Assembly (NCBI GenBank): GCA_040285745.1
Contig: JAUFOR010000008.1
Span: 1,302,001-1,366,000 of the forward strand
Origin: Barthelona sp. PCE
Lineage: Eukaryota
DNA length: 64,000 bases
Direction of reading: 5' to 3'
Shown here: positions 1 through 64,000 of the stretch, in pieces
Layout: every line of letters starts with the position of its first letter
How positions within the stretch are numbered: the stretch's first letter is position 1
Position numbers and translations under genes: made by a program
The notes under the pieces: generated by a model
Seen by the model: only the letters and a program-made list of their open reading frames with translations
What the model was told of the DNA's origin: nothing
Database searches by the model: none

Positions 1-2247
1 GGCTTTCAAACAGCGGAAGAAGAAACCTTGATTTAGGCTATCCTTTCTTCCAGTACATAACTGATGAAAGGCTGAAGCGGTGAGTTTGGCGATTTCCATG
101 AGGTGTTGTGTTTCGCTAGAATCATCCATAAGCATGGCTTGAGACGAATCAACCGTCCACCTGACCATCCACGGTTCTCTTGATTCGAGGAAACGGTCGC
201 ACTCCGCTCCGGGTATGAACCTGATAATGGGGTACTGTCCGCTGACGTCAACGACGGGTTCAACGACGTTCTTGTAGAGCGCAAGTACAAGACACGAGTA
301 TATCTTGGCGGCCTTCATCCTTGAACCCTTGTTGTAACAATTCAGCGCTGAAAGATTCAGGTTACGTATCTTTTTTGCACGAGAGCCTCTCAAAACATCA
401 GGGAGGATACTTCTCCCAATACCTTTCTCGCCTGCACGTGTGTACTCGCATATCTCCTTCACAGCCTGAGCAACCAATGCAATATCGTCTCGAATGTCAA
501 CAGTGTCATAATGCGCAACCTTACAAGCAGCGCATGTTCCATTACATTGCTCAACAGAAAAATCGTCCTCGTTCATGAGTGCAAGAAGCTGTTTTCGATG
601 ACACTCCGTCGAGTTCAAGCACAAGTTGGCCATTCTCAGCAATTTAAACATGACCCTCATCTTATGATCCTTTGATTCCATCGTCTGTGACTCACTGGGG
701 CGCATAATAAGCCGCAGCGTATCAAAACAGTCTTGAGGCTGGAATAAAACTATAGACTCGGCAGGCTGTCGATCTCGGCCTGCACGACCACTCTCCTGCA
801 AAAAATGCTCAACACTCTTCGGAATATACGTATGTATAACACCGCGTACGTCTGCCTTGTCGACACCCATGCCGAAAGCGACTGTAGCAACGATAACATT
901 GATCTCATCGGTCTTCCACTGCTTCTCAACCATCTGGCGCATATCGGGCTCCAACCCTGCATGATAATACGCAACCTTATGTCCCTCTAGGCGTGCATAG
1001 ATATCCTCAGCAGTTGCTCTCTTCAGAACATAAACAATAACTGATTGGTTGCGGAAACGCGAGGAAAGCAAGCGGCGCAACATGGATACGAGGTCATCCT
1101 TTGAAGTACATTGGATGAATTTGTAAGATATGTTAGGTCGATTGAGTGATTGTTTAACAACAAACGGGTCTGCCATGTCCAAAATGCCAATGATCTCCGA
1201 AATGACGGCCTTGGAAGCTGTTGCTGTACATGCAGTGACTGGGACGTTGGGAAATCTCTCTCTGAGTGTGCTTAAGTTCTTGTACGCAACTCTAAAGTCA
1301 TGGCCCCATTGCGAAATACAGTGCGCCTCATCAACAACGAACCTTGCAACGCGCCCAGCTTTCACAGCCTCCTCAAGTGCGACCTGGAAGTCCTGAGACC
1401 GATCAAACATTTCAGGTGAACAGTACAGCAGATCGAGCTTCACTGATGGGTTTCGAAACATGCGTAGCACTTCCATGTGTCTTTGTGGGTCCGTCATCAT
1501 GGATACAAGCCGTTCTGCGCGAACGTTGTTCTCCTTCAGCGCCTCTATTTGGTCGTTCATGAGCGCAATAAGAGGGGAAAAGACAACCGTAACGTTGGTT
1601 TGGATGACTGCAGGGAGTTGGAACGTTAGCGACTTACCTGCTCCAGTTGGGAACAAAATAAACACGTCTAAGTTCCGCAAAACCGCCTGTATAACCTTCT
1701 CCTGGTCCGGTCGAAATGATACATTTCCGAAAACAGTCGTGTTTGTATATCGTATCTCATCTGTGAAAATATCATCAAATGCCTTGTGCTGTGATACGTT
1801 AACCAGGTTTTTTATGTTGATCTTTGGCCTGCGCGCCTCAATTGACTGCACTTCACCTATCAATTGAGTAACATGATCCTGAAAACTACGCAGCTTATAA
1901 CAAATGTCCTTAGTCAGGTGAAATGTCCTGTGATCAATATTCATGACATCGTCAGAGCTTAGTGTATGGAAGACTGATGACGATATTTGCTGTTGAAGTG
2001 GGATTAGCGCACATGATATGCTGTCCATACTATTCCTTAATTTCTCGTTAATATCGGGTCTTTTTGGTAGCTTCACGGGTGGAAAGTGTTCTACGCTACG
2101 TCCCCCAGTGTAAAAATCGTGCAGAGTGCGTTGTGTATGTGACTTCTGCACTTTTTGCCGCAACCCACCACTATCTGATCGTCGTACACGAGGGATGTCG
2201 CTAAAATCGTCTTCAGAGTCTAAAAATTCACCCAAATCAATCGACAT
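1..2247 (-). CDS. RecQ-family DNA helicase (BLM/Sgs1-like), 3' end outside window
   Basis: Not in the ORF track because there is no stop inside the window. Manual translation gives FRPDQ (motif 0), FPTGAGKSLTFQLPA (Walker A), VVDEAHCISQWGHDFR, ATVAFGMGVDKADVR, QESGRAGRD, the Zn-binding CHRKQLL..CNGTCAAC and the RQC-like LRGS. First in-frame ATG is at 2247; the frame stays open to 2364. Confidence 0.95.
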   Translation of the reverse strand, partial: MSIDLGEFLDSEDDFSDIPRVRRSDSGGLRQKVQKSHTQRTLHDFYTGGRSVEHFPPVKLPKRPDINEKLRNSMDSISCALIPLQQQISSSVFHTLSSDDVMNIDHRTFHLTKDICYKLRSFQDHVTQLIGEVQSIEARRPKINIKNLVNVSQHKAFDDIFTDEIRYTNTTVFGNVSFRPDQEKVIQAVLRNLDVFILFPTGAGKSLTFQLPAVIQTNVTVVFSPLIALMNDQIEALKENNVRAERLVSMMTDPQRHMEVLRMFRNPSVKLDLLYCSPEMFDRSQDFQVALEEAVKAGRVARFVVDEAHCISQWGHDFRVAYKNLSTLRERFPNVPVTACTATASKAVISEIIGILDMADPFVVKQSLNRPNISYKFIQCTSKDDLVSMLRRLLSSRFRNQSVIVYVLKRATAEDIYARLEGHKVAYYHAGLEPDMRQMVEKQWKTDEINVIVATVAFGMGVDKADVRGVIHTYIPKSVEHFLQESGRAGRDRQPAESIVLFQPQDCFDTLRLIMRPSESQTMESKDHKMRVMFKLLRMANLCLNSTECHRKQLLALMNEDDFSVEQCNGTCAACKVAHYDTVDIRDDIALVAQAVKEICEYTRAGEKGIGRSILPDVLRGSRAKKIRNLNLSALNCYNKGSRMKAAKIYSCLVLALYKNVVEPVVDVSGQYPIIRFIPGAECDRFLESREPWMVRWTVDSSQAMLMDDSSETQHLMEIAKLTASAFHQLCTGRKDSLNQGFFFRCLKA

Positions 2248-2785
2248 CTGCTTTTTCTCGCTTTTCTCAATTTGCCCGGTTCGGAAGTTCTCAATATCAA
2301 GACTTAAATCATCCAATGAGTCGGATTCGTCGTCAAAACAAGGCAGAGGCAGCGTAAAATAAAACTAAACTGCAGAAATGGTGGTAAAAAAACGAAATGC
2401 AGTCTGTAAATGAATTCTCAAAATACGCTTCCAACTACCATGCTCTATCTTGTATAGTTTCCTTCAAAAACCGTGTGTTTATCTTGTAAAAAACACATTA
2501 GAAACTGCCTGACTTTAAAATCAAAATACCTATCTTTGTTTAAACCCTTCAAAAAGTGCTATTAGCCGGGATTTTTAAGGCCAATGCACCTGAATGGATG
2601 AAGACCGAAGTAAAATTTCAAAATAAACAAAAGATTGCATTCCAACATTGGTGCAACTTCTGAAATCCTTTCAGAATCTCAGAGTGAAAATGCTGGTCGT
2701 CTTTCAATGTTTCTGAAACTGTTATTCTCTTGCGATTTCCAACAATTTCCAGCATCCAAAAAAAACCTTTACATAAACATTTTAC

Positions 2786-3856
2786 TTAACTTGCTGTCCA
2801 ATAAGAGGAGAAGCAACACATATTGTCCTTACTTTCCCCTGCTGGCATATCCATTGCCCTTCTTCCCCGATCATACAGATGAACATTCATTGATCCAGCG
2901 TCCCCAAATATATAACCACCATGAATACCTCCCAAAACACGGCACCAGTCCAATGTGATGAAATAACGTTCTATATTCATCCTATGCAAAGATCTCTCCT
3001 CTATACTGAAATCTAAAACAGGATCTTGAGCAAAATGACCCATTGGGCTAAACAAACGCGTCTGGTCCTGCCTGTGGACTGGTGGAAACCAGCGAGGGCG
3101 ACCATGGGGAATGACAGGTAATAAATCTTCGTTAATGAACTTCATCTCTTTGACAAATTTGTTAATTTCCCGTAGCAAATTATGCAAATGCTTTACCTCC
3201 TGGTAGGGTGGACTACGTTTTCCCTTTCCTAGTACATCGTATCCGAAATCATACAAAATACTTGTCTCATCAATTGATGCAAATTGATCGTGTATCACCC
3301 ATTCCTTAACGATCTTACAATCTATTTTCCTGTGTTTGCCAACGTGGCCCATCGCAGGATAATTATAATCTATGGGATTCTCAAGGTCGCTTTCGGACAT
3401 CCATCGCATGCGAAGATAACCATCGTCCCATTGCAGATCATATGCCTCTGGAAGGAACATCTGCACCATTGCCAGATCATCTGGAAACTCCATAAAACCG
3501 GGGGGAAGTGTCTTAACCATAATTTGACCAATAAATACCATTGCTCTCCTTTCCCCCTCATGACTGTAGGTGGGATACGTAGGATATGCCTCGCACATAA
3601 ATGGGCGTTCACCACCGAACTTTGATACAAGGGCCTTTGGATCATCCTCAACCATTTCCATTGGCACATTTCCTCTTCTAAGAGGGTATGGTGAGATTGG
3701 ATCCGTTATTATTCCTACAACCTGGTGGCGTGTCTGCAATAAAATGTCTACAACATGCTGAATGAACTCATTCTCTACTCCGAACATAGCATATATGCTT
3801 TCCCTAACGATTTCGTCACTGGGCATCTCAAGCCTTCTTATTGTTGGAACTTCCAT
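2786..3856 (-). CDS. YwqG/DUF1963-like protein
   Basis: SKFGGERPF, MVFIGQI..LP, MVQMF and C-terminal FGDAG match the DUF1963 motif series. ATG at 3856 chosen over the TTG at 3877. Confidence 0.65.
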   Translation of the reverse strand: MEVPTIRRLEMPSDEIVRESIYAMFGVENEFIQHVVDILLQTRHQVVGIITDPISPYPLRRGNVPMEMVEDDPKALVSKFGGERPFMCEAYPTYPTYSHEGERRAMVFIGQIMVKTLPPGFMEFPDDLAMVQMFLPEAYDLQWDDGYLRMRWMSESDLENPIDYNYPAMGHVGKHRKIDCKIVKEWVIHDQFASIDETSILYDFGYDVLGKGKRSPPYQEVKHLHNLLREINKFVKEMKFINEDLLPVIPHGRPRWFPPVHRQDQTRLFSPMGHFAQDPVLDFSIEERSLHRMNIERYFITLDWCRVLGGIHGGYIFGDAGSMNVHLYDRGRRAMDMPAGESKDNMCCFSSYWTAS

Positions 3857-4439
3857 CCTTGTAAAGAAAGCAATCAAGCAAAAAACGAGTTTCTTCTTTA
3901 TGCTATCTTTTCAAAACTCAGAAAAATTGTTTAGTTTACTTTATTTTCCTGTTTTGCATTTATTTAAAGGGCAATTCGTGATATAGACAAAGATAAACAA
4001 AGCATTTATCTTGCTTTACCATTCCTTAATTGGGCAATTTAAATACCATATATTTGTGCAAATTAGAATTTGAGCTCATAATTCTGGGAAAATATAGTGC
4101 AATTAATGCAGATAAGTTTTTTAACATTTTTGATTGTTGCTGTTAATAAGATGTGACAACATAACCAACGATTGTTAAAGCTTTAGCACCAGTGATGATT
4201 ATTTTTCCCAATTTTTGATGCCAGCCCAACAGTAATGCTTTTAATACTGAATTTCTTGCTGCAGTACGTAGCATGGACTGCAAAACTTTTTTTCAGGAAC
4301 GTACCCTAAAGATTTTCTGTTGTTAAATGCCGAATTACAGTTCAAAAATATATCATTTTGCTGTCAATTCAATTGGTGGATTTTTTTTTTCTTCAAGTTA
4401 ACAATTTAATACTTTATGCTTTTACAAAGTTAAGGTGGT

Positions 4440-4622
4440 TTAGCTCTTCCCAGTGTTGGATCCTTTCGAAGAAGATGTTGTTGCAGTACTTGATGTAGAA
4501 GTGTTTCTTGCTGCTGCACGTTGGGCGCGAGATGCAAAGCTTCCTGATTTAACAGATCCTGTTGATCTTGCTGTTGATGATTGGATGCGGCTAGCTGCCC
4601 CTTGTGACATTTTTTTACCCAT
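4440..4622 (-). CDS. Small 60-aa hydrophilic SMP/LEA-like peptide
   Basis: MSQGAASRIQSSTAR..GSVKSGSFASRAQRAAARN matches the conserved AASRIQS...GSFAxRAQxAAxxN small-protein motif. GC-richer island in AT-rich flanks; ATG to TAA. Confidence 0.8.
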   Translation of the reverse strand: MGKKMSQGAASRIQSSTARSTGSVKSGSFASRAQRAAARNTSTSSTATTSSSKGSNTGKS

Positions 4623-5251
4623 CTTGATATCTTGAAGTAAGTAAGTTGAAAAATTTTAAGCAACATTTTCTATTTTTTGTTAAATTCAAGTTGTTTGATT
4701 GAGTGTTTTACTCGCAAACTGGCACGGAATACAGCTCTAAATTTTGCATGCTAACTCTTTAATAATTGGGTCAATAACATAATTGGTTCAACCATTATTT
4801 GTAATATTCAATCAATTGAAGATGTTCATTGATGTAGTTGACTGTAAGCAGCTTATAAGGTTGAATTAAGAATAAATTTCATTCTTCTTATTTCAACCAT
4901 ACATCTGTGTATGATAAATGTTTTCAATGAATGATGCTGGGACAGAAGGGGATATATGTATCTAGAACTTTGTTGGTCCTGATCAGGATGATCCTGTAAT
5001 TGATTTTGAACAGAGAATGGAATAGAACGTATGCGGGTGTATTTCAATTTCTCACCATTTTAAAGTTTCCTATTTATTTTATTGTATTATTTAGTAATTG
5101 AAATACTACTATTTTTCAGATGTATGGACTTCCAAACTCTGAAGAAGGTAGCCCGTATGCGGCACCATATCCGAACTTAGATCTCTGTAAAGAATCTGAT
5201 TACTTTCCTTTATTACCCGTTAACATGGATGAGACTCTGGAAGAAAATCAT

Positions 5252-5400
5252 CATGTGTAGTAGGTGTCCGTAGGACCCGATACGGTTTTTCTTACCCTTT
5301 TCAAAAAAAAAGGTTTTAGGCCACTTCCAGGACGAAACACCCTCTACACGTGAAGGCGAGCCTTCCCACGTGAGCGTTCCCCGACGTCAATAAACCTACT
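5252..5400. other. GC-rich self-complementary non-coding island (candidate ncRNA or miniature element)
   Basis: CATGTGTAG(5252-60)/CTACACGTG(5344-52), GGTGT/ACACC, hairpin CACGTG-AAGG-CGAG-CCTT-CC-CACGTG (5347-72), terminal inverted repeat AGTAGGT(5259-65)/ACCTACT(5394-5400), A9 run at 5303-5311. Confidence 0.35.
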
Positions 5401-6056
5401 TCAGTATAAGCACATATTTGCTTATCGATGCCATCTAAGCACCTTGCACAACACATGCACTAAGTAAATTTGCTACAAAATCCACTCCAAAGCCAACTTT
5501 TCAAAAACAAAAATTTGCAATTGCAATCGAACCGTATAATCAGTTTACCACATGATCGACAAGAATCGCATAACAACACATGCAATTTATCTAGATTTAT
5601 TGATATACAGCTCATACGTACAGCAGGAGGCCCACTCTGGGATACATATTCCAACACTGTAAGTACATTCACTTGTAAACATCTTTTTATTTACTATTAT
5701 TAGTAAAGATTGGACAACTCGCTAATCGCGAGTTTCTTTCACCGGAATATTTATATCTGTTATTGCAAAGCCTAAAAATAACACCTATTTTCATGTGTAT
5801 TGTAGAATAGTGCTTCATATGCCATGCTGTTGCTATTTTATGTGGGTTTTAGATAACTAAATGGTTCTAACTTGATGTGAATTCTATTTGGTTAATTGGT
5901 TCATAATTTCCATTCAGTTCAACAGCTTTTTAAGGTGCATTCCAGGTGAAAAAACATCTTTTCGGTCTCAAAGGAGCATTTATTCAGTGAAATTAATGTT
6001 GAAGAACCAAATATTATGTAACTGTTTTAATCACCCTTTTCCGCTGATTACATACA

Positions 6057-7751
6057 ATGGGTATTCCCAGATTCTTACCTTACCTCATAGAGACTTTTCC
6101 CGCCTGTATCATTAGCAGACGTGAACAAAAACTTAAATTCGACTTCTTGCTGCTTGACTGCGATTCTTTTCCAAATCGTGCACGCAATTGCATGAGAACC
6201 CTGGAAAGTACTGAGAATCATATGTTCAAAATGATGCTAGGTTCAATAACTGAACACAACATCCTTACGGGAACATTTTTCCTTCTCGACGGCACTCGGT
6301 CATCACTAAACGATGCCAAAATAATGTCTCGGCGCTTCCGCCGCAACCTTGACAGGATGTATTGTTTCATGCACCAGATAAACAATGATGATTACAGCGA
6401 CAGCCTTGATCTCGGGCACTTAATCTCTTCAACAGGAGTTTATACAACATCTTTCAATGCGGCGTTCAACCGAGCAATCAACCTCGTACTGCAGATTATC
6501 CTGTCATGGGGAAAGATCGGCGCTATCGCCAATGGAGCATTGGGGATAGAGCACAAAATGGAAAAAATCATTACGTACTGTCGTAATGCTAAACCTGACT
6601 CTAAAATTCTAATTACCACACCAGATACTGATGCGGTGGTGCTTATGCTTGGTCTCAACGTTAAAAACACTTATGTAAGCGTTGTCCAAAAACACCGGCG
6701 TGCAATAATTGATATTGATCACCTCAGAGAAGAAATGAACCGTGCATACTTCAACTGGCGCAACATTATTATTGTCAACAGTCTTGTAACGAGAAACTAC
6801 TGTTTTGCTATCATGGATCAGTTGCAATGGCGTGATGCAATGAAGTATATAGGCGAAAACAAGCTCAGTCTGATGGATAACGACGGTGAACTTGACCATG
6901 CTGCTTTGAAGTGCGTTCTTGCCGAATTTGTAGTAGTTGATACCGACGAAAGTACTAATGAGGTGGTTTCGATCGCAGAGGAGGACCTTGCCTTCGCTAC
7001 TCAGTACTGGAAGGACTTCTGTGTCACTGTTGGATCATTCGTGTACGGTGCACCTGAAACGTTGCAACAGCCAACTATAATTGAGAAACTCACACCTCTT
7101 CAGCGCAAGCTGGTCATTGAGCAGCTTGATATGGCTGATCTAACACTTCAACAACCGCTATTCAGTGATATTGAGATCGAAATTAAAAATGCAAAACAGT
7201 ACACACTTGCTTCGCGCCTCCTTCTCTTTCCGTTTAATGTATGGCAATATATGCTTCCCGAGCATGTATATCTTGCAGTAGTTGATGCTCTTGAAGCCAA
7301 CGACCTCATACAAGTCCTCACAAGTCGTATGCCAACATACGAGCAAGTTGCTGCATTCATTGACGAACGCAACAAAGTTCTTGACTACAATGCAACTCTT
7401 GAAAGAAAAGAAGATCAAATTAGGTATGATTACCCGGAATATGACTGGTTCTTTTCAGATGAAGAGGATGAAAGTGAGCTCATCAATGTTCTTGATCCAA
7501 TTCTAAAGGCTCATGATTGCTTCGGGCCTTATATCTTCGATGCCTCTAATATGAAGACTAACACGGTCGACAATCCATTCTTGCAAGTGTTTATAGCAGC
7601 TGATTCAGAAAAAATGGATTTAATCAAGCATAATTCCGAAACATATCCCAGTATGATTCAAACGAAGCATTCCTCGTTCTGGAACAGGTGTGAGGAGATA
7701 TACTACCACCGTTATTCTCATAGCTTTGCTTCTGCTGACGAAATTTTCTGA
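6057..7751 (+). CDS. Divergent XRN-family 5'-3' exoribonuclease-like protein
   Basis: N-terminal MGIPRF, FDFLLLD, LDG...AK..SRxRR, EHK and DTD reproduce the XRN_N motif order; several motifs are degenerate. Confidence 0.8.
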   Translation: MGIPRFLPYLIETFPACIISRREQKLKFDFLLLDCDSFPNRARNCMRTLESTENHMFKMMLGSITEHNILTGTFFLLDGTRSSLNDAKIMSRRFRRNLDRMYCFMHQINNDDYSDSLDLGHLISSTGVYTTSFNAAFNRAINLVLQIILSWGKIGAIANGALGIEHKMEKIITYCRNAKPDSKILITTPDTDAVVLMLGLNVKNTYVSVVQKHRRAIIDIDHLREEMNRAYFNWRNIIIVNSLVTRNYCFAIMDQLQWRDAMKYIGENKLSLMDNDGELDHAALKCVLAEFVVVDTDESTNEVVSIAEEDLAFATQYWKDFCVTVGSFVYGAPETLQQPTIIEKLTPLQRKLVIEQLDMADLTLQQPLFSDIEIEIKNAKQYTLASRLLLFPFNVWQYMLPEHVYLAVVDALEANDLIQVLTSRMPTYEQVAAFIDERNKVLDYNATLERKEDQIRYDYPEYDWFFSDEEDESELINVLDPILKAHDCFGPYIFDASNMKTNTVDNPFLQVFIAADSEKMDLIKHNSETYPSMIQTKHSSFWNRCEEIYYHRYSHSFASADEIF

Positions 7752-7906
7752 GCAAAAGAATAAAAATTCTCCCCATCATTTGTTTTCAATAACTATATAT
7801 ATATATAGGGTGTAATTAGCCCCAAAAACAGCCCCATTTGTGACCAAATATGAAAAGTAGATGAAGAAGTACGGAAAATAAAAGCAACAAAAATATCATG
7901 CTATGC

Positions 7907-8081
7907 TGGAGGATGATGATTCGACCAGACTGCTATAAATACAGCAGAGCCAAAACTCACTTAGCGTGACTTCACAAGGGCTGAGTTCTCTCGGATACAT
8001 GCATGTTTACTGACAGATATCTAGTTGGATGGCGTGAATAAGTTCCTAAGCTCGAGGTCGGGTAATTGAGTTCCCACCCCA
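7907..8081. ncRNA. Candidate structured RNA with pseudoknot-compatible pairings
   Basis: TGGAGGATG/CACCCCA ends, TCGACC(7921-26)/GGTCGG(8056-61), AACTCA(7954-59)/TGAGTT(8067-72 or 7982-87), hairpin CTGCT..AGCAG(7930-47). GC-richer than flanks; no ORF. Confidence 0.3.
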
Positions 8082-8346
8082 TAAAAAATAGTAAAAAAGA
8101 GAAATCAGGAATGTACGATAAAGGACGTAATTCGGACAGCACATTCATGAGTCACAGATTCACTCTGCCATGAGTTCCGTCAACCACATGCTTCCATCAT
8201 TCAACATCATTCAACAATGAGACATAGACTAAATAGACCAAAAAAAAGGGAAATTATGAAAGAAAATATAGCCTATGCACGAAAACATACATAGACCAAA
8301 AAATAATTCATCACATTATTTTTCACCAGTAATAACTTTTGCTGGC

Positions 8347-8352
8347 AAAAAA
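8347..8352 (-). terminator. RNA polymerase III oligo-T terminator
   Basis: T6 immediately 3' of the tRNA discriminator base on the minus strand. Confidence 0.8.
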
Positions 8353-8433
8353 CGCATGTACTAGGATTTGAACCTAGGAGCCCGGGGGCACACGCTTTCG
8401 AGGCGCACCGAATAACCGCTATCGCATACATGC
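8353..8433 (-). tRNA. tRNA-Ser(CGA)
   Basis: Acceptor GCATGTA/TACATGC, discriminator G, anticodon arm TGCGC-CTCGAAA-GCGTG, long variable arm GCCC-CC-GGGC, T arm CTAGG-TTCAAAT-CCTAG. No encoded CCA and no intron. Confidence 0.95.
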
Positions 8434-9064
8434 TATTCAGAAATATTCCATAATATTAAATAAGATGACGTTTAAAATAGCCAAATTCTGAGTTTTGGAC
8501 TTTGACATTCAAAACATTCTAATATGTTCTTCTATAGCAGCGCAGCCGGAGAAAAATTGAATAAAAAGTGTAAATTATTAGTAAAAAATATCTCCTCAAT
8601 ATTACACTTTATACACTTTTAAATCATAAAATAAATCATAAAATATCACAATATAGTCACTATAAATGTTTAATAGTAATATAAAGAGTAATACTTGGAT
8701 AAAAAATTGTTAACTTCTCCAAAGCACAATTATTTGCATACAAAAGTGTATTGAAGATGTGAATAAGTTGTATAAATTATCATAAGCACCGAAAGTTTGA
8801 ATAAATGTTATTCTAAGAAAACCTGCTTGTGCATTAGTTCTATTTTTCCATTTTTTTTGCTTATTTTTTCCTCTTTTTTAGTTTCAACACAACTAACATC
8901 TCATTATTAGTGACCAAAAAGGATATTAATTGGAGTTATAAGTATTGTTTTATTTTCCCAAAATTGAACATAGTTTGCAACCGAAAAATATCTTTTGCAC
9001 ATTTGATTTGGCTGAAAAATTCAGTATAATGAAGTGGAAACATATTTTCTTCCCTTTTCTGAGT

Positions 9065-10720
9065 ATGAGCGTTTTTAACAAACTGTTCACACTGTTATTT
9101 GTGGTTATTACGGTCTCTCAAGCAAGCAGAGTTTGCTATTCTGCTTATTATATTGAAAAAAGCGATTCATTCCAGATTAAACCTGTTTTGGATGCTTTTT
9201 CAACTGCATATGGCTGCTTTAATGATACATTAAGCACTACTGGCTTCACTACATTGCAGATTGAGTCCAAATTTGATCGATTTAACACAGCTCTCCCAGT
9301 ACTTCGTGCTATTGGATATTTAGAGGGATATCTTACACACTCACGTATCAAACGCTTCCATGCGCACCTACTGAAGAAGACCAAAGCAGAGATGAAATAC
9401 ACAGGTGAAGGATATCCCCCACAGCTCAAGAATTTCTTTACTACAAACATGAACTATCTTGAGTATTGGGCTCAGTTCGAACACGACGAGTATTACAATG
9501 CTGTTTCTATGATTAAAAAACAACTTTACGGTGTCGTTGAGGGTATGAAGGCTCAAGGAACGGAGTTCACATATTTTGATTTGTATTTTGTTAACTCATA
9601 CGCAGATATGATTGACATAATCCCCTCCATTTTGCTCAAGGAGGAGGAGCAGCACTATGACAACCGTTATTGGACCATGCACTCGCACTGCTCAGCAGGA
9701 ATTCGTTTGACAGACAGTGATATTTTCATGTGGCACACAACATGGAATTCCTATGAAGATATGCTTCCCTATCACGTTGCGAAGAGCTATTTGATGGGTA
9801 AGTTTGGATACACAGCAACAGGTATCTACGGCCAGTTGAACTCATGTGATGATTTTTGGAGATTGGAAAACGGTATCACAATATTTGAGACAACGTTGAA
9901 TGTTTTTAACGATGATCTGCATAAGAGCATCGTCCCTACCTCCTTCCTCAATTTTATTCGTACCCTTGCTGCAGTTCATGCGTTTGATACACCGGAATCC
10001 ATCGCACAGGGAATTACCATTCGAAACTCTGGTACATATAACTGCCAGTACTTCATAGTTGATTATAATGGGTTCAAAAACGGTCATTTGATTGATAAGA
10101 GCGCCTTTATGGTTGAAACTATGCCTAATTTCGAGATTGTACAAGACGTTACAAGCATGCTTAATAGAGATAGTTCTTTCAGCACCGATCGCAAGGATAG
10201 CTATAAGAACACAGGATTTATTGGCTCATACAACATGCCTAAGGATCGCAGACTTTTTGTTGTCAGCGGTTACAAGGACCATATTGATAATCATGTAACT
10301 CCCATTCAAAAAGAGTTTTGGGACTACTACGGTTTCAGATGGAATGTATTTGAAACGGAGCTGCCAAAGGCACAGACATTGGATGATATCAAGAATCTGA
10401 TGAGGAGAAACAATGATAAAAGAGATCCCGGTCTCTCACTTGCTCCTCGTTTTGATCTACGCAAGCCTGATTCAAAATATGGAAAGCCCATGTCCTTTGG
10501 TGCTCATGATGTCAAGATCGCCACACTCAATCTTGATAAACCCCGTGACTTCCACTACATTGTATCTCCTCCACGTAACGAGGGCAACGACGGTCCTTTA
10601 CTTCCTGCATTTGTCTTTGGTCAAGATTCTGATATTCCTGATTGGAGTCCCAAAAAGTGGAATTTCACATGGGACTACGTTTCAGCAGAGGTGGATTTTA
10701 CAGCACCCTTAGATAATTAA
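9065..10720 (+). CDS. Phospholipase B-like lysosomal Ntn-hydrolase (PLBD family)
   Basis: Signal peptide from ATG 9065; GYLEGYLT, HCSA (nucleophile Cys), HTTW, DDF, ETT, NSGTYN, SYN, PRFDL, GAHDVK. Confidence 0.92.
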   Translation: MSVFNKLFTLLFVVITVSQASRVCYSAYYIEKSDSFQIKPVLDAFSTAYGCFNDTLSTTGFTTLQIESKFDRFNTALPVLRAIGYLEGYLTHSRIKRFHAHLLKKTKAEMKYTGEGYPPQLKNFFTTNMNYLEYWAQFEHDEYYNAVSMIKKQLYGVVEGMKAQGTEFTYFDLYFVNSYADMIDIIPSILLKEEEQHYDNRYWTMHSHCSAGIRLTDSDIFMWHTTWNSYEDMLPYHVAKSYLMGKFGYTATGIYGQLNSCDDFWRLENGITIFETTLNVFNDDLHKSIVPTSFLNFIRTLAAVHAFDTPESIAQGITIRNSGTYNCQYFIVDYNGFKNGHLIDKSAFMVETMPNFEIVQDVTSMLNRDSSFSTDRKDSYKNTGFIGSYNMPKDRRLFVVSGYKDHIDNHVTPIQKEFWDYYGFRWNVFETELPKAQTLDDIKNLMRRNNDKRDPGLSLAPRFDLRKPDSKYGKPMSFGAHDVKIATLNLDKPRDFHYIVSPPRNEGNDGPLLPAFVFGQDSDIPDWSPKKWNFTWDYVSAEVDFTAPLDN

Positions 10721-10727
10721 TAAATAG

Positions 10728-12584
10728 TTAGATAGTTCCTATGCTTGCTGAACTAAAAATTCCATGTTCGCAGTTAGTCAGAGCTTCTAACACACTGTAT
10801 CTCTTGAGCTCAGTAGTTGAGGTTCCCAACTCATCAAATGATATTTCGTACTTAATAATGTCCAATCCATCAAGAGAAGGATTGATTCCTGATAGCAAAA
10901 AAGGTTTTGAAGGAAACAGCTCAAAATCACCAATTTCCTTGCCGTTTATCGCAGGAATACTTCTAGTTACAGATACCTCTCCATCAGCAAAGCGATACAC
11001 AACATTTCTAACAATAAAAACATCCTCACTGATGAAATGCACGAACCTCAACAAAGACTTATGAGTTATAGTGTTTTCCCCACTACAAATGGTGATCGGC
11101 AACAGTACAAGCGACTCCTTGTCAAACCACCACAGCTGGATACAATCAGGATTTAAAGTGATAGCCATCAATGGATTGAAATGGTTAATGTAGAGTTTCA
11201 TTGCAGGAACTTCCTCAGTAGTAAACTGAAATTTCCCCTCACACATGGTGCCAAACCCAATGAAATGATGCATGAGCACCCAGACTGTTTCATCGTAAAC
11301 GTCAGCTATGCCATATTCTTGCAAACAAACAATACTATCGTTAACATGCAATACTCTTGAGTTGTTCCTAACAAAAACATCGTCAGACCAAGCAGTGTAT
11401 TTATCACTGCTTGTTTTGCAACATTCTCCATCAACGTAATAGTATATTGAATCATCCTTGTGTTTTTCAGCGTGATACGTAACAACTCTACCGTATTTTG
11501 CGGAATAAGACTGTCTGAAATGGACTAATTCTGGAGCGTCCATGTTATTAAACATAAACAACATGTTTTTTGGAGTTTCATTCAAAATGTCGACAGAAAA
11601 AATACAATTGCTGTTATACAACAAAGGTAACATCCTTAAGGTTACTCTTCTCTTTTGTAACATACCCGATAATACCATACCAAACATTGCAGAAGGACTT
11701 CTTTCAATTACAATCGGAGCTAAGCATCCGTTGCTTGCATTGTACATCTGTCCGTTTATGCCAACGATTTGCCTCAACAGACAAGTTCCTATGCCTACGG
11801 TGAAATCATCAATGCCAGAATGTAGCGAGAAAGCAATGGAATCAAATTTTGGAGAAGAAACTTGTAAAAAAATTTTATCTTCATACTGAAAACAACACTG
11901 AATTAGTCTTTTAGGGAGCCTTAGAGGGGGATACGTTGCCAATTTGCCAAAGCAGCCATCTTCATCAATTCCAAACATATGAATGTGTTGATTCCCTAGT
12001 TCAATTACGTGATAGGTCTCGGAGTTCATGACGTAATACACTTCTTTCAACTTCATGTCTCCTATTTGTTCTAACTGTGGGTTATTAAGCGCATCAAAAC
12101 GAATATAAACGGTGGTATTGTCTTCCATTTTAAAAAAAGGTGCATTTCTACCCATATAATAAGTTCTTAAATTACCCAGATCAAAACATTCTGAAGTTAT
12201 CACGTCCACGTAGTGTAACGATTCATTACTCTTGTCGTAGTATATCACAAATCTATCTGCACAGATGCACTGCAAATTATACGTATCAAACGAAATCGGC
12301 AGTGTATACCGACCCACCTCTTCGACTACCCCATTGTTTAGAGAATAAAATGAAATATCATTATTTTCTTCAAGTTCATGAACTGATGCAAAAAATTTTG
12401 ACCCATGGCACTTATAGAACGATGAAGAAGGGAATGGGAGATCTACTTTCATGTTCACATTAGTGTATAAATGATGCCTATTTCCCAAAATTGTACCCTT
12501 ATGGGGTTCAAACAAAAATGAACCATTTGAAGAGTTGTGTATTGACCCATTGTCAGTGGTTATATTGCCCTTAATTCGAGGCAT
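10728..12584 (-). CDS. Hypothetical beta-rich protein (~618 aa), probable lineage-specific family
   Basis: Long ORF starting MPRI with no recognisable motif; resembles 45352-47304 in size, start and composition. Confidence 0.75.
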   Translation of the reverse strand: MPRIKGNITTDNGSIHNSSNGSFLFEPHKGTILGNRHHLYTNVNMKVDLPFPSSSFYKCHGSKFFASVHELEENNDISFYSLNNGVVEEVGRYTLPISFDTYNLQCICADRFVIYYDKSNESLHYVDVITSECFDLGNLRTYYMGRNAPFFKMEDNTTVYIRFDALNNPQLEQIGDMKLKEVYYVMNSETYHVIELGNQHIHMFGIDEDGCFGKLATYPPLRLPKRLIQCCFQYEDKIFLQVSSPKFDSIAFSLHSGIDDFTVGIGTCLLRQIVGINGQMYNASNGCLAPIVIERSPSAMFGMVLSGMLQKRRVTLRMLPLLYNSNCIFSVDILNETPKNMLFMFNNMDAPELVHFRQSYSAKYGRVVTYHAEKHKDDSIYYYVDGECCKTSSDKYTAWSDDVFVRNNSRVLHVNDSIVCLQEYGIADVYDETVWVLMHHFIGFGTMCEGKFQFTTEEVPAMKLYINHFNPLMAITLNPDCIQLWWFDKESLVLLPITICSGENTITHKSLLRFVHFISEDVFIVRNVVYRFADGEVSVTRSIPAINGKEIGDFELFPSKPFLLSGINPSLDGLDIIKYEISFDELGTSTTELKRYSVLEALTNCEHGIFSSASIGTI

Positions 12585-12655
12585 GTTCAAAAACCTGTTG
12601 AAAAGATAAAAAATAAAAAATTCAAGAAAGCTTTACACACTCAAGATATGTCTTG

Positions 12656-13819
12656 TTATTCAATCGGGGTCACACGGAACAAGAAGCAATCATGTCTGTT
12701 CAACTCCAAGCGTATGGTCTTATCCAAGAAAAAAGTTCGATCATTCCAAATATCATAAACTTTTGCCTTTTTGAGACCCAGATCAGCGATATCAAAGTCC
12801 ATATGGTAATCCCACATTGTGGTGAATATTACAACTGCAAAATCTCCATTAGAAAGACGTCTAGCCCATATCTCCCGTTCATCAACCAAATCCTTATACA
12901 TACGGTATCCTTGTGGTGAAGGATCCTGGTTGAGCGCCAAGGCATGTGTGTTTGTGACTACATCCAAGAGTTCCTTATTCTTTCCCAACTTTCGTAAATC
13001 TGCACCAATTACCAGAGGAGATCCAACAGCTGCGAAAGCGGAAAACTGTGTGCGTTGCTCAAAGAAGTCCATTCCAGAGCAGGATATCTCAAGCATGTCG
13101 GGATAATTGTATCCCTTTCCACCACCTGAATACTTGTGTTTTCCAGCCATAGCATGTAAGTTATGCATAAATGAGCTCCAAGAACACTTGATATCACGTG
13201 AAATACGCCACATGTCTGCGTACTTCATTGCAAAAGTTTGAACATTGTCAAGACCCCATGTACATGCTTCTATTGTGACTGATTCGTATCCTTTTGTGCT
13301 CTCTACGGCAGCTGCAAAATCAGACATGACTTTTTGCATGTTTAAACCCTTTGAATTACACCAATCCATCTTTATATAGCTTACTCCAAGCTCTTCGATG
13401 AAATACTTAGCGTCAACGTCGTAATGGCCGTATGATCCGGGTCTCTTTTGGCACGTTTGTCGGCCATAACAAGAGTATACTCCAAGGGAAGCAGCGTTGT
13501 TAGATACTGATTTAATCTTGTTATTTAGTGCAACCAGACCACTAGGGAACTTCTCTGTATCAAGAATAAGTTTTCCTGTGGTTTTTTCACGTCCAGTAAA
13601 GACACAATCGTCCAAAACAAAGTGTGAGTAACCAAATTGTGATAAGTATGAAAAAACATCGAGTTGTTGGTTGATTAGGTCCTCTGAAATATCACAGCCA
13701 AAGGCGTTCCACGTGTTGAAACCCATAGGTGGAAGATCTGTCTTGGGAAACGCGGCTATTGAGGAAAAAAAAGTAAAAAAGAATAATAGTACAAAACCCA
13801 GGTATGAGGTAGTTCTCAT
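12656..13819 (-). CDS. Secreted alpha-galactosidase, glycoside hydrolase family 27
   Basis: Signal peptide; PPMGFNTWN, LDDC, KFPSG, YIKMDWC (nucleophile Asp), WRISRDI (acid/base Asp), PDMLE, ALNQD. Confidence 0.95.
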   Translation of the reverse strand: MRTTSYLGFVLLFFFTFFSSIAAFPKTDLPPMGFNTWNAFGCDISEDLINQQLDVFSYLSQFGYSHFVLDDCVFTGREKTTGKLILDTEKFPSGLVALNNKIKSVSNNAASLGVYSCYGRQTCQKRPGSYGHYDVDAKYFIEELGVSYIKMDWCNSKGLNMQKVMSDFAAAVESTKGYESVTIEACTWGLDNVQTFAMKYADMWRISRDIKCSWSSFMHNLHAMAGKHKYSGGGKGYNYPDMLEISCSGMDFFEQRTQFSAFAAVGSPLVIGADLRKLGKNKELLDVVTNTHALALNQDPSPQGYRMYKDLVDEREIWARRLSNGDFAVVIFTTMWDYHMDFDIADLGLKKAKVYDIWNDRTFFLDKTIRLELNRHDCFLFRVTPIE

Positions 13820-14024
13820 GGTGGCAAAATAGACGATATTAAAGTTTGAAAAAGTGTAGAAAAGAAAAAACAGTTGCAGGTTTGGAATTCATTTGATAGC
13901 ATAATTGTTGCTAAATTAAGAGAACAAACATTATAAAGTGACAATAATTGAGAGTATGGATGATGTATCGTACTTGTAAAATTGTTTTTACAATTTTTTC
14001 TTTTTTCATTCTGTTTTTGTGGGC

Positions 14025-16472
14025 ATGTTTTCATCTCCATACGATCATGTCGATATGTCATTTAGGAAGAAGGTATCTAGAACTTCATTACCATATCCTC
14101 GTTTCGGAAACAGAAACTCTCCAATAATTCCTTCAAAACAGGACCAACAGTCAGCAATAGCAACCTCCGGACTCAGTATGAGCGAAGTCCGTATTAGACG
14201 TATGAAACTGCACGCTGCTCTGTTGTATCGTATTGGAAAGAGATTGCTTTTTGATGTAATTGCATTTGACGATGATTTAGCATCATTAGACTCCGAAGTG
14301 CAACAGTTCATTACTATATTTCGGGTTGACAAGACTATAATGGATTACATACAGCAACTTGAGAATTGTGATGCAGTTTTGGCAATTCTCTGTTTGATTT
14401 TCAAAAATATTTCTGTTGACCCATACATCTCACTCAAAGGGAGAACATTGCCTGTTGACATATTGGGCAAATACGTCTTTCACGCTCTTGGTCGAGTACG
14501 CATCTTGAAAAAAATAGACGTTGATACTTGCTCGTTTGTTGCATGGCTCATGCGTTTCTGTCGAGCAGAGGAAATGGTGGCGCCGTTACGAATTAATATA
14601 TCGCGGATTGACGCGATAAATAGTTTTTTCAAGCTCACATCTGATAACGACTTGTTTTCTCTGCTTTTTTCACCCCTGTTTGCGATAGAGCGGACGGCAA
14701 TTGCCCACGTGCAGGCTCACAGAGCAGAGTATGCACCAGAAATCGTCATTTACTGCTCAAGGTTGGGGAATTGTTTCAATGAGTTCCGCCCGTTTTCAGA
14801 CCCAGAACTTGCAGTCGCCATGCTTCACTTCAACAATGCATGTATGTTTACAGTGGAAGAGGTGCTGCGAGTGGAAGTAATTGAAAAGAGCGTGCTTCTT
14901 GCACTTTTTAAGTTTCATGACAGAGATATTGGGATTGCACAGCGCATTGTTGCATTGTCTAGCACATGGATCCAACTACACAACGAAGCTGCAGTCGCTG
15001 TACTACAATCAAACGACACCCAGCGCAGAAAACTTGACTTCCTCGGTTTGCTTCCTCACAGTCCGATCAACTGCACCCTGAACCAGGACTTCTTCGACGA
15101 GTTTATGCTTTTCCTTGACGCCCTTCCGCTGTGTGATTTCACAGCACCGAATTCTTTTGAGCTTAATATTCTAAAGCATATCTTCAGCCTATGCCTGCTT
15201 TTTTTCATGCGGAAAGATATCGAATACGGGCAGATAGACATTGTTTCTATCCAAATTCAGCGGATAACACAACATTTTCAGGGATTTTTCCCGAGTTTCA
15301 GATTGTTCCCAAACATTTGTACTCAATACTTTACTGAGATGCTTGACGAGGCACGGGGTGTTGGAGAAGTCCCTGGGATCGTTAGTATTGTTCTAGAACG
15401 ATGTCCCAGTCTTATTGATGTTGAGGAGCGTACTCACTTGCTAAAGATCGATGGTGAAGGGGGCATATCAGTGAATTTGAATAGGGCGCACGTGTACGAC
15501 GAGACGAAGAGGATCTTCCAGCGCAAGACAACAGCTGAAATGCGCGGAAGAATTCATGCAAATTTCATCAACGAGGAGGGTATTGATGCTGGTGGTTTGA
15601 GTCGTGAATGGATGAGTTTAGTGACCCAGGCCATTGTCGAGAAACTGTTTGTTCGCGCAGCAATGGACAATGATTTCTATGTACCAAACATGGTTGACGA
15701 TTCGCTTGATGAGTCGGATTTTAGATTTGCAGGTCAGTTTATTGCAATGTGCGCGCTTCAGGGATATTCGTGTGGCATCCCATTGATTCATACTCTCTTT
15801 GTTGATTATGATGAAGTTGATCCTGTATATATTCTTCGTATGATTGGTAAAGGGACTTTTGTAGATCAGATGCTGCTCACTGAGAATCTGGCAGATTTGA
15901 ATTTGTCAACGACTGTCAAGTATGATAACGGGACAGACGTTGATGTGTGTCCAGGGCAAAACCTGACTAATGATAACGCAGTGGTATATTTGCAGCGCTA
16001 TTGTGAGCACATGCTTTTTAAACAGTATGGTAGTTTTCAAACATCATTTAAAAATGCGTTTTACGATGTTTTATTTAATGGAGGGCCGCCAAAGTACTTT
16101 GTTTTCCACGAGTATTCCGATTTGATTGGCGGAATTAAGCTTACACCCGAGATACTGAAAAGTTGCATCACATTCAATGGTCCTAGTATCGTTAACAAAT
16201 TTCTGTTTGACTTCATTGATGAGTTATCCCATGTAGATTTACAGAGATTGCTTCAGTTCATCACTGGCCAGGCCTTCCTCCCACTGCACGGTGTGCAAGA
16301 GGGGTACATTAAGATTCGTACAATAACCTTTGATGGAGATGCTATTGCACCATTGCCAATTGCTCATACATGTGGTCGTTCGATGGACCTACCTGCATAT
16401 CGGAGTAGGAGCCAATTCAAGACAAAGGTTTTATTTGCAATTCGAAACTGTATTACGTTTGGGTTTGGATAA
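14025..16472 (+). CDS. HECT-domain E3 ubiquitin ligase
   Basis: EEGIDAGGLSREW, LLQFITG, LPIAHTC (catalytic Cys), DLPAY, terminal GFG. Confidence 0.93.
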   Translation: MFSSPYDHVDMSFRKKVSRTSLPYPRFGNRNSPIIPSKQDQQSAIATSGLSMSEVRIRRMKLHAALLYRIGKRLLFDVIAFDDDLASLDSEVQQFITIFRVDKTIMDYIQQLENCDAVLAILCLIFKNISVDPYISLKGRTLPVDILGKYVFHALGRVRILKKIDVDTCSFVAWLMRFCRAEEMVAPLRINISRIDAINSFFKLTSDNDLFSLLFSPLFAIERTAIAHVQAHRAEYAPEIVIYCSRLGNCFNEFRPFSDPELAVAMLHFNNACMFTVEEVLRVEVIEKSVLLALFKFHDRDIGIAQRIVALSSTWIQLHNEAAVAVLQSNDTQRRKLDFLGLLPHSPINCTLNQDFFDEFMLFLDALPLCDFTAPNSFELNILKHIFSLCLLFFMRKDIEYGQIDIVSIQIQRITQHFQGFFPSFRLFPNICTQYFTEMLDEARGVGEVPGIVSIVLERCPSLIDVEERTHLLKIDGEGGISVNLNRAHVYDETKRIFQRKTTAEMRGRIHANFINEEGIDAGGLSREWMSLVTQAIVEKLFVRAAMDNDFYVPNMVDDSLDESDFRFAGQFIAMCALQGYSCGIPLIHTLFVDYDEVDPVYILRMIGKGTFVDQMLLTENLADLNLSTTVKYDNGTDVDVCPGQNLTNDNAVVYLQRYCEHMLFKQYGSFQTSFKNAFYDVLFNGGPPKYFVFHEYSDLIGGIKLTPEILKSCITFNGPSIVNKFLFDFIDELSHVDLQRLLQFITGQAFLPLHGVQEGYIKIRTITFDGDAIAPLPIAHTCGRSMDLPAYRSRSQFKTKVLFAIRNCITFGFG

Positions 16473-16481
16473 CAGCACTGC

Positions 16482-19400
16482 TCAAATGAAATTTTCATTT
16501 AGCTCAATGACTTCTGCCTCCAGCTGTTCCACAGATTTCCCTTCAACATCTTCGTCGTCAGTAAACACTGGCGGTGGGAACTCGTGCTCAGCCTCCTCTA
16601 CCAGCCTCGCCATAACATCATCATCGATCTTGATTGGGGAAAGAAGAGCTAGATCATAAAATGGAATTGGGAGATTTTCCTGTATGGGCGTTGAAGGTTC
16701 TTCATCTTCGTTATCTGCCACTTCGTCTTCTGATGCTGGTTCCTCTCCCGCCTCAATCTCAGGTTCCGACTCAGTAACCTTCTCTTTTAGCATACGTTTC
16801 ATCTCGCTTTGCTCCTGGAAAGCTTTGAATTCATCGACGATTTCATTAAAAGTCACATGATGCTTTTGTGTTATTCCTGTTTCACATGCATCTTTTTGCG
16901 CTTTCAGGTCTTCAATTTGCTCCTTACGCTTCTTGTCGGCACGAATGGCTAGCTGGATAAGCTTCTGTCTGTGCACGCTGGGATTCTTCTTCTTGAATTC
17001 TTCATACTGAAAGACACTTGGTGCTAATAAATGCAAGACGTATTTGCCTAACTCTGTGATATCGTGATCAATACTGAACGTGTTCATACTATTGCGAATG
17101 AGCGCATTCGCCCCCAATAAAACAAGGCGGAAGCCGAGCACGGGATTGTGAATAACTATATTGTGAACAAAGTTCATACCCATCTCTACGTTATATGCAC
17201 TACACGAGTCTTTCAGTAGAGAAAGAGGCTTATCCGCGTATTTTAGTAGAGCTGGTGATATGGAAGAACTGTAGCTCATACGGACGATGACCTTTGAAAC
17301 AAGAACTCCAAGGGAAGGATCAGTCACTTCTTTGTACTTCTTACGCAGGTATTGCATTGCGGTCAGAAGATCTTCTGCATGTAGCTCCTCAAGAATTCGA
17401 CCGTTGGCAAATGTGAGATGATAGATGGTAGCCAGTATCAGAAGGAGCATAGAATGTCTGCGTTTGCACGTTCTGATGAGATTGAACGATAGCTCTGCAA
17501 AGATTGACTCAAGATTACGATCCTTCAACAAGTCTTTACCAATCGTCTGCAGTGAAAGCAGCGATACTATGTTGATCATTGCAAGTCTTAGGTGATGGTT
17601 TGAACGATGACGCATGAGCGTTTCGTTGAATATCTCAAAAACGTCCATTCGGAGCAAGAGTTTGCGCATTTCTGATGATAGAAGACAAGCAGCGATTGTG
17701 ATACAGACGCGGTCAGGAACTACAGGCATGAACCTCAACAGTTCTTCAAAGAAGAGCTCGGCATCCATCTCGCTCTTAAACTTGATGTATTCCTTTGGAT
17801 CTTCAGAAAGAACAATTGAAAGTGTGATGAGGTCAAGAACAACACAAATGACATCAGTGTCCTCAACGCCTGCAGGAATATCAGATAACTCAGACAATAG
17901 TGTGACTATGCTACTGCCATGTAGGTTATGCTCTTTAATGCTGTTATATCTAGCACTTGAAAATGAACTCAGCAACAGCACTCTATAACTGAGATCAAAA
18001 AGTGCTACACGTGCCTTGCGCTCCTCACGGAGTTCTGTAAAACGAATTTTTTCTGTGAAGGCAAACATTTTCTTGGTGACATCGTATGCCTTTTCAAAGT
18101 CACTTCTTCTTTCGCGCTCTCTATGCTTGCGGCGACGCTTCCTCTTAATATACTTCTTGTTGTCCTCTTCGTACAGCACGCGGTCACGGATTGCTTTCCT
18201 CAAAATCTCTTCTTTTCTTTGTTTACGCACCAAGCGCTCGTGATGCAAGAGTGATTGGAGGTAATCCTTTTGGTTGAGATGTCTCAGATCAGTGATGACG
18301 GTGTGGTCGAGTTTTGCGCATGTTTCAAAAGGAATCGCACAAATTCTTTGAATATCGCACTCGGAACCCATCATTTTTTTGAACATTGTATAGTTCGTCA
18401 AACTCAGATACACAATCGTCAGTGCAGATGCCACAATTGGGTGTCTGTTGCGGTGGATGACGGCTAGCTTCGATAGATGGTCGAACAACATGTGCACGTG
18501 GTCAATTCTGTGCAAATACGGGAAACAAAACTGGAACAGCTGCTCTGTCACAAACAGAACGTTGGCAATGATTGCAGCCGATAGACGGATGGTACTGGAC
18601 TGGATGAGTACATTGATAGCCTTGAAAAGATCATTAACTACGCTGATTAGGCTGTCGTTCTCTTCGGGCCACACATCGGCCACGTTGATGAGGTATGCCT
18701 TTGCTGCGCTCAGCGCACAGTTAATGACACCTTTGAAGGATGTCTTGCTTGCAATGACTTCATTGACAGCAATGAGGACTCTCTCATCAAAAATCAACGT
18801 TTGCTTCTGAGCCAACAGTTCAATAACACCAAATAAAGTCTCGATCATAAAGTTCTCGTTTCCGTTAACCTCAATGAGTTTGATTGCCTTCCTGACTATG
18901 TCATCAGGTTTAGCTATCTCTAGATCTGTATCAACATATAAAGCAAAAAGCATTCCAAAAGTGGCAATTGCAGCGCTTGCAGTATCGAACCACCGACAGC
19001 ACATTGTACCGACGGAGTTTAAGAAGTCTGACTCGAATGAGAACTCGTGTGTGGCGTAAATCGTTGTAAGACAAAGCATTGCACCTAATTGGACCGATTC
19101 TGAAATGGAGTCATCGATGTTGATGATGTGCATTTGGAACACAGTAACAAACCCAGCACGGACAAATGCATTACTGGAGTCTGCGTTGAGTAGTTTAGTT
19201 AGAAGAACGACAGCAATTTTTGAAAAATCTACAACAAAAATCTCCATCAAAAGAAACTCTAAAATAGATATCTCTTCACCGTGGCTCAGCATATGTGCGT
19301 GATTCTCTTCGCATGCAGAGATGAACAAAGAGAAAAGATCCATAGCTGACGACACATCGCATGTTTCTCTCAATTCCTTGTATAAAAGACCCATCACACC

Positions 19401-20882
19401 GGACCGCATTACCGTTGGGAACGAAGCCATTGAGTTCTTGAGGAATAAACACGTGCAAACAACATACAGAGGAACTCCATGCGCCGTTTCCAATAGTGCA
19501 TATAAAATATACAGTTTCTCGATTTTAAACGGGCGTTGTAGAGCTGAAAACATCTCAGCAAACCCCGGAAGTGCAGAGAAAGAAACTTTCGGGATCATAT
19601 CGTAAGTGAATTCCTCCAACATGTTTTTCTGTTCACTTGATAGGAATTCCACGAGAAGACCAACAACCTGTGCAATAAAACCGCTATGTGCGGAAGGCTC
19701 CTCTGTTGTTAGGAAAGAAAATGCATTTTGAACTATGGTGTTCAGAGAAGGAGCAAATACTCTGGTGAAAATATTCTTTTCACCCGAAAAAACATCCTTT
19801 AACACAATTTTGAGGACATCTGCGGCGACAATAAGACAATTTGGTGTTGAACGATGTAGTTCAAACACATCAATGATGACATCCCTCAGTAAACATATAT
19901 CATCGTTGTTATCCTCAATATGGCTCATCAGATCGCCTCTCTCAATCAAAATCTTCACTAGAAGAAAAATAGAACCAAAAATAAGTTCATTGTACTTATG
20001 TTGGTCAACACTATGACAAAAAACGCTTATCCAGCCATCGCTGACAATACGGCTCGTCTCCATAGTTTCAATAACACGCAAAAGGCATGGGAACACACGC
20101 TCAAGTACAGCAGAATACGTGGAGTAACCATCAGCAATCTGTTTTAGAAAGTGGCTGGTTGCGTTATTGCTGTCGTACAGATAGATAAGGACAATCGACA
20201 CTCGGTCTGGGGACGGGTGTGACAGGACCCAGCTCTCCAGGGAGGAGATGATTTTTGTTGGAAGCTTCAATGCAGGGAATCTCCTTATCAAACCAAATCT
20301 GCTCTCGATGTCGATGACTTGGTTCTGTACGAGATAGAGGAACAGCTGCTCTGTGATGCTCTCGACGATGGATACAAGAGCTATGCAAAAGGAAAAACCC
20401 GATGTTTGCAAGATCTCGTTTCGTTGTCGACGTGACATGCAGTCAATCACATCTTTCATAAGTCCAAAACGCTGCATTTCGGCGCTAGCGTTCGCAGTGA
20501 GGAGCTTTATGATGCGTAGATGAGCACGGGGAGCATCTGTGTTGAGAACTTGGCGAACTGCAAGCATGACGCTGTTCTCGCTCCAGCATCCTGGCTCAAT
20601 GCGCATCAGAAGCTCAACGACACACTCGTATATTTCAGTATTCCTAGAAGCCAGCAACTGAAGAAGTTCAGACAAGATAGTGCTTTGAAGTTCGCAAAGT
20701 AGGATATCCGACGTTGTCAACGCAAGAAGAAGATACAGCGCCTGTAGCGTGTCTTCTTCGTCGACGGAAAGGTCAAGTTTCTCAGCTAGTGCTGAGATAC
20801 GTCCGGATGAAATGAGTGTTTCGACAACTGAGGCATCCAGAGATGCCCCGTTGAACTCACTCTCGTAATCTTCCCTGTCCAT
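16482..20882 (-). CDS. Large ARM/HEAT-type alpha-solenoid protein with central basic coiled coil and acidic tail
   Basis: ~1,466-aa Leu-rich helical ORF with a KRKRRRKHRERE stretch and an E/D-rich C-terminus. ATG 20882 (MDREDY) preferred; ATG 20954 is possible. Confidence 0.75.
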   Translation of the reverse strand: MDREDYESEFNGASLDASVVETLISSGRISALAEKLDLSVDEEDTLQALYLLLALTTSDILLCELQSTILSELLQLLASRNTEIYECVVELLMRIEPGCWSENSVMLAVRQVLNTDAPRAHLRIIKLLTANASAEMQRFGLMKDVIDCMSRRQRNEILQTSGFSFCIALVSIVESITEQLFLYLVQNQVIDIESRFGLIRRFPALKLPTKIISSLESWVLSHPSPDRVSIVLIYLYDSNNATSHFLKQIADGYSTYSAVLERVFPCLLRVIETMETSRIVSDGWISVFCHSVDQHKYNELIFGSIFLLVKILIERGDLMSHIEDNNDDICLLRDVIIDVFELHRSTPNCLIVAADVLKIVLKDVFSGEKNIFTRVFAPSLNTIVQNAFSFLTTEEPSAHSGFIAQVVGLLVEFLSSEQKNMLEEFTYDMIPKVSFSALPGFAEMFSALQRPFKIEKLYILYALLETAHGVPLYVVCTCLFLKNSMASFPTVMRSGVMGLLYKELRETCDVSSAMDLFSLFISACEENHAHMLSHGEEISILEFLLMEIFVVDFSKIAVVLLTKLLNADSSNAFVRAGFVTVFQMHIINIDDSISESVQLGAMLCLTTIYATHEFSFESDFLNSVGTMCCRWFDTASAAIATFGMLFALYVDTDLEIAKPDDIVRKAIKLIEVNGNENFMIETLFGVIELLAQKQTLIFDERVLIAVNEVIASKTSFKGVINCALSAAKAYLINVADVWPEENDSLISVVNDLFKAINVLIQSSTIRLSAAIIANVLFVTEQLFQFCFPYLHRIDHVHMLFDHLSKLAVIHRNRHPIVASALTIVYLSLTNYTMFKKMMGSECDIQRICAIPFETCAKLDHTVITDLRHLNQKDYLQSLLHHERLVRKQRKEEILRKAIRDRVLYEEDNKKYIKRKRRRKHRERERRSDFEKAYDVTKKMFAFTEKIRFTELREERKARVALFDLSYRVLLLSSFSSARYNSIKEHNLHGSSIVTLLSELSDIPAGVEDTDVICVVLDLITLSIVLSEDPKEYIKFKSEMDAELFFEELLRFMPVVPDRVCITIAACLLSSEMRKLLLRMDVFEIFNETLMRHRSNHHLRLAMINIVSLLSLQTIGKDLLKDRNLESIFAELSFNLIRTCKRRHSMLLLILATIYHLTFANGRILEELHAEDLLTAMQYLRKKYKEVTDPSLGVLVSKVIVRMSYSSSISPALLKYADKPLSLLKDSCSAYNVEMGMNFVHNIVIHNPVLGFRLVLLGANALIRNSMNTFSIDHDITELGKYVLHLLAPSVFQYEEFKKKNPSVHRQKLIQLAIRADKKRKEQIEDLKAQKDACETGITQKHHVTFNEIVDEFKAFQEQSEMKRMLKEKVTESEPEIEAGEEPASEDEVADNEDEEPSTPIQENLPIPFYDLALLSPIKIDDDVMARLVEEAEHEFPPPVFTDDEDVEGKSVEQLEAEVIELNENFI

Positions 20883-21043
20883 TGGGAGATATGTGCGAAA
20901 AGGATACAGAATGTTGAAAACAAGACAGAATCTTTCCATTTGAATGATGTACATTCAAACTACTGTTATAATGATTAATCAAAGGATAACCCCACAAAAC
21001 GCATCAGTAATTCAAAAAATGTAATTCAGTAAACTATTCATAT

Positions 21044-24000
21044 TTATTGATCTTCTTTAGCTTCAATAATCTTGCAATCAATCAAAAAGTCCTTAAATTG
21101 AGACTTATTACTATTTTCATCACTTTCTAAAAAGCTTTCTATCCAATTATGCAATACACGCTCTGTAATTTCACAATTTTCTTCTATAATCTCCAACGGC
21201 AAATTCGTTACCTCCACCGAGTCCAAAAAGCACTCAATAGGCAATTCCTCTGTATCCTTTGGCAATCCTAATAATTTAATGAGTTGAAACTCAATAGTAG
21301 CCTTCATATGTTCTAGTTTCAAATGTTCTATGAAGAAATTATCGTTTGCTGTGTGTGTGTTCATAAGGAAAAGTAAAAATATCTGTCTACATATCGTAAT
21401 TAAAGCAAATATCGGTTCGGCAGAGATTGCAACTAATAAAGTTTCGAAAAGAGTAACACCAATGATTTCGTGATAATCAGATGAAACATAGAAGAGGAAG
21501 ATAAGGAAAGAAGTGAACCAATGCGATAATTTCTCCAATAACAATGCATTAGGGGTCTTAAGTAATTCTACAATGATTGCAATAAATGTCTCCATGATTT
21601 TGAAAGAGTTCTCATCGTCCAACAAGAAGAGGATCCTAAAAGCAATGTGATTCATCGGAACATTGTACGACTCGGTTCTGAAAAATTCATTCAGCATTGA
21701 GTTAACATGCGCTCGTATTTCATAGTCAAGGGCCTGTTTAATTGTGTCCGTTAAGGCTTCAGAATCATCAAAACTGGCTTCTACGCTTTCGATATTGACT
21801 GCTTCCAAATTCTGTTGTTGTAAAAAGTGAAGCACACCCTCAAGACATGGATGCCCAATCCCCATAAGCACTTCCTCAGTGCCCACGCGTATTACCGGCA
21901 CAACAAACGAGCGAAGCCACTGGCAAAGCAGGAATTCGTTGTACGACATTACTGTTTCTAGCTCAGGTAGTGATAAATCACTTGTTATGTGTACGGAGAG
22001 CCCCAAAAATCCCCAAATAGCAGATACAAGATCCACACAGTACACTTCTTCAACAAAAGAGTCGAGGTTGTCGTCCAAATCCTGAAATTCAATTGGTTGT
22101 TCCAGATAATCGTTTGTTCTGAAATTCTTGACAAAGCTCTTATCCACCTCGATATTGACATCCGAAAAGACAAGGAAACCGTATTTAATACCTAACAATG
22201 GTGAAATTTCGCCGTTATTGAACACACGAGAGACGTAGTCAATAATTGACGACAATACATCGCTGATACTAACGATATACTCCTTAACAGCATCCTTCAA
22301 TTCCTCTTGCGTTGATCTAATGACCGCACGCACCAACTGCAATAGTTTTTGTACGGTAAAGTACAGAAGACTGCGGGTAGCAATGGACTCTTCAGTTGTA
22401 TTAGAATTGAGAGCTAAATCATCCAGGCTGAGCTCAGTGAGCGCCTCATCAATATCCTTGAAGTAAGAAAAGATAACGTCAGAAGAATCCAACTCGGAAA
22501 AGGGTAATAAGGATAGAACACACTCAAGTAAAAGCACTTCCTCTGATGGGCGGAGAGCACCGTCGTATTTGATCAAAAGTGGAAGGGCGGGGAGAATTGT
22601 GTGTCGAAGAGATGTGATGAGGGAAGAGAGCACAGTAAGTGACTTGCGGCGGAGTGCAATAAGGTCTTGTGTGACGACGTCGGTTTGTAACGAACTGAAA
22701 TGAAGAATAGTCTCAACAATAGAGTCTATGGAAACAACATCGATAGAGACGCCGCTCCACCTGAATATGAGGCAGCAACTCTTGAATAGGTCGAGGCAGC
22801 GGGTGAGTGGGAGCAGTGCTGTAAACTGTTGGACGTTTGTTAGTAACCATTCGAGCAGATCGTTAACGCAGGACGCAAGATCACCACGCAACTCAGGGGA
22901 GTCTTCTGCAATGCAACAGTTATCCATTGCAGGTTCTGCCAAAGCGTTTGTTAACTGCGTCACTACTGTCTCGGTTACACTGCAACATGTCTCCAGTAGT
23001 TGATACTCATCGCTGAGATATATGACATCGTCCATATCCGCGATTGCTACGATGCGGTCAACAGTTTCCGAGATAATGTACTCCAGCACCATGGGGTACA
23101 TTTGTGTAAGTTTTGATATGACGATCTTTCCCATTTGCCTCATGTCTGATACGTGTTGAGACAGGAAATGATCACCATGTTGGAGTGTGAAACCCGCATG
23201 GGCAGAAAGGAATTGCCGCGAGACGCTTACGGGGTACTTTAGCGAAGCCCTTAGCAGGAGAGGTACGATGGCACAGAATGAATCAATGTCAGCCTCGATG
23301 ACAGATACAAACGGAGATTTAAAAGCCATTACGAACTTTAAAAGCTTCAAGAGTTCTTTGAAGAACATGGGTGATGGGTGTACCTCAGCGATGTTAATCA
23401 TCTGGGTAAGGCATGTTTGGAAAACAACCTCACCACCTTCGGGGTCTTTCTTAAACGCTTTGTAATGTTTTTCAAACAGCAATCTGTACACCTCCATCAG
23501 AGAAACGAGCTTGAAGTAGTCATCAGAATAGGCGTTGATGTTTTCCGGGGATTGATGCTCATCTTTGGTGTAATAAGACAGCCATTCTTCAGGCATGCTC
23601 GCTATGTCTTCCAGTAACAACTGAATATTGGGCAACGATCGTTTCGATAGTTTTTTGGAGACAACTACCAACAGTGTCGTATGTACATATCTAACAAAAA
23701 GCTTATTGATGGAGAGATACAAAAGTATAGTAATCCATTCCTTTGTGAGTGCGTGCTCTAACTTGGAGCTCTTCAAAAGTGACTCGTAACACCGTAGAGA
23801 GACAACAATCATGCGGGTGGCGTCTGTATTCTCGTATTCAGATTCTTCAACCACATCATTACCACAGCCCTGAACAACGTCGTAGAGAAAGGATGCTAGG
23901 TCTGACTCAAGTGAAGCCAAGAAGTCTGCAAATCCAGCTTTGTTGTTCGAATGCATGATGTACCGTGATGCACGGCAACGGAATAAATCAGAGAGAATAA

Positions 24001-24457
24001 GAATAAGAAGTTCTAGAAGAGGGATGTTGGAATCGAGTTTTAAAGATTCTATAATATGTGTGCAGAAGTCTTCGACGGTCGGATCACTGAAAAATATGCA
24101 GATATATCGACTGATTAGATGAGATAGTTTTTCACGAACAAATACAATCTCACAAAACTCGTCTTGCCCTGCAAATAGTTCAAAAATGCCCATGAGAACC
24201 GCGAACACCTTGGATACATCACGTGCAGCATCGTCTCGTCGTTCGTTTAACACTGATTCAAGAATAAACAGTGAGAAGTGACAGTAGTTCTCATTTGAGA
24301 GGTCAAATAAGTTTTGACAGCAATATAGAAGGTCATCTATTGCATAACTGCTGATGAAACCGTTAATAAATGCTAAGGAATCTTGATCGCTATTGTATGC
24401 TTGCTCGATCGCGTAGCGCACTGTATCTAGAATGTCTTCGTCTGAACTGTCAACCAT
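21044..24457 (-). CDS. Karyopherin-beta/exportin-like protein (exportin-5-like)
   Basis: 1,137-aa acidic helical protein; N-terminal AIEQAYN, HFSLFILE and FVREKL resemble IBN_N/Xpo1 motifs. Confidence 0.65.
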   Translation of the reverse strand: MVDSSDEDILDTVRYAIEQAYNSDQDSLAFINGFISSYAIDDLLYCCQNLFDLSNENYCHFSLFILESVLNERRDDAARDVSKVFAVLMGIFELFAGQDEFCEIVFVREKLSHLISRYICIFFSDPTVEDFCTHIIESLKLDSNIPLLELLILILSDLFRCRASRYIMHSNNKAGFADFLASLESDLASFLYDVVQGCGNDVVEESEYENTDATRMIVVSLRCYESLLKSSKLEHALTKEWITILLYLSINKLFVRYVHTTLLVVVSKKLSKRSLPNIQLLLEDIASMPEEWLSYYTKDEHQSPENINAYSDDYFKLVSLMEVYRLLFEKHYKAFKKDPEGGEVVFQTCLTQMINIAEVHPSPMFFKELLKLLKFVMAFKSPFVSVIEADIDSFCAIVPLLLRASLKYPVSVSRQFLSAHAGFTLQHGDHFLSQHVSDMRQMGKIVISKLTQMYPMVLEYIISETVDRIVAIADMDDVIYLSDEYQLLETCCSVTETVVTQLTNALAEPAMDNCCIAEDSPELRGDLASCVNDLLEWLLTNVQQFTALLPLTRCLDLFKSCCLIFRWSGVSIDVVSIDSIVETILHFSSLQTDVVTQDLIALRRKSLTVLSSLITSLRHTILPALPLLIKYDGALRPSEEVLLLECVLSLLPFSELDSSDVIFSYFKDIDEALTELSLDDLALNSNTTEESIATRSLLYFTVQKLLQLVRAVIRSTQEELKDAVKEYIVSISDVLSSIIDYVSRVFNNGEISPLLGIKYGFLVFSDVNIEVDKSFVKNFRTNDYLEQPIEFQDLDDNLDSFVEEVYCVDLVSAIWGFLGLSVHITSDLSLPELETVMSYNEFLLCQWLRSFVVPVIRVGTEEVLMGIGHPCLEGVLHFLQQQNLEAVNIESVEASFDDSEALTDTIKQALDYEIRAHVNSMLNEFFRTESYNVPMNHIAFRILFLLDDENSFKIMETFIAIIVELLKTPNALLLEKLSHWFTSFLIFLFYVSSDYHEIIGVTLFETLLVAISAEPIFALITICRQIFLLFLMNTHTANDNFFIEHLKLEHMKATIEFQLIKLLGLPKDTEELPIECFLDSVEVTNLPLEIIEENCEITERVLHNWIESFLESDENSNKSQFKDFLIDCKIIEAKEDQ

Positions 24458-24474
24458 ATATACGCTTCAAATAG

Positions 24475-24697
24475 GTGTGTTCAATGCTAGAAAGGCATGA
24501 TATTGGGAAGTAGAACTGATCCTAAACCTGTTCGGTATTATGCATAAGGGATGGCTTCCTCCACCCGATTTGGTCATCTGGTCACAAAATAATTGGCAGC
24601 AATTGATACAGTGAATGGACCTGCTTTCGGCCTTTGAGAAGAGTTTGATTCAAGTATTATTTGGTGCCTGTTACGAACTTTAAGCATCGGAATACAC
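24475..24697 (+). ncRNA. Candidate ~220-nt structured RNA (telomerase-RNA-like hypothesis)
   Basis: Five colinear helices pair the two ends of the intergenic region, with G-U pairs favouring the + strand; CCTAAACCT at 24521-24529 lies just inside the helix. See findings. Confidence 0.45.
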
Positions 24698-25348
24698 TCA
24701 CTTTACAATAGGAAATACAGATAAAATAAACGTTGTTATGACAGACAAGAATGTTACAAAAACAACAAGCGGTCTGTGCTTTTCAAGACCAACTGTAGCA
24801 GCAATTCGCACGTTTTTAGCTCCACACTCAAGTACAGAAGTGTGAATACCAAATTCATCAATAATAATTGGTGTTGGCAAATCTATCAAACGATATGGAT
24901 TTTTTCCAACTGTTTGATAACGCAGGTGGATGGGAAAGACAGCTTCTTCTCCAGACTTAACACGAATAGCCAGATTAGTTGTGTTAGCGCGGTGTTTTGA
25001 AACTTCTATATCATAGAAGCCTGCAAACTTAAATTCTGCAATATGAAACTTGTTTTCTCGAAGAAGTTCATCGAAATCAATTATGAAATTGCTATCAAAA
25101 TTGAAAACAAGCCAACAAAAGGCACTTTGAGATTCAGTAACAACATGCAGGTTTTTATGAAAACCATGACCCAAAGCACGCATCATAATCGTTTTCTCAG
25201 GATATTCTCCTTTTGCAAATCCAGAACGATCATGTAGCAATGAAAACGGATGAATATTGTGTATGCTTCCCTGAATACGTACTCCGTCAATAGCTGCTGC
25301 TCCTAAAAGAGCAATGACCCACCATAAACAAAGGACTTTTTTGAACAT
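24698..25348 (-). CDS. PIGX: PIG-X/Pbn1 subunit of GPI mannosyltransferase I
   Basis: Signal peptide, FIIDFDEL, DIE, PIHLRYQ, P.P, TVG and a C-terminal TM helix. Confidence 0.85.
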   Translation of the reverse strand: MFKKVLCLWWVIALLGAAAIDGVRIQGSIHNIHPFSLLHDRSGFAKGEYPEKTIMMRALGHGFHKNLHVVTESQSAFCWLVFNFDSNFIIDFDELLRENKFHIAEFKFAGFYDIEVSKHRANTTNLAIRVKSGEEAVFPIHLRYQTVGKNPYRLIDLPTPIIIDEFGIHTSVLECGAKNVRIAATVGLEKHRPLVVFVTFLSVITTFILSVFPIVK

Positions 25349-25592
25349 GGATAAAAAATCGGAAGCTCAGAGTTCGATCATATTTTAGAGATAAAACTGG
25401 CTTTATTGGGTTATACATATAATGCGGGAACCAAAAAGACGAAATAACTTGCATGTTTGTTGAAATGTAATTGGAGGAATTTTTGAGTTTCTACATCAAA
25501 TGTGTATAGGTTTTCCACCTCAAAATGAGGTCAAAATGATCAAATTTCACTATTTGTACTTGCTATAGAGCAATATTCCTTTTTCATAGAAA

Positions 25593-28500
25593 ATGCTTCA
25601 CACCCAGCTGTTTTTTCTGCTGTCATTGGTGTGTTTTGCTTCTTTCTCCCGGGCACTTACATTTTATATTGATTCAGTTGAGGGCAATGATGATAATCAA
25701 GGAACCCTAATAACAACACCATTTAAGACGATTCTTCCTGTTACCAAGGCATGTATACGCAACTGTTGCATAGTTATGCTGAATAACGACACTTATTCGC
25801 TTGAAAATGTGTATCAGATTTTATATTCGTATAAATTCACATCATTCACAGAAACAAGGCCTCGAATTGTTATAAAGAACATCATATTGTCGGCACCTAC
25901 GTTTGATAATATTGTTCTGAAAGGTTCAGACACAAAAATTGACATAGAACCACTTTCCATAAATAATTCTGTTGTAAGTTTCAAATCTCTCTCTATTTTT
26001 CACAAAAACGAAACAGGGGAGGAAGATAAAGTTGTTATCAACATAAATAATTCTAATATTGCATTATTTCAACCAGATTTTTCTAGACTGCTGGTTAAAG
26101 ATACAAACAGCACATCTACATTAACAATTTCGGAAAGATCAGAAACTCTGGAGCTTCAGATAATTAAGATGAAGAGGGTAGTACTTTTTTACACATACAT
26201 CAGATTTGAACATCCAATAATCGACACACAAGAGTTAGTTGCACGTTTCACAACGATTGAATGTAGTCGTACCCATTGTTATCACATGGGATCGACTGTT
26301 CAGGGGCGAGGTCTCTCACTGCAGAACCAGTTCTCCTTCATCCGTTCGAATTCTCTGGTGTTTCAGGATATAGCAATCGATAGTGGATTAGACATTGAAG
26401 CGGATAATGCAGTGATTAATGGCATTCAAGGATCTGTGTGCACAAGTAGTTTTCAAGTATCACTTACCATTTCTTCAGATGAATTAACCCTCAACAATGT
26501 GGAGTGTCCCACTCTTTTTGTTCGTGTATCATTGAAAGATTTAGGTAGGATTTACAACTGTATCTTGGGATATCTGATGATAACGCCCATCGATGCAAAC
26601 AAAATCCCATCTATAGTTGCTGACAACGCGACTGTATCACAGGCTTACATTGATGCGAATTGTAATTTGACCAACAGTAATGTTGATGTTTTCAACAGCT
26701 TTTGCCAGATATTTGAGGGTGACGGCAATCGTTTTGGAAATATTTCACTTCATGCCTCGAGCATACTGTTGCGTCAAACAGTTTTGGCATGTGACATTAA
26801 CAATAATTTGGATATGGCAGTCTTCAAAGCCTCCAGTGTATTGCTTTATGGTATGACATGCGACAATAAGGTTTCCCACCGTGGACTGACTGTGCGTACT
26901 GAAACTTCCACGTCAGTCGAAATGGATTCTGTATACTTCAGCAACTGTCACGTTCAGATGATTTTCACAGAGATAATCGAACGAGTGTCATTAACGAGAC
27001 TGGGAATGTATAATGTCACAGGTAAACAACTTATTGTCTTTGACAATCAGCATTTTGCTATTAACGTGCACATTGAGCACATGACCGTCAAGAATTCTAC
27101 AATCCCGGACTGTATTACGTGCATCACCCACCACGAGACGACCACAGTCTGTATGATTGATGTCATCGTTCGCAACTCTTTCTTTGGGAGAATTCACCTG
27201 AATTCCGGTGAAGATGTGATTGTTACGAATAGTTCATTCATTGAATTGTATGCTTCATGCTGGAAACCATCTGATGTAACTTTCCGTAGATTAATCGTGT
27301 CAGACTGCACAGTGTTAAATTCTGTCTTGACAGTGGCGGACCGTTCCGACAGAATCAGTGTTGTGTTAGTACTTGCATTGATTGAGAACGTGCAAGGACC
27401 GACTGTGATCAACCTCGTGAACAGCACCAACTTATATATTGTCCGTTCAACTGTTAAAGATACACATTTGCATCACGGTCTCGTTTTGTCTCGCAAATGC
27501 ATGTTCCTTGATGTTGTTGATGGACATTTTCATCTGTCAAGCACATTTTCTGGTGTCTTTATGGGTTTTGGTTATGTTCAATTCAGGATCAATCGATCAT
27601 TCTTCTACATCAACACAACTGATGATAGTGGAGTGTTGCTCGGTAGTGCACGTGAGGGATTTCATTACACAAAAATTACTGAATCGTCCTTTGTAGGCAC
27701 GGCGAGGTACATCGCCCTTGCGCCCAGTATGGAACTGACCTTGAACAGAACAACGTTTGAGTTCACAAATCGAGTCCTACATCCACTGCTCCAATGCACC
27801 AGAGGCAATTTCATATTTGAGCGTCTCACAGTTACTACTCGGACGAGTGTCCCTCTTCTGTTGTGTTTCGGGGAATGTGTCGTCGCACCAATCAGTGTTG
27901 ATATGGAGTTAGGAAGCTTCCGCGGGAAGAGTATATTGTTTAACTCAGATCCAGGTCTACCGTGTCAAGCCGAAATTGTGAACATGTACTGTACACACAC
28001 AAGCCTGACTGAGGCGCATATGTCGGTGGAGATCGAGGTCAGGCCATTACCAATCTCAGCTCATGAAGACAAGTTGGCGCTTGTACACTTCAGTGTCAGT
28101 TATACGTCCCCCATCATTTACTTCATTGACGGAGAGCCGATATTGAAGGTTGTGAGCAACGTTCACGGTTCCACAAACATCAGGGTTTCATCGGAGGTCA
28201 AGAAGGGCTCAACCATCGAGTTGTTACCCTTCACCCCAAATGCTGATGTTACTCTGGAACCTCTGCGATTCCGTACACCTAAATGCGACAGTGGGTCAGG
28301 GTATAACGTTGAAACGGATGGTTGTTATGATTGCGTTGCTGGGTACCTTCAGCTGGAGTTCAACAGCATGAAGCCATGCGTTCCCATTTCATCAGCGTAT
28401 TTCAACGTGGACGCCTCTCGGCTGAACGCCATCTCAGGCGCTTATCAATCGGTACCGTACGATCACTTCTTAATTGAAGAGAAGGAAACCTTGGACGTCT

Positions 28501-29897
28501 ATCTCGTCCGATGCCCCAGCTTTATAGGGTGCGGCGGCGTGAGTGTGCGCTCTGGTTATCATGGGGCTTCCTACGTTGTACGTATGAACATGTTCTTTGG
28601 TTTCGACATACAAACTGCTTCGTCTGTCAAACTGAGGTGGGTATATCACGACATTGCAGTTCCATCGTTTGCGCTCTCAGACAACGGATGTGCATCAATA
28701 CTCAGCCAAGGCATTTTCTGCGCGGACTGCACGAAGTTCTACTTGAAGAACAGTGTGAACAGAACAGTTATAAGAAACTTCAACGGTATGTGTCAGATAT
28801 GTCCGATAAACGCCACGACGTCTGTTGCAGTCATGCTGTTGCTTATTCTGTTGCTTGTTGTTTTGTACGTGACCGTTACGAACGATATCGTGCTAGTTAA
28901 GTTAGGGGGTCTTCCCATATTCCAAACACGGCCTTTCAACCATTACTCGTTGACGTTATTAAAAATGGCATCTCACGTACTGCTTCCGTTGTTTACTACC
29001 AGCACTTCATTTTCGAGCGGCACTTCATCTTGGCAATTGTTTTCTCCACTGAAATGGCACCTATCGTTTGTGTGTGTTCTAAATTACTTTATAGACGCAC
29101 ATGATGTTGGCGCAGGATTGTTATTGTTTGTTATGTCAATTTTTTTTGTTTTCATTTTATTGTCACCGATGATTAAGTATTTCATCTCTTTCAAGGGCTC
29201 CCGCGACAGCCATTTCTTTTACAAACGTGCTAAGATGAAGTTCACATTGCTCATATTCTACCTCTTTCCAATATTGCTTGGGAATGTTTTGTACTTGTTC
29301 CGCAAAGTAGACACTAAATCGTTGATAGAAAACGCCCCTGCATACAAGCAGGATTTGATCTTCCCGGTGATGGATCCTCGTAAGGGAATCACCACCTTTG
29401 ATTGGTTCAAATTGTATTTGTTGAAATCTTCTGTTATAGCACTTGTATTGGTGATTATTGTGATCTATCTCAGTTTTCAGGTGAAGAAGGAGAGATTCAC
29501 GTTGGATAATCCACTTTGTCTAGGTCTTAAAGTTGAGAAAAAGTTTTTTGATTTAATTGTATTTTTATTTAAGATATTCTGCCTGATTTATGCGTATTTT
29601 TACGTTACTTTGACGAATTTAATCATTCTATTTTATTATACAGCGCTTTTTGTATGGTTTTTCATATATCAACCGTATGAAGCGCGTTTTCTTAATTTCA
29701 TCGCTTTGATGCTCGTTGCGTTATGCTGTGGGCTTCGTATGGCCATTCTCATTGTCCCAATCAGTTTAGTTGCAGGTAGTGTCAGTGTTGCAGTTTTGGT
29801 TCATTTTGTGTATTTATCTGTTGTTAAGAATCCCAAGAAGTACTTCAGCCAACCGACTTCGTTCAAGGAGGCGTCCTCATCTCTCCTAAATCATTAA
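25593..29897 (+). CDS. Large cell-surface protein: signal peptide, beta-helix-like ectodomain, Cys-rich stalk, multi-pass TM C-terminus
   Basis: FYIDSVEGNDDNQGT...PFKTI N-terminal motif typical of beta-helix proteins; N/S/T/V/I-rich repeats; C..C..G and CADC clusters; seven or more hydrophobic segments. Confidence 0.85.
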   Translation: MLHTQLFFLLSLVCFASFSRALTFYIDSVEGNDDNQGTLITTPFKTILPVTKACIRNCCIVMLNNDTYSLENVYQILYSYKFTSFTETRPRIVIKNIILSAPTFDNIVLKGSDTKIDIEPLSINNSVVSFKSLSIFHKNETGEEDKVVININNSNIALFQPDFSRLLVKDTNSTSTLTISERSETLELQIIKMKRVVLFYTYIRFEHPIIDTQELVARFTTIECSRTHCYHMGSTVQGRGLSLQNQFSFIRSNSLVFQDIAIDSGLDIEADNAVINGIQGSVCTSSFQVSLTISSDELTLNNVECPTLFVRVSLKDLGRIYNCILGYLMITPIDANKIPSIVADNATVSQAYIDANCNLTNSNVDVFNSFCQIFEGDGNRFGNISLHASSILLRQTVLACDINNNLDMAVFKASSVLLYGMTCDNKVSHRGLTVRTETSTSVEMDSVYFSNCHVQMIFTEIIERVSLTRLGMYNVTGKQLIVFDNQHFAINVHIEHMTVKNSTIPDCITCITHHETTTVCMIDVIVRNSFFGRIHLNSGEDVIVTNSSFIELYASCWKPSDVTFRRLIVSDCTVLNSVLTVADRSDRISVVLVLALIENVQGPTVINLVNSTNLYIVRSTVKDTHLHHGLVLSRKCMFLDVVDGHFHLSSTFSGVFMGFGYVQFRINRSFFYINTTDDSGVLLGSAREGFHYTKITESSFVGTARYIALAPSMELTLNRTTFEFTNRVLHPLLQCTRGNFIFERLTVTTRTSVPLLLCFGECVVAPISVDMELGSFRGKSILFNSDPGLPCQAEIVNMYCTHTSLTEAHMSVEIEVRPLPISAHEDKLALVHFSVSYTSPIIYFIDGEPILKVVSNVHGSTNIRVSSEVKKGSTIELLPFTPNADVTLEPLRFRTPKCDSGSGYNVETDGCYDCVAGYLQLEFNSMKPCVPISSAYFNVDASRLNAISGAYQSVPYDHFLIEEKETLDVYLVRCPSFIGCGGVSVRSGYHGASYVVRMNMFFGFDIQTASSVKLRWVYHDIAVPSFALSDNGCASILSQGIFCADCTKFYLKNSVNRTVIRNFNGMCQICPINATTSVAVMLLLILLLVVLYVTVTNDIVLVKLGGLPIFQTRPFNHYSLTLLKMASHVLLPLFTTSTSFSSGTSSWQLFSPLKWHLSFVCVLNYFIDAHDVGAGLLLFVMSIFFVFILLSPMIKYFISFKGSRDSHFFYKRAKMKFTLLIFYLFPILLGNVLYLFRKVDTKSLIENAPAYKQDLIFPVMDPRKGITTFDWFKLYLLKSSVIALVLVIIVIYLSFQVKKERFTLDNPLCLGLKVEKKFFDLIVFLFKIFCLIYAYFYVTLTNLIILFYYTALFVWFFIYQPYEARFLNFIALMLVALCCGLRMAILIVPISLVAGSVSVAVLVHFVYLSVVKNPKKYFSQPTSFKEASSSLLNH

Positions 29898-30086
29898 TTC
29901 TTATTGTGTAAATAGTTCTTTTTTTTTATTGATGAAAGTTTTCTTTGTTTCTGAATTCATGCTGTGCGGCTAAAAGCTCTCAAAACATCTGCTATTTGGA
30001 TCGGAAAGTGTATACAGACTTGCATTCTCGCATTTGCATTTAAGTACTTTCTCAACAACGCTTTCGCTTTTATTCAACTAGCAAAT

Positions 30087-30743
30087 ATGAAGATCCTCAG
30101 TATTTTCGTTCTCTCTGTTCTTCTCGCACTTGTCAGCGTGAGAGCTGATCCAGGCCTTCTAATTAACATCGCTGCGATGTCTAAGTGCCCTGATTATCGC
30201 GACCTTGTGTTCAACACCCTGAACCCTGCCCTTGAGATGCTCCAGATTACCAAGACAAACTATCCTGAGATCAAGACCGATTTTATTATTGCTCAATGCG
30301 ATCCTTCTCAAGATTTCCCTTGGGGCTGGTCCTCAATGCACGGTCAGTCCGAGCTTGAGGGCGATCTCTGGCACAAGATTGTTGCTTCTGTCGAACAAAC
30401 ACCTCTTGCTTCTTACCGTTTTGCTCAATGTTATCTTGCTCACCAAGAAGACGTCCCCTCCGCTTCCGTCGATTGTATCAAGAAGATGTTCCCAGATGAT
30501 TACGCAAAGCTGAACCAAAAGTTCAACTCTGGTCCTATTTCTGATCATCTCCTTCGTTTCACTTACGCTGCTGTTCAGCGCCTCGGTGCCAAGTGGTCCC
30601 CCACCGTGTATTTCAACGGAAACTCCGTCTGTGAGTATAACAGCAAGAACTGTATGCTCGGTGACAACCCAGCTGATTGGGCTAAGGCCATGTGCTCATT
30701 GTGGCGTGGCGAGCAGCCTGCTGGCTGTGCCAACCTTCAATAG
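30087..30743 (+). CDS. GILT-like lysosomal thiol reductase
   Basis: Signal peptide MKILSIF; MSKCPDY, SMHGQSELEGD (variant of HGxxECxGN), WSPTVYFNG; C-ending codon bias. Confidence 0.8.
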   Translation: MKILSIFVLSVLLALVSVRADPGLLINIAAMSKCPDYRDLVFNTLNPALEMLQITKTNYPEIKTDFIIAQCDPSQDFPWGWSSMHGQSELEGDLWHKIVASVEQTPLASYRFAQCYLAHQEDVPSASVDCIKKMFPDDYAKLNQKFNSGPISDHLLRFTYAAVQRLGAKWSPTVYFNGNSVCEYNSKNCMLGDNPADWAKAMCSLWRGEQPAGCANLQ

Positions 30744-30790
30744 GTTTAGTAATTTTTAATAAATAGTCTCAATTTAGATTTATTTTTTTT

Positions 30791-31387
30791 TTACATTAAC
30801 ACGATTCTTTCCCTTTTGCTCTCTTTAACCATTGAAGAAAGGGTATCCAACGGCGTCATAGTCCTCTTCAATCTAGCAATCTGCTGCAATAACTCTTCTG
30901 TTGAATCGCTAACAGGTGCTGCGTATGTGGATTCTAAAGGGATAGGCATTGTTTTCTGCGCTTCCAAGTCGTTCACGCGCATCGACAGACGTGCATTATC
31001 GGCACGCAACCGGTCTATTTCTGCTTTTGCTTGTGATGGCGTGTGTATGTGGTCATTTTCGAAACTAGTGTTCCATTCTCTTAGAATATTCTCACTTGAC
31101 TTACATTTGCAATACATGCGGTCAAATTCTACACTAAGTGGCTCGATGTATTGCATCAAATCATCGATGAGGTTGTGTAAATAGCGTACTGCTAGTTTTG
31201 ATCCATACTCACCTTTAGCCTTTGTTTGGTAGTGGCTACAGATCGATCTTATCCCACTAAACGTTGGAACAGGCTTCTTTCTGGTCGAAAACAATCTCTT
31301 AGAATTATCCAAACGGTGCAATGGTGCATGTGTGTATCTGTTCTCTTGCGTGATCCTGTTGACCTCAAATGTCTCGTCTTCTGTCAT
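30791..31387 (-). CDS. Hypothetical coiled-coil protein
   Basis: Heptad-like AEIDRLRADNARLSMRVNDLE; start at 31387 or 31453. Confidence 0.65.
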   Translation of the reverse strand: MTEDETFEVNRITQENRYTHAPLHRLDNSKRLFSTRKKPVPTFSGIRSICSHYQTKAKGEYGSKLAVRYLHNLIDDLMQYIEPLSVEFDRMYCKCKSSENILREWNTSFENDHIHTPSQAKAEIDRLRADNARLSMRVNDLEAQKTMPIPLESTYAAPVSDSTEELLQQIARLKRTMTPLDTLSSMVKESKRERIVLM

Positions 31388-31610
31388 GGAAATGCCTCTT
31401 GCTCTCAAAAAAGCAAATGTAAAGATTGAGAAAAGGAAAAACGGGTTCTTCATCTCTATTGCTTGTGAAAAGGTATGTAAGCTGAATCATTGTTAATTAC
31501 AGATGGCTATTTGTCACAAAAATTTCCCAAAAGAACTTATGCAAGAAACTGCGCAATTTCTCAAAAAATCATATTGCGGTTTATTTAAATAATGTGCTAC
31601 ATCTACTCGT

Positions 31611-32276
31611 TTATAGATGCTTCAACTTGCCTTGGAGACATAAAGTTTCAACCAAATCCCTGGACAAATTGTGCCGCAGGTCTTTGTCGAACAAATACTC
31701 TTCTGATTCAAGATATAAGCTACCCAAGTCCTCAGGCGCCTGTACATTGATAGTTTCTGACGTTGGTGCGTGATGATTCTTCCATATAGGAAAGTCTGGA
31801 AAGAAACTTGTGTAATCATTAATAATGTCCCTAAATCTTTCAAAATAACTGATCTCCATTGGTGTAAGACGCTTTCTCATATTGGTTGATAATACATTAA
31901 AGCCTCCAATACGTAGAAGCTCAAGTTTTTCCATACGCTGTTGAAAATATATATGAAGAGCTCGAAAACAATGTTTGTTTCTGTTAGAAAGGAATGTAAG
32001 CTCGTTTGCAAATTGAGCAGCAACAGCAGCAACTTTGTCACGGTAATCACCTGGTGGTAGTAAATCCATTTTGCTCCTCAGGTTGCTGAATGTATTCGTT
32101 AGAGACCGTATACTTTCGCTAATGCCTCGTATCAGGCTGATCATTGTGTTGACGACTGCTTGATTGAACGCAGGAAGTGTTTTTTGTCGATTGATCTCAG
32201 ATATCAGTATTTGAACGATATCCACTGAGTTGTCGTTGAGATAGCTCAGGTTTTGAATTGTTTCCTCTTGACTCAT
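31611..32276 (-). CDS. PSF1: GINS complex subunit Psf1
   Basis: RNKHC...Y..QRMEKL, LTPMEISYF, P....INVQ...DLG and the C-terminal ETL..QGKL of GINS1. Confidence 0.88.
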   Translation of the reverse strand: MSQEETIQNLSYLNDNSVDIVQILISEINRQKTLPAFNQAVVNTMISLIRGISESIRSLTNTFSNLRSKMDLLPPGDYRDKVAAVAAQFANELTFLSNRNKHCFRALHIYFQQRMEKLELLRIGGFNVLSTNMRKRLTPMEISYFERFRDIINDYTSFFPDFPIWKNHHAPTSETINVQAPEDLGSLYLESEEYLFDKDLRHNLSRDLVETLCLQGKLKHL

Positions 32277-32551
32277 AGCCCCAACATTTAGATGTGTAAG
32301 AATGAAAATGTTAAAACGGAGATTTCATTTGTTTTGTTGGTTCATCTATTGGTTTCCGATATTAATTTCCCGTGTTATGATATTTCAAACAATAAAGTAT
32401 GTGATAACATATCCCAAACATTGAAAAATGATATATAATTTTTGGCTGGATTTTCTCTTAATTCAATACAATGTAGCAGGGCTATGTGGGAGAAAATCAC
32501 GGTTGAACCAAGAAATTTTGTTTTGTCTTTTACTCTCCATATCACGTTTAT

Positions 32552-35500
32552 ATGATGTTTTTTGACACTTTAAAGGAGTCTAAGCTATCCATATTTGCGC
32601 TTTGTAAGTGGTTTGCTACCGATAAGTCCCTTAATTTGGATAGCATTGAGTTTTCTGAAGTTTACTCTCAACCTATCTGGTTACAGGTGCTTTACACAAC
32701 AGCTCTGTATCACGGAAAGCACTTTGGTCGTCTTGCCGAATTCATATTGAATTGTAGGGGAAGAATATTCTTTTATGTAAGTCGTTTTCTTCATAAACCT
32801 AGATTTTTGCTCTTCTGTCTTAAAAACATTGACATCTTTACCGCTTTTATCTCCAGCAACGCTTGGAATTACCGTTTTATCAATAGATGTCAAGCAAACC
32901 GAAATGTTAAGGCAAAGGCTCTATTCCGTGATAACTGTGTTAAGATTCAATCTGAAATCCACCTTGACAACCCCCTCACGCTCCCGTACGACGATGAGAC
33001 GTTGTTCTTATATCTCTATCACTTCTTGGTGGTCTCACCCAATCCTTCAGTAACAATCAACATTGGTTTAAAGGATCAAAAGCTGGCCCCTGTACTCCTC
33101 AGAGTCTTGAAGAAGATGCTCGACGAACAAACACCAGAGGCAATCCGTGAACGCATTAAGCGCTGGAATCGCGTTCCTTATATTTTTTACAAGATGATAT
33201 TGAGCGACTGGGATTTAACAACACGTCTTCTCACTGCTCTACACCCGCAACGCGGCGTGGCCAAGAACAAATTCATCGATTGTGTCAATTTGATCCATTG
33301 GCATATCAGAAAGGAATCATTCATTGAGAACTTTTATGGGTATATTTTGAGAACCGATCCTACGCTTTTCATTGACTCGTTTGTTGATGTAGGAGATGCT
33401 TCAAATTGGTTCTACGCACCTTTCCAGTCAATGTTGCAGACCTATGCCCCCCATCGTGTCAAAGATCTGTATGAGGGATACGCAATCCGTGCAATAGAAA
33501 ATGGATACAACCTTAATGATCTATGTGATGATTACTGCGCTTTCCTGTATGGATTTGACTGCGGTCATGCTCCTGATGAATGCTTTTACCGTAAGTCCCT
33601 CTTTAAAGCAGTATTGGATGAATGCATTAAGCAGACAAAGGACACAGAGAAGGACTATGCATATTTCAACTCGAAGATTATTCCGATTCTCAACCAGGCA
33701 TTTGGATTCAGAGAGTTCTTTGATATTCAGCATGAAGCTGCCGTCAGCGTCTTTGAGTCGATGAAGGATAGGGGATTCGCGTACGATCAGGAGATGACGT
33801 TCGTCCTCAAGACCATCAGGGTTATATGTTCATACAACGAGGACAAGGCTCGTTGTGAAGAGGTAGATTTTTCTTGCTTCCCAGGGTGTGAGAAGGTGAT
33901 GGTGACCCAGGCAGAGAAGCTGTTGTTTGAGTGCTGTCTTGGTGCTTATGGTGATGGTTTTGCTGCTTCTGCAATCAATGCATACGTTCGTTTTGCGTTG
34001 TATTCATGTGACACTGAAGTGTGGCACAGATGCAAAGCGGCAATGAAGTTCTGCACCACCACAGTCTCGAATTGGAACATGGAGTCTTCTGTATTGAATG
34101 CTAACTGGTCGTTCTGGGGTAGGGATGTCTTCTTCGACAGGGACATGCAATCTAAGCACCCATTCGTCATGGAGCTCCCTAAGTTCGTGTTTGAAACCGC
34201 AAGGTTGTTGGACGAGGTTAAGGGTGATGATTTCCATACAACGTATAACCAAATTCCAATTGTAATCTTTGCACAATCCCGTGACGAGGACTATCCCATT
34301 GATTTTGTTGTTGAATTCATCAGCGAGTATTGGTCAGAACTCTCAAAGTACGTTATGTTTAGGCGTCAGACAAACGCTTCGTATAAACTGCTGACACATG
34401 CTCATGCTGATGGTCGTCCCTTCCGCACAGCATTTGGAGTGCGTATGAGCGACTTGAAGCGCGGGCGTACGCTCAACGCAAAGCTGTGGGGTCAAGATTT
34501 CAAACTGCATTTGATGATGAAGTATGAGCGTTACACAAAGACAACGATGGATCTTACATTGATGAAGCGTATCTTTGACACTGTTTTCCCCAACCTCCTG
34601 AATATGGCATACGAAATGTATCAGACACCAATGGAGTTTGACAAATTCAAGATAATCTTTCAAGATATCGGGTGTAGAATCTTAAAATGTTTGAATCTCA
34701 CCCAATCATCGCTTTATCTCGATGAAAACGGTGAAATCAAGCAGGATTACTTTGATTTACAGATCATTCAACAGATCGATCAACGTATCTTGAAGATATT
34801 TGTTGATTCAGAATACATAGGCGATCTGAACGTAAAGGCGCTCCTGGAAACTCCCACACGTCAATATTCACCCGTCTATCCCCTCAAAAAGGATATCCCG
34901 AAGAAACTGCCCGATATGAGTTCTAAACCGGATAATGAGTACTTATGGCCGATTGCTTTAGATAGCCAGCCTTTTTACTTCGTCCTGCCTTATTCAATGA
35001 AACGTTCCAAGGTGATTGAGCAAATTGAAGAGATGGTGGCTGAGGTTATCCGAGCCGAAGAGCTGACAGTCAGTAACGTTGACGAACAGACGAAGCTTTT
35101 CAAGCGTTTGTTCACGTATCGCAGCAGTCTTAGTAACATGAGAGCACTTGTGCCCAAGTTGGTTGAGTTGTTGCCCAATTTGGAGTCTAACAATGTGGGT
35201 ATGAAGCGTATAGGCCGTTATATCTCACATGTATTGCTTTCCAACATGCATATTGCTGATTGCAAGGATGAAGTTATCAAGGCATGCAAATATCATAAGT
35301 TTGTGGGTATTGCCAAGCCATACTTTTTGTCATACCTGCTTCAGATGTCAGGTGAAGAGCGCCAAGCATACGTGTCACATTTTTCAGAGACAATTAATGA
35401 GTTCTGTGATGCCGTCGTCTTCTGGTTGCTTGATGTTTCCAAGAGTTTCAGCATTGATATTGATCATTCTAAATTCCTTGATAGAATTTCTCCCGCTGTC

Positions 35501-36562
35501 GCAACAAGGCTAACGTTCAACACCCTTTGTTCCAACCAGACACCAGAAGCTCTTGCTAACTTCACAAGAGCATTCACCAACTCTCCAGACATTGCGCTCT
35601 TGGATGAGGCAGTGAAGACCCTGGATTTGGGCGTTGTTCTATTCGATATGGTCATTCCTTCTTTGTTTACCTCAAAGAATAACTCGTATATTGTTAAAGC
35701 GTATGGAATTTACGACGAGCACACTAATGCAAAGGGTGTGTGCTACGAGTTCCCACTACCAGAGAACTGGATGCGTGTCTTTGACCACATGAGAATCAGC
35801 CCACTCAGTTCAGTTTGCCTTCTCCTGAACATTGCCGTTGTTCATTACGATACAATCAGTGTTGAACTTGAGACGGCTCTTCGTGCCATATTGGAACCAT
35901 TTTCAAAGGCTCATAGTGACTTCCTCGCTACTGGAGCCCATGATCCCATTGACGCAGACCTTGTTAGAGCTGTATCTACCTGGGCTCAGATCTTCAACTG
36001 TCGAGTTATATCTGGATATAACTATTACCCTAAGGTTGCATCTCTTGTAAGTAATTTCGTCCAGATGTATGAACAACTCTGGTCAGTTCTCCCCACAATG
36101 CCACGTGTGTCTTATTTAACTGCTGAGATTTTGAATACATGCGTTAGCAGTCAAAACTTAGATGCTCTTGATGATATTTACGAACGTGGTATTATGTGCG
36201 GTTATTCATTGGATGAATTCGTTTTGTCAATGTCATCTGTTCCTGTGCCTACAAACATTTTACTTGATAAGATCCAAACTGCAATTAATGAGAAGAAGTA
36301 CAATTTGGCAACAATTTTTGTTGCTCTTGGTGTGTATTACATTCCTCAGGATATCCTTTCCAACCCTATTGTATTTGATTTACTTACCCTCAATTCTATT
36401 TCACAATACGTCTTCACTCTCCGTGAGTGGATGACTCTTCTTGTTCGAAATGAAATAATTAAGTTAAAGGTTCCCGAGTTCATATACGTTGTGATGCATT
36501 GTGATGTGAAGAAGCTAATGCCACCACCAGTTGAAGAAACACCTAACAGTGCTGATGAATAA
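32552..36562 (+). CDS. Hypothetical large helical protein (1,336 aa)
   Basis: Uninterrupted ORF with no recognisable motif. Confidence 0.8.
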   Translation: MMFFDTLKESKLSIFALCKWFATDKSLNLDSIEFSEVYSQPIWLQVLYTTALYHGKHFGRLAEFILNCRGRIFFYVSRFLHKPRFLLFCLKNIDIFTAFISSNAWNYRFINRCQANRNVKAKALFRDNCVKIQSEIHLDNPLTLPYDDETLFLYLYHFLVVSPNPSVTINIGLKDQKLAPVLLRVLKKMLDEQTPEAIRERIKRWNRVPYIFYKMILSDWDLTTRLLTALHPQRGVAKNKFIDCVNLIHWHIRKESFIENFYGYILRTDPTLFIDSFVDVGDASNWFYAPFQSMLQTYAPHRVKDLYEGYAIRAIENGYNLNDLCDDYCAFLYGFDCGHAPDECFYRKSLFKAVLDECIKQTKDTEKDYAYFNSKIIPILNQAFGFREFFDIQHEAAVSVFESMKDRGFAYDQEMTFVLKTIRVICSYNEDKARCEEVDFSCFPGCEKVMVTQAEKLLFECCLGAYGDGFAASAINAYVRFALYSCDTEVWHRCKAAMKFCTTTVSNWNMESSVLNANWSFWGRDVFFDRDMQSKHPFVMELPKFVFETARLLDEVKGDDFHTTYNQIPIVIFAQSRDEDYPIDFVVEFISEYWSELSKYVMFRRQTNASYKLLTHAHADGRPFRTAFGVRMSDLKRGRTLNAKLWGQDFKLHLMMKYERYTKTTMDLTLMKRIFDTVFPNLLNMAYEMYQTPMEFDKFKIIFQDIGCRILKCLNLTQSSLYLDENGEIKQDYFDLQIIQQIDQRILKIFVDSEYIGDLNVKALLETPTRQYSPVYPLKKDIPKKLPDMSSKPDNEYLWPIALDSQPFYFVLPYSMKRSKVIEQIEEMVAEVIRAEELTVSNVDEQTKLFKRLFTYRSSLSNMRALVPKLVELLPNLESNNVGMKRIGRYISHVLLSNMHIADCKDEVIKACKYHKFVGIAKPYFLSYLLQMSGEERQAYVSHFSETINEFCDAVVFWLLDVSKSFSIDIDHSKFLDRISPAVATRLTFNTLCSNQTPEALANFTRAFTNSPDIALLDEAVKTLDLGVVLFDMVIPSLFTSKNNSYIVKAYGIYDEHTNAKGVCYEFPLPENWMRVFDHMRISPLSSVCLLLNIAVVHYDTISVELETALRAILEPFSKAHSDFLATGAHDPIDADLVRAVSTWAQIFNCRVISGYNYYPKVASLVSNFVQMYEQLWSVLPTMPRVSYLTAEILNTCVSSQNLDALDDIYERGIMCGYSLDEFVLSMSSVPVPTNILLDKIQTAINEKKYNLATIFVALGVYYIPQDILSNPIVFDLLTLNSISQYVFTLREWMTLLVRNEIIKLKVPEFIYVVMHCDVKKLMPPPVEETPNSADE

Positions 36563-36692
36563 ATTGTTTAGGTTGGTTTGTGAGAAGGTGTGGTAGTATG
36601 ATCAATATTACCTGTAAATCGATGTAAGAAAGTTTTGTGATATTTACACATTCGTTTTTTTGTTTGTACCTCTTTTTAGTTTTTTTGTTTGC

Positions 36693-38087
36693 ATGTTCTG
36701 GGGAATAAGGCTACTTCCAGGGCGTGAATATCTCTATCAAGTCCCGAAATCCTCAAAATTAAGATTTTCTGTTGCATCTTTGGTTTTCGATGAGCATTTC
36801 GAGCGCAGCAAGGATGAACTCTTTGCTAACGTCTTTCTCATATCAGACAACACATCATTTCAGCTCTGCACATTGACATTTAATTCTCCAAATTGTTGCT
36901 TGACTCATGAGTTTAACGAAGATGAATCTTTCAAATTATGTGTGTCGGGGACATCGCCCGTCCACATTTCTGGCTCTGTTATTGAAGAGGGCATTCCTCG
37001 TACTGACATACCGACCAAACGTGCTATTAAGGATATTGTAAGTGCAGCTACAGCAGAGATTATCGCTATGGGTGCAATGTCATCCAGCACATCACCAACA
37101 CCGGTGAACATCCCTCAATCTATAGCTTCATCGCATGAATTAGTAACAATAACTGTTCTTCGTAACCAGCTATCATTGGACGCATTTATGATCAATATAT
37201 CACCTTTTAGTACCCTATGGGAACTTGAAGCAAAGATTATTCGGCAATTGCGAAAGGAGAAGTACTTTCCCACCTCAATTCGTCTCAGAGCTGCAATTAA
37301 GAGGAGGAATGGTGTCATCAGACCTCTTATTGCCATCCCACTGGAAACATACCACTGTACAGTGATGCAAGCTGGACTGGCTAAGCGTAAGTTCGTTTAT
37401 TTGGAACAGACATCTGCACGATATGAAATCCCACTTGAGCTAAACGATAAAGAACGCCCCATCTTCCTCACTGTGCGCCTGTATCGTCCCAGATTACTAT
37501 GTCAGGCCGATGATAACCCATCTATGCAATTAGATGTGAGCGACGTTATTGTCAGTTCAACAATAACGCTCATGCAGTTCAAGGATTACCTAACATCAAC
37601 GCTGGTGCCAGAGTTGCTCCCCGAGGAGACTGTGTTAGTTGATCTGTATCAAGATAACGCCGCACGTTTGTTGGTGAATGAACGTCTAACATTAACAGAG
37701 CACGGACTAACTGACGGTGATATCATCGTCGTAGAGCGCCGTCGTAAGGGCCACTGCTTCGAAGGCGGGGTTCCTACACAGTCAATGTTTAATCAAGAGC
37801 TAAATAACGCTGTTTATGACATTCTGGATTTGCAAGAGGAGGAGTGTTACCGTGTAACTAACTGTGAGGAAAGTGACGACGATTCTATCAGCGAAGAGAG
37901 TGATTTGTTCGCTGAGACGACCGAGGAGGAAGAGGAGGACGAAGACGAAGAAGATGAGGGTCTGCAGACAGCTTCTTCCACTGTCTCTGTATATATTCCC
38001 AGTACCATTGCGCTTGAAACACCTAATTTCAGTCAGTTTGACACACAAAGTGGCTATCAATCTGATCATGAGAGTTCAGCGTACTAA
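36693..38087 (+). CDS. Nucleoplasmin-like (NPL) domain protein with putative ubiquitin-like domains and acidic tail
   Basis: MFWG..L.PG, LCTL and GTSPVHISG are NPL (HD2/FKBP39-type) hallmarks; TLTEHGLTDGDIIVVE is Ubl-like; EEEEEDEDEEDE tract. Confidence 0.8.
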   Translation: MFWGIRLLPGREYLYQVPKSSKLRFSVASLVFDEHFERSKDELFANVFLISDNTSFQLCTLTFNSPNCCLTHEFNEDESFKLCVSGTSPVHISGSVIEEGIPRTDIPTKRAIKDIVSAATAEIIAMGAMSSSTSPTPVNIPQSIASSHELVTITVLRNQLSLDAFMINISPFSTLWELEAKIIRQLRKEKYFPTSIRLRAAIKRRNGVIRPLIAIPLETYHCTVMQAGLAKRKFVYLEQTSARYEIPLELNDKERPIFLTVRLYRPRLLCQADDNPSMQLDVSDVIVSSTITLMQFKDYLTSTLVPELLPEETVLVDLYQDNAARLLVNERLTLTEHGLTDGDIIVVERRRKGHCFEGGVPTQSMFNQELNNAVYDILDLQEEECYRVTNCEESDDDSISEESDLFAETTEEEEEDEDEEDEGLQTASSTVSVYIPSTIALETPNFSQFDTQSGYQSDHESSAY

Positions 38088-38128
38088 ATTCGTGTAAAAA
38101 CAATCATATTTACATATAAACAGTGGGA

Positions 38129-40213
38129 TTATGAGCTGCTACCCGGTTGATAGGGAGGCTGTTGTCCAAAGACAGGCAATCCACCCATTGGATTACCAGG
38201 AGCTTGATAATTTGTCGTAATACAGTACGGTGAGGCGCGTTCGCAGGTGTCAGTGACACGAACCATAAAAGAACGATACCAGTTCAATCCTTGGTTCATG
38301 TTACCAATAATACTATCATAAATATTAGTAAACTGCTCCAGCATGAAGTGCTGTTGTTGTGCGTTGGGATTAGAGATCTGTGCAGGTCCGCCTTGATGAT
38401 TCTGTTCAATATCGGAGATCATTGCATTCTGGCGGTTATTTTGTTGCTCTGAAACGGCCTGCAACTTCGTATCAATTTGGTTGAACATCATATCGACCTC
38501 TCCCATCTTTGCAGGGTTACGGAGCGCCTCAATAGCACCATCAACCTCCATCTTGACATCGTTCAGCAGCTTGGTGCGCTCATCGAATAGATTTAGAAGA
38601 AGCTTGACCTTTCCCTGTACCATAGCGGCGCGTTGCTGCTGCATCTGATCACCGTAGATCATGGGCTGGGCCAAATTTTGTGCAACTGCATCAATTCCGC
38701 CCTGATCGAGAGCACTTAAGATGGGGATATACTGCATTACTTGATCGTCCGCAGTCTTGTCCGCAGCCTCTGCCTGTGCAATAACACTCATCAAGCCTGA
38801 TACCTCCGACGTGATCTCTGCTGGGGCGGTTGTGCTTTGAAGGGCCTGAGACGTATTGGTTAACAGACGCTTCACCTCTGTTCTCAACCCGTTGCGCTCG
38901 TTTGCAATAGTCTGGATGCGGGTATACCCGCCCTTCTCAATTACACCTTGCAACTTCGTCTTTAGCTCTGCTGGCAGTTCTTGGACGACTGATCCCAACC
39001 CCTTGGACGTCAAGAACTGGCGTCCAGTAGTTGTGAGCTGATCGAGCTGCTGGTAATACGTGTTGTAAACAGTCTGGAAACGGGTAACATTTTCATTGTA
39101 GACCTGAAGCTGACGCGGGCTCAGTAAATTTTGGAAGTTTTCAATATCCTCAATCTCGTATCCCTTGACTTCGTCAACAAGGCGCTTGGGTTGCGGAAAA
39201 ACCAGATCCTCATATTCGGGGATTTGTGCAAAGAAAAACTTATCATTATCCACTTTAGCCTTCTCGTGGCGACCTCTGAGGTTGAACAGCATCTCTCTTG
39301 CCTTCTTTAGAAGGATGGGATGGGGTTCTGTTGTTCCCTGACCACCAGGATTGGTGGCTGTGATGTTGGCGGCTGTGTTGAGTGAGTTTAGTGCCTGTTC
39401 GAGCCAAGCGAGCTCATCACCGAACTCGTTAGCTTTTTGGGCCTCGTCAGCCTTTACGATAGCATATTCTGCACGCAAAATGAGTTCACAACAGCGACAG
39501 TGAGTCCAGAATAAGTTTGGAAATTTCGCTCTAAATGACTGCGGGGCTGCAGAAAATTGATCACAGGCCTGTTTGTAGAATTCAACTGCTTGCCAGTAGA
39601 GACCTAAAACAAGAGGGTGAGCTGGACCACGTGTGAGTGATACGTGTTTAGCAAATGCTTCTTGTGCCTCTGCAAGGAACATGAATTCGCACGCTTTGAG
39701 CCAGTGCTCGGTGAGGTCAACCGGTACGACACCCAGCTCGGGGTGTTTCACACGGTAGTCACGAATAGCCTTAGATATATTCGCAGCCTTGACAAGCAGT
39801 CGTCCAACTTGCTTATAGCACTCGGAGGTGTCCTCTGCTTGTTGAGATGCCACATGTGTGAGGCTTGCCATGTAGTTGTACATGACACTAATCACCTCAA
39901 AGGCTGCGTAATTGGAGCTGTATTTCTGTGACGAATCAAAGGAACTACGCCATTGCCATTGGAATTTGACAATTCCATGGCTCATGTCCGAGAAGAAGTG
40001 ATGCTTCACGTTTTTAAAAAGTCGAAGGTATTGCTCGTAAAGATCAAGTTCGGTGCAATCTTGCAACTGCTGACGAATTGAGTTTATATTGTTGATTGCT
40101 TGAGCGTACTGTGCTGGGTCAACTCCGAAATCTTTGCTCAAAGCGTTATTAAGGATCGAATCTAGTTGGATTACCGAGCCTTTCTTAAAAAACAATGCTA
40201 ATTGGTGTTCCAT
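38129..40213 (-). CDS. BRO1/ALIX-family ESCRT adaptor
   Basis: FQWQW.SSF, FE...VMYN, LAEAQE, KVDNDKFFF, GLNWY (V domain) and a Pro/Gln-rich tail. Confidence 0.9.
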   Translation of the reverse strand: MEHQLALFFKKGSVIQLDSILNNALSKDFGVDPAQYAQAINNINSIRQQLQDCTELDLYEQYLRLFKNVKHHFFSDMSHGIVKFQWQWRSSFDSSQKYSSNYAAFEVISVMYNYMASLTHVASQQAEDTSECYKQVGRLLVKAANISKAIRDYRVKHPELGVVPVDLTEHWLKACEFMFLAEAQEAFAKHVSLTRGPAHPLVLGLYWQAVEFYKQACDQFSAAPQSFRAKFPNLFWTHCRCCELILRAEYAIVKADEAQKANEFGDELAWLEQALNSLNTAANITATNPGGQGTTEPHPILLKKAREMLFNLRGRHEKAKVDNDKFFFAQIPEYEDLVFPQPKRLVDEVKGYEIEDIENFQNLLSPRQLQVYNENVTRFQTVYNTYYQQLDQLTTTGRQFLTSKGLGSVVQELPAELKTKLQGVIEKGGYTRIQTIANERNGLRTEVKRLLTNTSQALQSTTAPAEITSEVSGLMSVIAQAEAADKTADDQVMQYIPILSALDQGGIDAVAQNLAQPMIYGDQMQQQRAAMVQGKVKLLLNLFDERTKLLNDVKMEVDGAIEALRNPAKMGEVDMMFNQIDTKLQAVSEQQNNRQNAMISDIEQNHQGGPAQISNPNAQQQHFMLEQFTNIYDSIIGNMNQGLNWYRSFMVRVTDTCERASPYCITTNYQAPGNPMGGLPVFGQQPPYQPGSSS

Positions 40214-40515
40214 ATTGGTGTTTGCGGTTTATGGGTGAATGACAAACTTAGTATAGGGACATAAAGTAGAAAGCAAGTTTATTTGTGTTCTTGATGTACT
40301 GTTACATTTACTAAACTCTGTTAAGCATATAAGGCTTTGATGGAAGACTGTTTGTATTGCCACCTTTTAAATGACAAAGAGAATTCTCTTCAAGAATTCC
40401 CAAAATATCGTGGTTCTTATCTTTATTTTTGTTATTTAACCAGCACAATGTTTTTGAAATTCAATCAAAAGCACATTTGCATCAATAACAAGCCATAAAT
40501 TAAGCTACGCACGCT

Positions 40516-41298
40516 TTACTGAGAAAGACGGATATTCAGTTCCGTTGTAATCTCTCTAATCGAAACTCTTCCTTTTTCTGTGATGAAATCGGCCAGGTGC
40601 TCGAAATCCTCTTTTGAAACATAAAAGAAACGACCACGATCATCAAAAACACCAGATATCATATCATAATTGAGCATTTGGTTGAGTCGATTGACTATCT
40701 CTTCAACAATCATGTTAAACTCTGTAGCAAGATCCTCAAGCGTCACAATGCGTGCATCCTTAATATAATTGATGAATTTTGAGAGCTTCTCGTCATCTTC
40801 ATCATGGATATCGGCGTGAAGTGTACCTTCTGTTTGGACAGTGAAAGAATCCTTCCACTTCTCAAACTCCTCCTGCTCCTGTCGTTCCTTTTCCTGTTCT
40901 ATCTTACGAATACGCTCTTGTTCTATCTCATCAAGACGAGCTTGTTCTTCTTTTCTTTCGCGTTCTTTTTCCATATCCTTGCGCTCCTTCTCTTCTCGGT
41001 CGCGCTGTGCAGCAAGCCTTGCTTCTCTGTTTCGACGACGTTCCTCTTTGAGTTGATCTTTTAACATTCGGCTTTTGCTCACTTTTGTCTGTTTTGATGC
41101 AGGTTTTTTACCACTCCCGCGTACACCCACACGAGAACCACCCAGTTTACGGGTATCTTTGATTCTGTTCATCCTGTTTTCTTCAGCAAGAGCTTCTTCC
41201 TCAGCCACATGTGCTTTATAGGCCCTTAGCCTCACAATAATGAAGACTGTGAATGTAATGAGTATCAATGACGTTACGATAACCTCGAACGACAACAT
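40516..41298 (-). CDS. DDRGK1: DDRGK domain-containing protein 1 (UFBP1, UFMylation adaptor)
   Basis: N-terminal TM helix, E/K/R coiled coil, EFEKWKDSF, LEDLA.EF, GVFDDRGRFFYVS, GRVSI. Confidence 0.93.
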   Translation of the reverse strand: MLSFEVIVTSLILITFTVFIIVRLRAYKAHVAEEEALAEENRMNRIKDTRKLGGSRVGVRGSGKKPASKQTKVSKSRMLKDQLKEERRRNREARLAAQRDREEKERKDMEKERERKEEQARLDEIEQERIRKIEQEKERQEQEEFEKWKDSFTVQTEGTLHADIHDEDDEKLSKFINYIKDARIVTLEDLATEFNMIVEEIVNRLNQMLNYDMISGVFDDRGRFFYVSKEDFEHLADFITEKGRVSIREITTELNIRLSQ

Positions 41299-41358
41299 TG
41301 ATGAGTGTTACGGGAATAAAACAAAAAACTAGCAATAGAAAATAGTTTATTAAAATGA

Positions 41359-44300
41359 TCAGACTCTTGGAGCGGGAGAGATGCCAAAAGTCTCGAGGAG
41401 CTTAGTGCGAATCTCCTTCATCTCTTCAGTGGGTCTAATCCAATCGGTGGTTAATAATAACATCTCGATATCAGCATCTCCGAATCTGGGAAGGTGTTTG
41501 TGGGCCATGAATGCCATGAGCAGACGTTCTCCTGCGAGTTTTCTGACCTTTGCATAAGGACAAGCAACAAGCCCAATTAGAACGCTAAGAACTTCATTGG
41601 ACGCGGTTTCAGAAGCCAAAGAGGCAGAAAGGACCTCAACAAACTCCAGGATGACTGAAATATTGCGACATCCCTTCATCTTTCTTCTGATTTCTCTAAC
41701 AATCTCAATAATATCATCCTTTAAGATATCTTGGTTCAACAATGAGCGCTTGTTAAGGAGAGAAATGGCACGTAGACAGCTATGTATGTCGTTGGACTTA
41801 TCGTACTCATTTCCACAGTTTTGAACAGCTGGGAGCAAACAGTTAAGAAATGCCGTGGACATACCCTCCACCTCGTTAAAGATAGTATAGCACACATCCG
41901 CGGCACGATTTGCACATGTCTCGCTGTGACTACCAAGTGAGTTAATGAATCCCATACATAAAGAATCAAGAATATCAATCTCCTCCCTGACCTTAGCGTC
42001 AAGAGCATTAACGATGAAAGGAGACCAAACCTCGTAAAATGATTTACCGATAATCCAAAGTGAGTTCTGCTTCTTGAAGCGATCCATCGTAACCTCAACG
42101 AACTTATCACTTAGGTGAATGCTGACATCATGAGGGCAAATACTCAACAAGAACTTATCCATCTTGAATACATCAGGGTTCGTGAATATTAAATCGGTAT
42201 CAAAAAGAGAGAACGTAGTTTTTTTCTCGTACTTGGTAATAAGACTGAAGAAACACGTGATGGCGAGGTCACGTACGCTGTCGTACCACTCAAATATGAG
42301 GCGCATCAGATCGTTAACATAAAGCATCAGGTACTCCTTGAACTGATCATGGGACATAAATTTGCTGTACTTGCTTACCAGAACACGGTAGAAAACACAA
42401 CCAGCCTTCAGTGCAGCTTGGCGCACAAATCTGCCGACACCACCGCGTGAGTCAGCGATGTAATCATTCAAGCATCGATGAAGTGCTTCCGATACAAGGG
42501 CAATTTGTTCTGCTCCCTCGTGCTCAGTGAGCTTATCAAAGTAATCGCATACAACGTACACGAGAGACTGGATGGCTTGTTTCTTTGTCTCATAGTCACG
42601 AGCGTCTTTGTTCTCGGGGTAAATGGTAGCCTTATATAATTCCTGAATAACCTCTGACAGACACTCATGAGGGATGTCCTTGAACACACGGAAGGCAAGA
42701 CAGGCACCTCGACTGTGTGAAACGTTCTCACTAGAAATTCTGTCTATCAATGTGTTAACGTCAAAGAACGAACAAATACCAATTGCTTTAGCTGCAGACT
42801 CTCTGATGGCCTCATCCGGGTAGCCCAGGTGGTACATCAGCATGTCAACGTATATTTTCTTATAGTCAACTTTAGAAGTGTAAAATGTCAGCTCAATGGG
42901 GAACATCATGAAAATTGCTTCCATCAGGGTGTTGATTGCTTCTCTGATTTTTGCGCCTCCACGACCTCTGAAAAGACGTTGGTCATCGATAGTGCTGGGA
43001 ATATCCATAATATTCCAAAGGTGTTGCTCCAAACCAGATTTGAATGGTACGGCACGGATGATAGCTGCTATACTTGAGATTGCAGTGCATCTAACGAAAG
43101 GCTCGTGGTTTGTAACTCGGGTGAAGAGCTCGGGGATAGTGATGGGAAGAACAACATCAGGGTAGAGGTTGCAGATTCCTGCCAACAATTCAACTGCGAG
43201 CTCTCTCAACTTAGGATCAGTGTGCTCCAGACGGGAATCCAACAGATAGGAGACGAAGGTGTTCACGTACTGTGGGTAGTTCTTACAGATGTAGATACCA
43301 ACTTCCATATGCGCACGTGTAACGTTTCCAACAATGAAGTAGTCAGCCTTCTGTATCAAGTCGATTCCGTCAACAAAAGTCACAGTCTGTCGACCGACCA
43401 TTTCCTGGAACGCAGCACTGGCAGCGCGTCTGCAGTTAATCTCTCTGTCGACGCACATGGCAAGGAGCAAGCGGTCGGTAATGAGTGGCAGGTACTCCTG
43501 CAGCTCTCCATTGGCGTAAGTCCTGAAGAACGCCCAAAGTACATACGCAGTGGCGTCTCTAATGTTAGAACCGACATAACGCTTACCTACGAGTTTTTCG
43601 AAGAATAGACAATCGCAGATGATAGGGATTAGGGGTCCAATACGATGAGGAAGCAAGAGCCCACGGATGGCAAGCTCGGCAATGGCAAGTAGTGCACCAT
43701 GCCACACGTACTCCGGTTCGAATGATGAGAACATAGACATTATGAAAGCGACAACCTCGTCCGCCAAGAACTTGGGAAGGCGCTGTACGATACGGCCAAC
43801 ACCAGCGCTTGCAAGGACGCGGAGATCCGTGTCTGAGTCCTTGATACCATCTAAGCATAAGCAAAGAACAAACTCGAGAATCTCGCCATTTACGCAACCA
43901 GCAAAATCATCATCATTAAGTTCATCTTCATCCTCAGCAGCACGTGCCTGGGTCTGGACAGATGTATTTGATGACTCAGCGTTGGTTGTATATACAAACG
44001 GCTCATCAGTGAAACCCTGGATGCTGATGTTGTCAAAGAGAGACGATGCCTCCTTTTTATACTGCCACTGGGGTTTTTGGGCTGGGATGAGAATAAGGGC
44101 TGTCTCTTGTGCGAAGCCTAGATATACCTTACGAAGCAAACTCGATTTGCTATTCAGCGCCCGATCTTCGAACATCTTTAGCAGGTTAACGTATGTATCG
44201 ATGTGCTTGAGGTGCACTTTTGTTTGACGCAGGTTGAGAACTGTAGTAAGTGTGTCAAAAACACCGTTAATGTAAAACGAATCGCTACGGTTATCAGATG

Positions 44301-45003
44301 AAACGAGTTCAGTCAGTTTCTCAGTGGATTCCTTCAAGAAACGGGGGAGATACACAGGGAGAACATCACCTCTATTTAGAAAACGACCAAGAACAAGTGC
44401 AGCAGCATTTCTAACAGCGCCCGAGCGAGATATATACGTAAGTCCCAGTTCATAGATAATATCGGTTGCATGGGTTTCATCTGTCTCAGTGGCAGTATCC
44501 ATAGAATCCAGATCAAATGGGAGAAGTAGTAAGGTAGACATCCACATGAGCAGACAGTATTCGATGTGCCAGTATTGGTTAACATCAATTTCCTTCAGCA
44601 GAGTGCATGCAGCAACAACGGGCTCGAAATCAGGGACCTGATGAGGGACGAGCTTGACGGCAACCTCGGGACCACGGACTTTGAAGAGTTCAAAGAGAAA
44701 GATGGAGACATTATGGAGGCGCTTGAGGCATGAATGAAAGTCATCAGTGTCTTTCTCAAGAGTAAGAAGTTCTGTTGAGAAGTTACGGACACCTTCGATC
44801 AGAATGTTGATAAGATCACGAACAGCATCATCAATCAGTGTTGGTTGCTCTAAATATCCGTTCAATACTATTGATTGCATCTGCATGGAGTAAGCATCAA
44901 TTTCTACTCCGTCGCGTAGGCGGTAGCAAAATGCAGTAATTTGACCACAATGCTCAAAATGAGAAAGAGCCACTTTTTCAGTGACAGAGTTCAGTACGTC
45001 CAT
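41359..45003 (-). CDS. TBCD: Tubulin-specific chaperone D
   Basis: YLEQPTLID, KVRG, PHQVPDFE, WHGALLAIAELA.RGLLLP, NIRDA, DREINCRRAASAAFQE.VGR, DSRG.VG.FVR. Confidence 0.96.
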   Translation of the reverse strand: MDVLNSVTEKVALSHFEHCGQITAFCYRLRDGVEIDAYSMQMQSIVLNGYLEQPTLIDDAVRDLINILIEGVRNFSTELLTLEKDTDDFHSCLKRLHNVSIFLFELFKVRGPEVAVKLVPHQVPDFEPVVAACTLLKEIDVNQYWHIEYCLLMWMSTLLLLPFDLDSMDTATETDETHATDIIYELGLTYISRSGAVRNAAALVLGRFLNRGDVLPVYLPRFLKESTEKLTELVSSDNRSDSFYINGVFDTLTTVLNLRQTKVHLKHIDTYVNLLKMFEDRALNSKSSLLRKVYLGFAQETALILIPAQKPQWQYKKEASSLFDNISIQGFTDEPFVYTTNAESSNTSVQTQARAAEDEDELNDDDFAGCVNGEILEFVLCLCLDGIKDSDTDLRVLASAGVGRIVQRLPKFLADEVVAFIMSMFSSFEPEYVWHGALLAIAELAIRGLLLPHRIGPLIPIICDCLFFEKLVGKRYVGSNIRDATAYVLWAFFRTYANGELQEYLPLITDRLLLAMCVDREINCRRAASAAFQEMVGRQTVTFVDGIDLIQKADYFIVGNVTRAHMEVGIYICKNYPQYVNTFVSYLLDSRLEHTDPKLRELAVELLAGICNLYPDVVLPITIPELFTRVTNHEPFVRCTAISSIAAIIRAVPFKSGLEQHLWNIMDIPSTIDDQRLFRGRGGAKIREAINTLMEAIFMMFPIELTFYTSKVDYKKIYVDMLMYHLGYPDEAIRESAAKAIGICSFFDVNTLIDRISSENVSHSRGACLAFRVFKDIPHECLSEVIQELYKATIYPENKDARDYETKKQAIQSLVYVVCDYFDKLTEHEGAEQIALVSEALHRCLNDYIADSRGGVGRFVRQAALKAGCVFYRVLVSKYSKFMSHDQFKEYLMLYVNDLMRLIFEWYDSVRDLAITCFFSLITKYEKKTTFSLFDTDLIFTNPDVFKMDKFLLSICPHDVSIHLSDKFVEVTMDRFKKQNSLWIIGKSFYEVWSPFIVNALDAKVREEIDILDSLCMGFINSLGSHSETCANRAADVCYTIFNEVEGMSTAFLNCLLPAVQNCGNEYDKSNDIHSCLRAISLLNKRSLLNQDILKDDIIEIVREIRRKMKGCRNISVILEFVEVLSASLASETASNEVLSVLIGLVACPYAKVRKLAGERLLMAFMAHKHLPRFGDADIEMLLLTTDWIRPTEEMKEIRTKLLETFGISPAPRV

Positions 45004-45234
45004 TTGAAAGTACTATATTTATAATGAGAAAAGGACAGAAAAGTAAAAACAAAAAATAAGGACCACTCATCTAATTGCAAAGATTTATATCACAGTCAAC
45101 ATGCGACATATACTCTGTAATATTCCGGCATGGTAGTTATTTTTCGTGCGGTTGCATTTTCAAAAACCTGCCTTCAATAGTACATTGGAGAAGTATGGGA
45201 GAATTACTTGCTTACAAGTTGTACATCAGCGGCA

Positions 45235-45277
45235 TGTTATGAATCATAGTTACATTTGGAACTTGTTATTCATAACA
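45235..45277. repeat. Perfect 10-bp inverted repeat (hairpin)
   Basis: TGTTATGAAT(45235-44)/ATTCATAACA(45268-77) with inner AGTT/AACT; a second stem TAGGAT/ATCCTA follows. Confidence 0.6.
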
Positions 45278-45351
45278 CCAAATTCAGTGGTAGGATTTCT
45301 TTATTGTTTCTGACTGTTCCATCCTAATTATTAAGGCCACGTTCTCCTGAT

Positions 45352-47304
45352 TTACATTATATGCTTCAGCTTAACGTAAAAACGTTCTCCCTCTTCGGTA
45401 AAAGGATTATAGGTGGTTTGTACAAATTTGGCTGTTTGGAAAAACTGTGATACATCAAAAGATTCAACGAAGCGAACCCACCCATCAGTCTTTTTAAAAG
45501 AAGTTATTTCGATCGCAGTTGTATCAGGATTAAATGTGTACACCCGATACACATTATCGATGAATGTGGAAAGATTACAGTCCAAATCAAACAGTTTTGT
45601 CAGCTCTAAATCATCAGTATAGCCATAGATCCCATCTGGACATACTATTGTGTGACTATCAATAAAGGTTGAGAAATTATAAATGGCAGATTCTATATCA
45701 GCAGTTTTCTCAGATTGGGTATCACAAAGTTTACCATTCTCGTTGTCAAAATAGAACCGATCATTGTATATATTAGGAGTAAACCATTCATCACCCTCAA
45801 GGTCCTCATATTCTTTCTCTTCTTGCGTCCAAATTCCGTTTTCGTCTCTTGTTACAGTTACAAGTAGATTCTCACATGTGAAAATCAGCTTATCACGTGA
45901 ACTGAAGTATATATCGCCCAACAAAGATTCCTCAGTGATGTTTTCAACAATATTTGTTCGTATGTCAATCATCCTCCACCTATATGCACGATCAAGATAT
46001 ACAACGTGATGTTCCCCGACCCACGACCTGCACTTGCATTGATCTTCAAGAACGCAGCGTGTGAATACATCTTTTATGTCTTTACGCACATCAATTTGAT
46101 ACATGAGAAAGTTGTGGAAAACAGAAAGCTCATTATTGTCACTTATTTTGCTATGTAAACGCTCAGATGGACTGTTGGAAATCTCCTTCGGTATATGCAT
46201 AGCTGTTTCATTCTCAAAGTCCATCACAAGGATGCCTGAAGGTGTTTTGTATGATACTGTCTTGTTATACGCAAAAAATATTACATTGAGGTCAGGAACT
46301 CTTGGGTATTGTGCGCAATGCCAAGCAAAGCAACCTAAATCCAATAAGTTTCCTGATCGTAATTCATAAACATTTGAGTGAAGGGAAGTAAAATGGTAGG
46401 AGAAAGGAATATTGGTTAACACAGCTTGTGAATTCACTTCAGAGGAGCTAAATGTACATGAACTTGCTGTACATAATATTACTCTACTTGATCGACTTTT
46501 CAGCTGGTACTGCATTAAGATTTTCATAATTTTCTTTTCTCTATCAAACTCTAAAAGGTTAAAAACCGTTGTAGATTTAACTTTGAAGCAATTGAATTCA
46601 GGAAATAAACTCGATAGAGGGACTTCATGCGAACCACTTGCATCAAAAAATATTATCGATAGCAAACGACGATCGTCATTGTTGAACGGAAGTCTTAGTA
46701 TAGCGTTGGTATTGCAGAAGTGAAAGAATTCCGCCTTATTATGTAAAGCGGCGAAATCGAGGGGAAATTGGTCGTTAATCCAACGTACGATCGATCCATT
46801 TGGATTAAACGACATTTTAACAACTTCTTCTCCCATTTTGATATGATAAGTGTTACAACAATAAGGCAGCTTGTCATCATCAAAGAGTATTTCATTTCTC
46901 TCATTAAGATCAAATGGATATAATTCATCATTGTAATCAACAATTCCAGAGCATCTACTGGTCATCTCATGAATACGATAATAAGGACCAATTATTGATA
47001 TCGATTCGATTGTTCTTCTGTCGCTATCGAATAGGTGTAACATGGTTAAGTTATCATTGACTTTTTCAACAAGATAATAGACTGATGAATCCCAGTTTGC
47101 CCGTTGAAGTGAAGACTTATTTTTGCCATTTAACAGAACAATAGGATCGTCGGAGAAGGTGAGAACCGACCTTTGATAAGCTTGCCCTTCCTTATTAACA
47201 ACAGTGAACCCCATATTGCTATTAAAAAAATTGAGATTCCCTTTGATACCATTTCCCAAGTCTACAGATGAGTTATCATCCATATCACACATGATTTGCG
47301 GCAT
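45352..47304 (-). CDS. Hypothetical beta-rich protein (650 aa), probable lineage-specific family
   Basis: Long ORF starting MPQI; resembles 10728-12584. Confidence 0.75.
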   Translation of the reverse strand: MPQIMCDMDDNSSVDLGNGIKGNLNFFNSNMGFTVVNKEGQAYQRSVLTFSDDPIVLLNGKNKSSLQRANWDSSVYYLVEKVNDNLTMLHLFDSDRRTIESISIIGPYYRIHEMTSRCSGIVDYNDELYPFDLNERNEILFDDDKLPYCCNTYHIKMGEEVVKMSFNPNGSIVRWINDQFPLDFAALHNKAEFFHFCNTNAILRLPFNNDDRRLLSIIFFDASGSHEVPLSSLFPEFNCFKVKSTTVFNLLEFDREKKIMKILMQYQLKSRSSRVILCTASSCTFSSSEVNSQAVLTNIPFSYHFTSLHSNVYELRSGNLLDLGCFAWHCAQYPRVPDLNVIFFAYNKTVSYKTPSGILVMDFENETAMHIPKEISNSPSERLHSKISDNNELSVFHNFLMYQIDVRKDIKDVFTRCVLEDQCKCRSWVGEHHVVYLDRAYRWRMIDIRTNIVENITEESLLGDIYFSSRDKLIFTCENLLVTVTRDENGIWTQEEKEYEDLEGDEWFTPNIYNDRFYFDNENGKLCDTQSEKTADIESAIYNFSTFIDSHTIVCPDGIYGYTDDLELTKLFDLDCNLSTFIDNVYRVYTFNPDTTAIEITSFKKTDGWVRFVESFDVSQFFQTAKFVQTTYNPFTEEGERFYVKLKHIM

Positions 47305-47407
47305 GTTATAGTTGTACAGTGGTAGGAATGGGATGAAATATTTTTAACCTGATTTTCCAATGCACTTTCAGCCTAAAACGCCCGTTTCAGTGGTATTTAT
47401 TCACAAA

Positions 47408-48610
47408 CTACGACAAAAAATAGAGGGGATCATAGAAACCTTTCTTCTTTGTAAATGATACAGTAAAAGTAGCAGTAGCCATAAATCCATCACAACCTTG
47501 GTAATAGACTAGGAAAGAATCATCCTTTCCATCAATAGGACGCATGCCTTCAACAAAAACAACATCAGGTGTAAGACCATCAATATTGGTAGAATTGTCA
47601 CATTTCTCCCACACCTCAGTGGGACTAAGGATTGGTTCCTCACTTCTGTGTAGGATCTTTTTGGGATCATCCTTGTCCAAAATCAAAAAGCCAATGTTAT
47701 ACTCCAGCTTCCAACCTGGCTTTGAACTGATTTGACCCACTTCTCTTGCTGAATTATACAGGAACAGAAGGTTGCCATCGCTGAGCTTCATTGGCGCAGG
47801 ACCGGCCTCGACCAAGGCAGAGTCGAAGTGATCGTTACGGACTTCCATCCACGGTGTTGTGCGCTCATTCTCCCAGTGTAGCATATCATCAGATGTGCTC
47901 CAGTAAAGAGAGTAGTCGCCCCATATCATGCTATGGTTCTTCTTAGGCCACTTTTCGTTGATAATGACAGCGCCACTCTTTGAATCGCCGTCGTTCTGCT
48001 CCCAAAGCGGCCCATACTTCGTCCATGAGCCAGGGAGACCAGTGGGACTCGTGGCGACAGCAAGGTGGGGGCTAAGAGTGTCATCGTCTCTGTATTTAAC
48101 AGCTGTATAATGCATATAGTAAAACCCGCTCTTTTCCCAATAAACAACACGAGGATCCTCTACACCACCATTATCAACACCTGCAGTGTTGGGGGCGAGT
48201 AAAACATCGTCCATTGTGATGTGAGACCATGTACCATCGGGTTCTGACTCAGCAAACATGATATAACTAGGTCCAACGTCGTAGAAGGTGGGGCCGCTTA
48301 CGTTCTGGCAGCGAACAGCAAGTGAGTGCTTGATTGTGCCATCTGGTTGATGAAGAGGGATGTAAGCACTGTTGTAGTTCCAACGGAACACACTATCTGT
48401 CTCGTTGAGGAACATACCATGTTTAACAACATCGACTTTCCAGCTAACACGGCGCTGCATAGCTGCAGCTACAGCCCAAATAAGTAGAATAGTGAGTACG
48501 ATAAGCAGGATGACAGTGATTGATCTTGTGATTCTGTTACAAAGACTCCTGTTCTCTACTCCCGAGGTAGAGTTAACAGGAAGCTCAATTGCAGCGTAAC
48601 CCGTTGACAT
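47408..48610 (-). CDS. GH130-like five-bladed beta-propeller glycosidase, type II membrane anchored
   Basis: TM helix near the N-terminus; YNSA, GVEDPRV, KSG, FDSALVEAGP, P.VVFVEG, YYQGCD. Confidence 0.88.
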   Translation of the reverse strand: MSTGYAAIELPVNSTSGVENRSLCNRITRSITVILLIVLTILLIWAVAAAMQRRVSWKVDVVKHGMFLNETDSVFRWNYNSAYIPLHQPDGTIKHSLAVRCQNVSGPTFYDVGPSYIMFAESEPDGTWSHITMDDVLLAPNTAGVDNGGVEDPRVVYWEKSGFYYMHYTAVKYRDDDTLSPHLAVATSPTGLPGSWTKYGPLWEQNDGDSKSGAVIINEKWPKKNHSMIWGDYSLYWSTSDDMLHWENERTTPWMEVRNDHFDSALVEAGPAPMKLSDGNLLFLYNSAREVGQISSKPGWKLEYNIGFLILDKDDPKKILHRSEEPILSPTEVWEKCDNSTNIDGLTPDVVFVEGMRPIDGKDDSFLVYYQGCDGFMATATFTVSFTKKKGFYDPLYFLS

Positions 48611-48873
48611 AGTGAGTAAGGTTAAAAAGTTAAGAACACCATGGAGTACAGTACAAACGCTGAAATCCATCAATTTTGCCGGTTTCCAGTGTATGTATTT
48701 GTAGAATATATCGATAAAATGTATCAGAAGCTGTGTAATATATACAGGTTGCTATATTGTTTATTTCTGAACATTTAACTAAGTGGAATTACTATCAAAC
48801 ATCTATTAAACGGGTCAAAACGACTTATAACTGTATAAGTCGAAAAAATAATTTGTTTGTGATTTTTTCCCTC

Positions 48874-49179
48874 ATGCCACCAAAGAAAGTAATATCCCGG
48901 GCAAATATTGAGGCTCATTTTGGAAAGCCACGCGCGGACGCAGCAAAAGCTTTAGGGGTTAGCGTTTCAACGCTTCGGAAGCGCTGCAGGGAATATGGTA
49001 TCAAAGTTTGGCCTTACACCAGAGCAGATATCGATCAGCCAAGGCCAAACAACAACGCTCACGTGTTAGAACCTCTTAATACAACGATAAATCAACAAGT
49101 TCTAGATTTACTATGTGAAATTTATCCTCATCTATATGATAATACAGGACTACATCACTTCAGTGGCATGCCTATGTGA
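48874..49179 (+). CDS. Small RWP-RK domain transcription factor
   Basis: I..HFGKPRADAAKALGVSVSTLRKRCREYGIKVWPY; ATG at 48874. Confidence 0.9.
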   Translation: MPPKKVISRANIEAHFGKPRADAAKALGVSVSTLRKRCREYGIKVWPYTRADIDQPRPNNNAHVLEPLNTTINQQVLDLLCEIYPHLYDNTGLHHFSGMPM

Positions 49180-50410
49180 ATAGCTGGTTAAAAACAGCAG
49201 TGTTGAAAGCTCTTCTCAAACCGTTAACACTTCCACGATCTTTCGGGTAAACACGGTTTGTTAGAAGACTGGTGCAAATCCTGTACTTTGGAGAGCAGCA
49301 AATCTGAGTGCCAGTGTATCCAAGATGTAAGAATGTAGTTGTATCGTGATTACCTAATTCGCCACACGTTCCACCAACCGTTGATGTATCCCATCCAAGC
49401 GCTCTGCTGGATCCAGCGGGTTCGTTTCTACGTCTAATAAAGAAGTCGAGGGTGGTCTTGTTGAATAAACGATGTTGACCATTGAGATCTACCAAAAGTT
49501 TGGTAATTTCTCTTGCTGTGGTGAAAAAACCTGCATGTCCTAACCAACCACCAGCGACAAAGGCATTTCCATCGCTGACTGGGCCCTGCATCTGACCACG
49601 GAAAGTGTAGTACCATGTGGGAGCGGTATATTTATAAAAAGCTGGATCGATCTGTAGAGCGCTTCTTTCCATACTTAAAAATTCAATAATGTACTTACGT
49701 ACATATGCCTCATAGTAACAGAGGAGGTTTGACGTGCAACCCTCTCTGAAATCAGAGGAAGACACAAGATTATTTTCTTTTGCTACTTGTCCAACGACAA
49801 AGGCCATTGTCATCATGGAAATATCAGAGTATTTGAATACCTCTCCGGGGCGCCACTTAAGCTTCATGTGCATCACTGCGTTGTAAATCTTGTCTTGACA
49901 TGTATATACCATTGAGGGATCTTTGTTAACGACTTGAGGGCAAGCAAATGTGTTAGACCAAAATTCTGGGACTGGGTCGGGGTAGAAACCAGCGTTGTGC
50001 AGCAGGCAGTTCTCAATTGTGATTGAGGCCTTACCATTATCACCGAATTCTGGCAATATTTTATAAACAGGGGTTGTAACATCAAAGTATCCCTTTTCGT
50101 AAAGTTGTGCAATGGCCGTTGTGGTCATCGAGACCTTTGTAACGCTTGCCATATCGAAAATCGTGTCAATTGTCATGGGGGGATTTTGTCCAGGGTTGCG
50201 TGGTGCCGGTTCACCATATGTAAAAGATCCCTGAGCCGATTGGACAGTTACTAGTTTGTTGTTCTTATCGTAGTGAGCAACAGACCATGCAGCACCAGGA
50301 GTCACGCGTTTGTCTATATATTGCTGGATAACTGAGTCAATTGCTGTAGGATCAAGTGCTACGCACACGGCAAGTATGCAAAATATGAAAGTGAGTAAAA
50401 AAGAATGCAT
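49172..50410 (-). CDS. Secreted beta-lactamase-family (class C/PBP-like) serine hydrolase
   Basis: Signal peptide; FDMASVTK (SxxK), LLHNAG, PG..F.YSD, GHAGFF, HLGYTGT, LTNRVYP. Confidence 0.92.
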   Translation of the reverse strand: MHSFLLTFIFCILAVCVALDPTAIDSVIQQYIDKRVTPGAAWSVAHYDKNNKLVTVQSAQGSFTYGEPAPRNPGQNPPMTIDTIFDMASVTKVSMTTTAIAQLYEKGYFDVTTPVYKILPEFGDNGKASITIENCLLHNAGFYPDPVPEFWSNTFACPQVVNKDPSMVYTCQDKIYNAVMHMKLKWRPGEVFKYSDISMMTMAFVVGQVAKENNLVSSSDFREGCTSNLLCYYEAYVRKYIIEFLSMERSALQIDPAFYKYTAPTWYYTFRGQMQGPVSDGNAFVAGGWLGHAGFFTTAREITKLLVDLNGQHRLFNKTTLDFFIRRRNEPAGSSRALGWDTSTVGGTCGELGNHDTTTFLHLGYTGTQICCSPKYRICTSLLTNRVYPKDRGSVNGLRRAFNTAVFNQLFT

Positions 50411-50694
50411 GTTAAGCGTGAAAAAAAGTACTTCACTTTTATTGTTTCTGTTTGATTTTTAGGTTCTTTCTGCTTGCTTTCTTTGGTTAATATGCTCAGT
50501 AAAGCGCTGATGTCGATATTAAACAGGAAATATTGTTAAGAATGGATACAGAAGAGCAACTTAGTGTTGAAGCATAATTTGAAATAAAAAGGTGGGTCGG
50601 TGTGGGATTCTATACCACTTAATGCTTGATGTACACAGAACATTGTGCTGAATTTCGGCTTCTTAGTTTCTTTCCTATTCTTGGCGCACATCAC

Positions 50695-51120
50695 ATGAAG
50701 AACCTCTGTATCAGTGAAAACGGGGCATCGATCGTTGATTATAGCTCACAGTACCACCACGAGAGTCGTGTGAGCAACTTGTTATTAAGAGAATCAAATC
50801 TCGTGTGGTTCAGCGATATTGAAGCTCTTCCACCCCACTACGTCACCTTTAAGTTGGACGAGGTGCACAAAATCAGTCGAGTGGGCATCTTTTTGCATGG
50901 AGAAAGCAATCAAAATCCGGCACATATTGAATTTCAGCTTAGCGAGGATAATGAGAACTGGACTTCCATTGTCAACGAGCCTATTGAGCACAGACAAGGT
51001 GATTTCTTTTATGATTTGCCCAATATCTCTTCACAGTACGTTAAATTGATTGTGCATTCAAACTTTGGTGGAAGTGGTATTTTCATCTCCAAAGTGTACG
51101 CTTTTGCTTCACTTGAATAA
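50695..51120 (+). CDS. Discoidin/F5-8 type C (galactose-binding-like) single-domain protein
   Basis: NGASIVDYSSQ, SNLL, WFS, PHYVTFKL, SEDNENW, QYVKLIVHSNFG; IFT25/HSPB11-like fold and size. Confidence 0.75.
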   Translation: MKNLCISENGASIVDYSSQYHHESRVSNLLLRESNLVWFSDIEALPPHYVTFKLDEVHKISRVGIFLHGESNQNPAHIEFQLSEDNENWTSIVNEPIEHRQGDFFYDLPNISSQYVKLIVHSNFGGSGIFISKVYAFASLE

Positions 51121-51457
51121 TAAAGCTCTGTTTTTTGTATTTATTTCATATGCAGGTTATCTATATCCTATATTGTGCACTTTACATAAGATATTTTGGG
51201 CATATGCATGTTTTTCTTGTAAGATGATCGTTATTTGTACTATTTTATAAGCAGAAATTTTGTGCAAAAAACTTTCTTACCTTGTTTAAAATTAAGAAGA
51301 AGTTTATATCAAAACACACGTGTGTTTTGTGTATATTGGTACGTGTTCTAGGGGAAAAACTTTTTGAATGTAAGAGAGGGCAATATTTTGTTTTGCTTCC
51401 AATTTAACTTTATTTGTAATTTATTATATCGAAAGAGGGTTAATGCAGTTTAAATTT

Positions 51458-52264
51458 CTAAAACATAGCACCAATACCACTCTGATCAACGGATGAAGAT
51501 TTGTACTCGTAGTCGTTTTTTCTCTCTTGCCAAAATTCAGAAACTCGATCACTCAGCGCTGATCCACTCGAACCGCAGCACTCTAGAACAGGGAGATGGT
51601 GCTCAATGGCGAAATCTCGAAGATACCTCATTTCTTCAGCTATTCTGGAGATATCAACGTATTCAGTTTCATGTGCAGGTAGCTCCCTTTGCATTCTAAG
51701 CTCCTTGTTGCGCTTTGCATTCATTGTAAGAGCTACAACAAGGATCTCTTCACGATCAGCAGTGTTGTGGATGATCCTGTGCAATGTTGGATATGTTTTC
51801 TCGATTGAGTGAGAGTTTTGTGCAATATCTGAATAGATTATGGGAAGATTAAGGACTTTATAGCCTCGACATGCAAGATGCATACTGATGGATGTTTTCC
51901 CAACCTTAGATGGTCCTAAAAGCACAATATCTGACTGAAAGAAGTCAAATTCTCCTGTTCTTTGTCCGTCATCGTGCTTAATGAAGAATTCAAGGTTTTC
52001 TGATGTCAAATACTGTATTTCTTCAAGTGACAGACAGACCATTGAATGAACTCTCCCAATTCCAATGATTTGCGAACTAATCTCGCTATGGGGGGAATAG
52101 ACGACGATGTTCTTGTTCCAAGGGTTTAAATCATGACAAGAAGTCAGTTTTTGGAGTATAGTTGAAGGGTTCGCAGTTATTTTTCTAACATCGAGATATT
52201 GCAGGTTTTCAAGGTCTGTGAATAGAACAGGGACATCCACATCCACAAATATGAAGATGAACAT
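51458..52264 (-). CDS. PPDK/PEP-synthase regulatory protein (DUF299 kinase/pyrophosphorylase)-like
   Basis: EFFIKHDDG, SDIVLLGPSKVGKTSISMHLA.RGYKVLNLP, R.QR, Y.D...I.EE. Start at 52264 or 52372. Confidence 0.85.
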   Translation of the reverse strand: MFIFIFVDVDVPVLFTDLENLQYLDVRKITANPSTILQKLTSCHDLNPWNKNIVVYSPHSEISSQIIGIGRVHSMVCLSLEEIQYLTSENLEFFIKHDDGQRTGEFDFFQSDIVLLGPSKVGKTSISMHLACRGYKVLNLPIIYSDIAQNSHSIEKTYPTLHRIIHNTADREEILVVALTMNAKRNKELRMQRELPAHETEYVDISRIAEEMRYLRDFAIEHHLPVLECCGSSGSALSDRVSEFWQERKNDYEYKSSSVDQSGIGAMF

Positions 52265-52405
52265 GGAGAAGAGGGATGATATACCGTTAGCCACTTTTAT
52301 GATTTTATTTAAGGATAACCAAGAATTCACGTTTTTGGAATTAATATGGTGAGTTAGGTACCCAACATACATGTAAATGGTGTTTATAGATATTTACAAA
52401 ATTTT

Positions 52406-55400
52406 TTAAACGTGTGGTCTGCTCACAAAAAGAAGAATAGAAGTGCACAAAAGAACTGTGGTGAGCAGGATGTAATGCTGTCCGACCGCTAACGCAATGA
52501 AATATACTGAAAAATTAAATACAAATGTAAAAACAAGGGTTTTTGGCTTTTTGATATAAGTGGCACACAAGAAGAGAACGGGGAGCAGCAAGAAAAGGTA
52601 AGAGGGTGCCTGTGCAGACATACTGAGCTCAGCAGAGGCGAGGGATGGAGTGGTTGCGCAGAAGAAAACATTCAACTGAACAAGAAAAGCATAGCACAAC
52701 TGTTGAACAAAAGATTGCGATTTTCCGCGCTTTTGAGCGAACCAAAGGATCAGAGCAGCGAGGTGCAGCGTGACACACACCCATAACAGGGGACCTGAAA
52801 CGCGGAGAGTCAGGAGATTAAGAACGTCAAAGCGAGCACCGAGGAAAGGGAGCACATAGCACACAAGCATGATGAGGCCCGCGCCCTCAGCACGCTTCAA
52901 AGCTGCGGCAATCGTGGAAATTGCAGCAATTGAGATCAACGAAATGAAGAAATTGGAATAATTGGTTTTTGCACACATAAACGCATAGCCAACGTGGCCG
53001 TCGTCGCACACAGAGCAAAGATACCCGGTGGAGTTGCGGCACCTATCTCCATTGCAGTTGACAGTGGGACAAATAACAGCTTTCATAAACGAACCCTCAA
53101 GGTAGTGGTCTGGACTTGCGTACTGTATCACACCGCTGGAACACCGCACTGTTTCATCGCACGGAACGCATAAACCTTCTTCGATACGTGTTCCTTCAGA
53201 GCAGAAGCAGGCGTTAATATCAGAACTGCCTTCCACTGAAGTTTTGGAGAGCGGACATTCAGCACACGGTTCATTTCCGATCTCATTCTTATACGTTCCT
53301 GGGCCACACACGACGCATTCGTCTGATATCAGCGAAAGTGTGTGCCCAACATTGCACTTGCAACTTCCCTCAGTATACGATGATTTTTGAGAGCATGTTA
53401 CGTTACCGATAGTGAAAACGTTAGATATGAGACTCGTGTTCGACACGAATCGCACCTCTATGAAGTCATTTGGCTCCACCAAAAGAGGCGGGAACGTGTA
53501 GGCACCGTTTTCGCTGTATGTGAATGTTGTGTTGTAAAGTGAGATGCCACCAACAAGAGCAGTGAGTTCAATGGTATCGCGAACAGCCGCACCACTGTAG
53601 TCTGTGAAATTAAGTTCTAGAATTAGATCAAACCCAACAGCAGCCTGAACGACTCTTGTATTGAATGAGTAAACGGTTGGTTCGAAGCTGATGGTATGCG
53701 TGGCATTATATGGGCCCAGCGCTACCGTGACACCGACATCCTGCGTGGGGTCAGCGACAGTTAAGGTTTTAGTGGTGTCGTTATAAACACACCCACTATG
53801 TGCATTACATGACACTTGTGCTGGTCCTGTTTTTCCACCATACGCATCAGCACAGTCGATATCAACTATTGTTGTTGCGTTTGGAAGGAAAAATTCGTCT
53901 TTTTGAGGTTTAAAACTGCAGGAAACAGTTTGACCAACGAGAACTTCGAGATATCCAGTTTCGGACACGCCATCAGCAGAAAAGATAAGCTGATGTGTCC
54001 CGTGCGCTTTGGGTATCGGTATCCACACTAGATCAGAGACCACGTTGCGACGGATACCATCAACAAATACAAACGGAACTGTGATGACATGGCGACGGAT
54101 GTTGAGGAACACGCACCTCAAAAGAGCTGATTCCCTGTCGATAGATACTCCACCGGAAATAAGCGGTACGATCTCTGTCGGCTGATCGTAAAGATGACCG
54201 TGAAGCTCAAGCTCAACTAATGAGTTGCACTCGTTATTGAACTCAACGGTGACCGATTCGGCAGCGTAACGATGATTCAGAAAGACAACACAAACTGTTT
54301 GGTAGCGCAATCCTGACACATAATCCTCGCACACAACTTCATCTCCGCTGTAAACAAACGTATACTCGTCGTCAAAAGTGAGAGACACAGACGGTGTGCA
54401 CACGTCGTTCATGAAAAAGAGAGTGTTTTCGACATACACAGGCTCAGCAACACTAACAATGTGTGCTGTGGCCGCATACAGCCCGTCGCAGCGCTTTCTG
54501 CTGTTTATACGCGGATCGTCTGCTGTGAATGGCAGGTACCTAATGTAAGGCATTGAGAGGATATCGCTGAACACCTCAACACTTGTTGGCAGAGAGCTGT
54601 TGTAGCACAGCTCGGACTGGGGCATTGTTATCGTAAGGAGCACGGGATGTGTGTAATACTGACCGGCTGTTGTCGATAGCTGAATCCTATACACCCCAGC
54701 GGTGACAAAGTTGCACTGTGCTTCCATTTCAAAGGTGACGCGGCACTCGACTGTTGCGTCGCTTGTGATGACACTAAGTCCATCGAATACATCTAGGTCT
54801 GTTCCCTCGAGGGTGAAGCCCTTTTGTGTAAGGAACATTCTCTGTGGCGATACAGACAATAATATAGGTTTCACAACGACACACACCTCAATTTCGATGC
54901 TAGAGGCGAATGAAGATACAGTGAGTGTTGTGTTTTGCTTCAAGCGAGAGGTGATCTGGACCGACTGAGAGTCCAGCTTTGCTACTGTAGCATTCGGCAT
55001 TGAGAAGCTTAGAATGTCCATTGGTAGTGGCTCAGCGAACCGCACAACTGAAGTGTGAACCGCATCGTATGGCACTCTTTGGACAGAAATGGGTTTCGCA
55101 TCAACTCGGGTGAATTCCAGTGTTTTACCAATAGGTTCTGCAGATACTGTGCTTCCAGAGCCACTAACGACAATGCAGCTGTTGTTTTGTGATGTGAAAG
55201 GACAGACATCACCAAGATCGTTGGTGAAAACGAGGGCATCAAACGGTAGGTTTTCGCCACAGAGTAAAACTTTAAAAGTATCGTCTAGAACTATGTACTC
55301 CTGTTGATAATCAAGAGAAAATCCAGAAACAGTGCCTGCAGCCTGTGTTATATCATCGCAGACTAAATCAGCAAGTATATCTTCTGAATCAATGGCCACA

Positions 55401-57202
55401 TCGCAGGAAATTCTAGTTCCCGATTCAGAAACAGCGCAGAGCGTGGTTGTGTTGCCCATGCGAAGGAGGGTGACGGAACACGAGTCCCAGTTTCTGCCTT
55501 CCCATTCCACCGTTGTGAGCGATCCGCGGTTGGCAAAATGAGTCTTGCTTAAAACGAATAGCTGTACGAATGACACGGGGAGCGTTACACGTTGGCCCAC
55601 GGTATACTCGATGCTGAGCACGGATGACTCCGTGACTGCGACTTTATCTGTCGAGACAATAAACCCGCCATCAACATACGCTGAAAACGGCACGTTATCC
55701 AGTAGAACAACTGCTGCGTCAAGATTTGCATTTTCGAGTTGGATGGGAGGCAACGTTGTCTCGTCCGCATACATGACCTTCTGAGGTGAGACGCCAAACA
55801 CAAGTACCTCTCTGTTGAGACTGAGCCAGTCCCCGTCTTGTTTCATGATTGCAGCGTTGAACATACCAGTTGGGAGTGAAACATCGCACTCGAAGACACT
55901 TATCTCGTGAAGATCACGACAGGGCACCTGAATCGAAAAATGTAAACTTGTTAACTTCAGTTTTGGCTGCAGGGCTAGTGGAAGTTGTTCAAAACCAATG
56001 GTAAGAGTCGAAGTATCCTTTAACTCTGTACTGGGAATCTCTGTTGGATGAATAGTTGGGAGGAAGGCGTATGAAACCGAAACGGGGTTGCTTGTTTGAC
56101 CATCGACGTTCACTGTCAGAGCGAATGTTTCGGTTAACAGCGTAGCACTTGATCTGCACATGGCCAGGGGTGGCGGAGGAAGGTTAAGTGTCGCGCTGGT
56201 GTGCGATATCACAGTTACAGGAACAGTTGCTTCCCAGCCGGAAGCTGCATAAAGATGAGCTGAGGCAAGCTCTCCTGATGGGCCGAAATTATTACCAGTA
56301 AGGCGAACCGCTGTGGATGAGAAGCAAACACCAGACACACGGGAGTGTATGAATGGAGGTTGATAACCGATAGTATAATCACTCGTGTATACTGAGCCAA
56401 CCTCAACAGAGTAGTCGATGGTTGCACCGGTTCCCTCCATTACACTCACCATCAGCTCATTGGGGCTCACCACTTTGTTTAGCTGCATCTTATCCGAAGC
56501 TAACGTAGTTGCGCCTGGGAACGCCAGCGATCCAAGAAAGTCACCATAAACAAACACGACATCACCTGCTGTTGCAACCAATGGCGGATTAAACGCCATG
56601 ATGACAGGTGCAGGTGGTGATACTGTGATAACGGTCCCATATACTGTGATTGCCGCATGACCGATGCATTCAGAAATCGTAACTTTGAGATTGTGTCTTG
56701 ATAAGATCAACTCAAAAGCAACAGTGGACGAGTTGGTCGCTGATGCCACCTCGCAGCCGCCGTTGTATTCTGCGCTGATGGGGATAAGCTCAGTCTGAGG
56801 CAATTGTGTCAGTTCGATCGATGTGATACCGAGAGACGGCGGTGGAAGCACAACACTACGCTCGTAGCAGTATGCGTCATAGCAGATATCCAGAGATATC
56901 TCATCGTGGGCACAGCTGTCAACTGGAAGGGTGGTTGTGATGTCTGTATCTTGCCACGATGAAACAACTACCTCTACGCCATTGATGCGGAGAACAAACG
57001 AGGCACTATCAAATGTCACAGGTGACAGCAGATCGGTTCCTCTTATCACCAGAGCTATTCCTGTGACTTCTGCTCCAGTGATGGTAGGCGGTGTTCGTGA
57101 TACAAACTCGAAGACTCCCTGGCTCTCACCTTTGTTCTTGAACTCAATAGTGTGGTTATAACCGTAGAAAGAAGAAAAGCGTAGACCGGCTGTCGTTTCC
57201 AG
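52406..57202 (-). CDS. C-terminal part of giant surface protein: IPT/TIG-like repeats, Cys-rich (GCC2/GCC3-like) stalk, multi-TM tail
   Basis: Frame open from 57202 with no ATG or signal peptide near its beginning; LTGNNFG, VDGQTSN, C..CGPGTYK...GN..C.ECP and several TM helices. Confidence 0.8.
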   Translation of the reverse strand: METTAGLRFSSFYGYNHTIEFKNKGESQGVFEFVSRTPPTITGAEVTGIALVIRGTDLLSPVTFDSASFVLRINGVEVVVSSWQDTDITTTLPVDSCAHDEISLDICYDAYCYERSVVLPPPSLGITSIELTQLPQTELIPISAEYNGGCEVASATNSSTVAFELILSRHNLKVTISECIGHAAITVYGTVITVSPPAPVIMAFNPPLVATAGDVVFVYGDFLGSLAFPGATTLASDKMQLNKVVSPNELMVSVMEGTGATIDYSVEVGSVYTSDYTIGYQPPFIHSRVSGVCFSSTAVRLTGNNFGPSGELASAHLYAASGWEATVPVTVISHTSATLNLPPPPLAMCRSSATLLTETFALTVNVDGQTSNPVSVSYAFLPTIHPTEIPSTELKDTSTLTIGFEQLPLALQPKLKLTSLHFSIQVPCRDLHEISVFECDVSLPTGMFNAAIMKQDGDWLSLNREVLVFGVSPQKVMYADETTLPPIQLENANLDAAVVLLDNVPFSAYVDGGFIVSTDKVAVTESSVLSIEYTVGQRVTLPVSFVQLFVLSKTHFANRGSLTTVEWEGRNWDSCSVTLLRMGNTTTLCAVSESGTRISCDVAIDSEDILADLVCDDITQAAGTVSGFSLDYQQEYIVLDDTFKVLLCGENLPFDALVFTNDLGDVCPFTSQNNSCIVVSGSGSTVSAEPIGKTLEFTRVDAKPISVQRVPYDAVHTSVVRFAEPLPMDILSFSMPNATVAKLDSQSVQITSRLKQNTTLTVSSFASSIEIEVCVVVKPILLSVSPQRMFLTQKGFTLEGTDLDVFDGLSVITSDATVECRVTFEMEAQCNFVTAGVYRIQLSTTAGQYYTHPVLLTITMPQSELCYNSSLPTSVEVFSDILSMPYIRYLPFTADDPRINSRKRCDGLYAATAHIVSVAEPVYVENTLFFMNDVCTPSVSLTFDDEYTFVYSGDEVVCEDYVSGLRYQTVCVVFLNHRYAAESVTVEFNNECNSLVELELHGHLYDQPTEIVPLISGGVSIDRESALLRCVFLNIRRHVITVPFVFVDGIRRNVVSDLVWIPIPKAHGTHQLIFSADGVSETGYLEVLVGQTVSCSFKPQKDEFFLPNATTIVDIDCADAYGGKTGPAQVSCNAHSGCVYNDTTKTLTVADPTQDVGVTVALGPYNATHTISFEPTVYSFNTRVVQAAVGFDLILELNFTDYSGAAVRDTIELTALVGGISLYNTTFTYSENGAYTFPPLLVEPNDFIEVRFVSNTSLISNVFTIGNVTCSQKSSYTEGSCKCNVGHTLSLISDECVVCGPGTYKNEIGNEPCAECPLSKTSVEGSSDINACFCSEGTRIEEGLCVPCDETVRCSSGVIQYASPDHYLEGSFMKAVICPTVNCNGDRCRNSTGYLCSVCDDGHVGYAFMCAKTNYSNFFISLISIAAISTIAAALKRAEGAGLIMLVCYVLPFLGARFDVLNLLTLRVSGPLLWVCVTLHLAALILWFAQKRGKSQSFVQQLCYAFLVQLNVFFCATTPSLASAELSMSAQAPSYLFLLLPVLFLCATYIKKPKTLVFTFVFNFSVYFIALAVGQHYILLTTVLLCTSILLFVSRPHV

Positions 57203-59630
57203 TCAAGGAAAACAAAGATACAGAAACTCCGTCAACCGTGGCTGTGTACAAGTCGCAGCCGAAAGTACTCCTTTTGAAGAAGTCTGCCACAAGATCAAAC
57301 GAGTCCCCACCCCTGACTACAACTGGGGCAGTGGAAAACGAAAGGGGTTTGGAAGAAAATGAGCTGACGATATCTTCTGCACCATTTTCTTTGCTTACTG
57401 TGAGGAGCGTGGATTTTAATGTGAAGTCTCTCGTATCAACATCGCACAGGACGCTGATCTGGTTCGTATCGACCTGACAGCCGAGAGTTTTCCTGCTACA
57501 AACCGACTCAAGCACAAAGTCATAGAATTCCAACATATTTGTCACTTCACTATCATATGTACAGTTGATGCGCGTATCTGTTCCGCGATCCAGCACAGTA
57601 GGGGTGCAGAGTACGGAATTCATTAATTCTGGCTGGAAGTGCTGGTAGCTATACTGATTCATAGCAGACCAGTACATACCGAATGTGTGCTCATAGACGA
57701 GACCAAACGTTGTGGGTACTGGGCTATTCGTGAGTTGCGCTCGCCTGTGTTGTAATGGGTTGAAAGTGATTAGATCTACGTTTGAAAGCGCAAAATCTGT
57801 TATATCTGCTGTTTTTTCAACAAACAACAGTCCACCACTACCCGTTATCGTTTTTATATCAGAGGACAGATCCGTGTATGTAGGATGCTCTCCAAGTGAA
57901 CAACCAACAATGTTGTGTGTGAATCCTCCATCGACGGTACACTTATCACTACCGTCGTACTCAATATCAACGAACTCTCCTCCAAACGTACTAATACTGA
58001 CATCTCCACCCCCGACTCTTATAGATGAGTTTGTGTGTATGTTTCCCTTAAGAGATAACGTGTTCGCTTCATGCTCTGACACGATAATGATGTCTCCGCT
58101 GAGGTTCTGAGCTGTTGAGTTAGAAACAACAAATGTGCCTTTAGCTTGAGACTGCCATCCATTGCTCAGAGAGACGTTGTAGTTGGAACCGTAAAGACCC
58201 GCATTTGTGACGGCCCCTGTGACAGCACCACTTTCTGCGGTGTTCACAGTTCCGTATGGGAACAATCCACGAACTTCACCTTGCAAGGAGACAGTATCAC
58301 CAGAGAATACTCCTTTGAATTCACCGCTTAGTGTGCAACTGTCAAAGTTACCAATAACCGGGTTCTCAGCAGCGTTCACTAGCCTAGCATTCTCAAGATA
58401 CGAGGGATTGGGTGCAATGTGCTTGAATATCAAGTTGTCCAAACGAAATGCATCAAGAGTGCGAGAAAACAGTGTATTGTCATAGTAATCAGGTGCAAGC
58501 GTGAGATTAAGAGGCGTGGTGCCAAAGATCACAGATCTCACATTGTCGGCAGCAAGCGATGTCACAGCATCAGTCAGAGCCAATGCGACATCCAGCTTTC
58601 CCAATAACGTAAGAGATTCTCCATCGAAGCGCAGTTTAACACGATCATTCTTATCCGTGAATGTAGTCAGATCAAGTGTTAGATCTGACACACCAAAACC
58701 AAGATCAAAAAAGTTCATAGTTGTGACGCCGATTGTGAGGGGTTCAGTCGTGGATATATATATCATCGCACTACGAGCGTACGCAACCAGTACGGTATCT
58801 ATGCTCGACACAGTGATCTGCGATCCGTCCATCAGCGTAAACTCTTTGGAGAAAGAAGATGCTGTTACACGAGCGCCGTTCTTCAAAACCATCGCGTTTG
58901 GGTCCGAGGGTAGATGAACTGCAGAGTCCTCAACGAACAATATGGTATTGTTCAATTTAGTTATCGTCAGGTCAGCCAATGTACCGTCAAAAATTCGCAA
59001 TCCGAGACAGCTCAAACCCACACCCGACAACTCTCCGTCTATCTCATAGGCCCACACAATCGCTGCAGTGTGTGACTGACTGGGAACATCATAGATAATG
59101 GTAAACCATGAATCAGCCTTAAAGAGACCAACAGCAGTCGCTCCTGCGGATTTATAGTTCTCAAATACCATAGAATAAACGGTATAAACGGTGAAACCGC
59201 TCAGTATTCTCATATAGCACAGTTTATCATGGTCAAAGTGAAAAAAGAGTGCATTTTCAGAGGGAACAAACGTGCACGGTTGACTAGATGGTGAAGTAGA
59301 AGCTCCCTGGAACGTATGACTGTGATTTAAAGGGGATAAAATACACCGTTGGGCATATGACGGATTACTGAATTGATATACTAAGAATTGATGAGTAAAA
59401 CCAACTGAAAAAATTTCTGGTGTGTGATCACATCCATCTGTGTTGAATTGAAGAATCGCAAATTCAGAGACAAATACTGGAACTTTTATCCTCTCAAGGT
59501 AATTAATTTCATTAATCACACATATAGAATAATCTTCAAAATATAATTGCAAATTAAAAATATTTTCGGATAAGGTTGTATCATATATTATCTTTAAAAA
59601 ACAAAAAAACAATTGCCTCATAATCTGCAT
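57156..59630 (-). CDS. Middle part of giant surface protein (beta-rich)
   Basis: ~825-aa S/T/V/G-rich ORF overlapping both neighbours in +1 register. Confidence 0.75.
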   Translation of the reverse strand: MQIMRQLFFCFLKIIYDTTLSENIFNLQLYFEDYSICVINEINYLERIKVPVFVSEFAILQFNTDGCDHTPEIFSVGFTHQFLVYQFSNPSYAQRCILSPLNHSHTFQGASTSPSSQPCTFVPSENALFFHFDHDKLCYMRILSGFTVYTVYSMVFENYKSAGATAVGLFKADSWFTIIYDVPSQSHTAAIVWAYEIDGELSGVGLSCLGLRIFDGTLADLTITKLNNTILFVEDSAVHLPSDPNAMVLKNGARVTASSFSKEFTLMDGSQITVSSIDTVLVAYARSAMIYISTTEPLTIGVTTMNFFDLGFGVSDLTLDLTTFTDKNDRVKLRFDGESLTLLGKLDVALALTDAVTSLAADNVRSVIFGTTPLNLTLAPDYYDNTLFSRTLDAFRLDNLIFKHIAPNPSYLENARLVNAAENPVIGNFDSCTLSGEFKGVFSGDTVSLQGEVRGLFPYGTVNTAESGAVTGAVTNAGLYGSNYNVSLSNGWQSQAKGTFVVSNSTAQNLSGDIIIVSEHEANTLSLKGNIHTNSSIRVGGGDVSISTFGGEFVDIEYDGSDKCTVDGGFTHNIVGCSLGEHPTYTDLSSDIKTITGSGGLLFVEKTADITDFALSNVDLITFNPLQHRRAQLTNSPVPTTFGLVYEHTFGMYWSAMNQYSYQHFQPELMNSVLCTPTVLDRGTDTRINCTYDSEVTNMLEFYDFVLESVCSRKTLGCQVDTNQISVLCDVDTRDFTLKSTLLTVSKENGAEDIVSSFSSKPLSFSTAPVVVRGGDSFDLVADFFKRSTFGCDLYTATVDGVSVSLFSLTGNDSRSTLFFFLRL

Positions 59631-62600
59631 TTTCTTCGATGATATCACAGTTTGAACTGCATAAAATGGTTGAGTTTTTTAATTCTGGACGAATAGAAAC
59701 TCCATCAACATAGACCAATGCACCATCTGAATTTGTGCATCTAATTTCCGTTTTTTGGTAGATAAATGCAAAAGGAGCTGTCGAAATTGAATCAGTATTT
59801 GGTATAAACATGTATGCATCAACTTGATTAGTAGACGAAGTTAACGTTTCTCGCACAACGTTCCCTCTTATGTTCTGATCGCCCATGATACCATCTATGT
59901 AGCTAAAACTCACACTGGTCGATCCATAATCCATACTAAATACAGATATATCAATTTTTGAGGTACTATCAAGGACAAATCCGTTTTGGACTTCATTTAA
60001 TCTCAATATTATCACCTCACCACTTAATTTAGTTGAAAGTTGAAGATCCAACGATGCCTTGAAACCACCAAAGAGTAATGAATGTAATCCTAGGGAAAAT
60101 GTTTCAATATCTTGATGTAATACATCTGTGGAACCACTGAAAACACCAATACTTTTAAACATATTATCATCAGTGATTGTGAGATCTCCAGCACTAACAA
60201 TTACAATACTGTCCGTACTGCCAGAAACGGAAACATCACTAAGAATAAAATTCACACCAGGAGAGGAAATAAACGACATGAAAAGACTTCTAATAGCAAT
60301 CTGGAATGGTTTTTCATCGGTTTGTCGCAGGTGAAGTGGGTTCGTTATTGCAATGCTTAATACAGTGTCTGGTTCAGTGGTAGTAACAAAACCTGAAGTG
60401 TACTCGTTCACAAGAAACACTGATATCGATGCATCAACAGCCAGAGTTGTGGTGTCGATCAGATTGATCAGGCGGACGACCAGGAGGGAATCTATGAATG
60501 TGGATCCAATAGTCGGTGTGAATTGATTTTGTGAGCTATCGTAGCGTAAGTTCCCATTTATCTCGGTGAGGCTGAACCCCTCGATTAATATGGCTGGACT
60601 TAGGCAATTATTAATTGTTATTGTACTTCCAGTGCTGAATACGCATGTTGTATACGATACTGCATTACCGACCAAAACCCGTGAGTTATCGATTCTAAAG
60701 GCGTCATCGATGTCAGACACTGAGCGGAGTCCCACTGTGGAATCGACAAAAGCTGTTGAACCAGTGAAGTGAGTGATGTCAGTGAACTCGACTGTTGAGT
60801 TTGTTATTGTCAAATCCGTCGTCTGGGTCGGCACCTCAATTTCCAGAGAGCTGTCCGTAACGGTTCTGAGCGTTCGCATGGGGGCGAGCGATATCAGTTT
60901 GCCGCTGCTGCTTTCAATGTTGACTACATTGAGATTCAAAGTACGTAACTCTACTGTGATATTGTGAATTTGAAGAGTGTCCACTGAAAGCGCGTGGACA
61001 AACATTGTCATGCAATCTGTCTCGACTGAGAGCGTACCAATGGACAACATTGTTAGGTGCGGTGTGAAAGAGACTAAATCGAATTGCCCTGCAATGCTGA
61101 GCTTTGTAAAGTGCGTTTCTAGATCGGGAAGAATCAAGTAGCCATCCTCTTCAACCCTGATGCTGCCAGCTCGTCCATATACACGGGCATGCTTGACGAT
61201 AATGTCGACATTGGGCGCATCGCGAAGGACTACACGCAAACAATTAAAGTTTGCGGTAATTCTGATGTCTCCCATGATGCGAACGCGTGTAAAGAGTTCG
61301 CATATGTGCTCGAAGTCACCCGATGTGAACGCTTTTGACTCAAACGAAAGGGTTGAGTTTGCTGCAAGCTCCTTTTGGGTTATTATCGAATCATCGATGG
61401 TGAATTCCCTATTGACGACGATTGCGCCACTTGTCCAGCCGCCGTTGATGCTCAGGGAATCAGTCTTGATAAAGGCGCCCGTCTCAACAATGGCATCACC
61501 CATATGGATGAAGGAGTCAGTCTCAATAGAGGCGCGTACAATACGGGTACTGGTGTCGCTGTTAAGAACCAACGATGAAGTAACAAGTGTGCCATTCACA
61601 ATACCGCAACCCTTCTCAGGAGATTCATCTGTGTATGCACTCAATACAACACCACTCTCAACCCGAAGTGTATGGGCGTTCATGTATATCTTACAGTCGT
61701 TGCATGTGATTGAGCCTGTGATTGTTACATCAGTGTCTAAGAAGGCAAACGAGTTGTCTAGGACAAGATCACCATCAACCCGGTACGCAAGACGAACCGA
61801 ACTTGTGTTCCGAATAATAAGTGAGTTAACAATAACATCGTATGCAAACACGTGAGTGTTAGTCTCAGTTACAGTCTCTTTGAGCTCAAAGTTCCGATAA
61901 AAAACGTGCGTGAACGTGTCACCTGTGTGGATTGTTGGAGTACTTGTGTATGCTGGCGCATCCTCAAACAATACACGGTCTTTGGTCATCTTATCGTCCG
62001 AGAACTCCTCGCCAACCGTGATAGAATTCACATGCGGTGGAATAGCGACGGGGTTTTCTTCCATCACATCATTCATTGAGAAGGACACATCGAGGTCCGA
62101 CATGGCTTTGAACTTGAAGGGCAACTGGTATCGGTTGCCATAAACAACATCACACGTTCCACACGACCACAATGCCGAAGGGCTGTTTACCAAATATAAA
62201 ACGTTACCATTGATAGAGTTCCAACGCGAAGTAGGAAGCATTACGACGTTTGTTGCTGTGATAACACCCGTTGCTCTTGACCCAGGCATGAGGAAAAGCG
62301 ATTTGATTGTTGTTGAGTTCAGATGAATACTTTTATATGCGAATATCTTACTTCCAAAATTACCATTCAGCATAGTTTCTCCGGTGGCATTCACAATGCA
62401 ATCCACCGTCGTCGAATACATCTTAGAGTCCATCACGTGAATGGATACACCAGATGGTTCTGGTGAAGCAAGTACGAAACCATCAAAAATAGATTCCTCA
62501 GGGAAGACGACAGAGCAGTGATCAATAGCACAATCGATCGCTACCTCACCGGTGTGTACGTGCCTGGTGATATATGTGGTCGGGTGACTGAGAACAATAC

Positions 62601-64000
62601 CTCCCGTCAGCAGATTAATCGATTTAACGTGCCCAATTGCTCCTTCAACCGCTTCCTGAATGGTAACATCTGCCAATTCGCCCTCGAATGAGGCATGCCG
62701 CAGAGAAAGGGTGGCAGTGATGCTGATGTCACCGGTTGCAATAACGCTTACTGAGCCGTATTCACAGATAACAGTGATGTCACTTGATGCGCTGACAAAG
62801 AAGTATGACGGAACAAGACACGATAGCACAGGATCCATTGCCAGAAGGGATGTGGTGAGTGTGGCGTTGCCGCTCAGAATCAGCTCATCAGGCGATCCAA
62901 CAAATTTGAGTATTTTGTGCACAGTTAATGCCAGATGGAGGGTGCCACCGCTGACGTGGATCTCCACAGGTTGGTTTGTCTTACCGTCTAACCGCAGTGT
63001 TACGTTGTGGCCGACATGTACCTCCAGCTTATGTGACGCGTCATGATAAACTGTACCATTAAAATAGTTAGGAACATCAATACTGGTTTCTGCTGGCAAT
63101 AACTCATAAACACCGTCATCCACGATTGAATAACTTTCCGTGAAGTTATCACTCAGCCCAGTCTGCACCAGAACACCCCCATCGGTAATGTAATCAATTT
63201 GATCGTCAGCACTATATTCCATTCTCAACCCTTCAGAGATAACAAAGTAAGTTACTTCCAGAACTGAAGGTGGGGTATGTGTGAGAGCGTGTTCTGGTCT
63301 AGGTATAAAGCGTACCGTTCCATTCATGCAACAGTCAGGTATCTTCCGAATAACTGTAAAAGTTCCATCATATATTGTTATTACACCCATTGTTGCTACA
63401 TTTAGCTCAACCGATGAAATAAAATCTATCAATACAAAACTATCCGCTTGAATACGATATTTATCAAAAGCAACATTAGTTATAAGATGACCGAAATATT
63501 TATGACTACTAGCTACCTTAAAAGAAGTTGTCGAATCGAACGCGTAGATGTACATGAACATAGGGTTAATGATCTGTGTGTCAAAATTCACATGAACATC
63601 ATTCAATGTTATTGTTCGCAAAACCGTTGAATACCCATTACTTATGATATTACTTGCAATTCTGTTTTGATAACAAGTCTCTGAAGGACAAAGTCTTACT
63701 AAATGAATGTGGGTTGTTGGGGGAAACACAGACATTTGGATCATGTTGTTATCAACAATAGTGAGTGACGAATATGGTTCAGTTGAAATCATTCCGTTCG
63801 CTTTACCCCCATCCCCGTCCATAACAAGATGCCCACCGGAAAAGATATTAAGTAAACCACCGTATATTGCTTTAGTCAACGTTAACGTTCCTCCGACCAA
63901 ATAAATTGATCTTCCGTTCTCAGTAACGGTGAGGGATGTACCATCTGGGACAACAATACGGGCGCGACAGTGCGACTGCTCAACTGAAATTGTCGTGTGT
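59581..64000 (-). CDS. N-proximal part of giant surface protein (beta-helix-like), start outside window
   Basis: Frame is open beyond 63900 to the window edge; I/V/T/S/D-rich beta-solenoid-like sequence. Confidence 0.8.
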   Translation of the reverse strand, partial: HTTISVEQSHCRARIVVPDGTSLTVTENGRSIYLVGGTLTLTKAIYGGLLNIFSGGHLVMDGDGGKANGMISTEPYSSLTIVDNNMIQMSVFPPTTHIHLVRLCPSETCYQNRIASNIISNGYSTVLRTITLNDVHVNFDTQIINPMFMYIYAFDSTTSFKVASSHKYFGHLITNVAFDKYRIQADSFVLIDFISSVELNVATMGVITIYDGTFTVIRKIPDCCMNGTVRFIPRPEHALTHTPPSVLEVTYFVISEGLRMEYSADDQIDYITDGGVLVQTGLSDNFTESYSIVDDGVYELLPAETSIDVPNYFNGTVYHDASHKLEVHVGHNVTLRLDGKTNQPVEIHVSGGTLHLALTVHKILKFVGSPDELILSGNATLTTSLLAMDPVLSCLVPSYFFVSASSDITVICEYGSVSVIATGDISITATLSLRHASFEGELADVTIQEAVEGAIGHVKSINLLTGGIVLSHPTTYITRHVHTGEVAIDCAIDHCSVVFPEESIFDGFVLASPEPSGVSIHVMDSKMYSTTVDCIVNATGETMLNGNFGSKIFAYKSIHLNSTTIKSLFLMPGSRATGVITATNVVMLPTSRWNSINGNVLYLVNSPSALWSCGTCDVVYGNRYQLPFKFKAMSDLDVSFSMNDVMEENPVAIPPHVNSITVGEEFSDDKMTKDRVLFEDAPAYTSTPTIHTGDTFTHVFYRNFELKETVTETNTHVFAYDVIVNSLIIRNTSSVRLAYRVDGDLVLDNSFAFLDTDVTITGSITCNDCKIYMNAHTLRVESGVVLSAYTDESPEKGCGIVNGTLVTSSLVLNSDTSTRIVRASIETDSFIHMGDAIVETGAFIKTDSLSINGGWTSGAIVVNREFTIDDSIITQKELAANSTLSFESKAFTSGDFEHICELFTRVRIMGDIRITANFNCLRVVLRDAPNVDIIVKHARVYGRAGSIRVEEDGYLILPDLETHFTKLSIAGQFDLVSFTPHLTMLSIGTLSVETDCMTMFVHALSVDTLQIHNITVELRTLNLNVVNIESSSGKLISLAPMRTLRTVTDSSLEIEVPTQTTDLTITNSTVEFTDITHFTGSTAFVDSTVGLRSVSDIDDAFRIDNSRVLVGNAVSYTTCVFSTGSTITINNCLSPAILIEGFSLTEINGNLRYDSSQNQFTPTIGSTFIDSLLVVRLINLIDTTTLAVDASISVFLVNEYTSGFVTTTEPDTVLSIAITNPLHLRQTDEKPFQIAIRSLFMSFISSPGVNFILSDVSVSGSTDSIVIVSAGDLTITDDNMFKSIGVFSGSTDVLHQDIETFSLGLHSLLFGGFKASLDLQLSTKLSGEVIILRLNEVQNGFVLDSTSKIDISVFSMDYGSTSVSFSYIDGIMGDQNIRGNVVRETLTSSTNQVDAYMFIPNTDSISTAPFAFIYQKTEIRCTNSDGALVYVDGVSIRPELKNSTILCSSNCDIIEENADYEAIVFLFFKDNI

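Follow-up and report, generated by a model that had tools for sequence, protein, structure and literature searches.

A candidate structured RNA between an exportin-like gene and PIG-X in Barthelona sp. PCE lacks a template for the repeat found at contig ends

The locus

Does the short gap between an exportin-like gene and PIG-X in Barthelona sp. PCE hold an RNA gene, and if so, of what kind? The gap lies within a 64,000-nt window (C8:1302001-1366000), here meaning the whole stretch of DNA that was analysed, from an assembly of 10.2 Mb in eight contigs. The window is gene-dense and carries long uninterrupted ORFs. A first-pass annotation had described nearly all of the gap as a folded + strand RNA and had proposed it as a telomerase RNA, or otherwise as a divergent RNA such as an Alu-less signal recognition particle (SRP) RNA.

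Two - strand genes bound the gap (24458-24697, 240 nt; Table 1). No ORF of more than 60 codons was found within it, and the sequence of the candidate RNA is present as a single copy in the genome. Of the names first given to the neighbours, PIG-X is borne out by its Pfam match, whereas the exportin-like protein has no match in Pfam or PDB and owes its name to a resemblance to exportin-5/Xpo1-type proteins in language-model features (0.95). The reading favoured below is that of a stand-alone + strand non-coding RNA gene of ~220 nt, which would be antisense to both neighbours; the case for it is about evenly balanced.

Table 1. Coordinates of the candidate RNA, its parts and neighbours, and of related features elsewhere in the genome. 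Positions with no contig or locus prefix are those of the window.
Feature	Position	Strand	Remarks
Exportin-5/Xpo1-like karyopherin	21044..24457	-	1137 aa; start codon 17 nt from candidate RNA
PIG-X/PBN1	24698..25348	-	216 aa; PF08320, E 2.5e-08 (Pfam)
Candidate structured ncRNA	24475..24697	+	~223 nt; predicted fold of closing helix and three hairpins
B-box pattern match	24479..24487	+	Weak match to consensus; no A box found; may be chance
Closing helix, 5' strand	24475..24494	+	8 + 5 + 4 bp; pair probabilities 0.88-0.99
Closing helix, 3' strand	24678..24697	+	Pairs with 24475..24494
Hairpin H1	24495..24543	+	13-bp stem, mean P 0.94, five G-U; internal loop; 3-bp apical stem
CCTAAACCT, proposed template	24521..24529	+	H1 apex; no match to the genome's terminal repeat
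Hairpin region H2	24548..24579	+	Ill-defined; either of two folds, P 0.43-0.46
Hairpin H3	24590..24673	+	84-nt irregular stem-loop, ~32 bp; helix P 0.80-1.00
Terminal repeat, C4 3' end	L013:2890-2999		12.2 perfect copies of TGGTCTATA
Terminal repeat, C8 3' end (the window's own contig)	L017:2918-2987		7.7 degenerate copies of TGGTCTATA
Terminal repeat, C7 3' end			More degenerate run of TGGTCTATA
TERT	C3:19934		Intact, 914-aa frame; RNA-binding domain above Pfam cut-off; ~20 kb from contig end
U2 snRNA	C1:606049-606221		52 bits; branch-point motif and Sm site

The predicted fold

All of the sequence words quoted in the first-pass annotation occur where it placed them. Its helices have a mixed outcome. 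On the + strand, the candidate folds at -66.5 kcal/mol, and the thermodynamic model prefers a 17-bp closing helix around three predicted hairpins. The two outer colinear helices that had been proposed (24475-82/24690-97 and 24484-88/24683-87) belong to this fold, with pair probabilities (P) of 0.96-1.00, and an added segment (24491-94/24678-81, P 0.88) lengthens them to 17 bp. The 3' strand of the helix stops at the base adjoining the PIG-X stop codon. By contrast, the three inner helices (24493-98/24664-69, 24499-504/24653-58 and 24513-17/24642-46) drop out at P 0.000 each; forcing them yields -51.8 versus -66.5 kcal/mol, a cost of ~15 kcal/mol. Since a protein-bound RNA may leave its thermodynamic fold, this result weakens the colinear model and does not by itself exclude it.

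The pseudoknot proposed downstream also finds no support. Its stem (24578-84/24604-11) has P 0.000, and four of the five bases of its GGCAG loop are paired in H3, in a thermodynamic model that cannot score pseudoknots directly.

The overall fold is kept at 20-37 C, when a second parameter set is used and when flanks are included; the outer helices persist after 100 nt of flank are added, and H1 does not change with temperature or parameter load in any of the runs. The output labelled Turner 1999 was identical to that of the Andronescu run and does not count as independent evidence. G-U pairs account for 14 of the 76 pairs. The apical loop of H1 has 8 nt (24514-21) and could pair with 24580-84 over 5 bp, which is too short for a claim. 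In a transcript with the ends proposed here, the termini would pair into the 17-bp helix, closing a junction of three hairpins, and such paired ends would protect the RNA.

Telomerase RNA and the contig ends

The first-pass annotation read CCTAAACCT as a telomerase template for TTTAGG telomeres and predicted (TTTAGG)n at the contig ends. No tandem TTTAGG was found in the 3 kb from each of the 16 ends. Genome-wide, (TTTAGG)4 and (TTAGGG)4 both occur zero times, and the one (TTTAGG)3, with one mismatch allowed, is internal and lies in an open frame reading Pro-Lys-Pro-Lys. The repeat that does terminate contigs is a 9-mer, (TGGTCTATA)n, found at 3 of 16 ends (perfect at one, degenerate at two), with all three arrays sharing one direction when read towards the contig end. 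Exact 12-mers of one TGGTCTATA phase are confined to the C4 and C8 ends (14 of 14 in the genome). The other 13 ends have no terminal repeat; they finish in subterminal repeats that several ends share, or in other sequence, which indicates that most telomeres were not reached by the assembly.

TGGTCTATA is probably the telomere repeat of this genome, and a repeat other than TTTAGG is the very outcome that the first-pass annotation had set as refuting its telomerase reading. The 9-mer is unusual as a telomere unit, with two adjacent G only, and among the literature matches listed for it none concerned telomeres by title. The intact TERT gene together with the terminal repeats suggests that telomerase very probably makes this 9-mer. 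According to excerpts of one study, a telomerase template exceeds the telomere repeat by one base or more (PMC12133305), so that a 9-nt repeat needs at least 10 nt. The longest match of the candidate to a template for TGGTCTATA is 4 nt on the + strand and 5 nt on the - strand, and the candidate therefore cannot template this repeat. Beyond the fold, an 8-nt match covers the exportin start.

The word CCTAAACCT itself is present, but five of its nine bases are mostly paired. TTTAGG has served for finding Cryptosporidium telomeres, as excerpts of PMC8848321 describe. A 9-nt match to (CCTAAA)n turns up in 3 of 2332 genomic windows of 223 nt, and one to any of seven repeat units in 60 of 2332; the match in the candidate is best read as an uncommon coincidence.

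Like the small telomerase RNAs of ciliate or plant type, the candidate falls in the right size range and has an end-closing stem, and the genome encodes TERT. It differs from telomerase RNAs in lacking a template for the contig-end repeat and a supported pseudoknot, and in placing its putative template in a hairpin apex. A telomerase RNA with CCTAAACCT as template is thus left with the intact TERT, the rarity of the (CCTAAA)n match and the 13 bare contig ends in its favour. It would hold only if the 9-mer arrays were satellite DNA of the subtelomeres and none of the 16 ends reached a true telomere. Set against it are the missing TTTAGG arrays, the 4- to 5-nt template match, the partly paired template, and a boundary helix and pseudoknot with P of about zero. 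This reading is extremely improbable.

The 9-nt terminal repeat is long enough for the true telomerase RNA to be hunted by its template. A word search with the complement of TGGTCTATA, which lists every run of at least 16 nt in the genome, found one internal run, of 17 nt, at C1:890268-890284 (-), in a 115-nt gap with a + strand gene on either side; composition predicts 0.007 matches of 17 nt. The 221 nt around it fold no better than shuffles (z -0.5), and an RNA here would overlap coding DNA. The run may be a telomerase template but could equally be an interstitial repeat or bind a protein; as a lead for such a template it is better than the candidate RNA. A 13-nt match (1.4 repeats), a typical template length, lies at C3:1294050-1294062 (+) within a 250-nt gap; about two such matches are expected by chance, and its fold has z +0.1.

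Two subterminal families are shared among contig ends, the first at 7 of the 16 and the second at 5, both 0.5-3 kb long and 65-99% alike. On C8 the first, which may be a retroelement, directly adjoins the terminal repeat.

Evidence for an RNA gene

Whether any RNA gene exists here is a separate question, which folding statistics and composition address. The comparison with dinucleotide shuffles that the first-pass annotation had suggested came out in favour of a + strand fold, at z -2.9 to -3.0 (0 of 200 and 3 of 1000 shuffles as good), with z +0.5 on the - strand. When the ORF-bounded gap is taken instead, 12 of 600 shuffles equal its fold, 14 of 600 reach its number of confident pairs, and 5 of 600 match the length of its closing helix, a measure picked after the fold was seen. 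The whole-gap shuffle p is ~0.01-0.02. A window of this kind holds about 12 such gaps on two strands, or ~24 gap-strand tests, so that one p of this size is fairly likely. In a local-fold scan of the window, the candidate ranks 52nd of 243 clusters of at least 150 nt, with 51 scoring better, and its energy is by itself unremarkable; the top local folds are mostly within ORFs.

The comparison set comprised every gap of 150-350 nt, 31 in number, from the window and from 200 kb sampled across seven contigs. The candidate has the longest confident end-to-end helix of the set (17 bp; runner-up, 11) and the fifth best z, where the controls U3 and RNase P score -4.3 and -0.8. Its GC content (0.41) is the third highest, and it is the only gap that lacks an A5 or T5 run. 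The latter two signs are independent of the shuffle test and atypical of spacers in this genome.

Other signs count against an RNA gene. No T4 run occurs on the + strand between 24400 and 24760, while T runs come after the RNase P, U3 and U2 genes of this genome. With 17 nt to the exportin start, the promoter of the candidate would be internal or inside coding DNA, and the exportin promoter would lie within the candidate. RNase P and U3 have a TTGCA motif upstream, but only 7 of 24 genes share it and U2 lacks it, which makes its absence beside the candidate uninformative.

These data bear directly on the simplest alternative, that there is no RNA gene and that an ordinary spacer, made up of the PIG-X 3' end and the exportin promoter and 5' UTR, is somewhat GC-rich and folds well by chance. 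The rank in the local-fold scan, a shuffle p that precedes correction for the ~24 tests per window, the missing terminator-like T run, the missing family motifs and a closing-helix measure chosen after the fact all fit such a spacer. A chance fold accounts less well for the atypical composition, for helix ends that coincide with the gap ends and for the clear strand asymmetry. It is quite possible, though not the reading we favour.

A second alternative is a DNA element of fold-back (MITE-like) type that has decayed, the closing helix being formed by its terminal inverted repeats. The genome does have a dispersed fold-back repeat of ~225 nt, which is the best-folding of the 31 gaps. However, that repeat folds on both strands (z -5.3 and -6.5) and is dispersed, unlike the candidate, which folds on one strand and is single-copy, with no target-site duplication visible. 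A fold-back origin is accordingly very unlikely.

The dispersed element itself has 10-bp terminal inverted repeats at C2:1407037-1407262 (L045:7037-7262), where no Rfam match was found. Further copies are at L163:2841-3066, L044:3569-3783 and L037:916-1071; copies lie within the rDNA unit (98%), next to a tRNA cluster (75%) and close to U3 (78%).

Taken with the fold, composition gives moderate support to the claim that a structured + strand RNA fills the gap, against which the rank of 52 among 243 counts. We place the probability that the candidate is a real RNA at even or slightly above.

Which RNA the candidate might be

The possible families are considered here on the reading of a + strand RNA gene. 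Rfam scans of the locus gave chance-level matches only (lowest E 1.4, outside the gap; within it, 3.2 and 5.8). Homologues were also sought. The locus of the exportin-like protein was confirmed in none of 78 pattern matches among metagenome contigs, for the BRO1 protein of the window 7998 scored candidates gave no match at E <= 1e-20 apart from the protein itself, and a two-motif DNA pattern found 92 metagenome loci, all scored, the best at 24 against a shuffled maximum of 23. These searches found no homologue from which covariation could be read. The candidate lacks the defining motif of every family that was tested by motif.

SRP RNA merits the closest comparison. The genome encodes SRP19 on C5 (L063:1408-1848; PF01922, 70 bits, with PDB matches too), yet none of four Rfam SRP models gives a match in it (25-52 candidates scored each); the same models matched in 7, 11, 13 and 4 of 14 control genomes. 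Excerpts of a study of basidiomycetes report that a non-canonical helix 8 hid their SRP RNAs, and describe helix 8 as a symmetric loop (an A-C pair with an adjacent G) below a short apical stem and a tetraloop (PMC4605306). The SRP RNA S domain (helices 5-8), including the basidiomycete forms in those excerpts, has a four-way junction and paired ends, as does the candidate in its predicted fold. The closing helix would then correspond to helix 5 and the three hairpins to helices 6, 7 and 8, and H1 bears an internal loop of G.A / A.A / A.C type next to its 3-bp apical stem.

In other respects the candidate departs from the S domain. The helix 8 descriptor has no match on either strand, the helix-8-like loop sits in the first hairpin and not the last, the closing helix is short at 17 bp, and there is no Alu part. 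The helix 6 tetraloop is absent from the preferred fold, in which neither H1 nor H3 has a tetraloop; positions 24590-24603 could form a 5-bp hairpin with a GCAG loop, though in the ensemble H3 takes its place. Over a 261-nt stretch at the locus, none of the SRP models gives a match at E <= 10. A genome-wide search with the helix 8 pattern gave 196 matches, and of the 100 listed the two with clean stems that were followed up are coding. With few candidates scored and 100 of 196 matches listed, a canonical SRP RNA may sit elsewhere. That the candidate is the missing SRP RNA, rebuilt and Alu-less, is an improbable sub-case of the RNA-gene reading. If it were, the loss of helix 8, a motif otherwise regarded as universal, would be quite unexpected, and it would account for an SRP19 gene in a genome where four SRP models give no match.

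Box C/D snoRNAs carry C and D boxes at their ends, and H/ACA snoRNAs a hairpin-H-hairpin-ACA layout, in each case with a guide duplex; the candidate shows neither pattern. It has no C box of a box C/D snoRNA; an H-box pattern at 24584 would suit an H/ACA snoRNA, but ACA is missing after H3. The best duplex with pre-rRNA is 13 nt, versus 11-14 nt in 12 shuffles, so that a guide role is not seen. A heavily diverged housekeeping RNA of sno/scaRNA type, its gene not found in this genome, is a slim prospect. The genome does hold two U3 copies on C2 (E 1.5e-4, below cut-off).

RNase P and MRP RNAs share CR-I and CR-V, which form P4, in MRP RNA as a pseudoknot that follows P3. The candidate resembles both in its P1-like closing helix and its length but differs in missing the CR-I and CR-V patterns, and the RNase P RNA gene of this genome sits at C2:2098224-2098505 (54 bits). 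The MRP model RF00030 gave three weak matches elsewhere in the genome and none at the candidate.

Among spliceosomal RNAs, U1 shares a closing helix and three hairpins with the candidate. Its hallmarks are a 5' splice-site binding word and an Sm site. On the + strand, the candidate has neither this word nor a U-rich Sm site 3' of the fold, and U1 was rejected; RF00003 found no match in the genome. The likeness to U5 lies in the long irregular stem-loop, H3, whose apex agrees at 7 of 11 positions with the loop I consensus, YGCCUUUUACY at a stem apex, given in excerpts of PMC6461891. That level of agreement is reached by 2253 of 2332 genomic windows, and by 188 of 400 when an apex is required. 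With a chance-level loop I and no Sm site 3' of H3, U5 was likewise rejected; RF00020 has no match in this genome, nor in any of the control genomes, which makes that search uninformative. For U6, with which U4 forms two helices, the expected motif is missing from the single model match, at E 0.25, and searching with a pattern taken from this genome's U2 found nothing. Two further resemblances, between the H3 apex and the 5' end of U2 and between the - strand and an Sm site, did not hold up either. Diverged MRP or U1/U4/U5 RNAs, taken together, have only a small chance of accounting for the candidate.

The U2 snRNA of this genome has a 5' end that differs from the usual. The spliceosomal RNAs may be strongly diverged here, given this odd end and the failure to find U1, U5 and U6.

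SRP, MRP, U1, U5, U6 and telomerase RNAs are all missed by the Rfam models in this genome, although the genome-wide searches for the first five scored 15-52 candidates each, which does not establish absence. If transcribed, the candidate might be one of them. Within the RNA-gene reading, we place a lineage-specific RNA first, though it is unlikely when judged by itself. Slightly less doubtful is the wider pairing of a new lineage-specific class with a four-way junction, or an SRP RNA rebuilt until the helix 8 motif was gone. The RNA, if real, would most likely serve as the scaffold of a ribonucleoprotein, presenting helices and loops to proteins, and not as a template or base-pairing guide. 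The orphan RNAs of nucleomorphs described in excerpts of PMC6461891 are comparable in being intergenic, structured, 150-220 nt long and without a family. Those RNAs were shown to be expressed, whereas the candidate is a prediction from sequence and fold.

Other features

Two further observations concern other loci. A GC-rich, well-folding gap at C1:501012-501344 (z -3.3/-3.6) may be a second RNA candidate; it has no Rfam match at E <= 5 and no second copy among the loci compared. Within the window, positions 48874-49171 (+) carry an ORF of fewer than 100 codons whose product, by a motif, may resemble an RWP-RK domain protein.
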